DNA of 64,000 nt, taken from Candidatus Altimarinota bacterium (GTDB lineage Bacteria > Patescibacteriota > Gracilibacteria > CAIRYL01 > GCA-016699755). Of the stretch, positions 1-64,000 are shown piece after piece. The notes under the pieces were generated by a model. That model was not told the DNA's origin, searched no databases, and saw only the letters and a list, made by a program, of their open reading frames with translations. The position numbers and the translations under genes are program-made. The stretch is from NCBI GenBank assembly GCA_963664295.1, contig OY760935.1, positions 960,001 through 1,024,000 of the forward strand, in the 5' to 3' direction. Every line of letters begins with the position of its first letter. Positions within the stretch are counted from its first letter, which is position 1.

Positions 1-599
1 TTCTTTTCTGTTGCACTAATGCCACAACCTTGATCTTTTACTTCTAATACTGCTTTATTTCCTTTTTTATAAACTAATACAGAAATTTTTTTACTTTTTT
101 CTGTGTATTTTTGGGCGTTTTTTAATAAATTTTCTAAAATAACTTCTATCCTGCTTTTGTGGCCTATGATAAAAACATTTTCTTCTATTTTGTGCTCCCA
201 TTTATGCAAATTATTTTTGTGATTTATTACAATGTTTTTAACAAATTTGCTTAAATTAAATTTTTTAGGTGACTTTTTTTTGTTATATTCAACTTCAAAT
301 ATTTGCAAAAGCTTGTCTAAAGAGTCTTCAATTAGACCAAGTTCATTTTTTACAACTTGAGAGTTGTCTTTTTGCATTGTTTTTTCTTCCTGAGCCAATA
401 TAAGTCTCAAAATTGTCAATGAATTACCAATTGAGTGGATTATTTTGGATAAAAATTTAACCTGTTTTTTGTTTTCACGAAAATGTAATTCTTTTTCTTT
501 TAAAAGTTTGTCGATTTGTGCACAAGATTGCTTGTGTTTTTTTAGTAATTTTTCATTTACATTTTCTAGTTGCCAAATTAACTCAAGTAGTTTGTTCAT
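1..599 (-). CDS. Histidine kinase without TM/sensor domain (partial, runs off left edge)
   Basis: Own translation from ATG at 599: MNKLLELIWQ...KIIHSIGNSLTILRL (H-box-like), IEVILENLLKNAQKY (N box), VKDQGCGIS (G1 box); start overlaps the response regulator stop. Confidence 0.85.
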   Translation of the reverse strand, partial: MNKLLELIWQLENVNEKLLKKHKQSCAQIDKLLKEKELHFRENKKQVKFLSKIIHSIGNSLTILRLILAQEEKTMQKDNSQVVKNELGLIEDSLDKLLQIFEVEYNKKKSPKKFNLSKFVKNIVINHKNNLHKWEHKIEENVFIIGHKSRIEVILENLLKNAQKYTEKSKKISVLVYKKGNKAVLEVKDQGCGISATEK

Positions 600-1263
600 T
601 GGTTTCAAAAATAAATCCTCGACCACGCAAGGTTTTTAAGCGATCCGCTTCTTTTCCAATTTGTCTCCTAAGTCGCATCATATGGACATTAATAGTGTTA
701 CTACGGGTGCAAAGCCCATCATCGTTCCAAATGTGTTCCAAAATTTCTGCTTCCGTAATAATGCGATTACTATTTTTTAAAAAATAGTAAAGTAGCTGAT
801 ATTCTTTTAGTTTTAATTCTAAAATTTTGTTATTAAGCATAATTTCACCTTTTTGCTCATCAATAATAAAAGGGGGTATTTCTAGTGGTGCAATTGCTTT
901 ATTTTTTCTGCGCAACAAGGCACGCACTTTGGCCAATAATTCCGCAGGGTCATATGGTTTTTCTAAGTAATCATCAGCACCTTTATTTAGGGCGTAACTT
1001 CTTTCGCGACTGCCCTTGAGTGCGCTTAAAATTAAAATTGGCACATCTTTTTGTTGCCTATGAATGTCTTCAATTAGACTAATACCGTCTTCTTTTTCGC
1101 CAAAATCTCTATCCAGAATGATTAAATCAAAGCCACCCTCTGTAATTAATTCTTTTGCTTGTTGTAAGGTTTGTGCTTTTTTAATCACAAAACGCTTATC
1201 TGTTAATAAGTGGGACAAAAAATCCAAAATTAAAGGCTCATCATCTGCTAGTAATATTCTCAT
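583..1263 (-). CDS. OmpR/PhoB-family response regulator
   Basis: Receiver motifs ILLADDE, DLIILD, GADDYLEKP; winged-helix end VHMMRLRRQI...TLRGRGF. Confidence 0.95.
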   Translation of the reverse strand: MRILLADDEPLILDFLSHLLTDKRFVIKKAQTLQQAKELITEGGFDLIILDRDFGEKEDGISLIEDIHRQQKDVPILILSALKGSRERSYALNKGADDYLEKPYDPAELLAKVRALLRRKNKAIAPLEIPPFIIDEQKGEIMLNNKILELKLKEYQLLYYFLKNSNRIITEAEILEHIWNDDGLCTRSNTINVHMMRLRRQIGKEADRLKTLRGRGFIFETNEQTT

Positions 1264-1278
1264 TTGGGGAAAATAAAT

Positions 1279-2313
1279 TTATTTTTTAAAAAATTTTACA
1301 AGCTCATCACCAATTGCTGAAGCAGTTTGTGGATTAAATAAATCCACAATTTTGTTTAAATTTGTAAAACTTAAAACTTTAGCTAATTTTTGTACTGAAT
1401 TTTTTTTGGAATTTTTTAGTGTTTCCAAAACGCTTTTTGTTTTTATTAAAGCTATTTTCGCTTCTAGCGCGGAATCAAGCTGAATTAAAAATTCATCACA
1501 CAGGTTTTCTACTGGCTTTTGTATAAAATTAATACCATTCCAGGTAGGAGAATATTGCAAAACTTCTCTTATTATTTTTTTATCTAATTCTTCGTGTGGA
1601 CAATCTTCTTTTATTCTGATTATTTCTTTTTCAAAAAAAGCACCCCTGGGGCGACCTAGTGCATCAATTTTATCAAAAGTTTTTAAAGCTAATATTTTTT
1701 TCTTAATTAATTTTTCTTTTTTCCAAAAATTTTTTAAATAAACACACCTATTTTCCAGCATTTTTAAGTACTTTTTAACATATAGCTGGCGATAATTTTC
1801 AAAGGACTGTAATACGGTTTGTTCAAAATAATCTGGCGATCTGAGAATTTTTGGCAAATCTAAGTTAATTTTTACTAAATCTTGCGCCAATCTTAACTTG
1901 GAAAATTCTTCATCATCTTCAGGAAGTGGCACTAAATAGGCTTTAATTAAAGATATAATTGAAGTATGCTTGGCCACTTTTTTAAATTTTTCAAGCTCGT
2001 CTTTATCTTTTGAATTAAGAGGTTTTTTTTGAAGAAATTTTTTAATAGACTCAGAATAAGGATTTTTAATTTCGTACTCAGAGCACAAAAGCTCTGTTTT
2101 TTGATAAAAATCCTCAAGATTATTTAAATATTCTTCACTTTTACTAATTTGCTTTTCGGCGCTTGTAATTGCTACTGCTACTTTTTTTGGAGCCACTTCT
2201 TCTATAGCACAAGTTTCTGAATCTATTTTTAATTCTTTATTTTTTGTTAATTTTTTTATTAACTCTTTTTTGTCTTTTGCTTTAGCAATAAAAACAACTT
2301 TAAATTTCTTCAT
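1279..2313 (-). CDS. Hypothetical helical protein, 344 aa, first gene of the RR/HK operon
   Basis: Long ORF, 15-bp gap to the RR; no confident motif. Confidence 0.75.
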   Translation of the reverse strand: MKKFKVVFIAKAKDKKELIKKLTKNKELKIDSETCAIEEVAPKKVAVAITSAEKQISKSEEYLNNLEDFYQKTELLCSEYEIKNPYSESIKKFLQKKPLNSKDKDELEKFKKVAKHTSIISLIKAYLVPLPEDDEEFSKLRLAQDLVKINLDLPKILRSPDYFEQTVLQSFENYRQLYVKKYLKMLENRCVYLKNFWKKEKLIKKKILALKTFDKIDALGRPRGAFFEKEIIRIKEDCPHEELDKKIIREVLQYSPTWNGINFIQKPVENLCDEFLIQLDSALEAKIALIKTKSVLETLKNSKKNSVQKLAKVLSFTNLNKIVDLFNPQTASAIGDELVKFFKK

Positions 2314-2472
2314 TTTTTAAATATATATTCTTAATTTGCTATAAAATTCTAATAAAATAAATATGAAATTTTCATGAACTAAGCTTTTTAATTAATATTC
2401 TGTTCATTTTTATGTGAAAAAATAAAAAATATATGGAAAAATAAAATTGATTTTAAATATTTTAAATTAAAA

Positions 2473-3288
2473 ATGAGCAAAAAACCGCCAAGCTGTGAAG
2501 AAAAAATTACAACAGACGCACTCAAAGAAGACAAAAAGCCTAATGCACCAGAAGCTGAAAAATCTCCAGAACGAATGTTGTTGTTAGATCATGCGACACT
2601 CGTTAGCGTATTATCACACGAAACCAATGGCAAAATGAGCTCTATCGTAGGCTTTGCTGAAATGGGATTAAAAGGTAAATGTGATAATCCTGATCATGAA
2701 TTTTGCTTTGAAACAATACTTAAATCGGTTAGTGCGATATCTATTCTTATACAAAATCTTTTACTGCATGCAAAAATAGGCACAGAAGGAGTGCCTATAA
2801 ACATGAAGCTCGGCATGCTTTCTAATGAAATAAACAAAGTTTGGAATGAGCTGTTACCATTGTTTACAACAAAATCAGTTCATTTTATGCGAAACTTTGA
2901 AGTTGGCAGAAAACATCACTATAAAAATGAGCCTATGTTTAATTTTGATCCTGATACATTAGAGTGGGTGATAAGAAACTTAATTCATAATGCACTTAAA
3001 TTTTCTCCTGAAGAAGGAACTATAACAGCAACAGTTAGGTTTATAAAACAAGATGGCGAGGAATACGCTGAGGTAAGTGTTGCAGACGAAGGTGTTGGTA
3101 TTCCCGAAGATGAGCTTGAGCTAATTTTTGAGCAATTTAAAAAAAGCTCACGTACAACCGAAAAAAGCTTTGGCGTTGGTCTTAATATTTGCAAAAAAGT
3201 TATTGAAGCTCACAATGGCACAATAAAAGCAACAAACAACAAAGAAAAAGGGAGCACATTTACTTTTACAATCCCCCTGCTTCCCTAA
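2473..3288 (+). CDS. Cytoplasmic histidine kinase (HisKA + HATPase_c)
   Basis: LSHETNGKMSSIVGF H-box, NLIHNALKF, VADEGVGI, IFEQF, GVGLNIC, GSTFTFTIP. Confidence 0.92.
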   Translation: MSKKPPSCEEKITTDALKEDKKPNAPEAEKSPERMLLLDHATLVSVLSHETNGKMSSIVGFAEMGLKGKCDNPDHEFCFETILKSVSAISILIQNLLLHAKIGTEGVPINMKLGMLSNEINKVWNELLPLFTTKSVHFMRNFEVGRKHHYKNEPMFNFDPDTLEWVIRNLIHNALKFSPEEGTITATVRFIKQDGEEYAEVSVADEGVGIPEDELELIFEQFKKSSRTTEKSFGVGLNICKKVIEAHNGTIKATNNKEKGSTFTFTIPLLP

Positions 3289-3874
3289 GCATATTAAGAT
3301 AATCTTTCAACAAATGCATTGCTTTTCCCCTGTGTGAAACTTGGTTTTTTTCTTGTTTAGAAAGTTGAGCATAAACTTTGTCTCGCCCATCAGGCACAAA
3401 CAAAGCAGAAACAGGAATGCCATGAGGAATATCGCACTGTGGCTCGTTTTTTAAATAACCACTAGTTTTTCCAGTAAAAGTCTCTTGTAAATTATTAAAA
3501 ATAAACACTGTTGCACAATAAAAACTAGCCTTTTTATTGCTCTCTTGTGTCATTCTGTTTAAAAAATAATCCAACCATTCTTGGTCGCTGGCTTCTTCGC
3601 CCGCCCCCCATCGACGAGTGTGAATACCAAGCTCACCTTCTAAGGCATCAACATGAATACCTGAGTCTTCACCAATAGTGGGCAAGCCTGTTTTTTTATA
3701 AAAATGTACTGCCTTTTTTAAGGCATTTTCTTCGTGTGTCACACCATCTTCAACAGCATCATTTTTTAACCCTAGATCTTTTAGGGTCACAAATTCAATA
3801 GGTAAATCAGATAAAACCTCTAGCATTTCGCCAGCCTTGCCCTGATTTCCTGTAGCTATGAGTATTTTTTTCAT
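3266..3874 (-). CDS. rdgB: Non-canonical purine NTP pyrophosphatase (RdgB/HAM1)
   Basis: ATGNQGK, ENALKKA, EDSGIHVDAL, KNQVSHRGKA. Confidence 0.93.
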   Translation of the reverse strand: MKKILIATGNQGKAGEMLEVLSDLPIEFVTLKDLGLKNDAVEDGVTHEENALKKAVHFYKKTGLPTIGEDSGIHVDALEGELGIHTRRWGAGEEASDQEWLDYFLNRMTQESNKKASFYCATVFIFNNLQETFTGKTSGYLKNEPQCDIPHGIPVSALFVPDGRDKVYAQLSKQEKNQVSHRGKAMHLLKDYLNMLREAGGL

Positions 3875-3886
3875 ATTTTAAATAAT

Positions 3887-5278
3887 TTAATCTGCGCCCT
3901 TTCCACCAAGAACCACCCAAATAGTTTTAAAAATTATTTTAAGCTCCATAAGAATATGCCAATTTTGAATAAAATATAAATCTAGTTCTATTTCTTTTTG
4001 AAAAGACAAATTGCTCCTGCCCGAAACCTGTGCAAGCCCCGTAAGACCTGGACGAATGTTTAAAACTCTTGTTTCAGCAACAGAAAATTCTTTAATTTCT
4101 TCTGGCAAATGTGGCCTTGGTCCAGTCATAGACATATCACCCAATAACACATTGATTAACTGAGGAAGCTCATCCAAAGAAAATCTGCGCAAAAACTTGC
4201 CCACCTTAGTAATTCGAGGGTCATTTTTAATTTTAAACAAAGGCCCATCTTTGCGATGAGACAATTTAATTAAATCTTTTTTCTTTTTGTCTGCATTTTG
4301 CTCCATGGACCTAAACTTAATCATTGAAAACTTCTTACCTTTTTTGCCAACCCGCTTACTAACATAAAAAATAGACCCTTTGGACTCAAGCTTAATCGCA
4401 AAAATAATCAACAAAAAAACAGGAGAAAACAAAACAATTAAAAACAAAGAAAAAATAATATCAAAAAAGCGCTTAAAAACACGACTCCAGCCATCAAGCG
4501 CAGAAATTTTTGGCTGTAAAACCGGAATACCATTAAAAATTTCCATTTCCATGCTCGCAAAACGCATACCCAACTCCGAAGGGACAAAACGAAAATATAA
4601 ATGATTTTTTTCAGCAATCAATTGAGCTTCTTTCATTTTTTCAAAAGAAAAATTGCTCGAAGCATACCAAACCTCATCAAATTTTGCCTTAGAGGCAATA
4701 TTTTTAGCATAATTAAAGCTATGTTCTACAATTGCCTCTTTTAAAACAAAAGGCATGGTTTTTGACAAAGTTTTTTTCAAGCTCTCAAAAACACCGCCTT
4801 CACCAATAAGCAAAACTTTACGTGCATAGGATTTATTTTTCCATGCCAAGGAAAAAAGCCAACGCAAAAAAATTCGCAAAACAAAAATCAGCAACAAAGA
4901 GAAGAACATTGCCTGAAATAGCATAACACGGGAGAAAAAAGGCTCATGTCTAACTAAAGAAAAATAAGCCACGATCAGCATTCCCCACAAAAAAACCCCA
5001 AAAACAATTTTCAAAAATTCTTTAATAGGATCAAATTTTTCTACTAATGGATAAAAGCCCAACAAGAAAAACATTATCAACAAAAATCCAGCAGAAACAG
5101 CAACAAAAGGAATATAAAACTCCAAACTTGGCAAAGCTTCTTTTGGAAAATAAGTCTGCACACCAGGAATTAAATCCGTAATTGGCCTGAGCCAGTAAGT
5201 CAACGACCAAGCAGTAATAACAGCAAAAAAATCAAATGCTGTACGAAGCAGGCCGGCAATAATCTCCTTTCTCTGCAC
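3887..5278 (-). CDS. Polyprenyl-phosphate sugar phosphotransferase (WcaJ/WbaP family)
   Basis: N-terminal TMs; KRFFDI, KFRSM, DPRITKVGKFLRRFSLDELPQL, GPRP, PGLTGLAQVSGR. Confidence 0.93.
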   Translation of the reverse strand: MQRKEIIAGLLRTAFDFFAVITAWSLTYWLRPITDLIPGVQTYFPKEALPSLEFYIPFVAVSAGFLLIMFFLLGFYPLVEKFDPIKEFLKIVFGVFLWGMLIVAYFSLVRHEPFFSRVMLFQAMFFSLLLIFVLRIFLRWLFSLAWKNKSYARKVLLIGEGGVFESLKKTLSKTMPFVLKEAIVEHSFNYAKNIASKAKFDEVWYASSNFSFEKMKEAQLIAEKNHLYFRFVPSELGMRFASMEMEIFNGIPVLQPKISALDGWSRVFKRFFDIIFSLFLIVLFSPVFLLIIFAIKLESKGSIFYVSKRVGKKGKKFSMIKFRSMEQNADKKKKDLIKLSHRKDGPLFKIKNDPRITKVGKFLRRFSLDELPQLINVLLGDMSMTGPRPHLPEEIKEFSVAETRVLNIRPGLTGLAQVSGRSNLSFQKEIELDLYFIQNWHILMELKIIFKTIWVVLGGKGAD

Positions 5279-5349
5279 AAAAAGATTTTCGCATAAAAAG
5301 TTTTTTTTGTCATTTATTGTTTTTGTTTAGTGATTTTTATGATTTTTTC

Positions 5350-5378
5350 TTGCCTTTTTTAAAAAAAAAGTGGAAAAT
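5350..5378 (+). promoter_or_regulatory. sigma70-like promoter for tRNA-Phe (TTGCCT-17-GAAAAT)
   Basis: 17-bp spacing; same pattern recurs at other loci in the window. Confidence 0.55.
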
Positions 5379-5408
5379 GCCTGTTGCGTTTTGTTTGCAA
5401 TTCGCCTT

Positions 5409-5483
5409 GGCCAGGTAGCTCAGTGGTAGAGCAATGGACTGAAAATCCATGTGTCGGCAGTTCAATTCTGCCCCTGGCCACCA
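5409..5483 (+). tRNA. tRNA-Phe(GAA)
   Basis: GGCCAGG/CCTGGCC acceptor, GCTC/GAGC D stem, CTGAAAA loop, TTCAATT T loop, encoded CCA. Confidence 0.96.
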
Positions 5484-5653
5484 TTTTTGGTGTTTATTGC
5501 TCTACGCAATGGACTGGCTAATTGTAAATGGCCATGTGTCGGCAGTTCAATTCTGCCCCTGGCCACCATTTTTGGTGTTTATTGCTCTACGCAATGGACT
5601 GGCTAATTGTAAATGGCCATGTGTCGGCAGTTCAATTCTGCCCCTGGCCACCA
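5484..5653 (+). repeat. Two identical 85-bp tandem units, each ending in the 37-nt 3' end of tRNA-Phe
   Basis: 5484-5568 equals 5569-5653; each ends ccatgtgtcggcagttcaattctgcccctggccacca. Confidence 0.95.
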
Positions 5654-5655
5654 TT

Positions 5656-5803
5656 CGCTTAGTGAGAATTACGACCCGCAACGGAGCGACCGAGTGAATA
5701 ACGAGGGCGCGGAGTGGAGGGGAAATTATTTGTAATAAAATCGTGATCTTTTACACACAGTAAAAGTCGATTTTTTAAAAATAATTTAGTAATTTCCTAA
5801 GTG
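5656..5803. repeat. Nested imperfect inverted repeat / structured element (~150 nt)
   Basis: cttagtgagaattac...gtaatttcctaag; aaattatttgtaataaaatcg...cgattttttaaaaataattt; cttttac-acaca-gtaaaag. Confidence 0.6.
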
Positions 5804-6001
5804 ATTATTTATTCAGAACAAACCCATAAAATTGATACAAAGCACTAAAGCATGGAACCCTTGGTGTTCTTTGGGCTGAATGAATTGTCCGACACACTAC
5901 AATAAAGAGTCGGCAATAAGTAGTAAGGAAATTATCTTATTTTCTTTTAAAAAACTTTGATATAAAATTATATAAAATAACTTAATCTTTTTAGCCTTTC
6001 C

Positions 6002-7597
6002 ATGAAAAAATGTCTTACTTCTTCTAGCGCATTTGTTGTTGCTCTTTTAATGGTTTTTGGGCTTACCACAAGCACAAATGATTGTCAAAGCTATGCCCAA
6101 GATGAATGTGTATTTACTGATGTTTGTGATCATAAATATAAAGATGCTATTCAATATGTAAAAGAGCAAGGAATAATAGGGGGCTATAAAGACGGTAGCT
6201 ATAAACCTGATAAAGAAATAAATCGCGCAGAATTTACAAAAATTATAATGGCTTCATCTTTTTCAGAAGAATCAATAACAGGAAGCTACTGTTTTACTGA
6301 TGTAAACAACGAATGGTTTGCTCAATATATATGCTCTGCAAAGAATGAGGGCATTATTAACGGATATTCAGATGGTAGCTTTAGGCCGAACAATCTGGTT
6401 AATCTTGTAGAGGCATTAAAAATTATCTGGGAGGCAACAGGAGTTGATATTCCAGAGGCAGAGGGAGAATGGTACCAAAAATATTTTGACGCATCAGATC
6501 AGGTGGGTCTTTTGGATACTATTGGCAGAGATCCATCTCACTTACTTACTCGTGGTGAAATGGCAGAAATTGTCTATATATCAAAAACATTGGAAGATGA
6601 CACAGATAACAACAATTCAACTACAACAAACATAACTGATAACAATACAACAACCACTAATACGGAATTGCCACCGCCATTTGTGACAGAATCAGGGGGA
6701 GTGAATATTGCTTGGACAGATTTACAATATCATCTTTTTTACAATGGTGAAGACATGGGTCATGGTGCTACACCAAAATTATCAGACGGAAATTTAGCTT
6801 ATTTAAGGCCACAAGGTAATGGCACAACTTGTTATTATTATGATACATGTGATGTAATTTTAAATGAGGAAAATCTTGGTGAAGGAGCAAGCATTTCTTT
6901 ATCAGGAGACAACATTGCTTTCCATCGTGACATGGGTGATAACGATTTTCATGTTTTTTACAATGGCGAAGACTTGGGCAAGGGTACTAATCCTGTATTA
7001 TCCGGTGATAACATTGCTTATTTTGATGAAAATCGAAACATTATTTACAATGGTACAAACTTAGGAAAAGGTGAAAGCTATATGCTTTCTGGCGATTTGC
7101 TTGTTTATTCATATTACGACTCAAATGAATCACAAAGGTATATTTATGTAAATGGCAAAAAAGTTGATAAGGTAGCAAATTTTGCAGTAGGTGGAGGAAG
7201 TTACATTTATACCAATATGAATGAAAATAATCTTTATAATGTGTTTGTAAACGGCGAATTGGCTGGAGAGGCAAATTATTCTACTGAGATTTCAGTTGAC
7301 GGTGATAATTACGCTTTTGTAAAACGTGTGGATTCTGAAACGCATGTTGTTTACAACGGAAACGATATGGGTAAGGGCACAAAACCAGTAGTAGATGGTG
7401 ATGATTTTGCCTATACCAATGACGAAGATGATGTTGCTATTTTTAATGGTGAAGAGGTGAGTAATTGCTATGCGGTCAAAATTACCAATGGTAATAGTGT
7501 TTGTAATGCACGACCTACTTCAAACCCAGCAATGCATGTCTATCTGAACAATGAAGATGTTGGCGTGGGACAAAGTTTTTATGTTGAGAGTGAGTAA
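6002..7597 (+). CDS. Secreted SLH-domain protein with C-terminal beta-repeat region
   Basis: Signal peptide; GIIGGYKDGSYKPDKEINRAEF and GIINGYSDGSFRPNN SLH motifs; T/N linker; ~9 repeats of hxhNGxxxGxG. Confidence 0.9.
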   Translation: MKKCLTSSSAFVVALLMVFGLTTSTNDCQSYAQDECVFTDVCDHKYKDAIQYVKEQGIIGGYKDGSYKPDKEINRAEFTKIIMASSFSEESITGSYCFTDVNNEWFAQYICSAKNEGIINGYSDGSFRPNNLVNLVEALKIIWEATGVDIPEAEGEWYQKYFDASDQVGLLDTIGRDPSHLLTRGEMAEIVYISKTLEDDTDNNNSTTTNITDNNTTTTNTELPPPFVTESGGVNIAWTDLQYHLFYNGEDMGHGATPKLSDGNLAYLRPQGNGTTCYYYDTCDVILNEENLGEGASISLSGDNIAFHRDMGDNDFHVFYNGEDLGKGTNPVLSGDNIAYFDENRNIIYNGTNLGKGESYMLSGDLLVYSYYDSNESQRYIYVNGKKVDKVANFAVGGGSYIYTNMNENNLYNVFVNGELAGEANYSTEISVDGDNYAFVKRVDSETHVVYNGNDMGKGTKPVVDGDDFAYTNDEDDVAIFNGEEVSNCYAVKITNGNSVCNARPTSNPAMHVYLNNEDVGVGQSFYVESE

Positions 7598-7631
7598 GCT
7601 TAAAGCACTATTAATTACTTAAATACAAAAA

Positions 7632-7901
7632 ATGGACGATATAAACGCTCGATTAAAGGCAATAGAAGGGCGCAATAAAACGGTTGAGCTTGATAAAAAA
7701 TGGGAAACAAGCTGGAGTCGAAAATTTATTTTAATTATTTTAACTTATTTAGTAATTGCTATTTATTTTAATTTTGCAAATATAGAAAAACCGCTTATTA
7801 ACGCGGTTGTTCCTTCTCTGGCTTTTGTGATTTCCACTTTATCTATGCCTTATTTTAAAAAAATTTGGATTAAATTAAATAATAAGCAAAAGCGCAACTA
7901 G
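7632..7901 (+). CDS. Small membrane protein (2 TM)
   Basis: 89-aa ORF, WETSWSRK followed by two hydrophobic segments. Confidence 0.75.
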   Translation: MDDINARLKAIEGRNKTVELDKKWETSWSRKFILIILTYLVIAIYFNFANIEKPLINAVVPSLAFVISTLSMPYFKKIWIKLNNKQKRN

Positions 7902-8651
7902 GTTGTTTACTGCGTGAAAAGTTATCCCTGGCCAAAGTGAGCGTGTTTTTAAAAACACAAAGGACAACAGCAGTCCCATTACAAAGTAAATTGGCATATA
8001 AACAAGTTGCAAATGAGCAGTGGCAAATAAAACACTAGAAAACATTGCTGACCAAAAGGGCGTTGTTTTGTTCATTAACGAACTTAATAAAAATCCTCTA
8101 AAAATTAATTCTTCTAAAAGCGGAGCAACTACTACTGCAAAGCCAAACAAAACCCAAAGGGGAAGCAAATTATTGCTTATTAAGCTGGAAATTGTGCCTT
8201 GATTTGCCATTGGGGCTATTCCCATTAGCTTCATGGTGAATAAAATTCCATTTTGAGCCAAAATACTAATTGCAAACAAGCTAATTAAACTAAGCAAAAT
8301 TGTTTTTAGGTTTACTTTTCTAAAACCAAAATCTTTGAGCTTAACTTTGTATTTTTTTGCTGAAAATAAAAACAGAAAAAATATTTGTCCTAAAACTTGC
8401 AACAACAAACCAAGTACAATAAATAATTTTAAGTTTTCTATTAAAATTGTAGATACTGTGAGCAGATCAGTAAAAAATGCGCCTATAAAAAATGATCCCC
8501 AGGAAACTGCGAGTAAAAATAATGCTGAAAAAATAACCATTTTTACACCATCACTGGCCTTCCAGGGCACTTTTGGCAAGGTTCTTTTTAAAAATGGCTC
8601 TTGAACAAAGCACAATCCTGACTGTAAAAATGTTGATAAAAATTTTTGCAT
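7875..8651 (-). CDS. CPBP-family (CAAX/Abi) intramembrane metalloprotease
   Basis: APLLEELIFRG, FATAH, HAVNN motifs; multi-TM. Confidence 0.93.
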   Translation of the reverse strand: MQKFLSTFLQSGLCFVQEPFLKRTLPKVPWKASDGVKMVIFSALFLLAVSWGSFFIGAFFTDLLTVSTILIENLKLFIVLGLLLQVLGQIFFLFLFSAKKYKVKLKDFGFRKVNLKTILLSLISLFAISILAQNGILFTMKLMGIAPMANQGTISSLISNNLLPLWVLFGFAVVVAPLLEELIFRGFLLSSLMNKTTPFWSAMFSSVLFATAHLQLVYMPIYFVMGLLLSFVFLKTRSLWPGITFHAVNNLVALLLII

Positions 8652-8706
8652 TCAAAATTAAACAAAGGAAAGTACTATAATGCTTTTTTTAAATATTGTC
8701 AAGAAG

Positions 8707-9429
8707 TTATCCAGCTCTAATTTCACAATGTTTTACTGCCTTTTCTGCTATTTTTTGAAAATTTTTTAATTCCAATGGATTAAATCCATTTATTTTTTCT
8801 ATTTTTGGGTCAAGGCATCCGCCTGTTGGGCGAAAATTTTGTAAATAATATTTTTTTGCACCTTGAATTAATTCTAATAATTCCTTAAAAATGTCTTCAT
8901 TGTGTATTCCTGGCACTAATGTTGTACGAAATTCATAGTCTAAATTGCTGTTTTGAATTATCTTAATTGATTTTTTGATTATTTCTATGTTTATTTTTAC
9001 TCCAACTGCTTTGTTATAAGTTTTTTCTGAAGATTTTATGTCCATTGCAATATAATCTAACAAATTTGCTTTTAATAATTGCCTTAACATGTCCGGATTT
9101 GTGCCATTTGTGTCTAATTTTACCAAAAAGCCCATTTTTTTTATTTTTTGAATAAACTCTGGTAGGTTTTTATGAATTGTTGGCTCTCCACCAGTAATAA
9201 CTACACCGTCTAAAAGCCCTTGGCGTGCTTTTAAAAAAGCAAAAAGGGATTTTTTTTCAATAAAACTATCTTTTATTTCGTTGATTTTCTCAGGTAAAAC
9301 AAATTCGGAGTTATGACAATATGGACAACGAAAATTGCAACCTGCTAAAAAAACTATACAGCTTGTTTTGCCAGGAAAATCCAGCATACTAAAAGGCTGT
9401 ATAGCAGAAATTGGCAAATCCTTGCTCAT
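8707..9429 (-). CDS. nrdG: Anaerobic RNR activating enzyme (radical SAM)
   Basis: GCNFRCPYCHN, ITGGEPT, KLDTNG, YEFRTT; in nrdD operon. Confidence 0.93.
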   Translation of the reverse strand: MSKDLPISAIQPFSMLDFPGKTSCIVFLAGCNFRCPYCHNSEFVLPEKINEIKDSFIEKKSLFAFLKARQGLLDGVVITGGEPTIHKNLPEFIQKIKKMGFLVKLDTNGTNPDMLRQLLKANLLDYIAMDIKSSEKTYNKAVGVKINIEIIKKSIKIIQNSNLDYEFRTTLVPGIHNEDIFKELLELIQGAKKYYLQNFRPTGGCLDPKIEKINGFNPLELKNFQKIAEKAVKHCEIRAG

Positions 9430-9430
9430 T

Positions 9431-9670
9431 TTATTTATTTTTTAAATAATCATTTAACTCGCCCTCATCACTTGTTCGAAAAACTTCTTTTTCGCCTTCA
9501 AAAATAACCAGTGTTGGCACAGTTGTTATTTGCATTGCTTGTGCTTTGTCAAAAAAACCATCTTTTGTGTCATCAAAAAATTCAAGTTCAAGCCCTTCTT
9601 GTTTATTGACAAACTCCTTAAAAGAAGGGCACTTTGGGCAGGTTAATGTTGTAAATAAAATTGCCTTCAT
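9431..9670 (-). CDS. Glutaredoxin/NrdH-like redoxin
   Basis: TCPKC CxxC and TVPTL cis-Pro motif; in nrd operon. Confidence 0.85.
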   Translation of the reverse strand: MKAILFTTLTCPKCPSFKEFVNKQEGLELEFFDDTKDGFFDKAQAMQITTVPTLVIFEGEKEVFRTSDEGELNDYLKNK

Positions 9671-9672
9671 AA

Positions 9673-9894
9673 TTAGCTATATTTTTTCATGAATTTTGAA
9701 TTTGCAGTACAAACTTCTGAAAAAGACTTTCTTGAATAAAACTCTGACTTTTTTCCAACATTAAAATTGGAAACAGGACGATGATAACCCATAACACGAG
9801 TCCACACTTCACAGCGAGTTCTTTTGTCGCTTAAATTTTGGTCTTGTGTTGTTTGTTGCACGCCTTGTGCAGTTGTTGTTTGGGTTTTTTGCAT
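9673..9894 (-). CDS. Stand-alone NrdD C-terminal glycyl-radical peptide
   Basis: CEVWTRVMGYHRPVSNFNVGKKSEF matches the NrdD RVxGY glycyl-radical loop. Confidence 0.88.
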   Translation of the reverse strand: MQKTQTTTAQGVQQTTQDQNLSDKRTRCEVWTRVMGYHRPVSNFNVGKKSEFYSRKSFSEVCTANSKFMKKYS

Positions 9895-9913
9895 TTTTGT
9901 TTAAAAAAATTTA

Positions 9914-12022
9914 TTAAGAAAGGTTAGAAGAATATTGTTTACGAATTTCTGCATCACGAGTTGATTCGTAAATTCCTAATTTTTCGTCGCATTTTGGGCA
10001 GAAGTCGTGTTCTCCTTCAATGTAGCCATGGATTGGACAAACTGAAAAAGTAGGAGTAATTGTCAAATATGGAATACGGAAGCTTTTTAGGGCTGTGTGG
10101 ACAAAGTTTTTACAAGCTTCTGAGCTAGAAACTCTTTCTCCCATATACATATGGAACACTGTTCCTCCTGTGTACATGCCCTGTAATGTTTCCTGCAATT
10201 CTAAGGCCTCAAAAGCATCATCTGTAAGCTCCACAGGTAATTGTGAAGAATTTGTGTAATATGGATAATCTTTTGTGCCAGACTGAATAATATTTGGAAA
10301 TTTTTTCTGATCTTCTTTTGCAAAACGATAAGTTGTGCCTTCTGCAGGAGTTGCTTCAAGGTTATATAAATTACCTGTTTCATTTTGAAACTCAGTAATT
10401 TTATTACGCATGTATGTTAATGCTTCCTCTGCAAATTCTTGTCCAAACTCATCAGCAATATTGTGTTTATCCTCACTAAAATTACGAACTGCTTCATTGA
10501 TACCATTAACGCCAATGGTAGAAAAATGGTTATTTAATGTGTTTAGATATCTTTTTGTGTAAGGAAAAAGTCCAAGCTCAAGCCAGCGAGCTATTTCTTT
10601 TCTTTTAATCTCCAAAGAAGTTTTTGCCAATTCCATCAAATGACCAAGTCTTTTTAAAAACGCTTCTTTGTCGCCTTTGTGTGCATAACCAATGCGAGCT
10701 GCGTTGATTGTCACCACACCAATTGATCCTGTCATTTCAGCAGAACCAAAAAGACCATTTCCTCTTTTTAGAAGTTCATTTAGGTCTAATTGAAGCCTAC
10801 AACACATTGAACGCACATGATTTGGTTTTAAGTCAGAATTAAGAAAATTTTGAAAATATGGCAAACCATATTTAGCGGTCATTTCAAAAAGCAGGTTAGT
10901 GTTTTCATTCTCCCAATCAAATTCAGGAGTAATGTTATATGTTGGAATTGGAAAAGTAAAAACTCTACCCTTAGAATCGCCTGCCTTCATTACATCAAGA
11001 TAAGCTCTATTGATAAAATTCATTTCTTTTTGTAATTCACCAAAAGTAAATTCAAAATATTCACCACCAAGTTTTAACCTTTTATCTTTTAGGTCCTCTG
11101 GCGCAACCCAATCCATTGTAATATTGGTAAATGGAGTTTGTGTGCCCCAGCGAGAAGGAACATTAAGGTTAAAAACAAAAGATTGAATGTTTTGATAAAC
11201 ATATTTGTAAGTTTTTTCGTCTATGTATTCTTGCTTTGCCTCTTCAGAAGGAAATTTCATGCCAAATTTTTCCACCTCTGCCTCTGTTTCCATTGCATAT
11301 TTTTTTACATATGGAGAAAGGTAAGTATCAAAACTAGAAAAAGCTTGTGCACCTGCCCATTCATTTTGCAAAGTGCCAAAAAAATTCACCATCTGAGAAA
11401 CAGCGCTAGAAAGGTGCTTTGGTGGAGCAGACTCAACACGACCATGTTCACCATTAAAGCCCTCTTCTAAAAGCTGACGCAAGCTCCAACCAGCACAATA
11501 ACCAGAAAACATATCAAGATCATGAATATGATAATCACCGTTTCTATGAGCATCGCCAACCTCACGAGGATAAATATGAGAAAGCCAATAATTAGCTGTC
11601 ACCTTTCCTGCTGTGTTTAAAATTAAACCACCAAGAGAATAGCTTTGATTAGAGTTAGCATTCACACGCCAATCTAATTTTTGCAAATATTCATCCATTG
11701 TTTTTTCTACTTCAACCACAACTTTTCTGTCTTCTCTAAGTTCAGTTTTTCTTTCACGATAAAGAATATAGGTTTTTGCTGTTTTAGCATGACCTTCTTC
11801 GATTAAAACTTTTTCAACTGCATCTTGAGTGTCTTCAACAGTAGGAATTGCGTCCTTAAAATTAGTTTCCAAGTACAAAATAACTTTTTCAGCAAGCTCA
11901 CCAGCTGTGTTTTGATCTTCACCACCAACGGCTTTGGCAGCTGAAAAAATAGCCTTCTCGATTTTGTCTGAATCAAAATCAACAATAGCTCCGTTGCGTT
12001 TCTGAATTTTATAAATTGCCAT
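9914..12022 (-). CDS. nrdD: Class III ribonucleoside-triphosphate reductase (ATP-cone; lacks own glycyl-radical loop)
   Basis: IQKRNG ATP cone, HIHDL, GYCAGW, RSMCCRL, NLEATPAEG, CPIHG..CPKC zinc site. Confidence 0.95.
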   Translation of the reverse strand: MAIYKIQKRNGAIVDFDSDKIEKAIFSAAKAVGGEDQNTAGELAEKVILYLETNFKDAIPTVEDTQDAVEKVLIEEGHAKTAKTYILYRERKTELREDRKVVVEVEKTMDEYLQKLDWRVNANSNQSYSLGGLILNTAGKVTANYWLSHIYPREVGDAHRNGDYHIHDLDMFSGYCAGWSLRQLLEEGFNGEHGRVESAPPKHLSSAVSQMVNFFGTLQNEWAGAQAFSSFDTYLSPYVKKYAMETEAEVEKFGMKFPSEEAKQEYIDEKTYKYVYQNIQSFVFNLNVPSRWGTQTPFTNITMDWVAPEDLKDKRLKLGGEYFEFTFGELQKEMNFINRAYLDVMKAGDSKGRVFTFPIPTYNITPEFDWENENTNLLFEMTAKYGLPYFQNFLNSDLKPNHVRSMCCRLQLDLNELLKRGNGLFGSAEMTGSIGVVTINAARIGYAHKGDKEAFLKRLGHLMELAKTSLEIKRKEIARWLELGLFPYTKRYLNTLNNHFSTIGVNGINEAVRNFSEDKHNIADEFGQEFAEEALTYMRNKITEFQNETGNLYNLEATPAEGTTYRFAKEDQKKFPNIIQSGTKDYPYYTNSSQLPVELTDDAFEALELQETLQGMYTGGTVFHMYMGERVSSSEACKNFVHTALKSFRIPYLTITPTFSVCPIHGYIEGEHDFCPKCDEKLGIYESTRDAEIRKQYSSNLS

Positions 12023-12141
12023 GTAAAAAGATAAAAATGCAGATTAAAAGGTTGTTATTATATTTTGTTTTTTTGCGGTCAGCAAACTTTATTATATATA
12101 AATTATTACAATTCTCTAAGCTAAGTGCTTTTTGAGGCTAA

Positions 12142-12189
12142 ACCTAATATATTGTGTTTTTTTAAGGGACAAATAACAATATATAGGAT
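12142..12189. promoter_or_regulatory. Tandem NrdR boxes upstream of nrdD
   Basis: acctaatatattgtgt (12142-12157) and taacaatatataggat (12174-12189) resemble acaCwAtATaTwGtgt, starts 32 bp apart. Confidence 0.8.
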
Positions 12190-12264
12190 TTATCTTTCTG
12201 GTGCAAAGAAAAATTTGTTGCCAAAATAATAAAAATATTCTCCGATTAAAATAGAGAATAAATT

Positions 12265-13110
12265 TTATTTAAAAACAATAGTTCTGTTTTTAAACACAAT
12301 AATTTTATTTTCAGTGTGTTTCCTGATTGCGTTGGCAAAAACAGCTTTTTCACATTCTCTGCCCATTAGTTTTAAGTTTTTAATACTATGATGATGTTTA
12401 ACTCTTTGGACTGATTGATCAATTATTGGGCCCTGATCGAGGTTAGGCGTAACATAATGAGAAGTTGCGCCAATCATTTTTACACCCCTTTCGTACGCTT
12501 CTTCATATGGACGCGCTCCAACAAAAGAAGGCAAAAAAGAGTGATGTACATTAATAATTTTTTGTCCTACTTGATTTATAAAGTCTTCACTTAAAATTTT
12601 CATATAACGTGCAAGTCCAATCGCATCTGTTTTGTTCTTTTTAATGATTTCCAGCATTTTTTCTTCATGCTCATAAGAACCTTTTTTACTTGAAACATAA
12701 TAAAAAGGTATTCCACAGCAATCTGCTATCTTTTTTTGATCTTCAAAATTACTAATAATATATGGTATTTCTATTTTTAATTCACCAATTAGGGTTCTAC
12801 TCAAAATGTCTGCCAAACAATGACCCTCCCTAGAGCATAAAAGTCCTATTGATTTTTTACTTAAACCCAAATCAACTTTGATATTCATATCAAACTTCTT
12901 GCGAATTGGCTCAAATTGTTCAACAAAATCTTCTTCGTTTCTAAAATATCTTTCTTTTGCTTCCCACTCAATTCTTGTAAAAAAGTTTTTATCCTCCACA
13001 TGCTCTTCCATTAAGTAGATACTTAAACCTCTTTCATATAAAAAACCGGAAACAGCATATACTATTCCAGCTTGATCAGGGCATGAAATTAAAACACTTG
13101 CTTTTCTCAT
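12265..13110 (-). CDS. purU: Formyltetrahydrofolate deformylase
   Basis: ACT domain CPDQAGIV; LARYMKIL, INVHHSFLPSFVGARPY, GVKMIGATSHYVT, LDQGPII. Confidence 0.95.
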   Translation of the reverse strand: MRKASVLISCPDQAGIVYAVSGFLYERGLSIYLMEEHVEDKNFFTRIEWEAKERYFRNEEDFVEQFEPIRKKFDMNIKVDLGLSKKSIGLLCSREGHCLADILSRTLIGELKIEIPYIISNFEDQKKIADCCGIPFYYVSSKKGSYEHEEKMLEIIKKNKTDAIGLARYMKILSEDFINQVGQKIINVHHSFLPSFVGARPYEEAYERGVKMIGATSHYVTPNLDQGPIIDQSVQRVKHHHSIKNLKLMGRECEKAVFANAIRKHTENKIIVFKNRTIVFK

Positions 13111-13178
13111 AAAAAAATAAAAAACAAAAATAATTCTTACATAAAAAATTATTTTTCAGTATGTTTTTTTTTATTTTT

Positions 13179-14069
13179 TTACTTAAAACCCTCTGTTCTA
13201 ATTTGCAAATACCTAAAAATTTCTTGAGGAACATTAATTCCTGTTGCCTCTTCAAAGCCTTTAAATCCCGGCGAAGAGTTAACCTCACAAATTCGATAAC
13301 CTTTTTTATCAAAAAGAATATCAACACCAGCAATTTCAAGACCCAAAAGCCTGGTTGACTCAACCGCAAGCCATTCTAGCTCTGGATTTAGTGGAAAATT
13401 TTCTACTGAACCACCAATGGAATAATTGGCCTTAAAACCATCAGCAACTGCGGTGCGCAACATAGCTCCAATTGGACGACCGCCAACCAAAAAAACCCGA
13501 ATGTCTCTGCCTTTACTTGAAGAAATAAATTCTTGAAAAATAACATTTAGCTCCTGTTCTGCGCTAGAGCCTGTTGTAAAATCAATAATATCTTCTAGTT
13601 GTGAGCTTTTTTCGCACAAAACAACACCTTTTCCTTGTGAGCCAATGGTTGTTTTCATAATCAAAGGAAAGCTGAATTCTTTTTTAATAAAACTGATATC
13701 TAAAGGCAATTTGGCAAACATTGTTTTAGGAATTGGGATATTGTTTGTAGCTAAAATTTGAATTGTTTTTAGCTTATCTTTTGATTCATCTATACTTTTT
13801 GCTGAGTTCACAACATAAACCCCCATATTTTCCAAATATCTAATAACAGCATAATAAAAATAATTTGTTTTCCCTCTGGCAATAACGCAATCGGGTGCTT
13901 TTATGTATTTATTGTTATATAAAACCGTTTTATTTTCTGGTCTTGGCTCAATTAATTCAAATTTTTTTGGATTAACCACTCTAAATTGAATTCCTTGTTT
14001 TTTAGCCTCTTCTTTAAGCCTGTTTACAGCATATGTTTTTGCTTGTTCTGTTAATACCCAAACTCTCAT
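13179..14069 (-). CDS. RimK-family ATP-grasp alpha-L-glutamate ligase
   Basis: DKLKT, GSQGKGV, QEFI, GRDIRV, FKANYSIGG, GVDIL, CEVNSSPGFKG. Confidence 0.92.
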   Translation of the reverse strand: MRVWVLTEQAKTYAVNRLKEEAKKQGIQFRVVNPKKFELIEPRPENKTVLYNNKYIKAPDCVIARGKTNYFYYAVIRYLENMGVYVVNSAKSIDESKDKLKTIQILATNNIPIPKTMFAKLPLDISFIKKEFSFPLIMKTTIGSQGKGVVLCEKSSQLEDIIDFTTGSSAEQELNVIFQEFISSSKGRDIRVFLVGGRPIGAMLRTAVADGFKANYSIGGSVENFPLNPELEWLAVESTRLLGLEIAGVDILFDKKGYRICEVNSSPGFKGFEEATGINVPQEIFRYLQIRTEGFK

Positions 14070-14189
14070 TATTTTAATAAAAAGCCGATTATTTATAATA
14101 CCGAATTTAAAATTCTCAAAGAAAAAATTAGGGACAAAATTTTACATTTATTTTAAAAATATTATAATTAAATCCCTTTTTGAGAAAAA

Positions 14190-14885
14190 ATGAACGAAAA
14201 AATAATTACCAGCACACAAACATCTGCAATACAGGACTTTTTAAATAAAACTTACGGCTGGATGGCAACTGCCTTGGCACTTACAGGCCTTACTGCTTAT
14301 TATGTCGCTAATTATCAAATTTCATTAGTGCTTTCTTTGGCACAAGGTGGCTTAATGTGGCTACTTTTGTTTGCGCAAATTGGTTTAGTTATTTATCTCT
14401 CTGCTCGTATTCAAAAAATGTCCTTGCAAACAGCCATAGTTTTATTTTATGTTTATGCAATTACTGTTGGTATTACATTTTCTACGCTTTTCTTGGCTTA
14501 TACTGCGTCATCTTTAGCTAGCACTTTTTTTATCACTGCTGGCACTTTTGGCGCCATGAGTGTTTATGGATATTTCACAAAAACCGACCTAAGCTCAATT
14601 GGAAATATTTTGCTAATGCTTCTGGTGGGATTAATTTTAACTAGTATTGTTAATATTTTTCTCAATAGCCCAGCTATTTATTGGGTGACAACTTTTGTGG
14701 GTATTTTTATTTTTGTTGCACTTACTGCTTATGACACACAAAGACTGAAACATGTTGCCACCACACTACAAGACAGCACAAGCGAAGGTGCGCAAAAAAT
14801 AGCAATTATACTTGCTTTGTCTTTATATCTTGATTTTATTAACCTTTTCTTATATTTACTTAGGCTTTTTGGTAGTAGAGATTAG
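14190..14885 (+). CDS. Bax inhibitor-1/YccA family membrane protein
   Basis: TYGWM, AYDTQRLK, ALSLYLDFINLF; ~7 TM. Confidence 0.93.
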   Translation: MNEKIITSTQTSAIQDFLNKTYGWMATALALTGLTAYYVANYQISLVLSLAQGGLMWLLLFAQIGLVIYLSARIQKMSLQTAIVLFYVYAITVGITFSTLFLAYTASSLASTFFITAGTFGAMSVYGYFTKTDLSSIGNILLMLLVGLILTSIVNIFLNSPAIYWVTTFVGIFIFVALTAYDTQRLKHVATTLQDSTSEGAQKIAIILALSLYLDFINLFLYLLRLFGSRD

Positions 14886-14887
14886 CC

Positions 14888-16069
14888 CTACCATGTCCAC
14901 CTCCTGCTTCCGTTCATAAGCGAATCTCTATTGCCTGAGTTTAATACTAATTTTACTGCTTTTTTCTGTTGTTTTTCATCTTCTCCTAGTTCGCGCATTA
15001 CTATCATAGTAATGTCGTCTTCTTGCACATAATCACTGCCAACAAAGTCGCTAAATTCATCTGAAATTTTGTCAAAAATACTTTCTAAGGATTTTTTGTA
15101 AGCATTTTCTTGCAATGTCACCTTAAGCCTTTCTAGTCCAAACATTTCGCCTTTTTGATTGCGCGCTTCGGTTATGCCGTCTGTGTAAAGCAAAACCACG
15201 TCGTCAGGATCAATATCAAGTTCTTTTTCTTCAATAATTGCACCTATGTTTGGTGTCATGCGTAAAGCAATTCCTCCTGACTTTATGGTCTCAACTTGTT
15301 GAGTTTTTGCTCTGTAAATTAAAATATGCTCATGACCTGCGCCTGTGTAATACATTTTTCTTCTTAGGGCGTCCCAGCGAAGCATGACCAAGGTCATAAA
15401 TCTTTGAGAAGAAATTCTATCGCATAAAACATCATTAACCATAGTTAAAATTTCCGCTGGCATTTTGTCATTAGCCGCATAAGCGTGTATTAAGGTGTTT
15501 ACCATCATCATAACCAAGCCAGCTGGAATGCCGTGCCCTGTCACATCACCAATATAAACAAGTGTATTTTGATCTCTTTGTATAAAATCAAAGGAGTCTC
15601 CTCCCATTTCTGCGGCCGCTTTTGTTTTTGCCATTATTTCAAGACCCTCAATATCTTGGGTACTTTTTGGTAAAACATCCTGCTGAATACTACGAGCAAC
15701 ATCCACTTCTGAAAATAATCTTCTTTGCTCAACTAAATCACTAGAAATTTTTTCTAAATTTCTAGTCACTTCATTAAAAAAATGTGTCACAACACCAATT
15801 TCATCAGGACTAAGTGGTTTTAATCTTTTGTATTTTTTACCTGTTAGTAGCGCCTTTGCTTGCGGTGCAACTCTTTTTAGGGGTCGCGAAACAAGAAATA
15901 TAAAACCAAAAACAATGATTATTAAAAAAACAACAGAAACACTGAAAAATATTAATTTTTCACTTTTACCAAGGCTATTTAAGGCAAAAATCAACACAAA
16001 CGCTGGTGATATGGTCACCAACAAAAATAAAATATATTTTAGCGTTAAATTTGCTCTTAAAAATCGCAT
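14888..16069 (-). CDS. Membrane PP2C/SpoIIE (RsbU-like) phosphatase with HAMP
   Basis: 2 TM, DEIG HAMP, GGDSFD, GDVTGHG, AGH, YTDGITEARN, DDIT. Confidence 0.92.
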   Translation of the reverse strand: MRFLRANLTLKYILFLLVTISPAFVLIFALNSLGKSEKLIFFSVSVVFLIIIVFGFIFLVSRPLKRVAPQAKALLTGKKYKRLKPLSPDEIGVVTHFFNEVTRNLEKISSDLVEQRRLFSEVDVARSIQQDVLPKSTQDIEGLEIMAKTKAAAEMGGDSFDFIQRDQNTLVYIGDVTGHGIPAGLVMMMVNTLIHAYAANDKMPAEILTMVNDVLCDRISSQRFMTLVMLRWDALRRKMYYTGAGHEHILIYRAKTQQVETIKSGGIALRMTPNIGAIIEEKELDIDPDDVVLLYTDGITEARNQKGEMFGLERLKVTLQENAYKKSLESIFDKISDEFSDFVGSDYVQEDDITMIVMRELGEDEKQQKKAVKLVLNSGNRDSLMNGSRRWTW

Positions 16070-16890
16070 TATTTCTTAGCTGTTAAATTAATAAGATGGT
16101 TTATTCCTGTAAGCTCTAATATTTCGTACAAATCCGCAGGAATATTGATAATTTTTAAGTCTCCTCCTTTTTCTTTGGCTTCTTTTTTCCATTCAACCAG
16201 CCTACCAATAAAGGTGGACATGAAAAACTCAACTTGATCAAAATCAAAAACAATTAAGTTGCCAACTTTTTCATTTTTCTTGAAAAACTCATCAACTTCT
16301 TTGGTTTTTTGCAATATTGTTGTTTCGTCGATAATGCCTGAAAAGGTAAATATTTTTTCGCCAAGACCTACCTCTGCTGTTGGCATATCCATAGTTGGAA
16401 TTATTTCATAGCTTGATGCTTTATTTCTTATTATTGTTGGCACCTCTTCTTCCTCGCCTGCTTTAAAGTTTTTACCAAAAACAACACAAATTCCCCCTAA
16501 TTCACTGTCTTTGATGTCAAATTCATCTGTCCATTTTTTTGCTATTTGAGCCAAACCCCTACCAGATGTTTTTGTGAGCACATTATGCTCTTCTTCATTA
16601 ATAACTATTTTTTTTAAATCCTCTGCTTTAAGGTTTTTTTTGCCACTACCGTGGTCTTCTATTTTTATGGTTATTTTGTCTTCTTGAAGTAAAAAATGAA
16701 TATTAACTGGTGAAAATTGAGCTGATCCATGCTTTACGGCGTTCATAAAAACCTCAGAAAAAACCAGCTTTAAACGACTTTGGTCTCTTTTAGATAAACT
16801 TGTGTTTTTAAAAATAGATTCTGCAATAGATCGCACAGAAGGTGAAACCTCTTCTAATGCCGGCACAGAAAACATGAATTCTTGGTTCAT
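16069..16890 (-). CDS. RsbW-like anti-sigma kinase fused to STAS anti-anti-sigma domain
   Basis: SEVFMNAVKHG, IEDHGSG, SGRGL; C-terminal VFDFDQVEFFMSTFIG...ILELTGI. Confidence 0.85.
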   Translation of the reverse strand: MNQEFMFSVPALEEVSPSVRSIAESIFKNTSLSKRDQSRLKLVFSEVFMNAVKHGSAQFSPVNIHFLLQEDKITIKIEDHGSGKKNLKAEDLKKIVINEEEHNVLTKTSGRGLAQIAKKWTDEFDIKDSELGGICVVFGKNFKAGEEEEVPTIIRNKASSYEIIPTMDMPTAEVGLGEKIFTFSGIIDETTILQKTKEVDEFFKKNEKVGNLIVFDFDQVEFFMSTFIGRLVEWKKEAKEKGGDLKIINIPADLYEILELTGINHLINLTAKK

Positions 16891-16960
16891 TTTTATTTTT
16901 GTTTACTTAATAAATTATCTCATATTTTTGCCTTAAAATCAATATTTAAACTGTGTTTTT

Positions 16961-18355
16961 TTATAAACTTGGCAAGCCTGAGATTTCTGGATACTGTTTT
17001 AGGTGCTCATAAAATTCATTTTGAATTTCCATCAATTTTTCATTACTTCTGGCCTCAAACCTTAGGGTTAAATAAGGGGAGGTATTAGATGCGCGCACAA
17101 TTCCCCATGCGCCATCTTCAAAATCAACTTTTACTCCATCAATGGTTAATGCTTTATCCCTGTATTTTTGAGCAAAAAAATCAACTATTTTCTGCATAAT
17201 TTCAAACTTGTGCTCTTCTGCAATTTTTACCTTTATTTCTGGAGTAACAAATGTTTTTGGCAGGTCTTCAAAGTGCTGTTTTAAGGGTGTTTTTTTATTA
17301 GCTACAATTTCTAATAACTTTGCTCCTGCTAAAAAAGCATCATCAAAGCCATAATAGTCATCTGCAAAAAACATATGCCCAGAAACTTCTCCTCCCAACA
17401 AAGCACCTGTTTCTAGCATTTTATTTTCAATATAACTATGACCTGTTTTGCAGGGAATTGCTTTCCCTCCTAATTTTTCTATTTCATCTGCCAAAACCTG
17501 TGTGGCTTTTAAATCATAAACCACTGTTGCTCCATGTTTTTTTCTTAAAAGCTCTCTAGCAAGTAGCAATAAAAGCAAATCAGCTGCATAATATTCACCA
17601 TTTTCGTCAATAATACCAACCCTGTCTCCGTCTCCATCAAAAGCAATTCCCATTATTGCATTTTCTTTTTTTACGGCTTTTTTTAAGTCTTGCAAGTTTT
17701 TTTCTTCTTCTGGATTTGCTTCATGGTTTGGAAAATCACCATCAACATTACAATAAAGAGGCACTATTTCTACTCCAATTTCTTGAAAAAAGCTTCCCGC
17801 GAAAGCACCTGCCACGCCATTTCCACAATCCACAACTACTTTTGGCTGACCCTCAATTTTTACTAATGAGGCAATTTTTTTTATCCAATCTTGAGCAAAG
17901 CTTTTTTCTTCCATTTCACCCTGTCTTTCTGACAGGTAATAATCGCCGTTTTTAACTATTTCTTTGATTTCTTGAATTTGATCACCAAAAATAGCATGTG
18001 CGCCTTTTGACTGTAGCTTAAAGCCATTAAATTCTTTTGGATTATGACTAGCGGTAATATTTACACCGCCATCAAATTCTCCAAAACAAACTGAAAAATT
18101 AAGCAAAGGCGATGTGGCTAGTCCAATATCAACAACATTAATTCCACAATCACGCACTCCTTCAATAAAAGCTTTTTGCAAAACAGGCGAATGTGTTCTG
18201 CCATCACGCCCCACTACAATGGTTAAAGGTAGGTTATTATTGCGCAATAAATAGCTTGCATAAGCTTTTCCAATTAAATTAGCCCCTTCTTCGTCAAAAT
18301 CTTCTCCCACAACACCCCTAATGTCATAGGCACGAAAAATATGATCTTTTATCAT
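16961..18355 (-). CDS. Phosphomannomutase/phosphoglucomutase (start reassigned to 18355)
   Basis: IFRAYDIRG, TASHNP, FDGDGDR, GEVSGH, RASNT. Confidence 0.95.
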   Translation of the reverse strand: MIKDHIFRAYDIRGVVGEDFDEEGANLIGKAYASYLLRNNNLPLTIVVGRDGRTHSPVLQKAFIEGVRDCGINVVDIGLATSPLLNFSVCFGEFDGGVNITASHNPKEFNGFKLQSKGAHAIFGDQIQEIKEIVKNGDYYLSERQGEMEEKSFAQDWIKKIASLVKIEGQPKVVVDCGNGVAGAFAGSFFQEIGVEIVPLYCNVDGDFPNHEANPEEEKNLQDLKKAVKKENAIMGIAFDGDGDRVGIIDENGEYYAADLLLLLLARELLRKKHGATVVYDLKATQVLADEIEKLGGKAIPCKTGHSYIENKMLETGALLGGEVSGHMFFADDYYGFDDAFLAGAKLLEIVANKKTPLKQHFEDLPKTFVTPEIKVKIAEEHKFEIMQKIVDFFAQKYRDKALTIDGVKVDFEDGAWGIVRASNTSPYLTLRFEARSNEKLMEIQNEFYEHLKQYPEISGLPSL

Positions 18356-18398
18356 AAGCCAGTTAATAAACTTATATAAAATATAGCATAAGTTAAAA

Positions 18399-18422
18399 AA
18401 AATACCCACAACGGGGTATTTT
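18399..18422 (-). terminator. Intrinsic terminator after the sigma-like HTH gene
   Basis: aaaataccc-acaacg-gggtatttt hairpin with T tract on the minus strand. Confidence 0.65.
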
Positions 18423-18431
18423 AATTAAATC

Positions 18432-19535
18432 TTATTGAGCAACTTTTTTGCGACCTCTACCAGTTGGCTCTGGTTTCCATTTTTTTTCATCAAAACTATA
18501 AACCGCACGACCAACCCTGACAAAAGCTGGACTTTTTTGAAGATTAAGCGATATTGTGCCAACTTTTACATCTCTTTGTGCTAAAACTTTTTTAACAATG
18601 TCTTTTTTTGAAAGAGGACCGTCGTCTTGTAGTATTTTTGCAATTACATCAGCCACTGTGCCAGCTTCAAAACCCCATTCTTTAAGGGCATAAAGACCTC
18701 TGCCAACCAAAATGAATTCATCATAACGAATTAGGTCATTATGAACTGCTTGCACTGTGATTGTTTTTTTATCAAAACCAGCATTAACAATACGATTCGC
18801 AATCTCAACAAAATGAAGTGGTTTTTTGGTTTTTTTCAAAATGATATTAATTTTATCGCGAATGCTTTTTGGATTAACATGTCTCCACTCCATTAAGCCC
18901 CATTTATCGTCTATTCTTTTAAGTCTTAAATCAACCTCCATAGCAGAAACAATTCTAACTGGTGGAATTTCTTTTGTTCTAAATGATCCTGCTACTTTTT
19001 CAATAAGTGACTTTTCAGCAAGTGTGTCACTTGATTTTTTAAGTGTTTTATAAGCTGTATCTGCAATAGCTTTAATTTCTTCTTTACTTAAAGACTTTTT
19101 GTGCCAAAAGGGATAAAAAGTCTTTGGAGGATCAATTTTATTTATTTTGTCATCAATTGTGAGCGCTAATTTAATAATTGATCCATCAACAGGAGATGTA
19201 TGAAATATTTTAGTTAAAATTTTACTAATCAATGATTTTTCCAATAATAAACCACCATGCTCGTCTAAAATTTCATGTGCTACAGAATTAATTAAGTTTA
19301 ATTTTGTATTAGAAATATTTCTTTTTAGTTTTTTCAAAGCTGATGATTCTATTTGACGAACCCTTTCTCTGGTCACTAAAAAGCTCTTACCAATTCTTTC
19401 AAGCGTTTGCCTTGGTTTATTGTCTAGGGCAAACCTTTTTGTGATTACTACTTTTTCTTTATCAGAAAGTACTATAAAAAGATCATTGATAATCTTTTGT
19501 AGGTTTAGTTCCGATAGAGCTTGTGAATTAGTCAT
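18432..19535 (-). CDS. sigma70 region-4 HTH + HARE-HTH protein (common in CPR)
   Basis: TLERIG..VTRERVRQIE; PLHFVEIA..TVQAVHNDLIRYDEFILVGRGLYALKEWG. Confidence 0.85.
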   Translation of the reverse strand: MTNSQALSELNLQKIINDLFIVLSDKEKVVITKRFALDNKPRQTLERIGKSFLVTRERVRQIESSALKKLKRNISNTKLNLINSVAHEILDEHGGLLLEKSLISKILTKIFHTSPVDGSIIKLALTIDDKINKIDPPKTFYPFWHKKSLSKEEIKAIADTAYKTLKKSSDTLAEKSLIEKVAGSFRTKEIPPVRIVSAMEVDLRLKRIDDKWGLMEWRHVNPKSIRDKINIILKKTKKPLHFVEIANRIVNAGFDKKTITVQAVHNDLIRYDEFILVGRGLYALKEWGFEAGTVADVIAKILQDDGPLSKKDIVKKVLAQRDVKVGTISLNLQKSPAFVRVGRAVYSFDEKKWKPEPTGRGRKKVAQ

Positions 19536-19745
19536 ATGGTTATATTAAAACAATTTTCTAAATAAAGGTTGTAATTTTTACAGAAATTTCTATTTTTGTC
19601 AAGAAGATTATTAACTTGTTCTAACCTTGCTATTTTAAATTAGGCAAAAATATTTCTGTGTTCAATTATGTGTTTATATAACAATTTTGTAAAGAGTAAA
19701 TTTTACAAACTACAAAATAGTTATAAAAACAATTATTTTATAGCT

Positions 19746-20870
19746 TTACTCTTCAGTTTTTTCTTCTTTTTTGGCTTCTGCCTTAGTTTTTAATGACAGC
19801 CTTAAGCTGTGATCACCTTCGTTGATTTCAAGAATTTTTACCTCAACTTCATCGCCAACTTTAAACATTTCTTCTGGTGATTGGTTTTCGTCAGTGAACT
19901 CAGAAACATGAACAAGTCCTGTAATATCCTCTGCCAAAGTCACAAAAATACCAAAATTAGTCACTTTATTAACAGTACCTTTTTTCATTGAACCAAGGTC
20001 AAACTCCTTTACTTTGTCCATCCAAGGATCTTTTTCTAATCTTTTTACTGAAAGTGAAATCTTTTCATTTTCAAAACCAATTACTTTTGCTTTGATTTTT
20101 TGACCCATTTTATAGTTTTTTTGTGGGTTTTTCGCTTCATCATCCCAGGTTATCTCAGAAACATGAACAAGTCCTTCAAGGTTGCCGAAGGTAATAAAAA
20201 TACCAAACTTAACAATACCATTAACTTCTCCTTCAATAATGTCGCCTGCTTTGATTTTTGTCATTTCTTTGGCACGAATGTCTGCATAAGCAGCACGCTC
20301 TGAAACAACAACTTTTGGAATAGATTCATCCATCATAATAATTTTGCAGGTAAACTTCTTGCTAACTAATTTTTGTAATTTTTCTAAAATCATTTCTGCA
20401 TTAGCCCCGTCAACACGAGGAAAATTAGTAGGTGCAAGTTGAGAAACAGGCAAAAACACGCGCATGCCATCAATTTCTGACATCAAGCCTCCCTTGTTGG
20501 CTTCTTTTGCCACAACATCAATAGGCTCGTTGTTTTTATGAGCTTTTTCTAGTTTATCCCAAACTTTTAGGTGGGACGCCTTTCTGAGCGATAAAACCAC
20601 CATTCCATCTTCGCTTTCATTATCAAGAACAAAAGCTGAAACAAGGTCGCCAATTTGAACATTTTTTGCAGTTTCAAAAGAATCTGTCATTTCGCGACCA
20701 GAAATAATACCAGTTGAAACACCTTCAATATCAACAATAATATAATTCTTTCCTCTATCAATAACTCTTCCTTCAATCATTTCTCCAGGATTAGGGATTG
20801 TGAACTCAGCAGAATCTTTGATCAACTCTTCCATGGACAAATCCGCATCTTTAATTGCAATTTCAGACAT
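19746..20870 (-). CDS. rpsA: 30S ribosomal protein S1 (four S1 domains)
   Basis: NKGGL, FLPVSQL, FGIF..EGLVHVSE, ISLSVKRL. Confidence 0.93.
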   Translation of the reverse strand: MSEIAIKDADLSMEELIKDSAEFTIPNPGEMIEGRVIDRGKNYIIVDIEGVSTGIISGREMTDSFETAKNVQIGDLVSAFVLDNESEDGMVVLSLRKASHLKVWDKLEKAHKNNEPIDVVAKEANKGGLMSEIDGMRVFLPVSQLAPTNFPRVDGANAEMILEKLQKLVSKKFTCKIIMMDESIPKVVVSERAAYADIRAKEMTKIKAGDIIEGEVNGIVKFGIFITFGNLEGLVHVSEITWDDEAKNPQKNYKMGQKIKAKVIGFENEKISLSVKRLEKDPWMDKVKEFDLGSMKKGTVNKVTNFGIFVTLAEDITGLVHVSEFTDENQSPEEMFKVGDEVEVKILEINEGDHSLRLSLKTKAEAKKEEKTEE

Positions 20871-20937
20871 AAAAAATAAAAATAAAAAAACAGCAACGGG
20901 GATTTTCCCATAATTTGTTTATTAAAGCAAGTACTTT

Positions 20938-22299
20938 TTAAAAAATATTTTTAATTGCTTCAAGCACTGTGCGCACAGGTCTTATCTCTAGTTCTTTAAT
21001 ATTTTTATTAGTTTTTTTATTACTTGGTATAACAACCTCTGTGAGACCTAGTTTTTGACCTTCTTTTAGTCTTTTTTCTAAAAAAGAAATTGCTCTAACT
21101 TCGCCAGACAAACCAAGCTCTCCGCAGGCAAAAAGTTTGTTTTTTAAGGGCTGTTTTTTGTGTGCCGAAACCAAAGCAAGCGCAAGTGGTAAGTCCATAG
21201 CAGGCTCATTTACTTTAAAGCCACCAACCACGTTTACAAAAACATCTTTATTTTCAAAATTAATTCTCGCGTGATTTTGCAAAATAGCTAAAATAAGTGA
21301 CAAGCGCGCAAGAGGAATACCACTCGCGGTTCTTTTTGGTAAACCAAAGCGAGTAGTTGATGTTAGGGCTTGAATTTCAACCAAAAAAGATCGTGATCCC
21401 TCAATAACCGGAAAAATAACACTACCAATCGCATTTTCTAGCCTTCCGTCCAAAAATGCTTCACTAGGTTTTTTTAATTCTTGTAGTCCTTTTTCTGTCA
21501 TTTCAAAAACACCAACTTCTTGTGCAGAGCCAAACCTATTTTTACTTGTCCGTAAAACACGAAAGTCATGCTTACTGTCTCCTTCTAAGATTAAAACTGT
21601 GTCAACAAGATGAGCTAAAACTTGTGGGCCAGCCATTTCACCTTCTTTGTTTACATGGCCTATTAAAATTGTTGGTATTTTGTTTTTTTTTGTAAATTGC
21701 ATTATTTTTTCTGTCACTGTTCTGATTTGTGACATACTTCCTGTCGCACTGCCAGAATTACCCGAGGCAATTGTTTGTACGCTATCAATAATTAAAAAAT
21801 CTGGTCTTTCTTCTTGTGCTGTAGATAAAATATTTTCTATTAAAAACTCATTTAATATTTGCACTTCTGGATTTTTGTCTGACAGCCTATCTGCTCTTTC
21901 GGCAATTTGTGATACTGATTCTTCTCCAGAAACCATTAAAACTTTTTTGTTTTGATTAGCAACTTCTAATGCAACTTGTAAAGAAAGAGTAGACTTTCCT
22001 ATGCCTGGACTACCAACCAACAATGAAAGTGAGTCAACCAAAAAGCCACCACCCAAAACCCTGTCTAATTCTGAAATCTTTGTTCCTATTCTCGCTTTTT
22101 TGCTTTCTTGTTTTAAGGCTTGATTTAAATATTCTGGAGTTTTAATAATGCCTCTTGTATTTTTTGTGCCAATGTCTAGCTCTTCTGTTTGTTCTTCAAA
22201 GGTGTTCCATTCTTCGCAAACACTACACTGTCCCACCCACTTAGGAGAAATGTTTCCACATTTTACACAAACCCAACTTATTTTTTGCTTTTTTTTCAT
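20938..22299 (-). CDS. radA: DNA repair protein RadA/Sms (start reassigned to 22299)
   Basis: CxxC..WVGQCxxC, GSPGIGKST, IDSVQT, KNRFG, GELGLSGEVR. Confidence 0.96.
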   Translation of the reverse strand: MKKKQKISWVCVKCGNISPKWVGQCSVCEEWNTFEEQTEELDIGTKNTRGIIKTPEYLNQALKQESKKARIGTKISELDRVLGGGFLVDSLSLLVGSPGIGKSTLSLQVALEVANQNKKVLMVSGEESVSQIAERADRLSDKNPEVQILNEFLIENILSTAQEERPDFLIIDSVQTIASGNSGSATGSMSQIRTVTEKIMQFTKKNKIPTILIGHVNKEGEMAGPQVLAHLVDTVLILEGDSKHDFRVLRTSKNRFGSAQEVGVFEMTEKGLQELKKPSEAFLDGRLENAIGSVIFPVIEGSRSFLVEIQALTSTTRFGLPKRTASGIPLARLSLILAILQNHARINFENKDVFVNVVGGFKVNEPAMDLPLALALVSAHKKQPLKNKLFACGELGLSGEVRAISFLEKRLKEGQKLGLTEVVIPSNKKTNKNIKELEIRPVRTVLEAIKNIF

Positions 22300-22345
22300 A
22301 TAATTATTTTGGCACAAAAGCTTTTTGTAGCACAATAAGAATAAT

Positions 22346-23230
22346 ATGAAGAAAAAATTTTTTCCAAAATTTAGTTATAGGTCCTGGTTTGTTGTTTTTT
22401 GTTTACAAATTATTTGTTTTTTAATGATTTTTTCTGAACATCAAAAAATTCCCAGTAAAAACTTTGAAATTAGTTTTTTTGATGTTCAACTTGGTGATGC
22501 AATTTTTATAAAAAGCCCTAATGGCCACAATATAATAATCGACGGGGGCACGGATAGTGCGATTATTGAAAAAATAATGCGCAATAAAAGCTTTTTTGAT
22601 CGCAAAATAGACGCAATTATTTTGACCCACCCGGACAGTGATCACTTGTTTGGTGCTTATTATGCCTTAGATAATTTTAAGGTGAATAAGGTTTTTATTA
22701 CAGGCGTAAAAACGAATAATAAGATTTTTTATGATTTTTTAAAATTAGCAAAAAATAAAAACACTGAGCTTGTTTTTTTAGATGGATCCCAAGATTTTAA
22801 AACTAAAAATATTTATTTTAATGTTCTGTTGCCAATAGAAAGTATTAAAAACAAAGAAATTAATAACACAAACAATACTTCGATTGTTTTAAGGGTTAAT
22901 GTTTTTAATAAAAACATTTTATTAACTGGTGATATAGAAAAAAAGATAGAAAAATTATTAACCTTAAGTGATGAGAAATTAAAAAGCGATTTGTTAAAAC
23001 TTTCTCATCATGGATCTTCTTCATCTAGTGATCCTGATTTTATTTCCACGGTTAATCCAAAGTTTGCTATAATAACTGCGTCGGAAGATAATCCTTATTA
23101 CCATCCACACAAAAAAACATTAAATACACTGAAAAATTTTGATGTCCAATTTTGGCAAACTGGTTTAAGTGGAGACATAAAGTATTCAATATCTCCTAAT
23201 TCTTTTTATGAATTTAATTTTACAAAATGA
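22346..23230 (+). CDS. ComEC/Rec2-type metallo-beta-lactamase-fold protein
   Basis: FFDVQLGDA, LTHPDSDH, LLTGD, SHHGS, NPYYHPH. Confidence 0.9.
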   Translation: MKKKFFPKFSYRSWFVVFCLQIICFLMIFSEHQKIPSKNFEISFFDVQLGDAIFIKSPNGHNIIIDGGTDSAIIEKIMRNKSFFDRKIDAIILTHPDSDHLFGAYYALDNFKVNKVFITGVKTNNKIFYDFLKLAKNKNTELVFLDGSQDFKTKNIYFNVLLPIESIKNKEINNTNNTSIVLRVNVFNKNILLTGDIEKKIEKLLTLSDEKLKSDLLKLSHHGSSSSSDPDFISTVNPKFAIITASEDNPYYHPHKKTLNTLKNFDVQFWQTGLSGDIKYSISPNSFYEFNFTK

Positions 23231-24540
23231 AACCAACTATTCTTTTATTAGCAGCTGGAAGGTCTTCTCGTATGGAACCGCTTAGTAATAAAATTTTTGC
23301 AAAATATTTAGGCAAAGAATTAATTGTTCATCAATTTGAGCACATCTTAGGTGCTGGTTTTGAAAAATTTATTATTGTTGGAAATGAAATTAATATTAAT
23401 AAACTAAAATCACTAATTAAGCCTAATAAAAAAGTTATGGTGGACTTTGTGGTGCAACCAGATTTAAATGAGGGAATTAAGGGGGCTGTTCTTTCTGCTC
23501 AAAAAAAAATAAACAGCAAAGAGCCAATAATAATTATTAGTTCAAATGATTATGTGGAAAAAACAGCTTATAAAAAACTTCTAGAAGAAGCCAAAAAAAC
23601 AAATAATGAAATAATTATTATTGGTAAAACTGTGGATAAGTATTTTCCAGGTGGATATCTTGAGTTAAATTCAAAAAAACAAATAAAAAAAATTGTGGAA
23701 AAACCAAAACCAGGACAAGAGCCTAGTAACTTAGTAGCTTTAATGGTTCAATACTTTAAAAATCCTCAAAACTTAATGGAAACTTACCAAAAAGTGACAA
23801 ATCAACACGATGATGCCCATGAACAAGCTATGCAAATACTTTTCGATCAAAAAATTAACTCAAGTGTTGTTGAGTATCAAGGTTGTTGGCAGGCAATAAA
23901 ATATCCGTTTCATCAATTGGTTTTAACTACACGCGCACTTGATTTAATTAAAAAAACCTTTATCCACCCAAAAGCTGAGGTCTCTAAAAAGGCCTCTATA
24001 AATGGTAATTGTTATATTGAAGAAGGTGTAAAAATATTTGATTTTGCGGTTATACAAGGACCTTGTTATATAGGAAAAAACACTATTATTGGCAACCATT
24101 CCTTAGTTCGTAATTCTCACATTGGAGAAAATTGTGTTATTGGTAGTGGGTGCGACATTTGTAGGTCTTATTTTAGTTCTCATGTTTGGACTCATCAAAA
24201 TTTTATTGGTGATTCAATAATAGAAAGTAATGTTTCATTTGGGGCAGGTGCTCGCACAGCAAACCTAAGACTTGATGAAGAAAATATAGAAATGACCATA
24301 AAAGGAAACAGAATTAATAGTAATAGTAATAAATTAGGGGCTTTTATTGGTAAAAATTCACGCATAGGAATTAATACTTCAATTATGCCGGGAATTAAAA
24401 TTGGTAGGAATAGTTTTATTACCTCAGGAATTGTTGTGGATAAAAATATTCCTGAAAAAAGCTTTATTAAAAAAGAAAATAAACTACTTATTAAAAGTAA
24501 TTTTAAAAAACTTAAACATAGAAATAGTTTTGAACAATGA
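23227..24540 (+). CDS. GlmU-like sugar-1-phosphate nucleotidyltransferase/acetyltransferase
   Basis: LAAGRSSRMEPL, IVEKP, hexapeptide repeats, GAGARTANLR. Confidence 0.85.
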   Translation: MKPTILLLAAGRSSRMEPLSNKIFAKYLGKELIVHQFEHILGAGFEKFIIVGNEININKLKSLIKPNKKVMVDFVVQPDLNEGIKGAVLSAQKKINSKEPIIIISSNDYVEKTAYKKLLEEAKKTNNEIIIIGKTVDKYFPGGYLELNSKKQIKKIVEKPKPGQEPSNLVALMVQYFKNPQNLMETYQKVTNQHDDAHEQAMQILFDQKINSSVVEYQGCWQAIKYPFHQLVLTTRALDLIKKTFIHPKAEVSKKASINGNCYIEEGVKIFDFAVIQGPCYIGKNTIIGNHSLVRNSHIGENCVIGSGCDICRSYFSSHVWTHQNFIGDSIIESNVSFGAGARTANLRLDEENIEMTIKGNRINSNSNKLGAFIGKNSRIGINTSIMPGIKIGRNSFITSGIVVDKNIPEKSFIKKENKLLIKSNFKKLKHRNSFEQ

Positions 24541-24720
24541 ATAATTTTTTTTAACACTTAGTTTTGTTTTTGTTTACTTTCTTTTTTTTATAAATTTTTT
24601 GTTCATTATTAATTTATTTTTAATAATTACTATTGTTTGTTTTTATTATTTTTTTTGTTTAATTGTAGTTATTTTTTTGAATAATTTTTTTTAACACTTA
24701 GTTTTGTTTTTGTTTACTTT
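24538..24720 (+). repeat. 43-bp perfect direct repeat (24538-24580 and 24678-24720) in an extremely AT-rich intergenic region
   Basis: The two 43-bp segments are identical, 140 bp apart. Confidence 0.9.
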
Positions 24721-24879
24721 AAAGCTTTATATTTATTAAGTATATTTATACATTTAAATATTAAATACTAAAATAGGCTTTTATTATATTAATAAATATA
24801 TTTATAATTACTAATTAAATAAAAGATTGCATTTTTAAGTAAAAAAATATAATCTCTAAATAAAGAATAAATTTATTAT

Positions 24880-25989
24880 ATGCGCTTTAATATTGAACAA
24901 AAAGACTTCTTAAAGGGTCTCTTGATTGCGCAAAAAGCAATCAATAATCAAAATACATTACCAATTTTAAGTAATGTATTACTTAAAACAGAAGGTCAAA
25001 AGCTTTTTATTTCATCAACCAATCTTGAAATATCAATTAAGATAACCATCTCTGCTGAAATAAAAAATGAAGGCTCTATTACTGTTCCATCTAGAGTAAT
25101 TACTAATTGGGTAAATTTTTCTAAAGAAGGAGATATTGAAGTAAAAACAGAGGAAGGTATGAGTTTGTTTTTAAAAACAAACTCAGCAAAAACAAAAATT
25201 AAAGGAGTAAGTGCGGATGAGTTTCCAGTTTTACCTAAAGTAGAAAAAGAAAACGAATTTACAGTTAGTATTAAAGAATTTCAAAAATCAATAAATGAGG
25301 TTAGTTTTTCTTGTGCCCATTCAAATATTAGACCAGTATTATCAGGTGTTTTACTACAAGGAAAAGGTGATAAAATTCAATTAGTAGCAACTGATAGTTA
25401 TCGATTATCTGAAAAAACAATAAAACTAAATAAACCTTTAGAAAAAGAAGTTTATTCAATAATTCCTTCAAGAACAATGATTGAGCTTGAAAGAATTTTA
25501 TCAGTCTTAAAAAAAGAAGAAGATGAATTAAAAATTATTATTTCTCAAAACGAAATAATGTTCCAAGTTGATAATATTGAGGTAGTTTCAAGGTTAATTG
25601 AGGGAAAGTTTCCAGAGCACACACAAATTATCCCTAAAGCAGAAAAAACAATTAGTTTAATAAATAAAGAAGACCTAGTTTTAGCTATAAAAAGAGTTGG
25701 TATATTCGCAAGAGAAAACAATAATAATATGCGTTTTAATTTTGATGATAATCAAGTTTTAATAACAACTGATGTAACAGAAATTGGATCAGAAGAAGCA
25801 GTTATTCAATCAGAAGTTTCCGGTGAAAAAAATCAAACCTCATTAAATGGACAATTTTTATTAGATGTGTTGTCAGTAATTGATAATAAAGAAATTAAAA
25901 TTAAAATTGCTGAAAAATTATCACCAATTATTATTCAAGGAAAAGATAATAATGAATTCATTCATGTTATAATGCCCTTAAAGATTTAA
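24880..25989 (+). CDS. dnaN: DNA polymerase III beta clamp
   Basis: LPILSNVL, STNLE, RPVLSGV, ATDSYRL, SRLIEGKFP, IMPL. Confidence 0.97.
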   Translation: MRFNIEQKDFLKGLLIAQKAINNQNTLPILSNVLLKTEGQKLFISSTNLEISIKITISAEIKNEGSITVPSRVITNWVNFSKEGDIEVKTEEGMSLFLKTNSAKTKIKGVSADEFPVLPKVEKENEFTVSIKEFQKSINEVSFSCAHSNIRPVLSGVLLQGKGDKIQLVATDSYRLSEKTIKLNKPLEKEVYSIIPSRTMIELERILSVLKKEEDELKIIISQNEIMFQVDNIEVVSRLIEGKFPEHTQIIPKAEKTISLINKEDLVLAIKRVGIFARENNNNMRFNFDDNQVLITTDVTEIGSEEAVIQSEVSGEKNQTSLNGQFLLDVLSVIDNKEIKIKIAEKLSPIIIQGKDNNEFIHVIMPLKI

Positions 25990-26057
25990 TTTAAAAATTA
26001 AGTAAATTAAGAAATCAATTAACACGCAATTTTTTGTGTGCAAATTAATAATTTTAT

Positions 26058-29000
26058 ATGTTAGAGAATATTTTCCCAAAAATTCAACTTGAGAACATAG
26101 AAAAAAAACTCCAAAAAGATAAAAAAATAACTTTATCTGGTGTTAGTAATAAATCTGCAAAAAGTTTTTTATTTAAAAAACTTTTTTTTAATAAAAAAAC
26201 TCCAAGGAGATTTCTTTGGGTTTTAAATAATAAAAATGACGTTATTGACCTAAGTAACACATTAAGTCTTTTTTTAGGTAATAATTGGGAAATAAAAACC
26301 TTACACAAAGAAGAGGAAACAAAAGAAGTTCAAAAAATCGAATGGGTAATTAATTTAGAAAAAAAACCTATAAAAAATGAAATTTATATATTAAGTCAAA
26401 AAGAATTATTAGAGATGTTTCCAAGCCCAAACAAAATCCATGAAAATAAAATAAGTTTTTATAAAAAAGATAAAATTAATATTCTTAAAATTTTTAATAA
26501 TTTAATAGAAATTGGTTATAAAGCATCACAAGATGTTGTTTTACACAAAGGTCAACATAGGAGAAGTGGCGATGTTTTAGATATATTTCCAATAGGTAAT
26601 AATAAACCAGTAAAAATAGAGATAGAGTTTGATGTAATAAAAAATATTTATGAATTTTTACCAGATAGAAAAAAGATATCAAAATCACTAAATAGTATTA
26701 ATATTTACCCAGCTAACACAGAAAAATCACAAGACTTATTTTTTAATTTTTTCTCTCAAGATGATTGTCTTATTTTTGATGACTTAGAAGATGGAGAATT
26801 TTTAGAGAACAGCTTAAATAAAACAAAATCATGTCGTATTGACTTTACAAGTTTTTTAGAAGCAGACGGAGAACAGGGTGCTCATTTAAGATACTTATCA
26901 GTACTTAAATTCTTTAATCTTTTTGATTTAATTGCTGATTTAAAAACAAAAATAGAAAAAGATTGGTACATTACAATTTTAACCAAAAGGATTGATGAAA
27001 TTAGGAATATTTTTAAAGAAGAAAAAATACCTTTTTCAGAAAAAGAATCAGAAAAAAGCCTTGTTTATTTATTAGACGCAAAAGAATTAGAGCATATACC
27101 ATCTTCTTTTCAAAACCAGGAAAGAAAAATTATCTTCCTTACTGATCGTGAAATATTTCAAATAAGAAAAAGTCGTAAAATGAAAGCCTTAGAAAAGGCT
27201 AATATAGAATTTTTAACAAGCCTAAAAATAGGAGATTTTGTGGTTCACACAGACCATGGAATAGGTAGATTTACAGGTATTTCAGAGCAAGAGATAGATA
27301 ATATTACCAGAGAGTTTTTAGAAATATCTTATGCAGATAATGATAAGCTTTTTGTGCCAGTTGACCAGGCCGACAAGGTAGCTCGTTTTGTTGCAGGTGA
27401 TGATGTTGAACCAAAAATAACCCGCCTAGGAAGTCAGGAATGGAAAAATATTTGTAAATCAGTTAAAAAAGAAACTAAAAAAATAGCTAAAGAATTACTA
27501 AAAATTCAAGCAATGCGCTCACAAGCTAAAGGAGTTGCTTTTAATGAAGATGATGAAAAACAAAAACAATTTGAAAAAACTTTTCCATACGAAGAAACAC
27601 CAGGTCAAATGAGGGCTATTATGGACACAAAAAAAGACATGGAAGAAGCCGAGCCTATGGATAGACTTATTTGTGGTGATGTTGGATTTGGTAAAACAGA
27701 AGTTGCCATGAGAGCGGCCTTTAAGGCAGTTTGTAGTGGCTATCAAGTTGCACTAGTCTCACCTGTGACTATTTTAGCTGACCAGCATTATAAATCGTTT
27801 AAAAAACGCATGGACAAGTTTGGGGTGAAAATTGAGATGCTATCTCGTTTTAGGTCACCCAGTGAACAAAGAAAAATAATAGAAGAACTAAAAAAAGGAA
27901 AAATAGATATCATTATTGGCACACATAGATTACTACAAGGTGATATTAGCTTTTTTAAATTAGGGTTAGTTGTTATTGATGAAGAACAAAGATTTGGTGT
28001 GAAGCAAAAAGAAAAATTTAAACAACTTAGAAAAGAGGTTGATATATTAACATTATCAGCAACACCAATACCAAGAACCCTTAATTTAGCTCTTCATAAA
28101 CTAAGAAATATTACCACAATCAACACAGCCCCTCCAGGAAGACTACCTGTTTTAACTGAGATTAGAAAATACTCCGAAGCCCTAGTTCGAGAGGCTATCT
28201 TAAAAGAAACCGAAAGGGGTGGTCAAATTTTCTTTTTACATAACAGGGTAGAAACAATAGAGGCTATTGCAAGTAAATTAAGAATATTAATACCAGAAGC
28301 GCGCTTTATTGTGGCACATGGGCAAATGAAACCAAACGAACTTGAAGACCGCATAGTTGCTTTTAAAAACAAAAAATATGATGTTTTGGTTTCATCAACA
28401 ATTATTGAAAATGGAATTGATTTACCTAATGCTAACACCTTAATTGTTCGTAATGCTGAACAGTTTGGATTAGCCCAATTGTATCAACTTAGAGGGCGCA
28501 TAGGGCGTGGAAAAACCCAAGCATACGCTTATTTTTTATATCAAACCCAAAAACTTAAACCAGAAGCAAAAAAACGCCTTAGAGCTATTGTGGAGGCATC
28601 AGAACTAGGAAGTGGTTTTCAAATTGCAATGAAGGATATGGAAATTCGTGGAGCTGGTGATATTTTAGGGGTTAACCAGCACGGTACAGTAAACACAGTT
28701 GGTGTTAATTATTTCTTAAAACTCCTTAATCAAACTATTGAAGAAATTAAAACTGGCACAGGGGGTGATAAAAAAGAAGAAAAAGATGTTATTATTGAAA
28801 TCCCTGTTGATGCCTATATTCCAAGTAGCTTTATTCCAGATCAAAAGGAAAAAATCCTTGCTTATCAACAATTAGCAGCGGTTAAGTCTTTTAATTCTTT
28901 AGATGAACTTAAAAATGACCTTGTTGAAGAGTTTGGTAAGTTACCAAAAGAGGTTAGGAACTTGTTTACAGTATTAAAAATAAAGCTTTATGCGCGCGAA

Positions 29001-29228
29001 GCAAAGTTATTAGCTGTGCGATCTGTTCCACTAGGACGAGATGGGCGTGAAATACACCTACATTTATCAAAAAATGTGACAGCAGTAGAAATAATGAACC
29101 TACTAAAACATAACGACAAGTGGCAAATTTCAGGTGATAAATTAAAAACCAATGTAAAAAATCTTGGCTTTAATTGGATTGACGAGTTAATTAAATCAAT
29201 TAAAAAATTAAAAAAGAAAACCAGTTAA
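26058..29228 (+). CDS. mfd: Transcription-repair coupling factor
   Basis: VVHTDHGIGRF, GDVGFGKTEVA, DEEQRFG, SATPIPRT, QLRGRIGR, DMEIRGAG. Confidence 0.97.
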   Translation: MLENIFPKIQLENIEKKLQKDKKITLSGVSNKSAKSFLFKKLFFNKKTPRRFLWVLNNKNDVIDLSNTLSLFLGNNWEIKTLHKEEETKEVQKIEWVINLEKKPIKNEIYILSQKELLEMFPSPNKIHENKISFYKKDKINILKIFNNLIEIGYKASQDVVLHKGQHRRSGDVLDIFPIGNNKPVKIEIEFDVIKNIYEFLPDRKKISKSLNSINIYPANTEKSQDLFFNFFSQDDCLIFDDLEDGEFLENSLNKTKSCRIDFTSFLEADGEQGAHLRYLSVLKFFNLFDLIADLKTKIEKDWYITILTKRIDEIRNIFKEEKIPFSEKESEKSLVYLLDAKELEHIPSSFQNQERKIIFLTDREIFQIRKSRKMKALEKANIEFLTSLKIGDFVVHTDHGIGRFTGISEQEIDNITREFLEISYADNDKLFVPVDQADKVARFVAGDDVEPKITRLGSQEWKNICKSVKKETKKIAKELLKIQAMRSQAKGVAFNEDDEKQKQFEKTFPYEETPGQMRAIMDTKKDMEEAEPMDRLICGDVGFGKTEVAMRAAFKAVCSGYQVALVSPVTILADQHYKSFKKRMDKFGVKIEMLSRFRSPSEQRKIIEELKKGKIDIIIGTHRLLQGDISFFKLGLVVIDEEQRFGVKQKEKFKQLRKEVDILTLSATPIPRTLNLALHKLRNITTINTAPPGRLPVLTEIRKYSEALVREAILKETERGGQIFFLHNRVETIEAIASKLRILIPEARFIVAHGQMKPNELEDRIVAFKNKKYDVLVSSTIIENGIDLPNANTLIVRNAEQFGLAQLYQLRGRIGRGKTQAYAYFLYQTQKLKPEAKKRLRAIVEASELGSGFQIAMKDMEIRGAGDILGVNQHGTVNTVGVNYFLKLLNQTIEEIKTGTGGDKKEEKDVIIEIPVDAYIPSSFIPDQKEKILAYQQLAAVKSFNSLDELKNDLVEEFGKLPKEVRNLFTVLKIKLYAREAKLLAVRSVPLGRDGREIHLHLSKNVTAVEIMNLLKHNDKWQISGDKLKTNVKNLGFNWIDELIKSIKKLKKKTS

Positions 29229-30364
29229 TTTTCTTTGAAAATTTTTACAAAAAAGATTAAAGATAAAGAAATAGCCCCTGATATTATTAGTGGCCAATGA
29301 AAACCAAAATTGCCACCAATTAAACCATAAATCAACTGACCAATAAAAGATCCAAAAATCATAATTAAACTTGTTAATCCTGAGTGGCTACCAATACGCT
29401 CTATTTTGAAGAATTTTTTAAGCCCAACAAATAAAACAAGCCCCATAATTCCATCACCAATACCATGAATCATGCGCATTGTTGCAGAAAGCCAAACAAT
29501 AGGCACAACCATTAAAATATGAGTTAAGCCCGACAAAAAAAGCCCCCAGAAAAACATTTTTTCTAAGGAAGTTTTTTTGTTTTCTATTAAATTACCAAAA
29601 ATTAAAACAGTTATAGCCATAAATAATAATTCTCCTGCCATATAGAAACCCATTCCTACACTGCTTAGGCCTAAATTTTTTTTTAGAAAGATACCATAAG
29701 CAACGTCTTCTGCTCCCCAATGGCTAGCAAAAAGACCTAAAACAAAAATAAAAACTAAAACATTTTGTCTTTTTAAGTCATTTATATTTTCAATTAAGTT
29801 AATTTTCATAGCCTGTAGTCTTGATAATTGGGTTAATAAAAAAAATAACACCAAAAAACCAACTGATTGGATAATAAAAACATATTTAAACTGAAACTTA
29901 TTAATAAAAAACCCACTTAAAATCATTCCTAAACCTATTAATAAAGGATTAAAAAAATTATATAAGCCAAAAATTTTACCAGAATATTCATTTTTAACGC
30001 GTTTTAATAATTCAGTATTAATAGAGTTTTTTAGTGAATAATAAAAAACCCCAAAGACAACAAATAATAAGGATAAAGCAAAAAAACCATGGAATAAATA
30101 AAAACCAATATTAATAAAAATCAAGAAAAAACTTGATAAAAGCCCAATATTTTTAGGTGTAAAGCGATCCGAAGAAATACCCGCAGGCAATAAAAACAAA
30201 ATAGCGGAAATTGAGCTTAAACCAAAAAACCAACCAATTTCTTTTCCAGAAAAACCAAGGCTGTCTAAATAAGGAGCAAAAAAGAACCTTATTGCCATCC
30301 ATAAAACACCAATTAAAGCATTAATTAAAAATAATAGCCAAAAATTTTTTCCAACCTTATTCAT
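29225..30364 (-). CDS. MFS transporter
   Basis: ~12 hydrophobic segments, GISSDRF motif A. Confidence 0.85.
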   Translation of the reverse strand: MNKVGKNFWLLFLINALIGVLWMAIRFFFAPYLDSLGFSGKEIGWFFGLSSISAILFLLPAGISSDRFTPKNIGLLSSFFLIFINIGFYLFHGFFALSLLFVVFGVFYYSLKNSINTELLKRVKNEYSGKIFGLYNFFNPLLIGLGMILSGFFINKFQFKYVFIIQSVGFLVLFFLLTQLSRLQAMKINLIENINDLKRQNVLVFIFVLGLFASHWGAEDVAYGIFLKKNLGLSSVGMGFYMAGELLFMAITVLIFGNLIENKKTSLEKMFFWGLFLSGLTHILMVVPIVWLSATMRMIHGIGDGIMGLVLFVGLKKFFKIERIGSHSGLTSLIMIFGSFIGQLIYGLIGGNFGFHWPLIISGAISLSLIFFVKIFKEN

Positions 30365-30425
30365 TATAAAAAAATATTAACACAGTTTTATTGTCCATTT
30401 TGAATATTTTTGTCAAAATAAATAT

Positions 30426-30977
30426 ATGAAAAAAGTTTTTTTCTTGGCAATTAGTTTAATTTTTCTTTTTTCTGCCTGTGGTGGAGGAGATAATTCAACT
30501 GACAATCAATTAGCACAATATATTACTAATTCATTTGAAATAAGCTATCCGCTTGGCTGGAGCGCCAGAAATAAAGAACAACTAATGGAAGAAGGTGCAC
30601 CAGAAGCAACATTAGCTGTTTTTAGATCAGAACAAGAAATAAGTGGTATTTTTCCCACAATAGCGGTGGTGGCTGAGGATATAGACAAAAATTTTACTTC
30701 TTTAAAATACGCACAAGCAAACACAGAAAACACAAGCAAGGTTTTACAAAATTTTCAAACAATAAGCAGAGAAGAGCTTGAAATTAACAATGAAAAAACA
30801 ATTTTATATATTTTTTCAGGGAGAACAAATCCAGACAACGCAGATATGCAATATGCTCAAGTTTATTTTGCAAAAAATGGCATAGGTATTACGGTTTCAG
30901 CGTTGTTTCCTTTAAATTCGGAGGAAAATTATAAACAATGGTTAATTTCATCAATAAAAACATTTCGTTTTCAATAA
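30426..30977 (+). CDS. Lipoprotein, PsbP/DcrB-like
   Basis: Lipobox FSAC; FEISYPLGW. Confidence 0.7.
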   Translation: MKKVFFLAISLIFLFSACGGGDNSTDNQLAQYITNSFEISYPLGWSARNKEQLMEEGAPEATLAVFRSEQEISGIFPTIAVVAEDIDKNFTSLKYAQANTENTSKVLQNFQTISREELEINNEKTILYIFSGRTNPDNADMQYAQVYFAKNGIGITVSALFPLNSEENYKQWLISSIKTFRFQ

Positions 30978-31020
30978 AAAATCAGCTAAAATAAGCTAGC
31001 TCTTTGAAAAAGTGTATTTT

Positions 31021-31094
31021 GGCGACGTGGCCAAGTGGTAAGGCAGGGGCCTGCAAAGCCTTTATCGGCGGTTCGATTCCGCCCGTCGCCTCCA
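31021..31094 (+). tRNA. tRNA-Cys(GCA)
   Basis: GGCGACG/CGTCGCC acceptor, CTGCAAA loop, TTCGATT, CCA. Confidence 0.95.
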
Positions 31095-31098
31095 CCTT

Positions 31099-31183
31099 GC
31101 CGGGGTGGTGGAATGGTAGACACGAGGGACTTAAAATCCCTTGAGCAATGCTCGTGCGGGTTCGAGTCCCGCCCCCGGCACCA
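31099..31183 (+). tRNA. tRNA-Leu(TAA)
   Basis: GCCGGGG/CCCCGGC acceptor, CTTAAAA loop, long variable arm, TTCGAGT, CCA. Confidence 0.95.
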
Positions 31184-31261
31184 ACCTTTTATTTTCAAAT
31201 TTGAACAAAACCTATTTTGGTTTAAAATAGTAACAACCTTTATGGGTTTTTTTTAAAAACA

Positions 31262-31882
31262 ATGAAAGATATTAATAAATTTCTTAAACAAAAACCTAAA
31301 AAAATAAAAAAACAGCATCTTTTGGTGCATAAAACCAAAAAAGAAGTTTTAATAAAATTTATTTTATTGTTTTTTGTTTTACTGGCTTATTTTTTGTTTT
31401 TGACTTGGAAATTTAACATTGTCACAGGAGGTGTTGTTGCAATTTTAACCTGGAGTTTTTTTGTTTTGTGTACACCCATTGCGGATGCGGGCTTTTTACT
31501 AGACTTTCCTTTGCGATTGCTTTTTGGGGTTCGAATGTTTATTTCTGAGCTTTTTGTGTGGCTAATTGCAATTGGCGTGAATATTATTATTTTATTGTAT
31601 TATTCTGATTTTTATGAGGCTACTTTTTTAACCTCATTATTTAAAAAAATATTATTAAACCCTTATCCATACTGGATAATAATATTATTGTCTGCTGTGG
31701 GCACTTTTTTCTCAGTTGTTTTTGGTGATGAGTTGTTAGACATTATTAAACATAAAGACAGAAAAATGCATCATACATATGGATTTAAACACCAATTAAT
31801 TGTTTTTGGGGTGATTTTTTTGTTAACAATTTGGTCTTATTATCATTTTTTAGAAACTTTAAACATAAAAATTGATCATTGA
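31262..31882 (+). CDS. Membrane protein of unknown function
   Basis: ~5 TM; WSFFVLCTPIADAGFLLDFP. Confidence 0.8.
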   Translation: MKDINKFLKQKPKKIKKQHLLVHKTKKEVLIKFILLFFVLLAYFLFLTWKFNIVTGGVVAILTWSFFVLCTPIADAGFLLDFPLRLLFGVRMFISELFVWLIAIGVNIIILLYYSDFYEATFLTSLFKKILLNPYPYWIIILLSAVGTFFSVVFGDELLDIIKHKDRKMHHTYGFKHQLIVFGVIFLLTIWSYYHFLETLNIKIDH

Positions 31883-31884
31883 CT

Positions 31885-32343
31885 ATGGAAATTAGTTTAA
31901 GAGAAATAATTGGGCTTGAAATACATGTTAATCAGGAAAATTGTGGTTTTTTGCGAGTTGTTTTAATTAAAGACGCAAACGGAAAAGTGGCAGGCATCTT
32001 AAATGATAATAAAAAGTTTTTTTCAGTAGAAAATATCGCCTTAATTCAGCGCTCTGTAATTTTATCAAGCTGTGAATTAGGCACTTCTGAGGGTAAAAAT
32101 TGGCTAGGATTAAAAGTGGAAACAAGAAGTGGCAAAAGAAAAGGTAAAGTTAGTAATGTTTTTTTTGATGAAAATCTTACCCAAGTAAAAAAAATAGAAG
32201 TAAAGAAAAAAATTTTAGGATTTTTTAATAAAAAAATTATTCTACCCAGCAATTTAATATTTGAAGTACAAAAAAACAAAATAATTATTATTGATGATAC
32301 ACAAAAAGCAGTAGAAATAAAATTAGCCCCTAGCGGTGCTTAG
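31885..32343 (+). CDS. PRC-barrel domain protein
   Basis: LGLKVETRSGKRKGKVSNVFFD. Confidence 0.7.
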   Translation: MEISLREIIGLEIHVNQENCGFLRVVLIKDANGKVAGILNDNKKFFSVENIALIQRSVILSSCELGTSEGKNWLGLKVETRSGKRKGKVSNVFFDENLTQVKKIEVKKKILGFFNKKIILPSNLIFEVQKNKIIIIDDTQKAVEIKLAPSGA

Positions 32344-32352
32344 TTATATACT

Positions 32353-32387
32353 AAAAACAACCCTATAGTTAATAGGGCTGTTTTTTT
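32353..32387. terminator. Bidirectional intrinsic terminator
   Basis: ccctat-agtta-ataggg hairpin flanked by A and T tracts, between convergent genes. Confidence 0.65.
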
Positions 32388-32403
32388 AAAGTCTTTTTAT
32401 TGA

Positions 32404-32793
32404 TTAAGTAGTTGTGCCGTCGCCTACAGCGATAATCCATCTTACTATAGAGTAGGACAAGAGGATTATAACAATACCAATTGCGGCCCAGGTAATAATT
32501 TTTTTACCTTTGTTAACTTGTTCTTCTTCACCCTGAGCTGTAACCATAAGCACACCAGCGTAAATAATGAAACCAACTGCAATAATTCCTAGAAACAATA
32601 GGAAGTAGTTAATAAACATACGCACAGCATCTTGTAAGCCAGTGTTTACAGCAGCGTCTGGGCGATCTTCAGTTCTGATTAAATTTTCAGAAGCTGCCAA
32701 AGAGCCGTCAACACCAAGAAAGGCCACAAGCCCGGCCACTGTTGCAAAAGCTAAAGTAGCTGGTGAAAGAAGGATTTTTTTTAGTTTTTTCAT
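32404..32793 (-). CDS. CPR-type pilin (VirB2/TrbC-like)
   Basis: Signal peptide; IIYAGVLMVTAQGEEEQVNKGKKIITWAAIG hairpin motif. Confidence 0.85.
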   Translation of the reverse strand: MKKLKKILLSPATLAFATVAGLVAFLGVDGSLAASENLIRTEDRPDAAVNTGLQDAVRMFINYFLLFLGIIAVGFIIYAGVLMVTAQGEEEQVNKGKKIITWAAIGIVIILLSYSIVRWIIAVGDGTTT

Positions 32794-32929
32794 TTTAAAT
32801 TTGAAAAGTTTTTAGTTAAAAATTTTATTTTTCATATTATTCTAACAGAAAAACATTAAGTTTTCAAGTAAATTGTCTACTTTACGGTAAAAAAAATCAA
32901 GTTTTTTATAAAATATACTTAATAAAATA

Positions 32930-32958
32930 TTGACAAAGGCGCTAAAAAAAGTGAAAAT
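32930..32958 (+). promoter_or_regulatory. Promoter for tRNA-Glu (TTGACA-17-GAAAAT)
   Basis: Perfect -35 with 17-bp spacer. Confidence 0.65.
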
Positions 32959-33016
32959 GAGGCTCGCTGTAATAAGCAACATTTAGCTAATTAGCAACAA
33001 AAAGCACAATTAACTA

Positions 33017-33091
33017 GGCCCGTTCGTCTAGTGGTTAGGACGCCAGGTTTTCATCCTGGTAACAGGGGTTCGATTCCCCTACGGGCTACCA
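33017..33091 (+). tRNA. tRNA-Glu(TTC)
   Basis: GGCCCGT/ACGGGCT acceptor, CCAGG-TTTTCAT-CCTGG anticodon arm, TTCGATT, CCA. Confidence 0.95.
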
Positions 33092-33144
33092 AGTGCTTTT
33101 TTTTGTTGTTTTTATTTTTAAGATTACTAATTTATAATATAACC

Positions 33145-33423
33145 ATGGATAATGACTTTGAATATACACCGCCGAGCAATATTGTTTCGCCTGACGAGCC
33201 AGTTAGCAATATTCTAATCAACATTGCTGATTATTTACTTTTAACTATTGGCTCAGTTGCTGTTGTTTTGTTTGTTTTTGGTGCTTTTGTGTGGATTTTT
33301 GCAAAAGGAGATGAAGAACAAATTAACAAGGCAAAAAAATTATTTTTTTATGCCATTTTTGGTGCGCTTTTTGCGCTTTTGAGCTATGTTATTGTTGAAT
33401 ATGTAATAGACATATTTATTTGA
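33145..33423 (+). CDS. Short CPR-type pilin-like protein (start reassigned to ATG 33145)
   Basis: VFGAFVWIFAKGDEEQINKAKKLFFYAIFG, similar to the pilin at 32404. Confidence 0.75.
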   Translation: MDNDFEYTPPSNIVSPDEPVSNILINIADYLLLTIGSVAVVLFVFGAFVWIFAKGDEEQINKAKKLFFYAIFGALFALLSYVIVEYVIDIFI

Positions 33424-33474
33424 AATAAGACAAAAAATGTGTTAAAATAATAAGAAGGCAAAAAATAAACAAAA

Positions 33475-34209
33475 ATGAAAAATAATAAAAAAATACAAAG
33501 AAGCTTAAGACTTCAAAGCCTAGACAGTAGGGTTAGTGCTGGAGTTTTTGACGAAGAACAAAGAGATAAGTTAATTAAAAAACTAGAAAATTTAATTAGT
33601 GGAGCACTTTTTTTGGCTAATGACAAAAAAAGAAGAGAAAACTGGATTAACACCTTGCCCAGTTTGGACATTGATGACCTACTTGAGCTGGAGGGCGCTA
33701 TTATGCGGGAAAATTTACGCTATAAAAAGGGAGCTAGAAAAATTACTTTTGAAAAAACAGGAAAAAATATTGATATAGCAAATTGTTTTTATAAAAAAAC
33801 TGATGACCTTAGGCTTGATTTAACTAAAAACCCTGAGGAAAGACAAAACTCAGAGGCTCTTGACAACATGGCGTTGCTTTTAGTGATGGCGATTTTTGAT
33901 ATTTTTGAGCAAGAAGGAGCGCGGGATTTTAAACAAACACAGTTAAAACTAAAAATTACCCCAGATAGTTTTAAGCTCGAACAAAAAAGGCAAAAAGCAT
34001 TGGAGCAAATCGCAACAGGACTTCAGGAATGGAAAGGTGAATTTAAAAAAGACTGGGAAAGGTTCGTTGATGCTGTGAGCAGGTCTTTTTTGTTAGCAAA
34101 ACAAACAGAGTGTGAAATAGAAGATAAAGAAAATGATTTTCCCGAGATTGAAGCCGATGAGCAAGATTTAGACAGTTTTTTAGACTTATATCAAGCTTCA
34201 AATGAGTAA
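33475..34209 (+). CDS. Hypothetical soluble protein, 244 aa, coupled to the next gene
   Basis: ORF overlaps the next start by 8 nt; acidic tail. Confidence 0.75.
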   Translation: MKNNKKIQRSLRLQSLDSRVSAGVFDEEQRDKLIKKLENLISGALFLANDKKRRENWINTLPSLDIDDLLELEGAIMRENLRYKKGARKITFEKTGKNIDIANCFYKKTDDLRLDLTKNPEERQNSEALDNMALLLVMAIFDIFEQEGARDFKQTQLKLKITPDSFKLEQKRQKALEQIATGLQEWKGEFKKDWERFVDAVSRSFLLAKQTECEIEDKENDFPEIEADEQDLDSFLDLYQASNE

Positions 34210-37200
34210 GATATTTGACACAGCAGTAGAAATGTTGGCAGGCAAAGAGCAATCTCCAGAAGAAAAAGACCAGTCTATTTTGCAATCTTTTGATCTCAAG
34301 GCTCAGACCGAAAGCGCAAAAGGAGTTTTGGGTAGTGTTTGGGAAGTGACCAAAGAAACAACCAATGACGCTTTTGAATGGCTAAAGAAAAACAAAAAAG
34401 ATGTAATTAAGGTGGGGATAGGAGTTGTTGGTATTAGTTTAGCCTATAAATTTATTCGCGGATTATTTGGCGACAAAGAAGGCGGTTCTGGCAATAAAGA
34501 GGGAGGAGGCCTTTTTGGCTGGCTTAAAGAGGCAGTTGGAATAAAAAAAATTGCGGGAATAGCTGGGGTAGGCTCCGCCCTATGGCTTACACAAAAAATA
34601 CTCAAAGGTGATCTTGTTCCAGTTATTAAATGGTTTGAAAAAAAGGCAGGCATTTTGGGAGATGAAAAAGCAAAAGAACACCTAACTGAACTTGTTGGTG
34701 AAAAAAATGCAAACAGAGTTATTGAGGCGACTAGTGCTGTTTTACATCCAGTTGAAACCTTAAGTGATACTGTCGATAAGGCCAAAGCATGGTGTGCTGA
34801 GCACGGTGTTTCTGCTGACTGGTTGCCTGATCCAAAAAAACTTTATACTGATTACATACAAAAATATCCAACAATGGCAACCGCCGCAGTTGCCGGAAGC
34901 ACTATTTTGGCTTGGTGGTTTACTAAAGACATTTTAAAGTTTTTAATAAAAAGTGTTTTTAGTCCAAAAAAACTTTTAGCACTTACTGCAATCACTGGAC
35001 TTTCAATGATATTGTTTGGTAAGACAGATTTTATTGCTAAAAAACTGCAAGAAATTGGAATTAATATCAATGATTATAATAAAGATGGAAAGATTAATTT
35101 TTCAGACATTGCTATTGAAATTGCCAAAAAAGGAATTGAAGCAATAAAGTGGCTAAGAGGGCAAATTGGTTTATTTTTAGACAAGCTTGGTTTTAATAAC
35201 AATGCCCAGTTTGTTGTTATGGGTGCAGGTGCATTTACAATTTGGAAAACAAGAAGATTTTTGTTAGGAGCCAGTAAGTTTGCTGTATCAGCAGCTCCTT
35301 TTTTAGCTATAACCACTGCTTTGTTGTGTTTGTTGCAAGACGATGCTGTAGCCGACGAAAAATTAGAGACAGAAGAAGACAAAAGAAAGTTTCTGGATAA
35401 ATATTTAGAAAAAATACTACAAGAAACAACAGACCCGGAAATAAAAGAAATACTTAAAAATAATAAAAATGAAGTAGTGAACTTTTTTATGAACCCTAAA
35501 GATTTTAGCTATGAGCACCAGGGTGGTACTTTTGACACAATTGTTTCTTGTACAAATTTTGTTGGTGATTTTTGTGCTGCTATGGGCGAAAGTGCAGGCA
35601 GTTTACTTGATGCATTAGCAGAAAATGGTGATGCCAATAAACATACAATTGAATTTATTAAAGAAAAAAACGAAACGGGCTTTAGTTTATTTGATATAGT
35701 TGGTTTTTTTCGGGCAATGTACAGAGATGGAACGGAGATTTTAATAGCAGACGGAATGGTTTCTTGTGCAATGAAAGGGGCAAGGGGGGTTGTGTGGACT
35801 GTGATGACAAGTGTGGATGTCACAGTAGATGCAATTAAAGATGCAATATTAGAAAATCCATTTGAAGGTGTAAAAACTTATGTAAAAGGGTCAGCATTTT
35901 TTATTGGCATAGGAACCACAGTGGGTGGTGTTTTCGGAGGAGTGCCAGGTGCGCTTAAGGGCTTTAAGCAGGGTGCTTTGTTGCCAGGTAAGATTACTAT
36001 TGGCGCAGGTGTTAAGCTGGCAAAGACGCCAAAGCAAATTCAGCGTGTTATTGAAGAAGCCCCTGAGTGGAAGGCGCTTAAAGCAACAAATGTGAAAAAT
36101 AAATTTAAAGGCATTCGGTTTGCTAGTTTTTTGAAAAATCACCAAGAAGAAGCATATTTTAAGTTTTTACAAAAAACATACAAAGATGCTTATAGAAATT
36201 ATGCTTTTTATTCAGGCCTCAACCCTTGGACAGATGAAATAGGAGATGAATGGTCATTTAAAAAATCAGCAAATAAATGGAAAGCAAAAATGGCGGATCT
36301 TACAAAAAAAATTGAAACACATAAGTATTATGTACCTAGTAAACATGATGGTTTAGTTAAAGAACTTGGACAAGAAGTTTTAAACGATCCTGAGCTGAAA
36401 AATATTTACAGACAAAGGGCAACTAGACTAAAGAACATAAAAATAGGTGCAGAATTTACACAAGGCAAAAAAATATATCAAGTTGCACAATATATTCCAG
36501 AAAAAGACGAGGTGGTTTTGTATGAGCTTGGAAAAAATAAAATAAAAAGAATGCCAGCAAAACATTTACCAAAAGAAGCATTTAAGAATGGTAAAATAAG
36601 AGCTGTTGGTAAGGTGACTGGGCGCATGGTGGAGGCCGGAAGAAAAGGAGCAGGAAAAGCAACAGCAACAGCTAAAGCTGGTGTTGCAAATGTGGGTAAC
36701 GCAGGAAAAGAAGCATTAGAGGCTGTAGCTGACACAAAAATAGGCAGAATTGCTCAAAAAACAGGTAAAGTATTGGGCTCAGGTGTAGACACTGTTGCAG
36801 AGCGCACAGGGGCTAAGGCAGTGGCAAGGTTCATGGAAAAAACAAAAATAGTCAAAGTTGCTGGAAAATTAGCTGGCCCAGTAGCAATTGGCTACGAACT
36901 TTATACAGCAATAAAAGAAGAAACCACTGCAGAGAAAGAAAAAAATGAAGCAATAAGAGATCTAAAGAAAGGTAAGGCAAAAATGCACGCAGGACTTGCT
37001 GTTGCCAATGGCATATTATTAGCAACAAGTTCTACTGTAGATGCTACTGCATTAGCTGCGGGGTCTGCTACGGCTGCCTCTATTGGACTAGCTGGCGCAG
37101 GTGCAGTGGCCATAGAAAGCTGGCGTTATGTTTATGATGGAGCAATGGACTCAGCAGAAGAAAACCTTAAACAAGCTTCGGATTGGGTGACAGAACATGA

Positions 37201-38128
37201 TCGCTTAGGGCTTTTTCATGCACTATTAAGTACAGCAACAGATTTGACCACTGGTGATAAATATAGAGCAACTTTTAGTACTGCTACAGGAGAAAGTATT
37301 TTAGAAGAAAAAATAGACACTCGTAGAAAAATTTGGGAAGCAATTTTGATGCAAGAGGAGGTGTTTGCTCCCCCAAAAGATCCTTCATTAAGTTCAAAAT
37401 ATTTATTTTATCGCATGCTTTTTATAAAAAATAGCACAGTTGATTTTATAGGCACAGATTTTGACCAAATTCGTAACACATTAAAGCTTTCTTCTAATTT
37501 TGCCACAGCTATGGTTTATAGAGAAAAATTAATACAAAAAGGTGTGACAAGTTCTGTTTTTGAGATCGGAGGTGGTACTTTTGATTTAATTAAAGACTTT
37601 AAAGTATCAGATCCAAATATTGTATTAAAGATTGCTTTTTGGATGAAAAATGAAACAGAAACATATAAAGAGACTGAAGGCATAATTGAAAAACAAACAG
37701 AACCAAGGCTTGCCAAGAATCCTTTAGTTTATGCTCTTTATGAGGCTGGCACATACCTTGGCTATGTGGGTGATGGCTCTTTAGAGAGCTTACAAGAGTT
37801 TTTTAATGAAGAACGTAAAAGCGAAAGAGGTGTTTATTGGAATGTTGACAAAGGGGCATGGTATGTTAATGAGGCAGGCTTGGAGTTTGACAATAAAGTA
37901 GGTGTTGGTGGGTATAGAACAGCAATAAACACTATTAAAACTTTGGAAAGCGAAAGTGATGATGTACTTGAGCATAGAGCCCAAAAAGTGGCAGATGCTT
38001 TTGCGGGTAGTGGCTATACAGATGTTTTAAAAAATCAAACCTTAATTATTATAGAAAAAATGAAAGAAGGCCTAAAGAAGTGGCAGGCTCAGGTTAGAGC
38101 AGAACGAAAGGCAAGAAAAAGGCAATAA
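34202..38128 (+). CDS. Large hypothetical membrane protein, 1308 aa
   Basis: Several G/A-rich hydrophobic helices; EF-hand-like DYNKDGKINFSD. Confidence 0.8.
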   Translation: MSKIFDTAVEMLAGKEQSPEEKDQSILQSFDLKAQTESAKGVLGSVWEVTKETTNDAFEWLKKNKKDVIKVGIGVVGISLAYKFIRGLFGDKEGGSGNKEGGGLFGWLKEAVGIKKIAGIAGVGSALWLTQKILKGDLVPVIKWFEKKAGILGDEKAKEHLTELVGEKNANRVIEATSAVLHPVETLSDTVDKAKAWCAEHGVSADWLPDPKKLYTDYIQKYPTMATAAVAGSTILAWWFTKDILKFLIKSVFSPKKLLALTAITGLSMILFGKTDFIAKKLQEIGININDYNKDGKINFSDIAIEIAKKGIEAIKWLRGQIGLFLDKLGFNNNAQFVVMGAGAFTIWKTRRFLLGASKFAVSAAPFLAITTALLCLLQDDAVADEKLETEEDKRKFLDKYLEKILQETTDPEIKEILKNNKNEVVNFFMNPKDFSYEHQGGTFDTIVSCTNFVGDFCAAMGESAGSLLDALAENGDANKHTIEFIKEKNETGFSLFDIVGFFRAMYRDGTEILIADGMVSCAMKGARGVVWTVMTSVDVTVDAIKDAILENPFEGVKTYVKGSAFFIGIGTTVGGVFGGVPGALKGFKQGALLPGKITIGAGVKLAKTPKQIQRVIEEAPEWKALKATNVKNKFKGIRFASFLKNHQEEAYFKFLQKTYKDAYRNYAFYSGLNPWTDEIGDEWSFKKSANKWKAKMADLTKKIETHKYYVPSKHDGLVKELGQEVLNDPELKNIYRQRATRLKNIKIGAEFTQGKKIYQVAQYIPEKDEVVLYELGKNKIKRMPAKHLPKEAFKNGKIRAVGKVTGRMVEAGRKGAGKATATAKAGVANVGNAGKEALEAVADTKIGRIAQKTGKVLGSGVDTVAERTGAKAVARFMEKTKIVKVAGKLAGPVAIGYELYTAIKEETTAEKEKNEAIRDLKKGKAKMHAGLAVANGILLATSSTVDATALAAGSATAASIGLAGAGAVAIESWRYVYDGAMDSAEENLKQASDWVTEHDRLGLFHALLSTATDLTTGDKYRATFSTATGESILEEKIDTRRKIWEAILMQEEVFAPPKDPSLSSKYLFYRMLFIKNSTVDFIGTDFDQIRNTLKLSSNFATAMVYREKLIQKGVTSSVFEIGGGTFDLIKDFKVSDPNIVLKIAFWMKNETETYKETEGIIEKQTEPRLAKNPLVYALYEAGTYLGYVGDGSLESLQEFFNEERKSERGVYWNVDKGAWYVNEAGLEFDNKVGVGGYRTAINTIKTLESESDDVLEHRAQKVADAFAGSGYTDVLKNQTLIIIEKMKEGLKKWQAQVRAERKARKRQ

Positions 38129-38129
38129 A

Positions 38130-40688
38130 TTAAGTCTTAAGTTTTTGAATTTTTTCTTTTAATTCTTCTGCCAATTGACGAGTTTCTTTTACTAGGTGGG
38201 CAGGTGCTTTTTCTGTGTAGCCTTTGTTATTTAATTTTGCTTCAAGTCCTTTTAGTTGCTCCTCTGCTTCTTTCAGCTCTTTTTTCTTACGAGCCTGCTC
38301 TTTGGCTTCATCAACTAAGCCTTTGAGTGGTAAAGCAATGTCTATGCCAGCTATAAAGTCTTGTACTGCCTTGTCTGCATATTTTTCGTATTTTACCTCC
38401 TCAATACGGGCTAGTGATTTAATGATGGCTTCATTTTTTTTGATTGCATCGAGATTTTTGCCTGTGAAATGAGCAGTAATTTTTTTTACAGGTTCTACTT
38501 TGTGCTCTGCGCGCACAGAACGAATAAAAGAAATAACTTCTTTAACTTTTTCAAATTCTAAATCATTCAAAGCATCATTTTTAGCTTGTGGCCAAGGTGA
38601 AATTATTAGCATTTCTTTTTCACCAATTTCTGACCAGATTTTTTCTGTGACGAATGGCAAAATTGGGTGCCAAAGTTTTAATAAAATTTTTAATGTATCA
38701 AATAATAATGCGTTTGTGTCTGGCCTATTTTCTGCCTTGGATGCTTCAATTGCCCAATCTGCAAATAAGTCCCAGGTAAACTCCCATAATTCTTCAGCAA
38801 CTGCGCCAAGATTATATTTTTGATAATTTTTAGTGGTGTTTTTAATTAAATTAGCTCTTAAGGTCAATATCCATTGTTGTAAGTCTGTTTGTGGCTTTGT
38901 TGGTGCTTCTGTTTTTTCTTGTGAGTTTATGAAACGAGCCATGTTCCAGAGTTTATTGCAAAAATTTCGACAACCTGCGATTTTTTCTTCACCCAAATTT
39001 ACTTGATTTCCTGGACTTGTGCCAATTATGAGTGAAAGACGGACTGCATCAGCACCAAACTTTTTAATCATATCAATTGGGTCTATACCATTTCCTTTGG
39101 ATTTGCTCATTTTTTTGCCATGAGCATCACAAACAAGACCATGTAAATACACTGTTTCATATGGATATTTTCCAGTTGCATAACGACCAAACATGATCAT
39201 GCGGGCAACCCAAAAAAATAAAATATCATGCCCAGTTTCTAATACATTTGTTGGGTAAAATTTTTGATAATCAGGATGGTTTTCGTCTGGCCAACCAAGA
39301 GTAGAAAATGGCCAAAGCGCAGAGGAAAACCAAGTGTCCAAAGTATCTTCGTCTTGACGAAGATTTGAGCTACCACAAGGACATTTTTCAGGTGTTTTTG
39401 TGTCTACAATTTCTTTGCCACAATCATCACAATACCAAACAGGAATGCGATGACCCCACCAAATTTGACGAGAAATACACCAGTCCCGCAGATTTTCTAT
39501 CCAATTAAAATAAATTTTTCCAAATCTTTTAGGGATAATCTCTACATCACCATTTTTTACTGCATCAATTGTTAATTTTTTAATTGTGGTTTTTTTGCCG
39601 GTATGTCGATCTATAAATTCTTTTTCTACTGACACAAACCACTGCGGAGAAATCATTGGCTCAACAACAGTGTGTGAACGATAGCAATAAGCTACTCTGT
39701 TTACATAATTTTCATCAATTTTTTCAATTAAGCCCTTTTTTTTCATTTCTTCGACCACTGCCTTTCTGGCCTCAAACCTATCCATGCCTGCAAATTTACC
39801 AGCATGTTCATTCATTTTTCCGTTAAAATCAATAACTTGTTTGATTTCTAAATTATGTCTTTTTCCTACCTCAAAATCATTTGGATCATGAGCTGGTGTG
39901 ATTTTTACTACACCTGTTCCAAATTTAGGATCCACATATTCATCAGCAATTACCTTTAGTCTTGCTGAGCCAAGCACTGTTTCAATATCTACCTCCTTAC
40001 CAATCCATTTTTGATAGCGCTTGTCGTCTGGATGAACCGCTATGGCAGTATCACCAAACTTTGTTTCCGGGCGCACAGTTGCCAAAGTAAAAGGCCCATA
40101 TTTTATGTAATAAAGAGGATTGTTTTCTTCTTGCCACTCAAGTTCGTCATCAGCAAGTACGCTTTGAGCACCAACAGACCAGTTTATCATGCGTTCACCA
40201 CGCACAATTAAATCATCTTCATAAAGCATTTTAAAAATAGTGTTAACTGCATGATTACGCTCTTCATCAAAAGTGTATGCTTCACGACTCCAATCACAAC
40301 TTGAGCCCATGCGTTTTATTTGATTGCTTATTGTTGCGTGAGATTTTGCAGCAAATTTTTTGCAGTGCTCCAAAAACTCTTCACGACCATATTCCTCTCG
40401 GCTTTTTGCGCCAAGCTCTCTAAGCACCACGTTTTCTGTAGCGATGGCAGCGTGATCTGTGCCAGGAACCCATAAGGTAGATTCGCCAAGCATACGGTGA
40501 TAGCGAATAAAAGCATCTTCAATGGCAAGCATAATCGCATGACCAAGATGTAAAGTTCCTGTCACATTTGGTGGAGGAATTGGTATTGTAAAAGTTTTAT
40601 CAGCATTGTTGGGCTGAAAATAACCTTTTTCTTCCCAGGTTTTATAAAGTTCTTGTTCGCTTTTGTGCGGGTCATATGCTTTTTCCAT
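38130..40688 (-). CDS. valS: Valine--tRNA ligase
   Basis: PPPNVTGTLHLGH, DWCISRQIWWGH, KMSKS, coiled-coil C terminus. Confidence 0.97.
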   Translation of the reverse strand: MEKAYDPHKSEQELYKTWEEKGYFQPNNADKTFTIPIPPPNVTGTLHLGHAIMLAIEDAFIRYHRMLGESTLWVPGTDHAAIATENVVLRELGAKSREEYGREEFLEHCKKFAAKSHATISNQIKRMGSSCDWSREAYTFDEERNHAVNTIFKMLYEDDLIVRGERMINWSVGAQSVLADDELEWQEENNPLYYIKYGPFTLATVRPETKFGDTAIAVHPDDKRYQKWIGKEVDIETVLGSARLKVIADEYVDPKFGTGVVKITPAHDPNDFEVGKRHNLEIKQVIDFNGKMNEHAGKFAGMDRFEARKAVVEEMKKKGLIEKIDENYVNRVAYCYRSHTVVEPMISPQWFVSVEKEFIDRHTGKKTTIKKLTIDAVKNGDVEIIPKRFGKIYFNWIENLRDWCISRQIWWGHRIPVWYCDDCGKEIVDTKTPEKCPCGSSNLRQDEDTLDTWFSSALWPFSTLGWPDENHPDYQKFYPTNVLETGHDILFFWVARMIMFGRYATGKYPYETVYLHGLVCDAHGKKMSKSKGNGIDPIDMIKKFGADAVRLSLIIGTSPGNQVNLGEEKIAGCRNFCNKLWNMARFINSQEKTEAPTKPQTDLQQWILTLRANLIKNTTKNYQKYNLGAVAEELWEFTWDLFADWAIEASKAENRPDTNALLFDTLKILLKLWHPILPFVTEKIWSEIGEKEMLIISPWPQAKNDALNDLEFEKVKEVISFIRSVRAEHKVEPVKKITAHFTGKNLDAIKKNEAIIKSLARIEEVKYEKYADKAVQDFIAGIDIALPLKGLVDEAKEQARKKKELKEAEEQLKGLEAKLNNKGYTEKAPAHLVKETRQLAEELKEKIQKLKT

Positions 40689-40727
40689 TGTTTAATCAAA
40701 ATCAAGGGAAATACTAGCAAAGACCTT

Positions 40728-40775
40728 GCTTATTAGCAATTTTAATTCCAAGCTTATTAGCAATTTTAATTCCAA
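40728..40775 (+). repeat. 24-bp tandem duplication
   Basis: gcttattagcaattttaattccaa twice, spanning the SLH-gene stop and the valS promoter region. Confidence 0.85.
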
Positions 40776-43700
40776 ATTAAGCCATAAATTATTTTTGTAG
40801 CTTGTGCGCGAGTAAGATTATCATTTGGTTTAAACTCTGTGTCTGAAAAACCTTTTACAATACCCAATTCTTTTGCTTTTTCTACCCACGTGATCTGCCA
40901 TGAATCCAAATCTTTAAAGTCTGATTTCTTTTTTGAGCCTTTTAGTCCCTTGATGGTTAGCAGGATTTTTAAAGCTTCAGCGCGGGTAATGTTGTTTTCT
41001 GGTCTTAATGTGCCATCATTATAACCCTTAATGGCATTTTTATTTTTTGCAAATTGTGCATAAGGCGCTAGTTCGTGGTTTGTGGGAATATCTATAAATG
41101 GATTTTGACTTACTGTTGGCAAGGCTTCTTCTCTTAGTGCATCCACGGCCATTTGCAGAAAATCACCACGAGTTATGGCTTTATTAGGATAAAACTTTTT
41201 ATTATCCTTAATAACACCAAATAATTTTAATTTTATTATATATTCTGTTGCCCACTCAGCATCTTTTAGGTCTGAAAATATTTGACTCGTTCCTCTTTTA
41301 ATTGGTGAACTGCCATTTTTTATTTCTTCATTGTCATCATGGCCATCGTTATCAGAGTCTATATTTTCTTCATCTGTACCTAAAAAGTGCTCTTCAATAT
41401 TGCTTAATCCGTCACCATCTAGGTCGTCTTCGCTTGTTGTATAGCCTTCTTCTGCGTTGTTTTCTTCGTTTTGATTATCATTACTGTTATCATTTTCGTT
41501 TTCACTGTTTCCCCCGGTTTTTTGGAGCAAGTCTTCATCAATAGAAACATCCCCAAGCTGATTTACAACAATGCTTTTGCAATAGTCCACCCCATTTTCC
41601 CCATCTTCGCCTTGACCGTTGATACAAAAAATAGTTGGATTTCTTATTTCTACTGTTTCGGAATTAATTTTTGATTTATTTTTAATGATTACGCCGTTGT
41701 TGTTGCCAAAATCAAGAGCCCTTACAGCAAATTGATTATTGTTTTTTGGATCAAAAGACAAAGATATTTTTGAATTATCAGTTAAAAATGGCAACAAATT
41801 GCCCTCTATTTTATATTCATCACCCTCTTCGTCTTCTGTTAATGGCATTTCAAATGGCGGAAAAGATAGATAAACAATGTTTTTTGTTGTTCTTATAAAA
41901 GCAGGTCCAGCAACTTCTTTGCTACCTTTTTTGAGATATATTTCGCTAAATGGTGCTATTTTTAATTTATCTATTGCAAACTCACTTTCAGGATCTCCTT
42001 CTTCAAAATTTAACTCAAGCTCCATTTGCTGTATTGCCAGATTAGAAACAAAGTTTTTAATATTTAAATTAGCAAGCACAAGCTCTTCTTGCTTTTCTTC
42101 TATAATTGCTGTTTTTTCCTCTGTTTCAAGTTTCTGAAAACTAAATTCAAGATATGCACTATCAGAAGGGGCTATTTCAAGGTCAAATCCTTCACTAATT
42201 TTTTCTTCTGGATAAGTTGCCTTAACTCGCAAAGACCCACTTTTTGCGTCTTCTGGAAGAATAGCAGTAATTTTTTTGCCACGACTATCAACATCAGTGA
42301 CTGTTAGCTCGGACTTATTTAGTGTGACAACATTGTGTTTAATATTTGTTGGAAAGTTATAGCCATAAATTTCAACTTTTTTGCCACGCACTTTGCCTTC
42401 TGGGAATAAAACTTTTTTAATCATTGGCGCAGCATAAACCGCGGTAGGATGGTCAGATCCAAAGGGCACCTCTAAAACATTGCTTTTATTTTTACCTCTT
42501 TGGACATAAATTTTAACAACTTTACTTGGTTCTTCGCTAAGCTCTACATCGGTGGAATCTTCTGGTAATAAAAATCCAGCCTCAATTTTTCCACCTGATA
42601 ATTTTACCCCGTCCAAGCCAATATTTTTGTCCAATTTAGCTCCGGAAACACTTAATTTAATGTCGCTAGTGTCGTTGCCAAAACCTGAACCGTATATTGT
42701 AAAAGGTGTGCCTTCATGGAAGCCATATTTGTCTTCTATTTTATAAATTCTTGGCTCCAAATTTTCTTCCAAATCATATTCAAATGGATTGGATTGATAT
42801 TTTTCGTAGGCTGTTATTAAAATTTCACCTTTTGTTTTAATGTCATTTTCAGTGTTAATGCGAATTTTGTTATATACTGTGCTAAATTCGTCTTGGCCAA
42901 TTTTTTTGCCACCTATTTTAATTTCAATATCGTCTTCATTTGTTGGTAAGTTGTTAGCAAAAATATCTAAGATTTTTTCCTGTCTTTTATCGCTTATATA
43001 TTCAATATTTGTTATTTCTACTGGATCTGATTTTTCGTAAACCAAAATATTGCTTTCTGTTTTATCAACCACAACTTTTATTAAAGAAAGTGGAGGTAAG
43101 GGCTTTGGTGCCTCTGCTTCTATGATAATTTTGCCATAATGGTTTTCGTAAATTTGTTCTGGTGTGACAGATTTATTATTAAATTTAACTTTTACTTTTT
43201 TTGTGTCATTAGGAATATTTTCAGCTACAATCTTAAAAAGATCCTTATTATCATCACTCACACCTTTTTCCACAGAAATATTTTGTATTATTGGAGGGAA
43301 AATTTTGGACATTTTTAATTCATTACTTTTTAAGCCATCACGAATAATTTCTATATCTTTTTGGTATTTTAAGCGCGGTAGTTTAAAACTAATTAAATTA
43401 TCAGTTATTTTATAGTTTTTAAGTCCGCTCAGGCTTATTTCGGTGTCAACAAATAGTCCGGAGAAATTTTTGCCATGGATTTCAACCTCCTTACCAGGCA
43501 AAATTCCGTCTTTTCCGTAAACAAAATAAATTTCTGGTGCTGGCACATCAACATAAAAAGGATCACTTTCCACTATTTCTTTTTTGTATTTTATTTCTAC
43601 TCTTATATTGCCGGACTTTGTGTCTTCATCAAGACGCACAGCCATATGATCAAATACAACATATTCAATGTCACTACTAACATTCAGCTCTTTGTTGTCA

Positions 43701-43933
43701 GGACCTGTGACATATACCTTAACTGTTGAGTCGTTGGCAAATTGTTCAAAATTTCTTCCTGTAATAACCATTAAAAAATTTTTTGCCTTTTTGTTTTCTT
43801 GAAAGGTGACATTGTAAATTTCCGGCTTACTTAATAACCCTTCTTCACCGTCTTCCTCTGCTTTTACATAACAGCAGGAAAAAACAAGAACAAAGCTTGT
43901 TAGTAAGGCAATAATTCTTTTTGTGTTAAACAT
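40766..43933 (-). CDS. Surface protein: IPT/TIG-like domains, TSP3-like Ca-binding repeats, C-terminal SLH
   Basis: Signal peptide; EIHGKNF, TIYGSGFG, EIYGYNF; DLDGDGLSN..DSDNDG; IKGYNDGTLRPENNITRAE, GFSDTEFKPNDNLTRAQ. Confidence 0.85.
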   Translation of the reverse strand: MFNTKRIIALLTSFVLVFSCCYVKAEEDGEEGLLSKPEIYNVTFQENKKAKNFLMVITGRNFEQFANDSTVKVYVTGPDNKELNVSSDIEYVVFDHMAVRLDEDTKSGNIRVEIKYKKEIVESDPFYVDVPAPEIYFVYGKDGILPGKEVEIHGKNFSGLFVDTEISLSGLKNYKITDNLISFKLPRLKYQKDIEIIRDGLKSNELKMSKIFPPIIQNISVEKGVSDDNKDLFKIVAENIPNDTKKVKVKFNNKSVTPEQIYENHYGKIIIEAEAPKPLPPLSLIKVVVDKTESNILVYEKSDPVEITNIEYISDKRQEKILDIFANNLPTNEDDIEIKIGGKKIGQDEFSTVYNKIRINTENDIKTKGEILITAYEKYQSNPFEYDLEENLEPRIYKIEDKYGFHEGTPFTIYGSGFGNDTSDIKLSVSGAKLDKNIGLDGVKLSGGKIEAGFLLPEDSTDVELSEEPSKVVKIYVQRGKNKSNVLEVPFGSDHPTAVYAAPMIKKVLFPEGKVRGKKVEIYGYNFPTNIKHNVVTLNKSELTVTDVDSRGKKITAILPEDAKSGSLRVKATYPEEKISEGFDLEIAPSDSAYLEFSFQKLETEEKTAIIEEKQEELVLANLNIKNFVSNLAIQQMELELNFEEGDPESEFAIDKLKIAPFSEIYLKKGSKEVAGPAFIRTTKNIVYLSFPPFEMPLTEDEEGDEYKIEGNLLPFLTDNSKISLSFDPKNNNQFAVRALDFGNNNGVIIKNKSKINSETVEIRNPTIFCINGQGEDGENGVDYCKSIVVNQLGDVSIDEDLLQKTGGNSENENDNSNDNQNEENNAEEGYTTSEDDLDGDGLSNIEEHFLGTDEENIDSDNDGHDDNEEIKNGSSPIKRGTSQIFSDLKDAEWATEYIIKLKLFGVIKDNKKFYPNKAITRGDFLQMAVDALREEALPTVSQNPFIDIPTNHELAPYAQFAKNKNAIKGYNDGTLRPENNITRAEALKILLTIKGLKGSKKKSDFKDLDSWQITWVEKAKELGIVKGFSDTEFKPNDNLTRAQATKIIYGLIWN

Positions 43934-44007
43934 ATTTTTTAAATATATCAAGATGTTTATAACAAATTATTGTCTATTTTGCACGAAAAATAAACCTTTA
44001 ATGGAAA

Positions 44008-44505
44008 CTAGGCTTGATAATTTTTTTGTCTATTCCAAATAAAATCAAACTCTTTTTTTGTTGGGGCGTTTTTTCTGTCTTTTATTCTTTGATACGCTTT
44101 TTGTTTTGAACACTTTGCTGTAATTATTGTTTCGCAAAAACTAGGAAAATCAAACTTTTCCCACAAAGCACCCACAATAAACAAACTCTTTTTTTCTTTT
44201 TTTGCTTTATCTATGTGGTTTTTCATTTCTATTTTCATGTCTGGGTGAACTATTTTTTCTAGCTCATCAAGGCTTTTTTTTGAAGAAAAAACTATTTTTT
44301 TTAAGAGGCTCCTGTTGATTTCACTATTTTTGTTTAAAATTTGTTCCCCAAATTTTTTTATAAGTTGTGATTTAATTTTTTGTTTTTTTAATATACTGTG
44401 TCCAACTTCGTCCATTTCTAAAATAATGCCACCTTTTTTAAGGGCTAATTTTTTGGCAAGCGTGCTTTTGCCAGTTCCTATTTTACCAGTTATGCCAATT
44501 ATCAT
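44008..44505 (-). CDS. coaE: Dephospho-CoA kinase
   Basis: IIGITGKIGTGKST, DEVGH, INRSLL..IVF, LEKIVHP. Confidence 0.85.
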   Translation of the reverse strand: MIIGITGKIGTGKSTLAKKLALKKGGIILEMDEVGHSILKKQKIKSQLIKKFGEQILNKNSEINRSLLKKIVFSSKKSLDELEKIVHPDMKIEMKNHIDKAKKEKKSLFIVGALWEKFDFPSFCETIITAKCSKQKAYQRIKDRKNAPTKKEFDFIWNRQKNYQA

Positions 44506-45119
44506 TTTTTTGGAGGAACACCTTTTTCTGCTATGTGTTTATGGACTATGTCCACTAATAATTCTTGTAGCGCATCAGCATTTTGCATTTTTTGTCCATT
44601 TATATATTCTTCTCTAATTTTGAGCACATATAGTTCTATGTTTTTTGGATTATTAGCGTTTTTTAGGACAACATGGTCCCCTGAAGTAAGGCCAGCATAA
44701 ATATCGCCATAGTTTAATACTGTGCCCAAAAAACCTTTTTTTTCGTAGGCAATCTCTTTGATGTCATTAAAGTCAACTCTTGATGATAGTCTGTGAAAAA
44801 GACTTTTCCACTCAACATCCAACATAGACATATTGGTCACTAGCCAGGCATCAAAATACCAGTCCATTAAGGCAGATAGGTATATCAAAGATGCAAAAAT
44901 AGTCCACAAAACAGAAAGCCAAAACATAGGCGGAAAAAGCATCCAAAGAACCCAAGGCATTGCCCAGCCAAGAAAAAATATCTTTGTAGACATTTTAAAG
45001 ATTTCAATCCAATGCTTATGTCCAACAAAAAGGATTTTTTCTCCTTCTGCCAAGTGGGACCGAAAAATTATTTTTTGAAGTATCACAGATACAGTTTGAC
45101 AAAAAATTTGCTTTTGCAA
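44502..45119 (-). CDS. Membrane protein with bacterial PH-like domain (start uncertain)
   Basis: HKHW, two TMs, WYFDAWLVTN, LNYGDI. Confidence 0.7.
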   Translation of the reverse strand: MQKQIFCQTVSVILQKIIFRSHLAEGEKILFVGHKHWIEIFKMSTKIFFLGWAMPWVLWMLFPPMFWLSVLWTIFASLIYLSALMDWYFDAWLVTNMSMLDVEWKSLFHRLSSRVDFNDIKEIAYEKKGFLGTVLNYGDIYAGLTSGDHVVLKNANNPKNIELYVLKIREEYINGQKMQNADALQELLVDIVHKHIAEKGVPPKK

Positions 45120-45166
45120 AAGTAAGATTTTTGTGTGAAAATTTTTTTTGTAATAATATTAGGGGT

Positions 45167-46285
45167 ATGGAAGAAAACAATAACAATCAATTTGCGGGAA
45201 ATAATGAGGAAAATTTAAGCGAGAAAAGCCTAGATGATATTCGCAAAGAGCAAGTTGATAATGAAAAAATTGAGGAAAAAACTTCGGAAATCAAGAATAC
45301 AGAAGAAAAACCACATTTAAAGCTAAGTGTAGACCTTGGCTCTGCTATGCAACCGTCTCAACATGCACAAGAAGAAAAACCCAAGCCAGAAGAAAAAGAA
45401 AAAACCCAAGAACAAGTGCAAGAAGAAAGTGACAAACAAAAAGAACAAGAAGAAAAACCTAAGCCAGAAGAAAAAGTAGGCTTAAAACTGGAAGGTGTTT
45501 ATCAGCCAAAAGGAAAAATGTGGGGCAAGGTTGTTAAAAAAGAAGGAGAAAGCGAATTGCGTTTTCAGATGCGAAAAATTTTAATGTTTTTAGCAGATTT
45601 ATTTTTGGATATTGTTATTATTTTAATAATAGTTGTGTTTATTAGAGTTTTTCTCATGTCGCCTTTTCAGGTAAAAGGCAGATCCATGTATGATACTTTT
45701 GAAAATGGTGATTTTATCATTGTTGACGAAATAAGTTATCGCTTTGGTGACCCCCAGAGAGGAGATATTATTGTTTTTAAGCCTCCTACAAAAGATAGTG
45801 TTTCTGAGCAAACTGGTTTAGCTTGTTTTTTTAGAAAAACTTATGCACGCATAACAGGAGAAAATACAGAAACAGCCTGTATTGTTTCGGATTATTTTGT
45901 AAAAAGAATTATTGGCACACCTGGAGACACTGTTAAGATTAAAGATGGCAAAGTCTATGTAAAACCACGCAATTCAGACAATGAATTTAAGTTAGTGGAA
46001 GCTTATCTTATGCCAGAAAATCAAAATCACACTTGCTTAACCCAGTCTAACTCTTGCGCTACTACTCTTGACATGGATGGTAAAACTTTTGAAGTTCCAG
46101 AGGATTTTTATTTCGTTTTAGGCGACAACAGAAATGGAAGCAATGACTCAAGACATTGGCAAGAAAACGGTCAGCCGTCTTCATATGTTCCTTTTGATAA
46201 TATTCGTGGTAAGGTGCGCGTTGTTATTTGGCCATTGAATGATATTCAGTGGGTTGGTAAAGAAAATTATGAAAGCGAACAATAA
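45167..46285 (+). CDS. lepB: Signal peptidase I with long acidic N-terminal extension
   Basis: VKGRSMYDT, RGDIIVF, FVKRIIGTPGD, LGDNRNGSNDSR. Confidence 0.92.
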   Translation: MEENNNNQFAGNNEENLSEKSLDDIRKEQVDNEKIEEKTSEIKNTEEKPHLKLSVDLGSAMQPSQHAQEEKPKPEEKEKTQEQVQEESDKQKEQEEKPKPEEKVGLKLEGVYQPKGKMWGKVVKKEGESELRFQMRKILMFLADLFLDIVIILIIVVFIRVFLMSPFQVKGRSMYDTFENGDFIIVDEISYRFGDPQRGDIIVFKPPTKDSVSEQTGLACFFRKTYARITGENTETACIVSDYFVKRIIGTPGDTVKIKDGKVYVKPRNSDNEFKLVEAYLMPENQNHTCLTQSNSCATTLDMDGKTFEVPEDFYFVLGDNRNGSNDSRHWQENGQPSSYVPFDNIRGKVRVVIWPLNDIQWVGKENYESEQ

Positions 46286-46286
46286 A

Positions 46287-47708
46287 CTAGCTTAATAGTT
46301 TTTTTAGGATTTCATTTACTGCTTTTGGGTTTGCTTGACCCTTGCTTTTTTGCATAACTTTGCCGACTAAGGCTCCCAAAGCTCGATCTTTACCGCCTTT
46401 ATAGTCTTCTGCTATTTGAGCATTTTCACTGATGACTTCTTGGCAGAATTTTTCAATTTCTCCTTGATCAGAGATTTGTACTAAGCCTTTTTCTTCAATG
46501 TATTTTTCAGGATCTAAATTATCACCAGCAATTGTTGGAAAAATTTCCTTAGCAATTTTATTTGATATTTCTCCAGCTTCTACTAAAGCAATAAGTTTAC
46601 CTAAATTTTCCGCAGAAAGTTGGCAATTTGGATTTTCTTTTAATAAAGCCAGATAGTCGCCAATAATCCAGTTTGCTGTTTTTTGTGGGCTTTTTGTAAT
46701 TTTTACAGTTTCTTCAAAAAAATCAGCTAATTGTTTTTCGCTGGTTAAAACCACTGCTTGAGCAAACGGCAAAGCGTGTTCTTCTATAAAACGCAGAGTT
46801 TTTGTTGCTGGTAATTCTGGTAATTCTTTTTTTATTGTTTCCACTTCTTGGTCTGTGGTTTCGATTGGCGGTAGGTCTGGCTCAGGAAAGTAACGATAAT
46901 CTGCGCTTTCTTCTTTTGTTCTTTGGCTTATGCTTTTTTCTTTGTCTGCATCCCAGCCTCTTGTTTCTTGAATTATTTTTTCACCATTTTCTAGTGCCTT
47001 TTTTTGTCTTTTTATTTCATATTCCATTGCTTTTTTTACATTGGCAAAAGAATTCATGTTTTTTATTTCCACCTTTGTGCCAAACTCTTTTGCACCTTTT
47101 TTACGAATTGAAATATTAGCATCACATCTCATCATTCCTTTTTCCATGTCTGCATCAGAAGTGCCTAAATAACGCATTATTTTTTGTAGTTCTTTTAAAA
47201 ACTCAAAAACTTCATCTGGTGAACGAAAATCAGGCTCAGTCACTATTTCCAAAAGAGGAGAGCCGGCTCTATTAAGATCAACAAGTGAAGAATGAGCGCC
47301 TTCATGCATCAATTTGCCAGCGTCATTTTCCAGATGAGCCCTGTTGATACGAAAAGTTTTTTTCTTTTTTTCAATAAGCACATCAACTTCACCTTTTTCT
47401 GCTACAGGTTCGTCAAATTGAGAAATTTGAAAGCCGGAAGGCAAGTCTGGATAAAAATAACTTTTGCGATCAAATTTTGAATATGGAAGAAGTTTACATT
47501 TTAAAGCTAATGCGGTTTTTTGTGCCATTTTTAATGCACTTTGGTTTAATACTGGCAGTGTGCCAGGAAAACCGCTACAAACCGGGCATATTAAAGTGTT
47601 TGCCTCTTTGTTAAAAGTATCATTTGAGCAATTACAAAAAAGCTTGGTTTTGCTTTTTAGTCTAACGTGGATTTCTAGTCCTCCTACCATTTCGTAAGTA
47701 TTTTCCAT
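46287..47708 (-). CDS. gatB: Asp/Glu-tRNA amidotransferase subunit B
   Basis: GLEIHV, FDRKSYFYPDLP, RCDANIS, YRYFPEPDL. Confidence 0.97.
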   Translation of the reverse strand: MENTYEMVGGLEIHVRLKSKTKLFCNCSNDTFNKEANTLICPVCSGFPGTLPVLNQSALKMAQKTALALKCKLLPYSKFDRKSYFYPDLPSGFQISQFDEPVAEKGEVDVLIEKKKKTFRINRAHLENDAGKLMHEGAHSSLVDLNRAGSPLLEIVTEPDFRSPDEVFEFLKELQKIMRYLGTSDADMEKGMMRCDANISIRKKGAKEFGTKVEIKNMNSFANVKKAMEYEIKRQKKALENGEKIIQETRGWDADKEKSISQRTKEESADYRYFPEPDLPPIETTDQEVETIKKELPELPATKTLRFIEEHALPFAQAVVLTSEKQLADFFEETVKITKSPQKTANWIIGDYLALLKENPNCQLSAENLGKLIALVEAGEISNKIAKEIFPTIAGDNLDPEKYIEEKGLVQISDQGEIEKFCQEVISENAQIAEDYKGGKDRALGALVGKVMQKSKGQANPKAVNEILKKLLS

Positions 47709-47770
47709 AAAAATAATCCTAAAAAATAACGATACAATTTTTGCACAAAACTATTTTTGTAGCAAAATCT

Positions 47771-48880
47771 TTATTGTTCCATAAGACTTTTTATTTCTGC
47801 GGTAATTGCTTTTTTGAAATTTTCTTCTGAAAATTGTTCAGCATGGGCACTTATTTTTTTGTAATCAAAGTTTTTTTCAATTTCAAAAAAATAAGTCATG
47901 GCATTTAATAGCGAGTCTTCGTTTTGTTCATCAAAAAATACACCTGTTTTTTCAGGAACTACAGACTCTTGCAACCCTGCAGAATTAAAAGCAATAACTG
48001 GCTTTCCGGACGCCATTGCTTCAACAGGAGTAATGCCAAAATCTTCTATCCCCGGAAAAATAAAACCACGACAATTTTGTATGTATTCGGTGACAACAGA
48101 GTCACTTTTTCTTCCTAAAAATTCAATATTTTTTCCAGCAATGTCTTTTAGATAATCTAAGTCATCGCCTGCTCCAATAATAATTAGTTTGTGCTTAGGA
48201 ATTCTATTAAAAGCTTTTATGGCAATGTCTATTTTTTTGTATGGTTGGAGAGCAGAAACTATTAAAAAATAGCCTTCATTTGTTTTTGTGGGTGTAAATC
48301 TTTTTGTGTTTACAGGAGGAAAAATTACATTAGCATCTTTGCGCCAAAATTTATCTATCCTTCTTTGTACTGTTTTTGAGTTAGCGATAATTTTTTCTGC
48401 CCTTGCTGATGCGACAAAATCCCACATTCTTAATTTATGAGCATAATTATAAATCATTGCTTTTTTTAGCCTACCAAATATGCTTTTTTTTGCTTGTTGA
48501 TCTGCTACTTGATGATAATAGTCCCAAACATAACGCATGGGAGAGTGGCAATAACAAAGGTGTTTTGTGTCTGTGTTGGTTAAAATTCCATGCGCAAAAG
48601 CACTAGACGAAGAAATTACTAAGTCGTAATCATTAAAATTAAAACTCTCTATTGCTTTTGGCATTTTTGTGCGCAAAAAAGAGAGAGGAACACCAAACTT
48701 ATAGCTTTCATTTATTTTGGCTGTTTTAACTTTTTCTTTTGGAAAATCCTGTCCGCACTTTTTTTCATCATAAAGCAGAGTGTATATTGGGGCTTTTGGG
48801 AACATTTCACTAAAAATTTTGGCCACTCTTTCAGCGCCACCTAGTTTAATCAAAAGCTCATGTACAATTGCTATTTTCAT
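47771..48880 (-). CDS. Glycosyltransferase family 4
   Basis: GGAERV, YCHSPMRYVW, EDFGITPVEAMASGKPV. Confidence 0.93.
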   Translation of the reverse strand: MKIAIVHELLIKLGGAERVAKIFSEMFPKAPIYTLLYDEKKCGQDFPKEKVKTAKINESYKFGVPLSFLRTKMPKAIESFNFNDYDLVISSSSAFAHGILTNTDTKHLCYCHSPMRYVWDYYHQVADQQAKKSIFGRLKKAMIYNYAHKLRMWDFVASARAEKIIANSKTVQRRIDKFWRKDANVIFPPVNTKRFTPTKTNEGYFLIVSALQPYKKIDIAIKAFNRIPKHKLIIIGAGDDLDYLKDIAGKNIEFLGRKSDSVVTEYIQNCRGFIFPGIEDFGITPVEAMASGKPVIAFNSAGLQESVVPEKTGVFFDEQNEDSLLNAMTYFFEIEKNFDYKKISAHAEQFSEENFKKAITAEIKSLMEQ

Positions 48881-48993
48881 GGACAGTTATAGGTCTTTAA
48901 ATTGTGTCATAAAAACAAAAAAACCAAAAGAATAAAATTTACTTGACAAATATAAAAAAAAAGTAAAAAATAACAATCCTTTAGTATAAGGAC

Positions 48994-51900
48994 ATGAAAA
49001 ATACAGCTAATAAACGACCTGTTGATAGTTGGGAATCAGCTGGTACCCAAAAAAAACAGGAAAATTTGCGCTCTATTGAGGGTGGTATTAGTTCAGAAAT
49101 GGCAACTGCTGAAATAACCGTTGAAAGAGAAAGAGCAAAAACATCATTAGGTGTTGAAAGACAGCTTGCTGTTTTGCCTAGTCTTGTTGAGGATAAGACG
49201 GCGTCATTAACTGATCAGCAAAAAAAATTGGCTCAAAGATATTGTTTTGTGAGTAATAAGGCTCAAGAAAGTGATGAAAAATTAGAACAAGCAGAGGCTC
49301 GACTTTTAGAAGCAGAGCAAAAATTAACAAACAATAGTTTGCCTGCGAAATATCAAAAACAGGTAAAAGCTGAATTAGAAAACGCACAAAGAGCTTATGA
49401 AAAAGCAAAAAAAGCACAAGAAAAAGATAGCGAGAGATTACAAAAATTATTAAACCAAAATGGTTTTACAACATTAGTAAGTGATCTTGATTTAGATAAC
49501 CCAAAAAATAAGCAAGCAATTGCAGGAGAAGTTAATAGGAGTAATGTTCATAAAATTAAAGCAAAAGAGGGCGTATTGTCTGTTGCAATGGGTAAATTAA
49601 GCTTAGCAACATTAACACCGCTTAATGCAGGTGAGATAGCACACGCTATTCGTTATTGCGTACCAAGAGACAAAAGGTCTCGTATGTTAAATAATGTTTA
49701 TTTATATAACTCAAGAGCACTTGCTGTTTGTGAGCTACATGAAGAAATACATGAACTTGATAAAACAATAATTCCTCTTCAAAAAGCAATGGAAGAAGTT
49801 GGGGTTAATGACCCAAAATATGCTGAATATGAAGATCGTTTGGTAAAAGCAAATAAAAAATCAGAAGTGCTCAATGAAAGGCTTCTTAAGTTATTAAAAA
49901 AAGGCGATCGTTTGCACGGTGCTATTTTTTCTGCACTTAAAAAAGTAGGCGTAGAAATTGAGCAAAAAGAAGAAAGCGAGGCTAGCATCAAAGCTAGCCA
50001 ACAAGGAATATTGAATTCATTTAAAGGCCTAGAAACAAAATTGAAAGCAGGAAATGTTTCTGCAAAAAAAATGGAAGCAGACTTGCAACCTATAATGACT
50101 CATTTGTTGTTGTTGCGCGGTGTTACACAAAACGCGAAAGACGGCAAGTTGAACCTAAAAGCAAAAGAACAAAAAGCTTTTGAAATACTTGGTGATAAGT
50201 TGCCTATAATTGAAGATGCGCTTAATAGCATTCTTGATACACTTGAAGAATCGGAACAAGCGCAAAAAACAAAAAAAGGATTTCTTTCGAAAGTTAAAGG
50301 TTTTTTGCGTAAACCTAAAGCAAAAAAAGTGGCAAAAGTGGCAATGTTAACTATGGCTACTCTTTCTGTTAATAGTGGCATCATCACTGATGCGGTATCT
50401 GATTTTTTTAGTGAATTAAACGACTTGGACTTAGGCGATAGTGATTTTGCAAAAGCTTTGCAAAATGCTTTTGCAGGTTTGGCAGATGGTTTAGACAATA
50501 TTGGCGACTCCGCACTTGCTTCAGAAAGTACTACCTTGAGTAGTGGCGTAAAAGCTGAACAAATTAAAGAAGGTGATACGCTGGGGCAAATTGCTGACAA
50601 AATGAGTGTAGATAATTGGCAGAATTTGCAAGTTAGTGAGGACGGAGGTCAAACATGGACTAGTGCTGAAAAAATAAATGAATATGCTATTCAGCCAGGT
50701 TGGTTAGTGGCTACTGATGGCGCTCAGCAAAGTGCGCCAATAATAAGTAATGATTACCAGACCGAAACTGTTAAAAAAGGTGATTACCTTTTTAAGATGT
50801 TAGATAGAATGCCAGGGGCTAATTCTTTAGATGACTTAGAAATTAGCATGAATGGCGGGGTTAGCTGGACAAGATATGGTGATTTTAATAATCCTAATTA
50901 CTTAGAACCAGGCTGGCAAGTAAGGACAGCAACGCAAAACATTTCAACTCAAACAGCTAGCTTTACAGAGACGCACATTGATCCTCCTCAAAACACAGAA
51001 CAAATAGAGGTAGTTGAAAATAGTGGTGAAATTAAATTAAGAGCATCAGCGTCAGTAAAAGAAGCAAACTTGCCACAAGCAAGACCTCAAGCAAAAGAAA
51101 TTATTAGAGCAGATATTGGCACAGCAACAAAAGTAGATTCTGCAACAATTATTGTACCAGGCGAAAATGACGATATACCAGGTCAAATGGAAAGAAGATT
51201 GGATCCTGTAAACATGCCACAAACAGAAAGAACATTTTTTAATGGTAATGTTTTAGTTGGCGGTGGGGTTAGTTATTTTAATGGACAAGTAGGCTCTCAT
51301 GGCGAGGCCTATGCCGGCGGTGATCATTTTGCTATTGGCGCTGAAGCAGGTTATGCAAGTGATAATGCCTATGCAAGCCCTAGCGCTGGTTATTTTTCAG
51401 ATAATTTTGATTTAGCAGTAAAAGCCATGTTTGCTAAAGGCAAATTAAAATCAGCTTTAAGTTTGCCAAATGGTGATCATGTATTTGAAACTGAACACAC
51501 AAAAACAGGTGTTGGGTCTCATTTAGGAGTAAACCTTGGTTCAGGACCAGTTAAGAGAGCAGAAGTTACGCTTGGTTATGAAAAAACATCAAGTGAAGAT
51601 GCTGGAAGTGCATCTTTTAGGGCTGATAATGGAGATTTGTTTAAATATGATGTAAAAGCAGAAGGTGCAACTGAAAAGTTTGGCAAAGTTAATCTTATTA
51701 GCAACCCCTTTCAGCTTGGCGGAGGTTGGACAGCAAATTCTAATGTTGGAGTTTTGCATGAAAGCTTAAACTTTGATGAGCCTACAGGATATAAATTAAC
51801 AGATAATGGTGAAGATTTTACAACTCCTGTTGTAGGAGCTTCTGTTGAAAGTAGTGGAAAAACCCAGTGGAAGTTTGCAGGAGAAATGGGTGCCAATTAT

Positions 51901-53097
51901 TATGAATTATCAGCCGGAGTGCGAGCTAAAGGTTGGCAAGCAGGTGTACAGACCAGACACACAGATATTCAAGACAGCATTAAGGCTAACTTGGGGATTA
52001 ATCTTACTGAAAAAGCTCAACTTAATATTGAAGGTGGAGCAACAAATATAACAGACGATATGGTTATGGAGCCTGATAATTATTATGGTCAAATTGGCGT
52101 AAGCATTCCTTTGGGTGGCTCTAAAGAAAAGTCAGTAAAACCAGTTGTAGCCTCAGCGATAGACAGCTTAAGACAAACAGTTTTTACTCACTTAGGACAT
52201 ATTGATCCAAAGCCAAAAGCGACTATGGCTATTAAAAAAACAGAAAAAGCAAATGAGGGTCCAGGGGTAATGATTATTGGTGCAAACAGAACGGTTCCAG
52301 GAAAAGCAGAAGAGTACATTGCTTCAGCATATGATTATGAGGGAGACAAGATTGTAAGTTATGATTTTAAAATTGTTAGCTCTACAGGTTTTGATGGTGG
52401 CAATATCGCTTATTGGCAACATTTTGTAGGTGAGCCACACAAAGTGAGTCTTAAATTCTCAACTCCTGACTCAGGAAATGGTAGTGCTACATTGCAATGT
52501 GTTGTCACTGATGAATATGGTAATTCAACAACAGAAACACTTTTAATTACAATTTCAGAAGGACAAAATCCAAGAAATCCTAGTAGCAACCCAAATGTTA
52601 ATCCTAAAGACGACACAGACCCAGGAAACCCTGGTAGTGACCCAAATGTTACTCCAAATGATCCAAGCAACACAGGTGATCCTAGTATTCCACCAGTAAC
52701 TCCTGGAGATGGACAAGACACAGAAAATCCTAGCACTCCACCAGTAACTCCTGGAGATGGACAAGACACAGAAAATCCTAGCACTCCACCAGTAGGCCCT
52801 GGAGATGGACAAGACACAGAAAATCCTAGCACTCCACCAGTAGGCCCTGGAGATGGACAAGACACAGAAAATCCTAGCACTCCACCAGTAACTCCTGGAG
52901 ATGGACAAGACACAGAAAATCCTAGCACTCCACCAGTAACTCCTGGAGATGGACAAGATTCAGGTGATCCTAGCACTCCACCAGTAACTCCTGGAGATGG
53001 ACAAGACACAGAAAATCCTAGCACTCCACCAGTAGGCCCTGGAGATCCAAACGATCCAAATCAACCAACTACACCACCATTTACACCTTTTGAATAA
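48994..53097 (+). CDS. 1367-aa protein: coiled coil, hydrophobic segment, two LysM-like domains, putative beta-barrel, Ig-like domain, Pro/Thr repeats
   Basis: IKEGDTLGQIA and VKKGDYLFKM; alternating G/aromatic strands ending YYGQIGVSIPLGG; VTDEYGNSTT Ig motif. Confidence 0.7.
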   Translation: MKNTANKRPVDSWESAGTQKKQENLRSIEGGISSEMATAEITVERERAKTSLGVERQLAVLPSLVEDKTASLTDQQKKLAQRYCFVSNKAQESDEKLEQAEARLLEAEQKLTNNSLPAKYQKQVKAELENAQRAYEKAKKAQEKDSERLQKLLNQNGFTTLVSDLDLDNPKNKQAIAGEVNRSNVHKIKAKEGVLSVAMGKLSLATLTPLNAGEIAHAIRYCVPRDKRSRMLNNVYLYNSRALAVCELHEEIHELDKTIIPLQKAMEEVGVNDPKYAEYEDRLVKANKKSEVLNERLLKLLKKGDRLHGAIFSALKKVGVEIEQKEESEASIKASQQGILNSFKGLETKLKAGNVSAKKMEADLQPIMTHLLLLRGVTQNAKDGKLNLKAKEQKAFEILGDKLPIIEDALNSILDTLEESEQAQKTKKGFLSKVKGFLRKPKAKKVAKVAMLTMATLSVNSGIITDAVSDFFSELNDLDLGDSDFAKALQNAFAGLADGLDNIGDSALASESTTLSSGVKAEQIKEGDTLGQIADKMSVDNWQNLQVSEDGGQTWTSAEKINEYAIQPGWLVATDGAQQSAPIISNDYQTETVKKGDYLFKMLDRMPGANSLDDLEISMNGGVSWTRYGDFNNPNYLEPGWQVRTATQNISTQTASFTETHIDPPQNTEQIEVVENSGEIKLRASASVKEANLPQARPQAKEIIRADIGTATKVDSATIIVPGENDDIPGQMERRLDPVNMPQTERTFFNGNVLVGGGVSYFNGQVGSHGEAYAGGDHFAIGAEAGYASDNAYASPSAGYFSDNFDLAVKAMFAKGKLKSALSLPNGDHVFETEHTKTGVGSHLGVNLGSGPVKRAEVTLGYEKTSSEDAGSASFRADNGDLFKYDVKAEGATEKFGKVNLISNPFQLGGGWTANSNVGVLHESLNFDEPTGYKLTDNGEDFTTPVVGASVESSGKTQWKFAGEMGANYYELSAGVRAKGWQAGVQTRHTDIQDSIKANLGINLTEKAQLNIEGGATNITDDMVMEPDNYYGQIGVSIPLGGSKEKSVKPVVASAIDSLRQTVFTHLGHIDPKPKATMAIKKTEKANEGPGVMIIGANRTVPGKAEEYIASAYDYEGDKIVSYDFKIVSSTGFDGGNIAYWQHFVGEPHKVSLKFSTPDSGNGSATLQCVVTDEYGNSTTETLLITISEGQNPRNPSSNPNVNPKDDTDPGNPGSDPNVTPNDPSNTGDPSIPPVTPGDGQDTENPSTPPVTPGDGQDTENPSTPPVGPGDGQDTENPSTPPVGPGDGQDTENPSTPPVTPGDGQDTENPSTPPVTPGDGQDSGDPSTPPVTPGDGQDTENPSTPPVGPGDPNDPNQPTTPPFTPFE
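52681..53046 (+). repeat. 48-bp coding tandem repeat (7 full copies + partial; PSTPPVTPGDGQDTEN)
   Basis: Units start at 52681, 52729, 52777, 52825, 52873, 52921, 52969 and 53017. Confidence 0.93.
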
Positions 53098-53114
53098 AGA
53101 AAATAATTTTTTTC

Positions 53115-53143
53115 TTGACAATAACTGAAAAATTACAGAAAAT
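53115..53143 (+). promoter_or_regulatory. Promoter TTGACA-17-GAAAAT
   Basis: Perfect -35, 17-bp spacer, upstream of 53200. Confidence 0.6.
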
Positions 53144-53199
53144 TAAAACCTTTTCCCAATATTTTCTAAAAAACAATCTTTTAATTTTAATAAGTCACC

Positions 53200-55917
53200 A
53201 TGAAAACAAGCAAATTTTTAGTTAAATTTATAAGCACAGTTAGTGCATTCGCCCTTTTTGCAAGTGTTGCGGTAGCAGATTTTTATCCGCAAACCTCAGG
53301 AACTGTGCATGGAGACGGCATTACTGCTGTTTCTCATCCTTTTGGATTAACCTATCCCTCTTTTAATAATTATACGGATATTAGTACAACTGGTTTTCAG
53401 GACTCTCGCAGGTTTTTATTAGTTGCCAAGGATACCTATGATCTTGATGCATACTCTGATTCAGTTAATGTTGATGTTGGTGATACTCTTTATTTTAAAA
53501 ATTTTCTCCACAACAATGGTGATCCAGATGAAAACAACACTACTGCAAATGATGTAAAAATTAAAGCTCTAGATTTTTATGAAAATGAAGTGGGTCAATT
53601 TGTGACTGAACCTTTTAACACAATGGATGTGACAAGTGAAATTAGTGCTTCAAATACAGTCCCACTTACTATTGGTGATACTGCAACAGTTAATTCTAAT
53701 TCAGGTCCTGTTCGTTTAAGATATTTAGGGCCAATTGTTGCAGGTTGGAATACTTGGGATAGCTTTACTGATGCCAGCTCTCTTTTTGGTAATGGGCTTG
53801 CCTTTGGTGATAGAGATCAAATTGACACTGGCACATTTCGAGGAGGTGCTACAAAGGCAATTATAGTTTATTATTTTGCAAAAGTTGAAAGAGCAGAAGC
53901 TGACTTAAGTATTACTCGTTCGGCTAGCACAAATCGTGCTGCATTAGGCACTACTATAACTTATACATTGGATTATTATAATGATGGTCCTATTGAAGCA
54001 AAAGACACAGTTATTATTGATGATTACGATCAAAGTTTAGTTAGTGTTGACTCTTTGCCAGCTGGCTGTTTAGATGATGGTGATAAAGTCACTTGTCAAA
54101 TTACAGAAGCAGCAAAGAATCAAGCAGGCTCTGTTGAATATACTGTTATTGCTGATGTGGTTGGCACAGCTGATGCAAGTGCAGAAATTAGCTCTAGCAT
54201 TGCGGATCCCGATACCAGTAATAACACTAATAATAGTGGTAGTGTGGAAATTGTAGAGGGAGTAGCAGTTGGCAGTGTGGTTTTTAACGAGATTATGTGG
54301 ATGGGTTCTTCTGTGAACGATAATGACGAATGGATTGAGCTTCGTAATACTACTGATCAAGCAATAGATCTTTCAGGTTTTCAAATTACCAGATATTCAA
54401 GTGGAAATGAAATTGTAATGGTTAACATACCTAATGGAAAAACAATTCCTGCGCATGGTTATTTTTTAGTTGCTAATTACAGCAAAACATCTTCTAATTC
54501 AGCATTAAACGTCACGCCAGACATGGAAGCCCCAGAGGTTTTGCTCGCAAATTCTGACTTACAATTAAAATTGTATGACACATCAAGCAATACACTTGTT
54601 GATATTGCAGATGACGCAAGTGGTACTCCTTTTGCTGGCAATGCAGTTGCAAATGCTTCTATGCATAGAAAATGGAACCCTGGAGACGGATCTGATCCTG
54701 ATAATTGGTTTACATCACAGTTAAGTTATGGTTTGGACAACGGAATTGCTGACCTTGCCACCCCTGGCAATACCTCCTCATCATCTGATTATGCTTTTCC
54801 TGAAACTGTTTATTCAAATGGTAGCACTAATTCTGATTGGATTATTTATGACAATAATCCAGCAGGTGCTACTGCTATTTCTGTTGATGGCGTTATCAAT
54901 TTCACAGGCAACATTATGTATAACGGCACAAGATTGTTGCAGGACTTAGATTCGTGGGAGAATGATGGACAAGAGGTGCTTCAGTTTGATATGAAAACTA
55001 CTCATGGTTATTACATTATCGTAAAAACAGATACCAATCAGGGCGAAAAAACCATTGTTTATGGTCATCAAAATTATGATCGTTTAGACACATTCCCTGA
55101 ACCAAATTATGGACACATTGGTCTTGGATATTTTACAGCTGATGGCAATTGGAGAACTATTGTTAGGGACTTAGAAGAAGATTTAAAATATATTTATGGT
55201 GATAGCATTGAGTTGCGCGAAGTTATTTATTTTTCTGCACGCTCTGAAGATATTTATATTGATAATGTAAAACTTCTTAGAGAATTGCCAGAGTTTGTTT
55301 ATGAGGACGGCTCTGCGGATGCTGTAAATCGTTGGCAGACAAGCAGTGAACCTTCAGTAAATGGAGTAGTGACTGCTGTGACGGTAGATAATATCTCAGA
55401 TGGAGATGGTGACTATGTTCGCCTTGAGGGTAATTATGATCCTAACGATGGCTCACCAGATCGCAACCCTTCTGCTTTGGCAGTATTTAAATTGTTTGCT
55501 AATGACGGCAATGATCCTTGGTACAAAAATCCATATAATAAAATTTTGAGTTGGAAATGGAGATGGAGAGGAGATCCAACTGATTTACCACATAATGATT
55601 TCCGTTTCAGTGCTCTTATTAGGGTAAATAAAGGTGGTGCGCAAACATATAGATATATTGTTTATATGCCACGTAGCACAAGCAATGCTAGTTATATTCA
55701 AAAAGATAAATATTGCTATATTAACATTGGTGCCCGCGAAACAGCTTGGAGTTTAACTGATTTTGATACTATTACTCGCAACTTAGAAGATGACCTTGAA
55801 ACATGTGCAGGCCTTGGCAATGTTAACTTTGGCGCAACAGGCGACATTGATTATCTTGAGTTAATTCGTTTTCAAGTGAACGGAGTTGGTGACATCGATG
55901 ATGTAGTTTTGCAATAA
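53200..55917 (+). CDS. Secreted protein with DUF11-like and lamin-tail domains plus two C-terminal beta-sandwich-like repeats
   Basis: Signal peptide; ADLSITRSA..ITYTLDYYNDGP; VVFNEIMW..EWIELRN..IDLSG; IVRDLEEDL and ITRNLEDDL. Confidence 0.8.
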   Translation: MKTSKFLVKFISTVSAFALFASVAVADFYPQTSGTVHGDGITAVSHPFGLTYPSFNNYTDISTTGFQDSRRFLLVAKDTYDLDAYSDSVNVDVGDTLYFKNFLHNNGDPDENNTTANDVKIKALDFYENEVGQFVTEPFNTMDVTSEISASNTVPLTIGDTATVNSNSGPVRLRYLGPIVAGWNTWDSFTDASSLFGNGLAFGDRDQIDTGTFRGGATKAIIVYYFAKVERAEADLSITRSASTNRAALGTTITYTLDYYNDGPIEAKDTVIIDDYDQSLVSVDSLPAGCLDDGDKVTCQITEAAKNQAGSVEYTVIADVVGTADASAEISSSIADPDTSNNTNNSGSVEIVEGVAVGSVVFNEIMWMGSSVNDNDEWIELRNTTDQAIDLSGFQITRYSSGNEIVMVNIPNGKTIPAHGYFLVANYSKTSSNSALNVTPDMEAPEVLLANSDLQLKLYDTSSNTLVDIADDASGTPFAGNAVANASMHRKWNPGDGSDPDNWFTSQLSYGLDNGIADLATPGNTSSSSDYAFPETVYSNGSTNSDWIIYDNNPAGATAISVDGVINFTGNIMYNGTRLLQDLDSWENDGQEVLQFDMKTTHGYYIIVKTDTNQGEKTIVYGHQNYDRLDTFPEPNYGHIGLGYFTADGNWRTIVRDLEEDLKYIYGDSIELREVIYFSARSEDIYIDNVKLLRELPEFVYEDGSADAVNRWQTSSEPSVNGVVTAVTVDNISDGDGDYVRLEGNYDPNDGSPDRNPSALAVFKLFANDGNDPWYKNPYNKILSWKWRWRGDPTDLPHNDFRFSALIRVNKGGAQTYRYIVYMPRSTSNASYIQKDKYCYINIGARETAWSLTDFDTITRNLEDDLETCAGLGNVNFGATGDIDYLELIRFQVNGVGDIDDVVLQ

Positions 55918-55938
55918 TTAATTATTAAATTGTAATTT

Positions 55939-55968
55939 AAAAACCCGCTATAAATTTAGCGGGTTTTT
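55939..55968 (+). terminator. Intrinsic terminator
   Basis: aaaaacccgcta-taaatt-tagcgggttttt. Confidence 0.85.
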
Positions 55969-56011
55969 GTTGCTCTGGCTTTAGCACTAAATTCGTGAGA
56001 AAATTTTTTGC

Positions 56012-57562
56012 GTGAAAATAATAAAAAGATTATTTAAACCAATGGGAGCTGGTGGAGGCGCTTTTGTTATTGCCCTAGCAAGTGTGCTAAGCTATTTATT
56101 TGGCTTTGTACGCAATTTAATGCTTTTTCATTATTTTGGCGCTAGCCTAAATACAGATAGTTATTATACAGCTTTTTTAATTCCTGATTTTATTTTGAAT
56201 TTATTCATTGCTGGTGCTGTGAGTGGTGTTTTGATGCCTGTTTTTGTAGATACTACAAAAAAATCCAAAGAAGATAGTGAAAAACTAATGAATGCTTTTA
56301 TTAGCATAATGAACACAATTGTAATTGCTGTGGCCATTATTGCTTTTTTTCTCGCTCCTTTTTTAATTAAGTCAATTTTTGTTCAACTTGAGCCAGCACA
56401 ACAAGAATTAACAATAAAACTAATGCGCATATTGCTTTTATCTCCTGTTTTATTTGGAGTTTCTAATAGCCTTGGCTCGATTTTGATTGCTAAGAAAAAG
56501 TTTTTGTCTTTTGCTCTCTCGCCAATTTTATATAACACAGGAATTTTGTTGGGAATTTATTTTTTAGCAGAAAAATATGGAATTTTTGCCCTAGCGTGGG
56601 GAGCTGTATTTGGTGCCTTTTTGCACATGAGCCTGAGAGTTGTTGATTTTTTCACAACCAATCTTTCCTTGCGTCCTTCTTTTGATTTTAATGCGCCGAA
56701 TTTTAAAAAAGTAATTATTTTAGCTATCCCAAAAACTATAGGATTACTTGCTTTTCAGGGTATGTTGTGGAGTGTGAATTGGTTGGGAGGGCTTATGGAA
56801 GCGGGCTCTATTGCTGCATTCAACCTTGCTCGTGATTTGCAAAGCTTTGCAGTTTCTATTTTTGGAATTGCACTTGCTACAGGTGTTTTTCCGTTTTTAG
56901 CCGAGTTTGCGGCTGAAAAAAATGATGAAAAATTTATAAACAGAACAGAAAAAAGCGCCAGACAAATTCTTTTTCTTGCTATGCCTTCTGCCTTCGGTCT
57001 TTTTGTTCTTTCTAAAGAATTAATTGAGCTATTTTTTGTTCACGGTGAATTTGACCAACACGACGCTTTTTTGGCTAATTCTGTTTTATTGCTTATGGCG
57101 CTTGCTATTCCTCTGGAAAGTTTAAATCATTTATTTGCTCGTGCTTTTTTGGCGCGCAAAAACACACTTTTTCCAATGTTTGGTCAAATAATATTTTTTC
57201 TTTCTTTTTCAGTAGGATCATTTTTGTTTTATCAAGAATTAGGTGTTGCCACCTTTGGAATAATGTTTTTGGGTGCGATATTTTTACAACTTTTCTTCTT
57301 AATAACCAGCTTAAGTTTGCACGAAATTAAGTTCCCGTTTTTAAGGTTTATGCGAAAAGTTTTACCGATTTTGTGTTTAAGTTTTTTAATGATGATTTGT
57401 GTTTATTTTATTAAAAATATTTCTTATTTCTCGTCAGAAATTAACTTTGTCTTATCCGTTGCAGGCGGAGTTTTTGTTTATTTTTTTGGCGCTTTTTTGC
57501 TCAAATTACCAGAGTTGGACAGGGTTTTTATTTATTTAGAAAATAAATTTAAGAAAAAATAA
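56012..57562 (+). CDS. murJ: Lipid II flippase MurJ/MviN
   Basis: FGFVR, DSYYTAFLIPD, GAVSGVLMPVF, SPILYN, many TMs. Confidence 0.93.
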   Translation: MKIIKRLFKPMGAGGGAFVIALASVLSYLFGFVRNLMLFHYFGASLNTDSYYTAFLIPDFILNLFIAGAVSGVLMPVFVDTTKKSKEDSEKLMNAFISIMNTIVIAVAIIAFFLAPFLIKSIFVQLEPAQQELTIKLMRILLLSPVLFGVSNSLGSILIAKKKFLSFALSPILYNTGILLGIYFLAEKYGIFALAWGAVFGAFLHMSLRVVDFFTTNLSLRPSFDFNAPNFKKVIILAIPKTIGLLAFQGMLWSVNWLGGLMEAGSIAAFNLARDLQSFAVSIFGIALATGVFPFLAEFAAEKNDEKFINRTEKSARQILFLAMPSAFGLFVLSKELIELFFVHGEFDQHDAFLANSVLLLMALAIPLESLNHLFARAFLARKNTLFPMFGQIIFFLSFSVGSFLFYQELGVATFGIMFLGAIFLQLFFLITSLSLHEIKFPFLRFMRKVLPILCLSFLMMICVYFIKNISYFSSEINFVLSVAGGVFVYFFGAFLLKLPELDRVFIYLENKFKKK

Positions 57563-58356
57563 TGAAAAAATTTATTATTTTATTTTTATTAGGAGCTATT
57601 TTTGGATCTTTATTTGTTTATAAAGACAAAATTAGTTTATTTTATGCAAAAAAAGAAATTGAACAAATAAATTCAGAAGAATTTACAGAAATTGAAATAG
57701 AAAAATATAACGAGTTGCAAGAGAAAGAACTCAGCCCAAAAGAGCAGTTGTTGCAATCTTTGCCAGACAATGTTTCAGAAGAAAAATTACTCAAAGTGCC
57801 TTTTGTTTGTCAAAATCCTTTTCAAGATGAAGAGCACTGGAAATACCATGATAATAGTTGTGAAGAGGCAGCAGTTTTGCAGGCAGTTTTATACTTTGAC
57901 AACAAAATAATTGAGCCAAAAGTTGCCCATGAACAACTTTTAGACATGATTAAATGGCAAGAAAAAAACTTTGGCACCCATAAAGATATAAAAAAAGAAG
58001 ACTTACGAATTTTTGCTAGAGATTATTTTGGGTTTAATGATGAGCAAGTAGTTTTTTTTGAGAATTCAGACAAAGATTTAATAAAAAAAATAATCACCAT
58101 GGGCATACCTATAATTATGCCCACTACTGCAAAGGACTTGCATAATCCTTATTATCAACATCCGGGTTATCACATGCTAACTGTTATTGGTTACACAAAA
58201 AATCAGGCAATTACCAATGATGTTGGTACAAAAAGAGGAGAAAAATTTCCTTATTCTTGGGAGGTTTTATTGGAAGCAAATGAAACTGCGGGCGGTGGTT
58301 TTTTGATTATTATTCCTAACAATTCTTTTAAAGAATTTTCTTCTGAATTAAATTGA
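57562..58356 (+). CDS. C39-like cysteine peptidase with N-terminal anchor
   Basis: VPFVCQ, SCEEAA, YHMLTVIGY, TNDVG. Confidence 0.85.
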   Translation: MKKFIILFLLGAIFGSLFVYKDKISLFYAKKEIEQINSEEFTEIEIEKYNELQEKELSPKEQLLQSLPDNVSEEKLLKVPFVCQNPFQDEEHWKYHDNSCEEAAVLQAVLYFDNKIIEPKVAHEQLLDMIKWQEKNFGTHKDIKKEDLRIFARDYFGFNDEQVVFFENSDKDLIKKIITMGIPIIMPTTAKDLHNPYYQHPGYHMLTVIGYTKNQAITNDVGTKRGEKFPYSWEVLLEANETAGGGFLIIIPNNSFKEFSSELN

Positions 58357-59089
58357 TATAAACACCAAGCATAATAAAACCAACAAAAGATTCAATATTG
58401 GTTAATATTTTGGCAATCACACTTAGTGGTGCTATGTCGCCAAAACCAAGCGTTGTAAAAGTTGTAATTGAAAAATAAAAATAATCATACCAATGGCTGG
58501 TTTCTATGGCTGGTGAAACAAAATTGTCAAAAAATGCGTAAAGTCCTGAAAAAATTAGCACAAAAATAACACTAATTTGTCCCCAGCGCCTAAAGTCTGT
58601 TCCATAACCTGAGGCAATGGCTAGAAATTTATATCCTAAATATTTTCCATATTGTTTACGAAAAAGATGCATTCTTTTGCGGTAATCCATTTTTTCTGAG
58701 TATGACCTTTGTTTTCCTTCTGGAAAATTTTTTTTCGCATAAATTATTTCTAATGACGAAAAATACCTCTCCATCATTTGATAAAAAACATCTAATTGCA
58801 TTTTTACTACTTCGGTTTTTTCAGAATTTTTTAAGTTTTCTTTGTATTTTTCTTCTTGTTTTTTGAAGTTTTCAGACATTTTGCGATAATAGTATTTTGC
58901 TATGTCTTTTTCAAAAAGCATATGCCCTCTAAGCATTATTCTTAGTAAATAATAAAAATGTACACCTAATTCTTCGTAATTATTTTTATCAATACTTGTT
59001 AAGCTTTCTTTTATGGAGCGCGAAGCTTTTTCAAGGTCTTCAGAGACCTCAAATTTTTCAATGTAGTCAATTGCTTCCTGTATTTTCAT
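58328..59089 (-). CDS. Two-TM potassium channel family protein with N-terminal helical domain
   Basis: YFYFSITTFTTLGFGDIAP filter motif. Confidence 0.88.
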   Translation of the reverse strand: MKIQEAIDYIEKFEVSEDLEKASRSIKESLTSIDKNNYEELGVHFYYLLRIMLRGHMLFEKDIAKYYYRKMSENFKKQEEKYKENLKNSEKTEVVKMQLDVFYQMMERYFSSLEIIYAKKNFPEGKQRSYSEKMDYRKRMHLFRKQYGKYLGYKFLAIASGYGTDFRRWGQISVIFVLIFSGLYAFFDNFVSPAIETSHWYDYFYFSITTFTTLGFGDIAPLSVIAKILTNIESFVGFIMLGVYINLIQKKIL

Positions 59090-59150
59090 TTTTTTATTTT
59101 TGTTTCTTTATATTATGCCTTAAAAAAGCCAAAATATCAAGAAAATAAAC

Positions 59151-61829
59151 TTATTCACTAACAATAATAGTGACAGAAATTTGACCAACTTCATTGCCAT
59201 AAATACCAACACCAAGATTTTGCCAATTTTCTTCTAGTAAAATATTATCACTTTCTTGGTTATTAAGATTAATTTTTATTTCAGAAAAAGAGCTTATTAA
59301 AGAGCTAAATTGTTCAACTTTAAAAATTAAGGCACTGGATTTTGTTTGTATGCCAGCATTTTCCAGCAAGCTCTGTAAAGAGTCACCATCTGATGAGCTA
59401 AAATCAAAAAAATCAGAGTCGCTCATTTTTTTTGACCAACTTTGAGCAATGCTCTGCAGGCTTACATTAGGTATTAAGGGGTTATTGCGAATATCATTTA
59501 CAGTTTTTAAAATTTGATCTCTATAAGAAGCCAAATTGTTGTTATCAAACGGTTCTTCGGAAAAAAGTTCAACAACAATAATTTCCCCGCTTTCTCTTTT
59601 TGCTAAGCCAATGCCAACTTCTTGCCAGTTTTCATTAAGAATGTTGCGTCTGTGAATAGGACTACGCATTAAGCCATTATGAGCAAGGCTAAGGTTTATG
59701 TCCATGGCAATATTTTCAAAAACACCGGTTTTTACTGCATGTTCAACACGATAATCATTTGCGTCTTTGCCATCAGGGTCTGTATGGGCAAAATAATTTC
59801 TTTCTTGCATGTCACTTGCTCTGAATTGAGCTAAGGCATTTAAATTATCATTAAGCTCAACTTTGGTCAGGCCAGCCTTTGCTCGGGAAGAGTTAACCAT
59901 AGATAATAATATTCTTCGATCTGCGCTAAGATTTATGTTTTCAAGAGGATCTTGTGGTTCAGACACACGATAATCTGGTAATAGTGGCACAAATCCTTTT
60001 TGTACAACAGGTGCGTTAATAATTGCAAATCCACCAGTGTCATTGATTTCAATAATATAAGTTCCTACTTCTGTTGGTGCGTAATTAAAAACAAAATCAT
60101 TACCATCAATACTCAGGGGTACGTCAATAATTTTTTCACTAGGCGTTATAATTGTTGCATTTTCTTTGAGGTTTACAGGGCTTGTTCCAGATATTTTTAA
60201 GTTTTGATTTTGAACATAATAAGGAGGCAGGTTGAGGTTGTTTATTTGTTCTTCAACTATTCTTTCATGCTCAATTACAGCATAAAAATCAACACTTACT
60301 GCATCAGAAAATGTTTTATTTTGGCTATTAGAAAGGCTGTTTTCAAGGGGTGCGCCAGCAATTTCTACTGTCATAAAGCCTTCCTGAAAATTCTCAAAAA
60401 TTTCAGTTGGTGTTTGAAATGAGTTTTGATTATTAACAAAAATCTCTATTGTTTCATTTTCTTGTGTAAATCTGAGCCTAAAGAGCTGGTTCCAATCATC
60501 TTCCCAAGAAAAAATTGCTTTGCCATTAATATTTTTAATAACAAAATTAGCAGGTTTACTTTGTGATTGTTCCTCAAAGTTTGGTTCACAAATAGGATCA
60601 TAAACAGTGATAGAGCCTATTTTGCTTTGACCGCTTGTGCCAGGGATCATTGCAATTTCGTGTTCACCAGCTTCATCACTAAAAGTAATTTGCACTTCAA
60701 AACTATTGTTATACACAAGGCCTGAATATGTTTTTTTATCAATAAAAACCGTCACTTCATCAGCTACAACACCCGACCCTAGTTCACCTTTTATGGTATA
60801 AATTTCATTTTTTCTAAATATTTTTGGAATATCATTATCCAAAATTAAGTTATTAAAAAAATCTTTTTCCAATAAATCATTTTCTGTATTTATTTGGCAA
60901 ATTTCTTTGGTTGGTATGCCTGCTGGTGTATCTTCGGGCAATTCTTTGAGTCGCACATTAGCAAGACCACGAGAAAGAGGATAAATTGCCTCAAAAGCTA
61001 TTTCTGAGAGATCAATAATTCTTCCTTCTGCATAGGGCCCTCTATCATTTATTTTAACTATAACAGACTTATTATTGTCTTGATTTGTGACGAGTATTTT
61101 TGTGCCAAAAGGAAAGGTTTGATGAGCAGCGGTATATTTATCTTGATCAAAAACTTCTCCATTGGCTGTATTACGACCTTCGAAAAAATCGGCTAAATAA
61201 CTGGCGCCACCTTCGTCCGGATGATCATTTTCTTTCCATTTTTCTAGCCTATAAAATATTTCCGCAAGCTCTCCTCTGGTCATATCCTTTGCAGGTTGGG
61301 CGTAGTTTGGGTTGTCAAAAAAATTATTATTTTTTGCAAAAGCAAAATAAGACGCAAACCATTCATCAGCACCAATATCTAAATAAGGACTTTTTTCCGG
61401 TTGTTCAAGCTGAATTCCGTTTACAAGAATTAGCATTTTTAATGCTTCAGCACGATTTACTGTGCGGGTTGGCTCAAAATATCCCTCAGCAGTTCCCTTG
61501 ATAACGCCAAGGTTTTTAGCCTTAAAAACATAAGGGCTAAACCACTCATCCCTTGGTACATCTGGAAAAGGTTTGTCCGCAGGAATTCCTTCTGCTTCAA
61601 GTCCAGAGCCAAGAATTAAAATTTTTAATGCCTCAGCACGATTTACTTTTTGATCTGGCTTAAAACTGCCATCAGAAAAGCCGTTCAGCACTCCTTGATC
61701 ACTTAAATAAGTAATTGCAGTAAAGTTTGTGTGCTCTGGGCTAACATCGGTAAAAAATTTAGCACTAACTTGAGCAGGCAAAGTTAGTGAAAATATTATT
61801 CCAAAAATAATTATAATTTTTTTCTTCAT
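59151..61829 (-). CDS. SLH + RlpA lytic transglycosylase + two CAP domains
   Basis: SLH GFSDGSFKPDQKVNRAE; RlpA TANGEVFD..TAAH..INDRGPY..IIDLS; CAP YFAH..ENIA..SPIHRRNIL..VGIG. Confidence 0.88.
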   Translation of the reverse strand: MKKKIIIIFGIIFSLTLPAQVSAKFFTDVSPEHTNFTAITYLSDQGVLNGFSDGSFKPDQKVNRAEALKILILGSGLEAEGIPADKPFPDVPRDEWFSPYVFKAKNLGVIKGTAEGYFEPTRTVNRAEALKMLILVNGIQLEQPEKSPYLDIGADEWFASYFAFAKNNNFFDNPNYAQPAKDMTRGELAEIFYRLEKWKENDHPDEGGASYLADFFEGRNTANGEVFDQDKYTAAHQTFPFGTKILVTNQDNNKSVIVKINDRGPYAEGRIIDLSEIAFEAIYPLSRGLANVRLKELPEDTPAGIPTKEICQINTENDLLEKDFFNNLILDNDIPKIFRKNEIYTIKGELGSGVVADEVTVFIDKKTYSGLVYNNSFEVQITFSDEAGEHEIAMIPGTSGQSKIGSITVYDPICEPNFEEQSQSKPANFVIKNINGKAIFSWEDDWNQLFRLRFTQENETIEIFVNNQNSFQTPTEIFENFQEGFMTVEIAGAPLENSLSNSQNKTFSDAVSVDFYAVIEHERIVEEQINNLNLPPYYVQNQNLKISGTSPVNLKENATIITPSEKIIDVPLSIDGNDFVFNYAPTEVGTYIIEINDTGGFAIINAPVVQKGFVPLLPDYRVSEPQDPLENINLSADRRILLSMVNSSRAKAGLTKVELNDNLNALAQFRASDMQERNYFAHTDPDGKDANDYRVEHAVKTGVFENIAMDINLSLAHNGLMRSPIHRRNILNENWQEVGIGLAKRESGEIIVVELFSEEPFDNNNLASYRDQILKTVNDIRNNPLIPNVSLQSIAQSWSKKMSDSDFFDFSSSDGDSLQSLLENAGIQTKSSALIFKVEQFSSLISSFSEIKINLNNQESDNILLEENWQNLGVGIYGNEVGQISVTIIVSE

Positions 61830-61926
61830 TTTTTAGGTGTTTTTACTTCTTTGGTATTGTTTCATAAATACTTTATTCTTGCAATAAAAGCTGTTTTTCG
61901 GTATTATTATCTAATACAAAAACAAA

Positions 61927-62988
61927 ATGAACTTAGATATTTTTGAGATATTAAATAAGGCATATGAGTTAGGTGCTTCTGATATTCACATTAGCACCAA
62001 AGAAAAGCCAATTTTTCGTTTGCATGGCACAACAGAGGCGCAAGATGATTTGCCAATTTTGAGCCTTGAAGACAGCAAAAGACTGATTGAACAAACAATG
62101 AACGAAGAGCAAAAAAATATTTTTGCAGAAGAAAAAGATTTAGATTATGCAATTGAAATACCCGGAGTTGCCCGTTTTCGTGTTAATGCTTTTTTGACAA
62201 CAAAAGGAGTTAATGCAGTTTTTAGAATTATTCCGTCCAAAATTATTACTTTTGACGAACTCAGATTGCCAGAAGTCTTAAGAAAAATTGTTGATTTACA
62301 AAAAGGCTTAGTTGTTGTGACAGGACCAACAGGAAGTGGTAAGTCAACAACACTGGCTGCTATAATTGATCTTATTAACAAAAAAAGAAAAGCACATATT
62401 GTGACAATCGAAGATCCAATTGAGTTTGTTCATAAGCCACAAGAGTCAATTATTACTCACAGAGAAGTTGGTAAGCACACTAAATCTTTTGCTTCTGCCT
62501 TGAGGGTGGTGACAAGGCAGGACCCTGATGTGGTTTTGGTAGGAGAAATGAGAGACTTGGAAACTATTTCCTTGGCGCTTACCGCTGCGGAATCAGGTGC
62601 TTTGGTTTTTGGCACTTTACATACTGCCAGTGCAGCAAAAACAATTAACAGAATTGTTGATGTTTTTTCTGCTGAAGAACAAGATCAAATTCGCTCTATG
62701 TTAGCAGACTCAATGAAATTTATAGTTGCACAAGCATTATTAAAAAAAGTAGACGGCGGTAGAACAGGTGCATTTGAAATATTAATTGGTACGGACGCAG
62801 TGCGAAACCAAATTAGAAAGAATGAGGTTCATCAAATACCTCTTTCCATACAAAGTGGGCATGACGTAGGCATGCAATCAATAGACCAAAATTTATTTGA
62901 ATTATTAAGCAACAAGGAGGTCTCATATGAAGAAGCAATTGTCCATGCTGTTAATAAACCAAGCTTTGAACAGTTTAAGTCCTTATGA
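61927..62988 (+). CDS. pilT: Type IV pilus retraction ATPase
   Basis: ASDIH, RFRVN, GPTGSGKSTT, TIEDPIE, DPDVVLVGEMRD, GTLHT. Confidence 0.95.
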   Translation: MNLDIFEILNKAYELGASDIHISTKEKPIFRLHGTTEAQDDLPILSLEDSKRLIEQTMNEEQKNIFAEEKDLDYAIEIPGVARFRVNAFLTTKGVNAVFRIIPSKIITFDELRLPEVLRKIVDLQKGLVVVTGPTGSGKSTTLAAIIDLINKKRKAHIVTIEDPIEFVHKPQESIITHREVGKHTKSFASALRVVTRQDPDVVLVGEMRDLETISLALTAAESGALVFGTLHTASAAKTINRIVDVFSAEEQDQIRSMLADSMKFIVAQALLKKVDGGRTGAFEILIGTDAVRNQIRKNEVHQIPLSIQSGHDVGMQSIDQNLFELLSNKEVSYEEAIVHAVNKPSFEQFKSL

Positions 62989-64000
62989 TTAACCAAGAAA
63001 ATAATGCAGGCGGAATTCACTTTAATACACCAGCCGAAGAAATGGGTGCTGGCGGAATTGTTTTCAATGAACCAGAACAAGCAGTGATAGATGGTGATCA
63101 TTTGCCAACAGGCACAGGAGAAGTTTCCACAAAAGCACTTTTTGAATATGTACGCGCAAACCATGGCTCTGATTTACATATTGCTCCCAATAGTCCTCCT
63201 AAAATACGACTATATGGTGAAATATTTTTAATTCCTGGTTATGAAAATTTAACAGAAGAAAATGTTTTTTCTTTGATTTATGAAACAATGGACGAAGAAA
63301 CAAAAAAAGAATTTACAGCAGAAAATGACATTGATTATAGCTATGTTGATCCCGAAAAGAAGCGATATCGCTGTAATGCCATGATGAGCTTGGCTGGTCC
63401 TGCGGGTGTTTTTCGTTTAATTACTGATAATATTAAAAGTTTTGAAGAATTAGGTTTACCAGAAAGCGCAAAAAGAATAAAGGCTTTACGAAAAGGGCTT
63501 GTTTTAGTGACAGGACCTGCTGGTTGTGGAAAATCAACCACGCTAGCAACCTTAGTTGACATGATTAATACAGAGCATGATGGACACATTTTAACAATTG
63601 AAGACCCAGTAGAGGTTTTACACAAATCAAAAAAAGCATTAGTAAATCACAGAGAAGTTGGCAGACACACTAATTCGTTTTATCGAGCTCTAAAATCTGC
63701 ACTCAGAGAAGACCCCGATGTAATTATGATTGGTGAAATGAGAGACCTGGAAACTATTTCTTTGGCACTCACCGCCGCGGAAACAGGACATTTAGTCTTT
63801 GGCACTTTGCATACTTCAAGTGCACATAAAACAATTACCAGAATTATTGATGTTTTTCCAACAGGCAAAAAACAACAAATCATCACTATGCTTTCTGAGT
63901 CTGTTCAGTGTGTAATTTCGCAAGTTTTATGTAAAAAGAAAAATGAGCCAGGACAAGTTCCTGCTTTTGAAATAATGTTTGGCACACCAGCTATTCGTAA
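62985..64000 (+). CDS. Second PilT/PilU-family ATPase (partial, runs off right edge)
   Basis: Own translation from ATG 62985: GSDLHI, RYRCN, GPAGCGKSTT, TIEDPVE, ALREDPD, GEMRD, GTLHT. Confidence 0.92.
   Translation, partial: MINQENNAGGIHFNTPAEEMGAGGIVFNEPEQAVIDGDHLPTGTGEVSTKALFEYVRANHGSDLHIAPNSPPKIRLYGEIFLIPGYENLTEENVFSLIYETMDEETKKEFTAENDIDYSYVDPEKKRYRCNAMMSLAGPAGVFRLITDNIKSFEELGLPESAKRIKALRKGLVLVTGPAGCGKSTTLATLVDMINTEHDGHILTIEDPVEVLHKSKKALVNHREVGRHTNSFYRALKSALREDPDVIMIGEMRDLETISLALTAAETGHLVFGTLHTSSAHKTITRIIDVFPTGKKQQIITMLSESVQCVISQVLCKKKNEPGQVPAFEIMFGTPAIR

What the first reader, a model, noticed from the sequence alone, without database searches (positions are those of the whole stretch)
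5409..5653. tRNA-Phe followed by two 85-bp tRNA-mimic units with a rewritten anticodon loop
Seen: each unit keeps gcaatggactg and the whole 37-nt 3' part (T arm, acceptor 3' strand, CCA), but the tRNA's aaaat is replaced by gctaattgtaaatgg. The insert can form a new stem, tggcta/tggcca, closing the 8-nt loop attgtaaa that contains a Tyr-like U-GUA-A. The novel 5' part has its own hairpin (attgc-tctac-gcaat), and tggtg can pair with cacca. A simple attL/attR scar would not explain sequence kept on both sides of a replaced loop. Inference: tRNA-like RNAs (decoys for anticodon nucleases, or processing/regulatory units), or relics of integration within the anticodon loop.
Basis: partly seen in the sequence, partly recalled or inferred. 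Interest (0 to 1): 0.72.

Follow-up and report, generated by a model that had tools for sequence, protein, structure and literature searches.

The report
Fold-back scars behind a tRNA-Phe gene
The two 85-base repeats behind this phenylalanine tRNA gene are real and consist almost wholly of forward and inverted pieces of the tRNA itself; they are likely scars of DNA breakage and fold-back repair, probably driven by a small selfish nuclease, of a kind found beside over half of this bacterium's tRNA genes, and not decoy tRNAs.

Summary
Two identical 85-bp units follow tRNA-Phe (5409-5483); contig depth fits 2-3 copies. Their 'novel' 5' part is an inverted copy of the tRNA's own positions 71-75 and 18-31, so each unit reads antisense, sense, 15-nt plug, sense 3' half. 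The units are not tRNA mimics by any test run: no Rfam/ARAGORN hit, the proposed cloverleaf is 4 kcal/mol worse than the best fold and buries CCA, the 'Tyr anticodon' is uninformative, and the unit recurs in 0 of 400 related genomes. It is one member of a genome-wide family: 20 of 37 tRNA genes have fragments of themselves alongside; 12 of 16 trailers with a 3' fragment, Phe included, have a hairpin centred 19-21 nt past CCA; the plug motif recurs only at tRNA-Lys units. A tiny GIY-YIG nuclease gene sits in such units at tRNA-Pro, and directly behind tRNA-Phe in 2 of 7 family relatives. Best reading: nuclease-associated break, fold-back repair, recent tandem duplication (the nuclease's role is inferred). 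This scan noted the class before on other DNA; my nine literature searches did not find it.

The parts
5409..5483 (+). Intact tRNA-Phe(GAA) gene with encoded CCA; the only tRNA-Phe in the genome
5484..5568 (+). Unit 1 (85 bp): antisense pieces, sense piece, plug, sense 3' half
5488..5492 (-). Inverted copy of tRNA positions 71-75; pairs with the preceding CCA end over a 4-T loop (first fold-back, inferred)
5492..5505 (-). Inverted copy of tRNA positions 18-31 (12 of 14, exact 10-mer); with 5506-5514 it forms a 9-bp hairpin centred 20 nt past CCA
5506..5516 (+). Direct copy of tRNA positions 23-33 (end of D stem, anticodon stem 5' strand)
5517..5531 (+). 15-nt plug replacing tRNA positions 34-38; 5516-5533 resembles the reverse complement of the fold-back loop of the tRNA-Lys(CTT) units
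5532..5568 (+). Direct copy of tRNA positions 39-75 (anticodon stem 3' strand, T arm, acceptor 3' strand, CCA)
5569..5653 (+). Unit 2, identical to unit 1 (recent tandem duplication, inferred)
5657..5760 (+). Terminal structured module that also follows the last fragment at tRNA-Gly(TCC) (98% over 104 nt) and tRNA-Lys(CTT) (94% over 79 nt), with shorter pieces at other tRNA loci

Best explanation
The units are built from forward and inverted pieces of the adjacent tRNA-Phe gene plus a 15-nt plug, and are likely non-functional DNA scars of a break in or just behind the tRNA gene, probably cut by a small tRNA-linked GIY-YIG nuclease, repaired by fold-back (template-switch) synthesis and later duplicated in tandem. 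Steps. (1) Shown: the order intact tRNA, inverted 71-75, inverted 31-18, direct 23-33, plug, direct 39-75. (2) Inferred: synthesis turned back at the CCA end, copied the tRNA in antisense, turned again at the D-stem inverted repeat and resumed in sense, giving an inverted triplication; most of the inverted middle (positions 70-32) and six bases at the second turn were then deleted, as long palindromes are unstable. (3) Inferred: the anticodon loop of the dead copy was replaced by a short motif shared with the tRNA-Lys units. (4) Inferred: recombination or slippage across the 37-bp direct repeat made the second identical unit. (5) Inferred from association only: the break came from the 80-100 aa GIY-YIG nuclease family that sits in such units at tRNA-Pro here and behind tRNA-Phe in relatives. 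The intact gene stays first in the transcript and is predicted to fold before the units are made.
For: Antisense arm: cognate tRNA ranks 1 of 37, 0 of 100 shuffles reach the score; exact 10-mer, 11 of 20,000 by chance. Family: 20 of 37 tRNA genes have an exact copy of 12 nt or more of themselves within 600 nt, against 60 of 7,684 non-cognate pairs; many are tandem arrays of 2-4 copies. Antisense arms downstream in 10 of 37 tRNAs here and 5 of 27 in relative G003; 8 of those 10 and 4 of those 5 lie within 5 nt of the mirror position predicted from the trailer hairpin, so they are long decayed inverted duplications. Hairpin axis at +19 to +21 in 12 of 16 trailers with a 3' fragment, Phe at +20, against 2 of 20 without and 7 of 189 fragment-free trailers in relatives. 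Plug motif found only at the 2 Phe units and 2 Lys(CTT) units; 1 hit in 10 simulated genomes. Shared terminal module. GIY-YIG: two 82-aa copies in 321-bp units with 5' tRNA-Pro fragments; directly behind tRNA-Phe in 2 of 7 family relatives, one followed by a plugged dead tRNA-Phe; in seven relatives 9 of 15 tRNA rows beside a GIY-YIG gene have fragments against 22 of 204 others. Antisense arms decay without pairing-preserving bias: 15 G-U against 16 A-C in 19 arms. Precedent: phage SegB (GIY-YIG) cuts within tRNA genes and its nuclease activity is needed for tandem amplification there (PMC13096335, section 9).
Against: No nuclease gene lies at this locus; the nearest tRNA-linked one is about 480 kb away, and no cleavage by this family was shown. 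The Phe unit differs from the majority type: its long antisense piece is not in register with the +20 axis, the break is in the anticodon loop rather than the T loop, and tRNA-Phe lacks the SegB-type motif. With symmetric scoring the Phe arm ranks only 2 of 36. The plug motif was defined after seeing both sequences, and looser versions are barely enriched (12 against 2-11, and 27 against 15-24). Both substitutions in the Phe antisense arm keep pairing as G-U, as selection on an RNA helix would give (n = 2). Antisense arms were absent downstream in six of seven relatives, including three (G005, G010, G011) that have nuclease genes and fragments, so fold-back is not a constant product of the nuclease. 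A fixed +20 axis and scaffold bases shared across phyla look more like an inherited element than chance repair. The association count uses related genomes, the top 30 loci per genome, and includes two dead copies that ARAGORN called as tRNAs.
Confidence: 0.55

Rival explanations
1. Same scar anatomy but no nuclease: spontaneous template switching at tRNA stems and trailer hairpins makes small inverted triplications, which slippage amplifies; the GIY-YIG genes merely share the hotspot.
For: All junctions fall at tRNA stems or hairpins; no nuclease or integrase at the locus; inversions at short inverted repeats arise by replication error alone (PMC4417113 and PMC4689423, passages); the Phe unit is a one-off among 400 genomes.
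Against: Does not explain the fixed +20 axis, the plug and terminal modules shared between different tRNA loci, the same T-loop unit in MAGs titled Alphaproteobacteria and Muribaculaceae, or the large spread between relatives (0 of 31 to 11 of 33 rows with fragments).
Confidence: 0.2
2. The units are the gene-less form of a mobile element whose tRNA-specific antisense arm is functional: as RNA or single-stranded DNA it guides or splints the nuclease, or the repair step, onto the cognate tRNA gene.
For: Antisense arms match their own tRNA on both sides of the plugged loop while keeping shared scaffold bases; fixed geometry from the CCA end; cross-phylum occurrence of the T-loop type; T-loop plugs fold with recurring symmetric purine-rich internal loops.
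Against: No G-U bias, and many pairing-breaking changes in the arms; nuclease-containing units examined at tRNA-Pro here and at tRNA-Phe in G005 and G007 show no antisense arm; six of seven relatives lack downstream arms.
Confidence: 0.12
3. The units act in the precursor RNA, tuning tRNA-Phe maturation: the extra 3' halves compete for the acceptor stem and the small hairpin on the CCA end masks it or terminates transcription.
For: At equilibrium the 5' acceptor strand is predicted to pair with the unit's 3' strand once unit 1 is complete (native acceptor probability 0.0); terminator-like hairpin at each CCA; the E. coli tyrT repeats are transcribed (recalled).
Against: Any duplicated 3' half would do this; the antisense arm alone does not disturb the cloverleaf (D stem 0.88, anticodon stem 0.84); terminator-like count 2 against 1.0 +/- 0.9 expected; not conserved.
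Confidence: 0.06
4. One reading: each unit is an 85-nt tRNA mimic with a Tyr-like loop that titrates anticodon nucleases.
For: T arm and CCA are intact; the short units at seven loci have a tRNA-like period of 80-85 nt.
Against: No tRNA model hit; cloverleaf disfavoured and CCA paired; loop has 8 nt and an uninformative triplet; no conservation.
Confidence: 0.04
5. Relic of an integrative element that recombined in the anticodon loop (attR remnant), later deleted and duplicated.
For: A displaced 3' fragment downstream in the same orientation and an anticodon-centred site are the usual pattern (PMC4383910, passages).
Against: Sequence on both sides of the loop is kept while the loop is replaced; the inverted pieces are unexplained; the genome has one tyrosine recombinase, about 190 kb away; no match in viral contigs.
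Confidence: 0.03

Closest known systems
SegB of phages T4/T6, a free-standing GIY-YIG endonuclease in a tRNA gene cluster (PMC13096335; passages and section 9 read)
   Same: GIY-YIG gene beside tRNA genes; cuts within tRNA genes; its activity yields tandem amplification of the tRNA locus.
   Different: Here a bacterial chromosome, an 82-aa protein with only the catalytic domain, many dispersed tRNA loci, dead plugged fragments with inverted arms; no cutting shown; tRNA-Phe lacks the SegB motif.
Inverted triplications: tandem inversion duplication (Kugelberg et al. 2010, recalled, not held), ODIRA (PMC4689423, passages), replication U-turns (PMC4417113, passages)
   Same: Sense, antisense, sense order with turns at short inverted repeats and later loss of palindromic parts.
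   Different: Those span kilobases, or are transient junctions; here under 100 bp, confined to tRNA genes, with plugs and a fixed axis.
Displaced tRNA fragments at the ends of genomic islands (PMC4383910, PMC9897764; passages)
   Same: Intact gene plus same-orientation 3' fragment downstream; anticodon-loop and T-loop positions.
   Different: No integrase or island; loop replaced; inverted arms; 5'-fragment units upstream of other tRNAs as mirror images.
E. coli tyrT distal repeats (rtT RNA) and similar tRNA-linked tandem repeats (recalled; search listing only)
   Same: Tandem units behind a tRNA gene, each ending in the tRNA's 3' sequence.
   Different: Those units are longer and carry only the last bases of the tRNA (recalled); no inverted tRNA copy or plug is known to me.
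REP/REPIN elements with RAYT transposases (recalled)
   Same: Short palindromic modules repeated at many intergenic sites, with a small nuclease acting in trans.
   Different: No Y1_Tnp gene in this genome; the modules are confined to tRNA loci.

Membership tests
tRNA or tRNA mimic | Scores with a tRNA covariance model or ARAGORN | tested here: not met
tRNA or tRNA mimic | 7-bp acceptor stem with free CCA | tested here: not met
   Only 5 bp, which pair the CCA itself. A hybrid stem with the real tRNA's 5' strand is predicted in the precursor.
tRNA or tRNA mimic | 7-nt anticodon loop on a 5-bp stem | tested here: not met
   8-nt loop on 6 bp, in some folds only
tRNA or tRNA mimic | Expressed as a discrete RNA | not testable with these tools
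   No RNA run listed; no evidence either way
Inverted triplication (TID-like) | Sense, antisense, sense order of one segment | tested here: met
Inverted triplication (TID-like) | Turns at pre-existing short inverted repeats | tested here: inconclusive
   Fits the CCA-end hairpin and the D stem only if a 39-nt and a 6-nt deletion are assumed; the long antisense piece is not in register with the +20 axis
Integrase attachment-site remnant | Same-orientation end fragment on the expected side | tested here: met
Integrase attachment-site remnant | Integrase or island between gene and fragment | tested here: not met
SegB-like tRNA-linked GIY-YIG cassette | GIY-YIG gene adjacent to the tRNA gene | tested here: not met
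   Absent at this locus; present at tRNA-Pro and behind tRNA-Phe in G005 and G007
SegB-like tRNA-linked GIY-YIG cassette | Nuclease cuts within tRNA genes | not testable with these tools
   Needs biochemistry; SegB precedent only
REP/REPIN-RAYT | Y1_Tnp (RAYT) gene in the genome | tested here: not met
tRNA group I intron | Intron core in the anticodon loop | tested here: not met
   15-nt insert; no Rfam hit

The most novel reading that the evidence does not exclude
The Phe units are the smallest form of an undescribed, cross-phylum tRNA-gene-targeting mobile element in which a stand-alone GIY-YIG nuclease measures a fixed 20 nt from the tRNA's CCA end, and each insertion re-templates an antisense copy of its new target tRNA that then serves as the guide: a self-reprogramming system that has colonised over half the tRNA genes of this genome.
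Probability: 0.12. Interest if true: 0.85.

Novelty: new variant of a known kind. Interest (0 to 1): 0.4.

Why it matters
As a locus it is probably inert. As a specimen it shows that in this small-genome bacterium tRNA genes are repeatedly broken and rebuilt by a process with fixed geometry (hairpin axis 19-21 nt past CCA, in-register inverted copies, loop plugs shared between loci). That gives a direct assay for the abundant, uncharacterised stand-alone GIY-YIG proteins: does the tRNA-Pro-linked enzyme cut tRNA genes, and where relative to CCA? It also warns that such units can be mistaken for tRNA mimics, att sites or, by ARAGORN, for tRNA genes.

Tried and rejected
Assembly artefact: disfavoured by contig depth. 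tRNA mimic and Tyr anticodon: rejected. General RNA-level antisense pairing: G-U against A-C test flat, 15 against 16 in the 19 top-ranked arms; the Phe arm itself was not among them because it ranked 2. Antisense promoter made by T loop plus plug: a -35/-10-like pair exists on the minus strand of each unit, but 3 sites were found against 2.1 +/- 1.5 expected, and by eye the spacing does not hold in other units. Conservation of the Phe unit: 0 of 400 class genomes; looser pattern 3 of 400, none with a sense copy or the matching D-arm sequence; metagenomes 2 hits, one a fragment with a short upstream duplication and one an ordinary fragment; viral contigs 0. Viral relatives of the nuclease: only four 16-residue matches, not followed. 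Integrase or RAYT as the agent: rejected. Sequence homology of the terminal module to T-loop plugs: not significant in 6 of 7 comparisons, weak in one (21 of 2,000 shuffles), although the predicted folds look alike. Expression: no RNA holder listed. The seawater runs X4 and X5 did not cover the units; not usable. The 82-codon ORF across the repeats (5449-5697) was not searched for homologues and is taken as incidental. Kugelberg 2010 and Williams 2002 could not be read; statements on them are recalled. No supplements were read.

Full report
Setting. The window lies in G000, one contig of 1,215,430 bp, 33.5% G+C, rated 100% complete. Its size, and the presence of the same kind of T-loop unit in a MAG titled Peregrinibacteria, suggest Patescibacteria; that is an inference. 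The tRNA-Phe gene (5409-5483) sits between a divergent polyprenyl glycosylphosphotransferase gene and an S-layer-homology protein gene.

Observation. Confirmed. Two identical 85-bp units follow the gene. Each holds tRNA positions 23-33 and 39-75 exactly, with 15 nt in place of 34-38. Contigs assembled separately from three runs of one sample carry the unit at roughly 2-3 times flank depth, so it is unlikely to be an assembly error, though that sample may be the source and no listed piece spans the array.

What the 5' part is. It is the tRNA again, inverted. 5488-5492 is the reverse complement of positions 71-75 and folds onto the preceding CCA; 5492-5505 is the reverse complement of 18-31 at 12 of 14 positions. 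The exact 10-mer is reached by 11 of 20,000 random 22-mers. Against all 37 tRNAs the cognate one ranks first when G-U is rewarded and second of 36 when G-U and A-C are scored alike. The five-base hairpin loop is itself the antisense of 18-22, so this is a copied stretch and not just a stem. Only four T residues and the plug are not derived from the tRNA.

It is not a tRNA mimic. Rfam's tRNA model gives no hit on the units at E up to 10 and ARAGORN none. The unit was not found in 400 class genomes; a generic version hit 3 of 400, all chance on inspection; the metagenome scan gave 2 unrelated fragments and the viral scan none. Expression could not be tested.

It is one of a family. 20 of 37 tRNA genes in G000 have an exact copy of 12 nt or more of themselves within 600 nt, against 60 of 7,684 non-cognate pairs. 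Downstream units carry 3' fragments, upstream units 5' fragments, often with plugs in the D, anticodon or T loop, and many are tandem arrays. Downstream antisense arms scoring 20 or more occur at 10 of 37 tRNAs here (6 ranked first; non-cognate pairs reach 20 in 87 of 1,282, inflated by shared T arms) and 5 of 27 in G003, but at none in six other relatives. For 8 of the 10 and 4 of the 5 the arm lies within 5 nt of the mirror position given by the trailer hairpin, so the trailer is one long, decayed inverted duplication; Phe and Arg(CCT) are the exceptions. The hairpin axis lies 19-21 nt past CCA in 12 of 16 trailers with a 3' fragment, Phe at exactly 20, against 2 of 20 without, and in relatives 3 of 18 against 7 of 189. 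Upstream units at fMet, Ser(GCT) and Ser(GGA) show the mirror arrangement, sense then antisense, by inspection. The Phe plug with its edges matches the reverse complement of the fold-back loop of the Lys(CTT) units; that pattern has 4 hits in the genome, 2 Phe and 2 Lys, and 1 in 10 simulated genomes, but it was defined after the fact and looser forms are barely enriched. A 104-nt module after unit 2 also follows the last fragment at Gly(TCC) and Lys(CTT). A T-loop-plugged unit with a tRNA-specific antisense arm and shared scaffold bases occurs in records titled Alphaproteobacteria and Muribaculaceae; binning errors were not excluded.

The likely agent. At tRNA-Pro(TGG) two 321-bp units each join a 5' tRNA fragment to an 82-aa GIY-YIG gene. 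Among seven family relatives, two have such a gene directly behind tRNA-Phe, one followed by a dead tRNA-Phe with two plugs and preceded by plugged 5' fragments; none has the unit seen here. Over the top 30 tRNA loci of each of seven relatives (219 ARAGORN rows), 9 of 15 rows beside a GIY-YIG gene have fragments against 22 of 204 others; the genomes are related, neighbouring tRNAs share genes and two rows are dead copies, so the test overstates. The genome has one tyrosine recombinase, about 190 kb away, and no Y1_Tnp. Phage SegB, also GIY-YIG, cuts within tRNA genes and is required for tandem amplification there (PMC13096335; passages and section 9). That is a precedent, not proof; tRNA-Phe here lacks SegB's motif.

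Mechanism. Shown: the order of pieces, their identity to the tRNA, the family statistics, the presence of the nuclease gene elsewhere. Inferred: a break at or behind the gene; synthesis turning back at the CCA end and again at the D stem to give an inverted triplication of the kind described for replication errors at short inverted repeats (PMC4689423 and PMC4417113, passages; the Salmonella paper was not held and is recalled); deletion of most of the inverted middle; replacement of the loop by the shared motif; and a recent tandem duplication. The arms decay without favouring G-U over A-C (15 against 16 in 19 top-ranked arms, Phe not among them), which argues against selection on RNA pairing for the family; the two changes in the Phe arm are both G-U compatible, too few to weigh. 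The fixed axis and cross-phylum scaffold are not well explained by pure accident and keep the 'inherited, retargeted element' reading alive.

Known or new. The parts have precedents: displaced tRNA fragments (PMC4383910, PMC9897764; passages), tyrT-type repeats (recalled), inverted triplications, SegB. Nine full-text searches (listings and abstracts' starts only) did not return a description of this combination in bacterial chromosomes; most subscription journals are outside that library. Earlier notes of this scan report the nuclease-plus-plugged-fragment class in many other genomes and, twice, inverted tRNA snippets. Two notes on this genome treated the Ser and His arrays as isolated local scars; the genome-wide counts here say they belong to one family. 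I had reached the family and nuclease reading before seeing those notes. What this locus adds is the in-register inversion, the +20 axis and the plug shared with tRNA-Lys.

Verdict. Real feature; decoy reading not supported; likely an inert scar of a tRNA-targeting, nuclease-associated process. New variant of a known kind, interest 0.4.

Noticed in passing
G000:C1:482718-483287 (-); L001, L002: Two identical 321-bp units upstream of tRNA-Pro(TGG), each a 5' tRNA fragment with a palindromic anticodon-arm plug followed by an 82-aa GIY-YIG gene.
   Followed up: yes
G000, trailers of 12 tRNA genes: The first hairpin after CCA is centred at +19 to +21, mostly with a 3-nt loop such as GAA or AAA closed by C-G; such triloops are stable in single-stranded DNA (recalled), hinting at a DNA-level signal.
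   Followed up: partly
G000 Phe, Glu(CTC), His, Tyr, fMet, Ser(GCT), Ser(GGA) arrays: Short units have periods of 80-85 bp although the tRNAs are 75-93 nt long; unexplained.
   Followed up: no
G000 T-loop plugs at Ala, Met, Lys; window 5657-5740: Plugs and the terminal module fold as nested stems with symmetric purine-rich 3x3 internal loops despite little sequence similarity.
   Followed up: partly
L248, L250: The T-loop unit with antisense arm occurs behind tRNA-Lys and tRNA-Arg in records titled Alphaproteobacteria and Muribaculaceae; in L250 the dead 3' fragment differs from the present tRNA, like an older allele.
   Followed up: partly
G000 behind Leu(GAG) 97554, Met 844360, Thr(GGT) 1133475, and within the Ser(GGA) and Lys(CTT) arrays: A second shared G+C-rich multi-hairpin module follows tRNA ends without any tRNA fragment; tandem at Leu(GAG).
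   Followed up: no
L014 (G005) 464-546 and L047 (G005): ARAGORN calls plugged dead copies of tRNA-Phe and tRNA-Ala as genes; an annotation hazard.
   Followed up: partly
G000:C1:622611-622832 (-); L003: A further short GIY-YIG frame (103 aa) about 10 kb from the nearest tRNA; context not examined.
   Followed up: no
window 52574-53149: Tandem array with a 48-bp period, probably a protein repeat.
   Followed up: no
window 24538-24580 and 24678-24720: Perfect 43-bp direct repeat, 140 bp apart, in A+T-rich DNA.
   Followed up: no
G000:C1:748048-748482 (-): tmRNA called at 435 nt, longer than usual, with tag ending RLQPAYA.
   Followed up: no
window 5606-5635 and 5521-5550 (-): T loop plus plug give a -35/-10-like pair on the minus strand in each unit; not above chance.
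   Followed up: partly

What the first reader, a model, noticed from the sequence alone, without database searches (positions are those of the whole stretch)
48994..53097. Inverse-autotransporter-like (LysM - beta-barrel - Ig - stalk) protein in a presumed monoderm CPR cell
Seen: a ~430-aa charged coiled-coil N terminus with no N-terminal signal peptide; an internal basic-then-hydrophobic segment (RKPKAKKVAKVAMLTMATLSV); two LysM-like repeats (~50560, ~50770); ~300 aa (~51230-52120) of Gly/aromatic-rich alternating strands ending YYGQIGVSIPLGG; an Ig-like domain; and a Pro/Thr/Asp repeat tail. Established: LysM, then barrel, then Ig is the intimin/invasin (type Ve) order, and CPR are generally considered to lack an outer membrane and BamA. 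Inference: a membrane-tethered barrel that could insert into a Gram-negative host's outer membrane as an anchor or conduit, with a cytoplasmic coiled-coil domain. This would be an undescribed episymbiont-host junction.
Basis: partly seen in the sequence, partly recalled or inferred. Interest (0 to 1): 0.85.

Follow-up and report, generated by a model that had tools for sequence, protein, structure and literature searches.

The report
Outer-membrane barrel in single-membrane CPR bacterium
A tiny, likely host-dependent bacterium whose complete genome shows no outer-membrane assembly genes carries an intact, conserved gene for a protein predicted to fold like an intimin-type outer-membrane barrel, which would most likely have to be installed in a Gram-negative host's outer membrane by the host's own machinery.

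Summary
The 1367-aa ORF is real and the domain order stands. The genome (1.215 Mb, one contig, 100% complete, class Gracilibacteria) gave no match to BamA, POTRA, TamB, LptD, LpxC or secretin. AlphaFold2 failed on the barrel, but ESMFold2, given barrel and tail as two chains, placed the helix and linker against every second residue of many strands (score 0.84, best control 0.01; barrel pLDDT 82-87): the intimin plug-and-linker layout. I count 16 strands, not intimin's 12, with an uncharged outer face, and found no sequence link to IAT_beta, so it works like an inverse autotransporter without being shown a member. One colinear homolog (23-28% identity) and purifying selection argue against a relic. 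The hydrophobic segment is weak and signal-peptide-like, so a permanent tether is not shown. Best reading (0.4): export into a diderm host's periplasm and assembly by host BAM. No host is known. A separate Gracilibacteria genus keeps small signal-peptide barrels without BamA. The scan noted similar LysM-barrel proteins before on other DNA (Moranbacteria, DPANN; unchecked here).

The parts
48943..48971 (+). sigma-70-like promoter candidate (TTGACA-17-AAAAAT); gene is probably monocistronic, the next gene has its own TTGACA site at 53115
   Evidence: the region holds 11 such sites against 10.7 expected, so only position supports it
48994..53097 (+). whole gene, 1367 aa (P0002)
   Evidence: GC3 0.208 against genome mean 0.223 +/- 0.041; contig support
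48994..50274 (+). charged helical leader, aa 1-427, two predicted alpha-hairpins (67-165, 217-319), no N-terminal signal peptide
   Evidence: AF2 low confidence, mean pLDDT 47; only generic coiled-coil matches, Z up to 10.8; conserved in P0003
50275..50385 (+). internal basic cluster (aa 428-448) then weak hydrophobic segment (449-464): internal signal peptide or signal anchor
   Evidence: same pattern in P0003 and in the G015 homolog
50551..50718 (+). LysM-like repeat 1 with Asp-box-like insert
   Evidence: Pfam LysM E 0.007, below cut-off; AF2 block pLDDT 53-73; weak Foldseek LysM rows 4uz2 E 0.22
50761..50931 (+). LysM-like repeat 2
   Evidence: 32% identity to repeat 1; Pfam LysM E 0.18
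51241..52113 (+). predicted transmembrane beta-barrel, about 16 strands, tight turns on one side, three long hairpin extensions on the other
   Evidence: Atlas leads to porin/OMP clusters and IAT_beta clusters
52144..52254 (+). predicted plug helix (aa 1051-1068) and linker through the lumen (1069-1087); 1074-1080 pairs with loop strand 886-892
   Evidence: contact list
52261..52563 (+). single Ig-like passenger domain
   Evidence: Big_9 E 0.05, Big_13 E 0.14; conserved D-x-EGDKI and VTD-x-x-GN motifs in P0003
52564..53094 (+). Pro/Thr/Asp/Gly stalk with 16-aa tandem repeat (52679-53046)
   Evidence: absent from P0003; shorter and different in the seawater strain (one contig)

Best explanation
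The gene encodes a protein predicted to fold as an intimin-like outer-membrane barrel that threads its own Ig domain and stalk to the far side, and because this cell shows no machinery to assemble it, it is likely exported into the periplasm of an attached Gram-negative host, where the host's BAM would insert it, with the LysM repeats likely gripping host peptidoglycan and the Ig-stalk displayed on the host surface as a parasite-made docking or marking site. Shown: gene, domain order, absence of matches to outer-membrane biogenesis families, conservation. Predicted: barrel, plug and linker. Inferred: Sec export through the internal signal (own SecD and signal peptidase genes are visible; or delivery by the VirB4-type system with the leader as carrier), release from the leader, existence of a diderm host, access to its periplasm, use of host BAM, and the docking role.
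For: Barrel plus lumen linker: score 0.84 (runs 0.84/0.88/0.83), best of 3 controls 0.01; the mark was reached by 116 of 157 solved complexes and 2 of 215 mismatched pairs; at least 85% contact agreement, partner pLDDT 80-81, barrel 82-87 (two parts of one chain, so the pass may reflect likeness to solved intimin). The plug, lumen linker and small extracellular sheet match intimin as described in PMC13078405 (passages). Outer face 83 residues, mean hydropathy +1.72, 2 charged; inner face -1.41; homolog outer face +1.25. All 7 strain substitutions on the outer face are to non-polar residues, pN/pS about 0.26, Fisher p 1e-4. No Omp85, POTRA, TamB, LptD, LpxC or secretin in a 100%-complete genome, controls ringing in 2-8 of 14; Omp85 in 1 of 200 other class genomes, a 6%-contaminated bin on a 2.6-kb contig. 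Intimin needs BAM (PMC4943183 passages). The homolog's last strand GFTYAF fits the beta-signal GXX-aromatic-X-aromatic (PMC13067283 passage). Genus g50 keeps small barrels with normal signal peptides and terminal Phe in 3 of 5 genomes, none of 5 with Omp85. Related Patescibacteria live on Gram-negative hosts (PMC11393006, PMC13059738 passages). With host BAM, every domain falls in its usual compartment.
Against: No host is known for this organism and nothing shows access to a host periplasm. The window protein's last strand (GVSIPL) lacks the aromatic residues of a beta-signal. No clean cleavage site follows the hydrophobic segment in P0002; a 427-aa leader before a signal is far longer than any autotransporter extension I recall. 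The passenger is one Ig and a stalk with no recognisable binding tip. The full protein was found in only two organisms plus a strain, and the barrel in 0 of 400 other class genomes. AlphaFold2 gave pLDDT 27.5. Earlier scan notes report like barrels in DPANN archaea, whose hosts need not have an outer membrane or BAM (unchecked); this favours a BAM-independent route.
Confidence: 0.4

Rival explanations
1. Own-envelope tether: the protein spans the CPR envelope (leader in cytoplasm, signal anchor in the membrane, LysM on own peptidoglycan, barrel in an unrecognised outer lipid layer or in shed vesicles, Ig-stalk on the surface), inserted without BAM.
For: Reads the domain order with no transfer between cells. 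The gene lies among envelope genes (glycosyltransferase, MurJ-like flippase, SLH proteins). Barrel genes recur in BamA-less Gracilibacteria and, by unchecked scan notes, in Moranbacteria surface-sugar loci and DPANN. Vesicles around a patescibacterial epibiont are reported (PMC13059738 passage).
Against: No LPS, Lpt, Bam, Tam or secretin match; a pilus ATPase gene without secretin points to no continuous outer membrane. Only one clear barrel and one partial candidate among 879 ORFs. The gene is rare in the class. Patescibacteria are described as monoderm (PMC11665869, PMC12102498 passages).
Confidence: 0.27
2. One reading: anchored in the CPR membrane and inserted into the host outer membrane from outside, upside down, so that the Ig and stalk enter the host periplasm and the two cells are riveted together.
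For: Needs only the cell's own Sec pathway; basic-then-hydrophobic segment kept in 3 of 3 homologs; 100-aa spacer between LysM and barrel; purified barrels can insert loops-first into lipid vesicles (recalled, no call).
Against: Hydrophobic segment is marginal (19-residue mean 1.45, 1.79, 1.42); BAM works from the periplasm, so insertion through the LPS leaflet would be uncatalysed; three long charged hairpins must cross; the lumen is predicted to be plugged, so no conduit.
Confidence: 0.15
3. Not in a bilayer: a captured barrel that now works as a soluble or lipid-coated surface module, or a decaying relic.
For: No sequence link to any barrel family; AF2 failure; many outer-face residues are small (Ala/Gly); the G015 homolog has leader and LysM-like repeats but no barrel in the part before its contig ends.
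Against: An uncharged, aromatic-edged outer belt is kept across about 25% identity; purifying selection; codon use matches the genome; intact frame in two studies.
Confidence: 0.15

Closest known systems
Inverse autotransporters (type Ve: intimin, invasin, YchO, FdeC; Pfam IAT_beta PF11924)
   Same: Order LysM - barrel - plug helix - lumen linker - Ig; predicted small sheet between linker and an extracellular loop (PMC13078405); Atlas features put IAT_beta clusters first (0.89, 186 of 256 shared, 10 of 10 best named hits, a lead only).
   Different: About 16 strands against 12; no detectable sequence or profile similarity; 427-aa helical leader and internal signal instead of an N-terminal signal peptide; one Ig and a Pro/Thr/Asp stalk, no lectin tip; producer has no BAM/TAM or outer-membrane genes.
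16-stranded Gram-negative porins and unclassified OMP barrels (Porin_4, Porin_7, OMP_b-brl)
   Same: Strand count by my reading, tight turns on one side, long loops on the other; barrel alone draws such clusters in the Atlas (0.89-0.93, low recognition).
   Different: No Pfam match; the barrel is internal, not C-terminal; lumen predicted to hold the protein's own linker.
Tir-intimin of attaching-effacing E. coli (functional analogy only; Tir as intimin's partner in PMC4943183 passages, its delivery recalled)
   Same: A bacterium placing its own docking protein in the host's membrane.
   Different: Here the inserted protein would be the barrel itself, the host a bacterium, and delivery is not by type III secretion; nothing of this is shown.
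OmpM/SlpA-type envelope tethers of diderm Terrabacteria (PMC10628300, search listing and abstract start only)
   Same: Wall-binding domain joined to a barrel in a Terrabacteria-related lineage.
   Different: SLH and trimeric stalk there, LysM and C-terminal passenger here; those cells have BamA.

Membership tests
Inverse autotransporter (type Ve) | IAT_beta (invasin_beta) domain by sequence | tested here: not met
   No Pfam hit at E<=10; no PDB sequence hit; hhalign against a 9-sequence IAT profile P 0.2%, like shuffles; PF11924 in 0 of 301 class genomes including this one
Inverse autotransporter (type Ve) | 12-stranded barrel | tested here: not met
   16 amphipathic strands by my reading in both homologs; register set by model contacts for 12 of them, some by one or two contacts; the tool gave no strand count or coordinates
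Inverse autotransporter (type Ve) | N-terminal barrel with helical plug, linker through the lumen and small extracellular sheet | tested here: met
   By prediction only: score 0.84, best control 0.01, alternate-residue contacts to aa 1051-1087
Inverse autotransporter (type Ve) | C-terminal Ig passenger | tested here: inconclusive
   Big_9 E 0.05; conserved in P0003; partner chain pLDDT 80-81; no fold search of this domain
Inverse autotransporter (type Ve) | periplasmic LysM (optional) | tested here: inconclusive
   Below Pfam cut-off; weak structural rows
Inverse autotransporter (type Ve) | N-terminal cleavable signal peptide | tested here: not met
   Only signal-like segment is at aa 428-464
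Inverse autotransporter (type Ve) | assembly by the producer's BAM/TAM into its outer membrane | tested here: not met
   No Omp85, POTRA or TamB match in the complete genome
Inverse autotransporter (type Ve) | surface display of the passenger by hairpin secretion | not testable with these tools
   needs experiment
General porin (16-stranded) | porin family sequence and C-terminal Phe ending the protein | tested here: not met
   No Pfam hit; barrel is followed by 327 residues
General porin (16-stranded) | trimer and open channel | not tested
   no oligomer job; lumen predicted occupied
Patescibacteria / Gracilibacteria (monoderm producer) | placement in the group, loss of uL30, no outer-membrane biogenesis genes | tested here: met
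   Best 80 of 283 GatB matches are titled Gracilibacteria, Peregrinibacteria, Peribacteria, Abawacabacteria, Altimarinota or Patescibacteria where named; uL30 no match (its loss as a CPR trait is recalled)

The most novel reading that the evidence does not exclude
Gracilibacteria build outer-membrane barrels for someone else's membrane: they release them into the periplasm of a Gram-negative host, borrow its BAM, and so plant their own wall-anchored docking protein on the host surface; the 16-stranded inverse-autotransporter-like protein here and the small signal-peptide barrels of genus g50 are two independent cases.
Probability: 0.35. Interest if true: 0.93.

Novelty: new variant of a known kind. 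Interest (0 to 1): 0.76.

Why it matters
Every reading other than 'soluble or relic' breaks a rule. Either a one-membrane epibiont installs a barrel in its host's outer membrane, or these cells have an unrecognised lipid layer and a BAM-free way to fold barrels. How CPR bacteria attach to and draw on Gram-negative hosts is open, and this gives a concrete protein to test in laboratory E. coli. It also suggests that the inverse-autotransporter layout exists on a wider, 16-stranded barrel that family HMMs miss.

Tried and rejected
AlphaFold2 on the two-sequence barrel alignment: pLDDT 27.5, unusable, not searched. AF2 of aa 1-666: mean 47; Foldseek nothing at E<=0.001; VIA only generic hairpins. 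Homolog hunts: phmmer over 1.84 billion representatives gave only P0003; three word-index searches gave only self or P0003 (one search missed P0003 itself, so they are insensitive). Contig scans gave nothing or three Asp-box proteins, rejected as chance. DNA search of the order gave 23-60-bp chance matches. The LysM profile hit 0 of 250 other genomes. The leader profile added G305 at E 7e-5 with an internal stop, dropped. NCBIfam uninformative. No RNA holder listed. Idea that lipobox proteins need host processing: rejected, own Lgt and LspA exist. OMP_b-brl hits in G175 and G075 and the Omp85 hit in G118 set aside as probable contamination from their neighbours (judged by eye for G075 and G118). 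The g50 barrels are unrelated to this barrel by hhalign. A script screen for other long-leader internal-signal proteins found 3 of 194, none convincing, and missed P0002 itself. Recent import rejected on GC3. Misassembly rejected up to 52718; no listed contig spans the repeat.
Full report
Observation. It stands alone between a divergent glycosyltransferase and a DUF11/LTD surface protein, near a MurJ-like gene and SLH proteins. A contig of run X1 covers 47500-52718 without a difference, and contigs of a seawater sample from a second study carry the same gene at about 95% identity. Third-position GC is 0.208 against a genome mean of 0.223 +/- 0.041 over 486 ORFs, so it is not a recent import.

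The organism. The genome is one contig of 1,215,430 bases, rated 100% complete and 0.12% contaminated. The best 80 of 283 GatB matches are Gracilibacteria-type or Patescibacteria records where named. Family searches of the whole genome found no Omp85, LpxC (43), LptD (44), POTRA (45), uL30 (46), TamB (100) or secretin (102); each search rang in the expected control genomes. Lgt, LspA and a VirB4-like ATPase are present. Omp85 was found in 1 of 200 other genomes of the class, on a 2.6-kb BamA-Skp contig of a 6%-contaminated bin. A strongly divergent insertase cannot be excluded by these searches.

Relatives. A search of 1.84 billion representatives with the barrel returned one other protein, P0003 (1116 aa, E 6.5e-7). 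It aligns colinearly over leader, basic-hydrophobic segment, one LysM-like repeat, barrel, helix, linker and Ig at 23-28% identity and lacks the stalk. Its organism is unknown. Genome G015 of the same order has a homolog of leader, segment and LysM-like repeats whose gene is cut by the contig end before any barrel. The barrel profile hit 0 of 400 other class genomes and IAT_beta 0 of 301. The protein is rare but old.

Is it a barrel? Pfam, NCBIfam and PDB sequence searches gave nothing for it. AlphaFold2 with two sequences failed (pLDDT 27.5). Atlas features pointed to porin/OMP clusters for the barrel alone (0.89-0.93, low recognition) and to IAT_beta for barrel plus tail (0.89); these are leads. 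ESMFold2 was then given aa 741-1043 and 1044-1192 as two chains. Score 0.84 (0.84, 0.88, 0.83), best of 3 controls 0.01; the mark was reached by 116 of 157 solved complexes and 2 of 215 mismatched pairs, counts that hold only roughly with my alignment. Contacts agree at 85% or more; pLDDT was 80-81 for the tail and 82-87 for the barrel. Residues 1051-1087 touch every second residue of many strands (for example 806-822 even, 831-843 odd, 857-865 odd, 923-929 odd, 997/999), which is what a chain inside a lumen gives, and 1074-1080 runs antiparallel to 886-892. Intimin has this plug, lumen linker and small outer sheet (PMC13078405, passages), so the pass may come from likeness to solved structures. 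Taking the faces that do not touch the linker, 63 residues of 12 strands have mean hydropathy +1.78 with 2 charged; all 16 strands give +1.72 against -1.41 inside, and the homolog +1.25 against -1.27. Strand limits are mine and four registers were set by eye. A home-made score ranks the region 1 of 879 ORFs and above 13 of 13 known barrel proteins used as positives, with 0 of 500 shuffles reaching it (after one revision of the weights). In the seawater strain 17 of 33 changed codons are synonymous, pN/pS about 0.26, and the 7 outer-face changes are all to non-polar residues (low-depth contigs of one sample). I put a true membrane-type barrel at about 0.85.

Works like, but not a member. The layout is that of an inverse autotransporter. 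The defining 12 strands, the IAT_beta sequence (PMC4943183, passages), the N-terminal signal peptide and the producer's BAM are not met, and a profile of nine IAT barrels gave P 0.2%, as shuffles do. I file it as a variant, not a member.

The tether. Nine K/R in aa 428-448 precede a segment whose best 19-residue hydropathy is 1.45 (1.79 in P0003, 1.42 in G015). This reads as an internal signal that may or may not be cleaved. The leader models only as two generic helical hairpins.

A second case in the class. OMP_b-brl matched 3 of 200 other genomes. Two look like contamination. The third, in G115, lies on a contig whose HU, thioredoxin, RNase H, SecD and nucleotidyltransferase genes match this genome's. 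It is a tandem pair of about 200-aa proteins with normal signal peptides and terminal Phe, below Pfam's cut-off (E 6.8e-5) and not folded here. Homologs stand beside secD in 3 of 5 genomes of that genus and in 0 of 36 others; none of the five has an Omp85 match (89-95% complete). They are unrelated to our barrel.

Mechanism. A barrel with a lipid-facing belt needs a membrane and, in known cells, BAM. The reading that keeps every domain in its usual compartment without inventing a new membrane is export into a Gram-negative host's periplasm and assembly by host BAM: LysM on host wall, Ig and stalk on the host surface (0.4). The steps from export onward are inferred; no host is known, the window protein lacks an aromatic beta-signal although P0003 has one (PMC13067283, passage), and cleavage is not shown. 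An own cryptic lipid layer with BAM-free folding gets 0.27, raised by earlier scan notes of like barrels in Moranbacteria and DPANN archaea (not checked).

Literature. Eight full-text searches listed no paper on barrels or inverse autotransporters in Patescibacteria; one search listed 30 of 622 papers and 20 of 114, so this is not exhaustive. Term look-ups found no 'barrel' in PMC10633639, PMC11452946, PMC11665869 or PMC13059738. Passages only were read of these and of PMC4943183, PMC13078405, PMC13067283, PMC12102498, PMC11393006 and 10.1101/2025.02.28.640651; no supplements were read, and structure tables in supplements (PMC10633639 above all) could hold such annotations.

Verdict. Observation confirmed, interpretation partly supported. 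New variant of a known kind, interest 0.76; categorically new if the barrel proves to be installed in a host.

Noticed in passing
L132:6727-8478 (G115:C29); L136; L137: Tandem small barrel-like genes with signal peptides and terminal Phe beside secD, kept in 3 of 5 genomes of a Gracilibacteria genus with no Omp85 match; deserves its own study.
   Followed up: partly
L111:5843-10408 (-) (G000:C1:823839-828407): 1522-aa orphan without signal peptide whose residues ~630-740 read as seven outer-membrane-type amphipathic strands; no Pfam hit, no homolog in 60 relatives.
   Followed up: partly
L111, L112, L113, L114, L115 (G000:C1 823839, 459853, 329493, 382221, 1138062): Several large signal-less orphan ORFs begin with a similar F-x(1,2)-E-x-[RK]-x-hydrophobic motif (by eye); one carries a peptidoglycan-binding domain (E 2e-6), which suggests non-Sec export of effector-like proteins.
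   Followed up: no
L117:1987-7413 (-) and L120:1065-4421 (+): Two other large proteins have a charged leader (about 90 and 47 aa) before a signal-peptide-like or lipobox segment.
   Followed up: no
L125 (G000:C1:634369-635292): VirB4/TraG-like ATPase, 667-aa frame.
   Followed up: no
L003:7546-10389 (G015:C14): Homolog with the same leader and signal-like segment, about three LysM-like repeats and a different downstream part, cut by the contig end; suggests a modular family with swappable cargo.
   Followed up: partly
window 52679-53046: 48-bp coding tandem repeat, 7.7 copies; one contig of the seawater strain replaces it with a short different segment.
   Followed up: partly
window 40766-43951 and 59151-61829: SLH proteins with IPT/TIG repeats, and with RlpA-like DPBB plus CAP domains; ordinary for the group.
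   Followed up: no
L128 (G118:C69), L133 (G175:C27), L131 (G075:C17): Probable contaminating diderm contigs in public Gracilibacteria bins (BamA-Skp; Bacteroidota-like OMP).
   Followed up: partly
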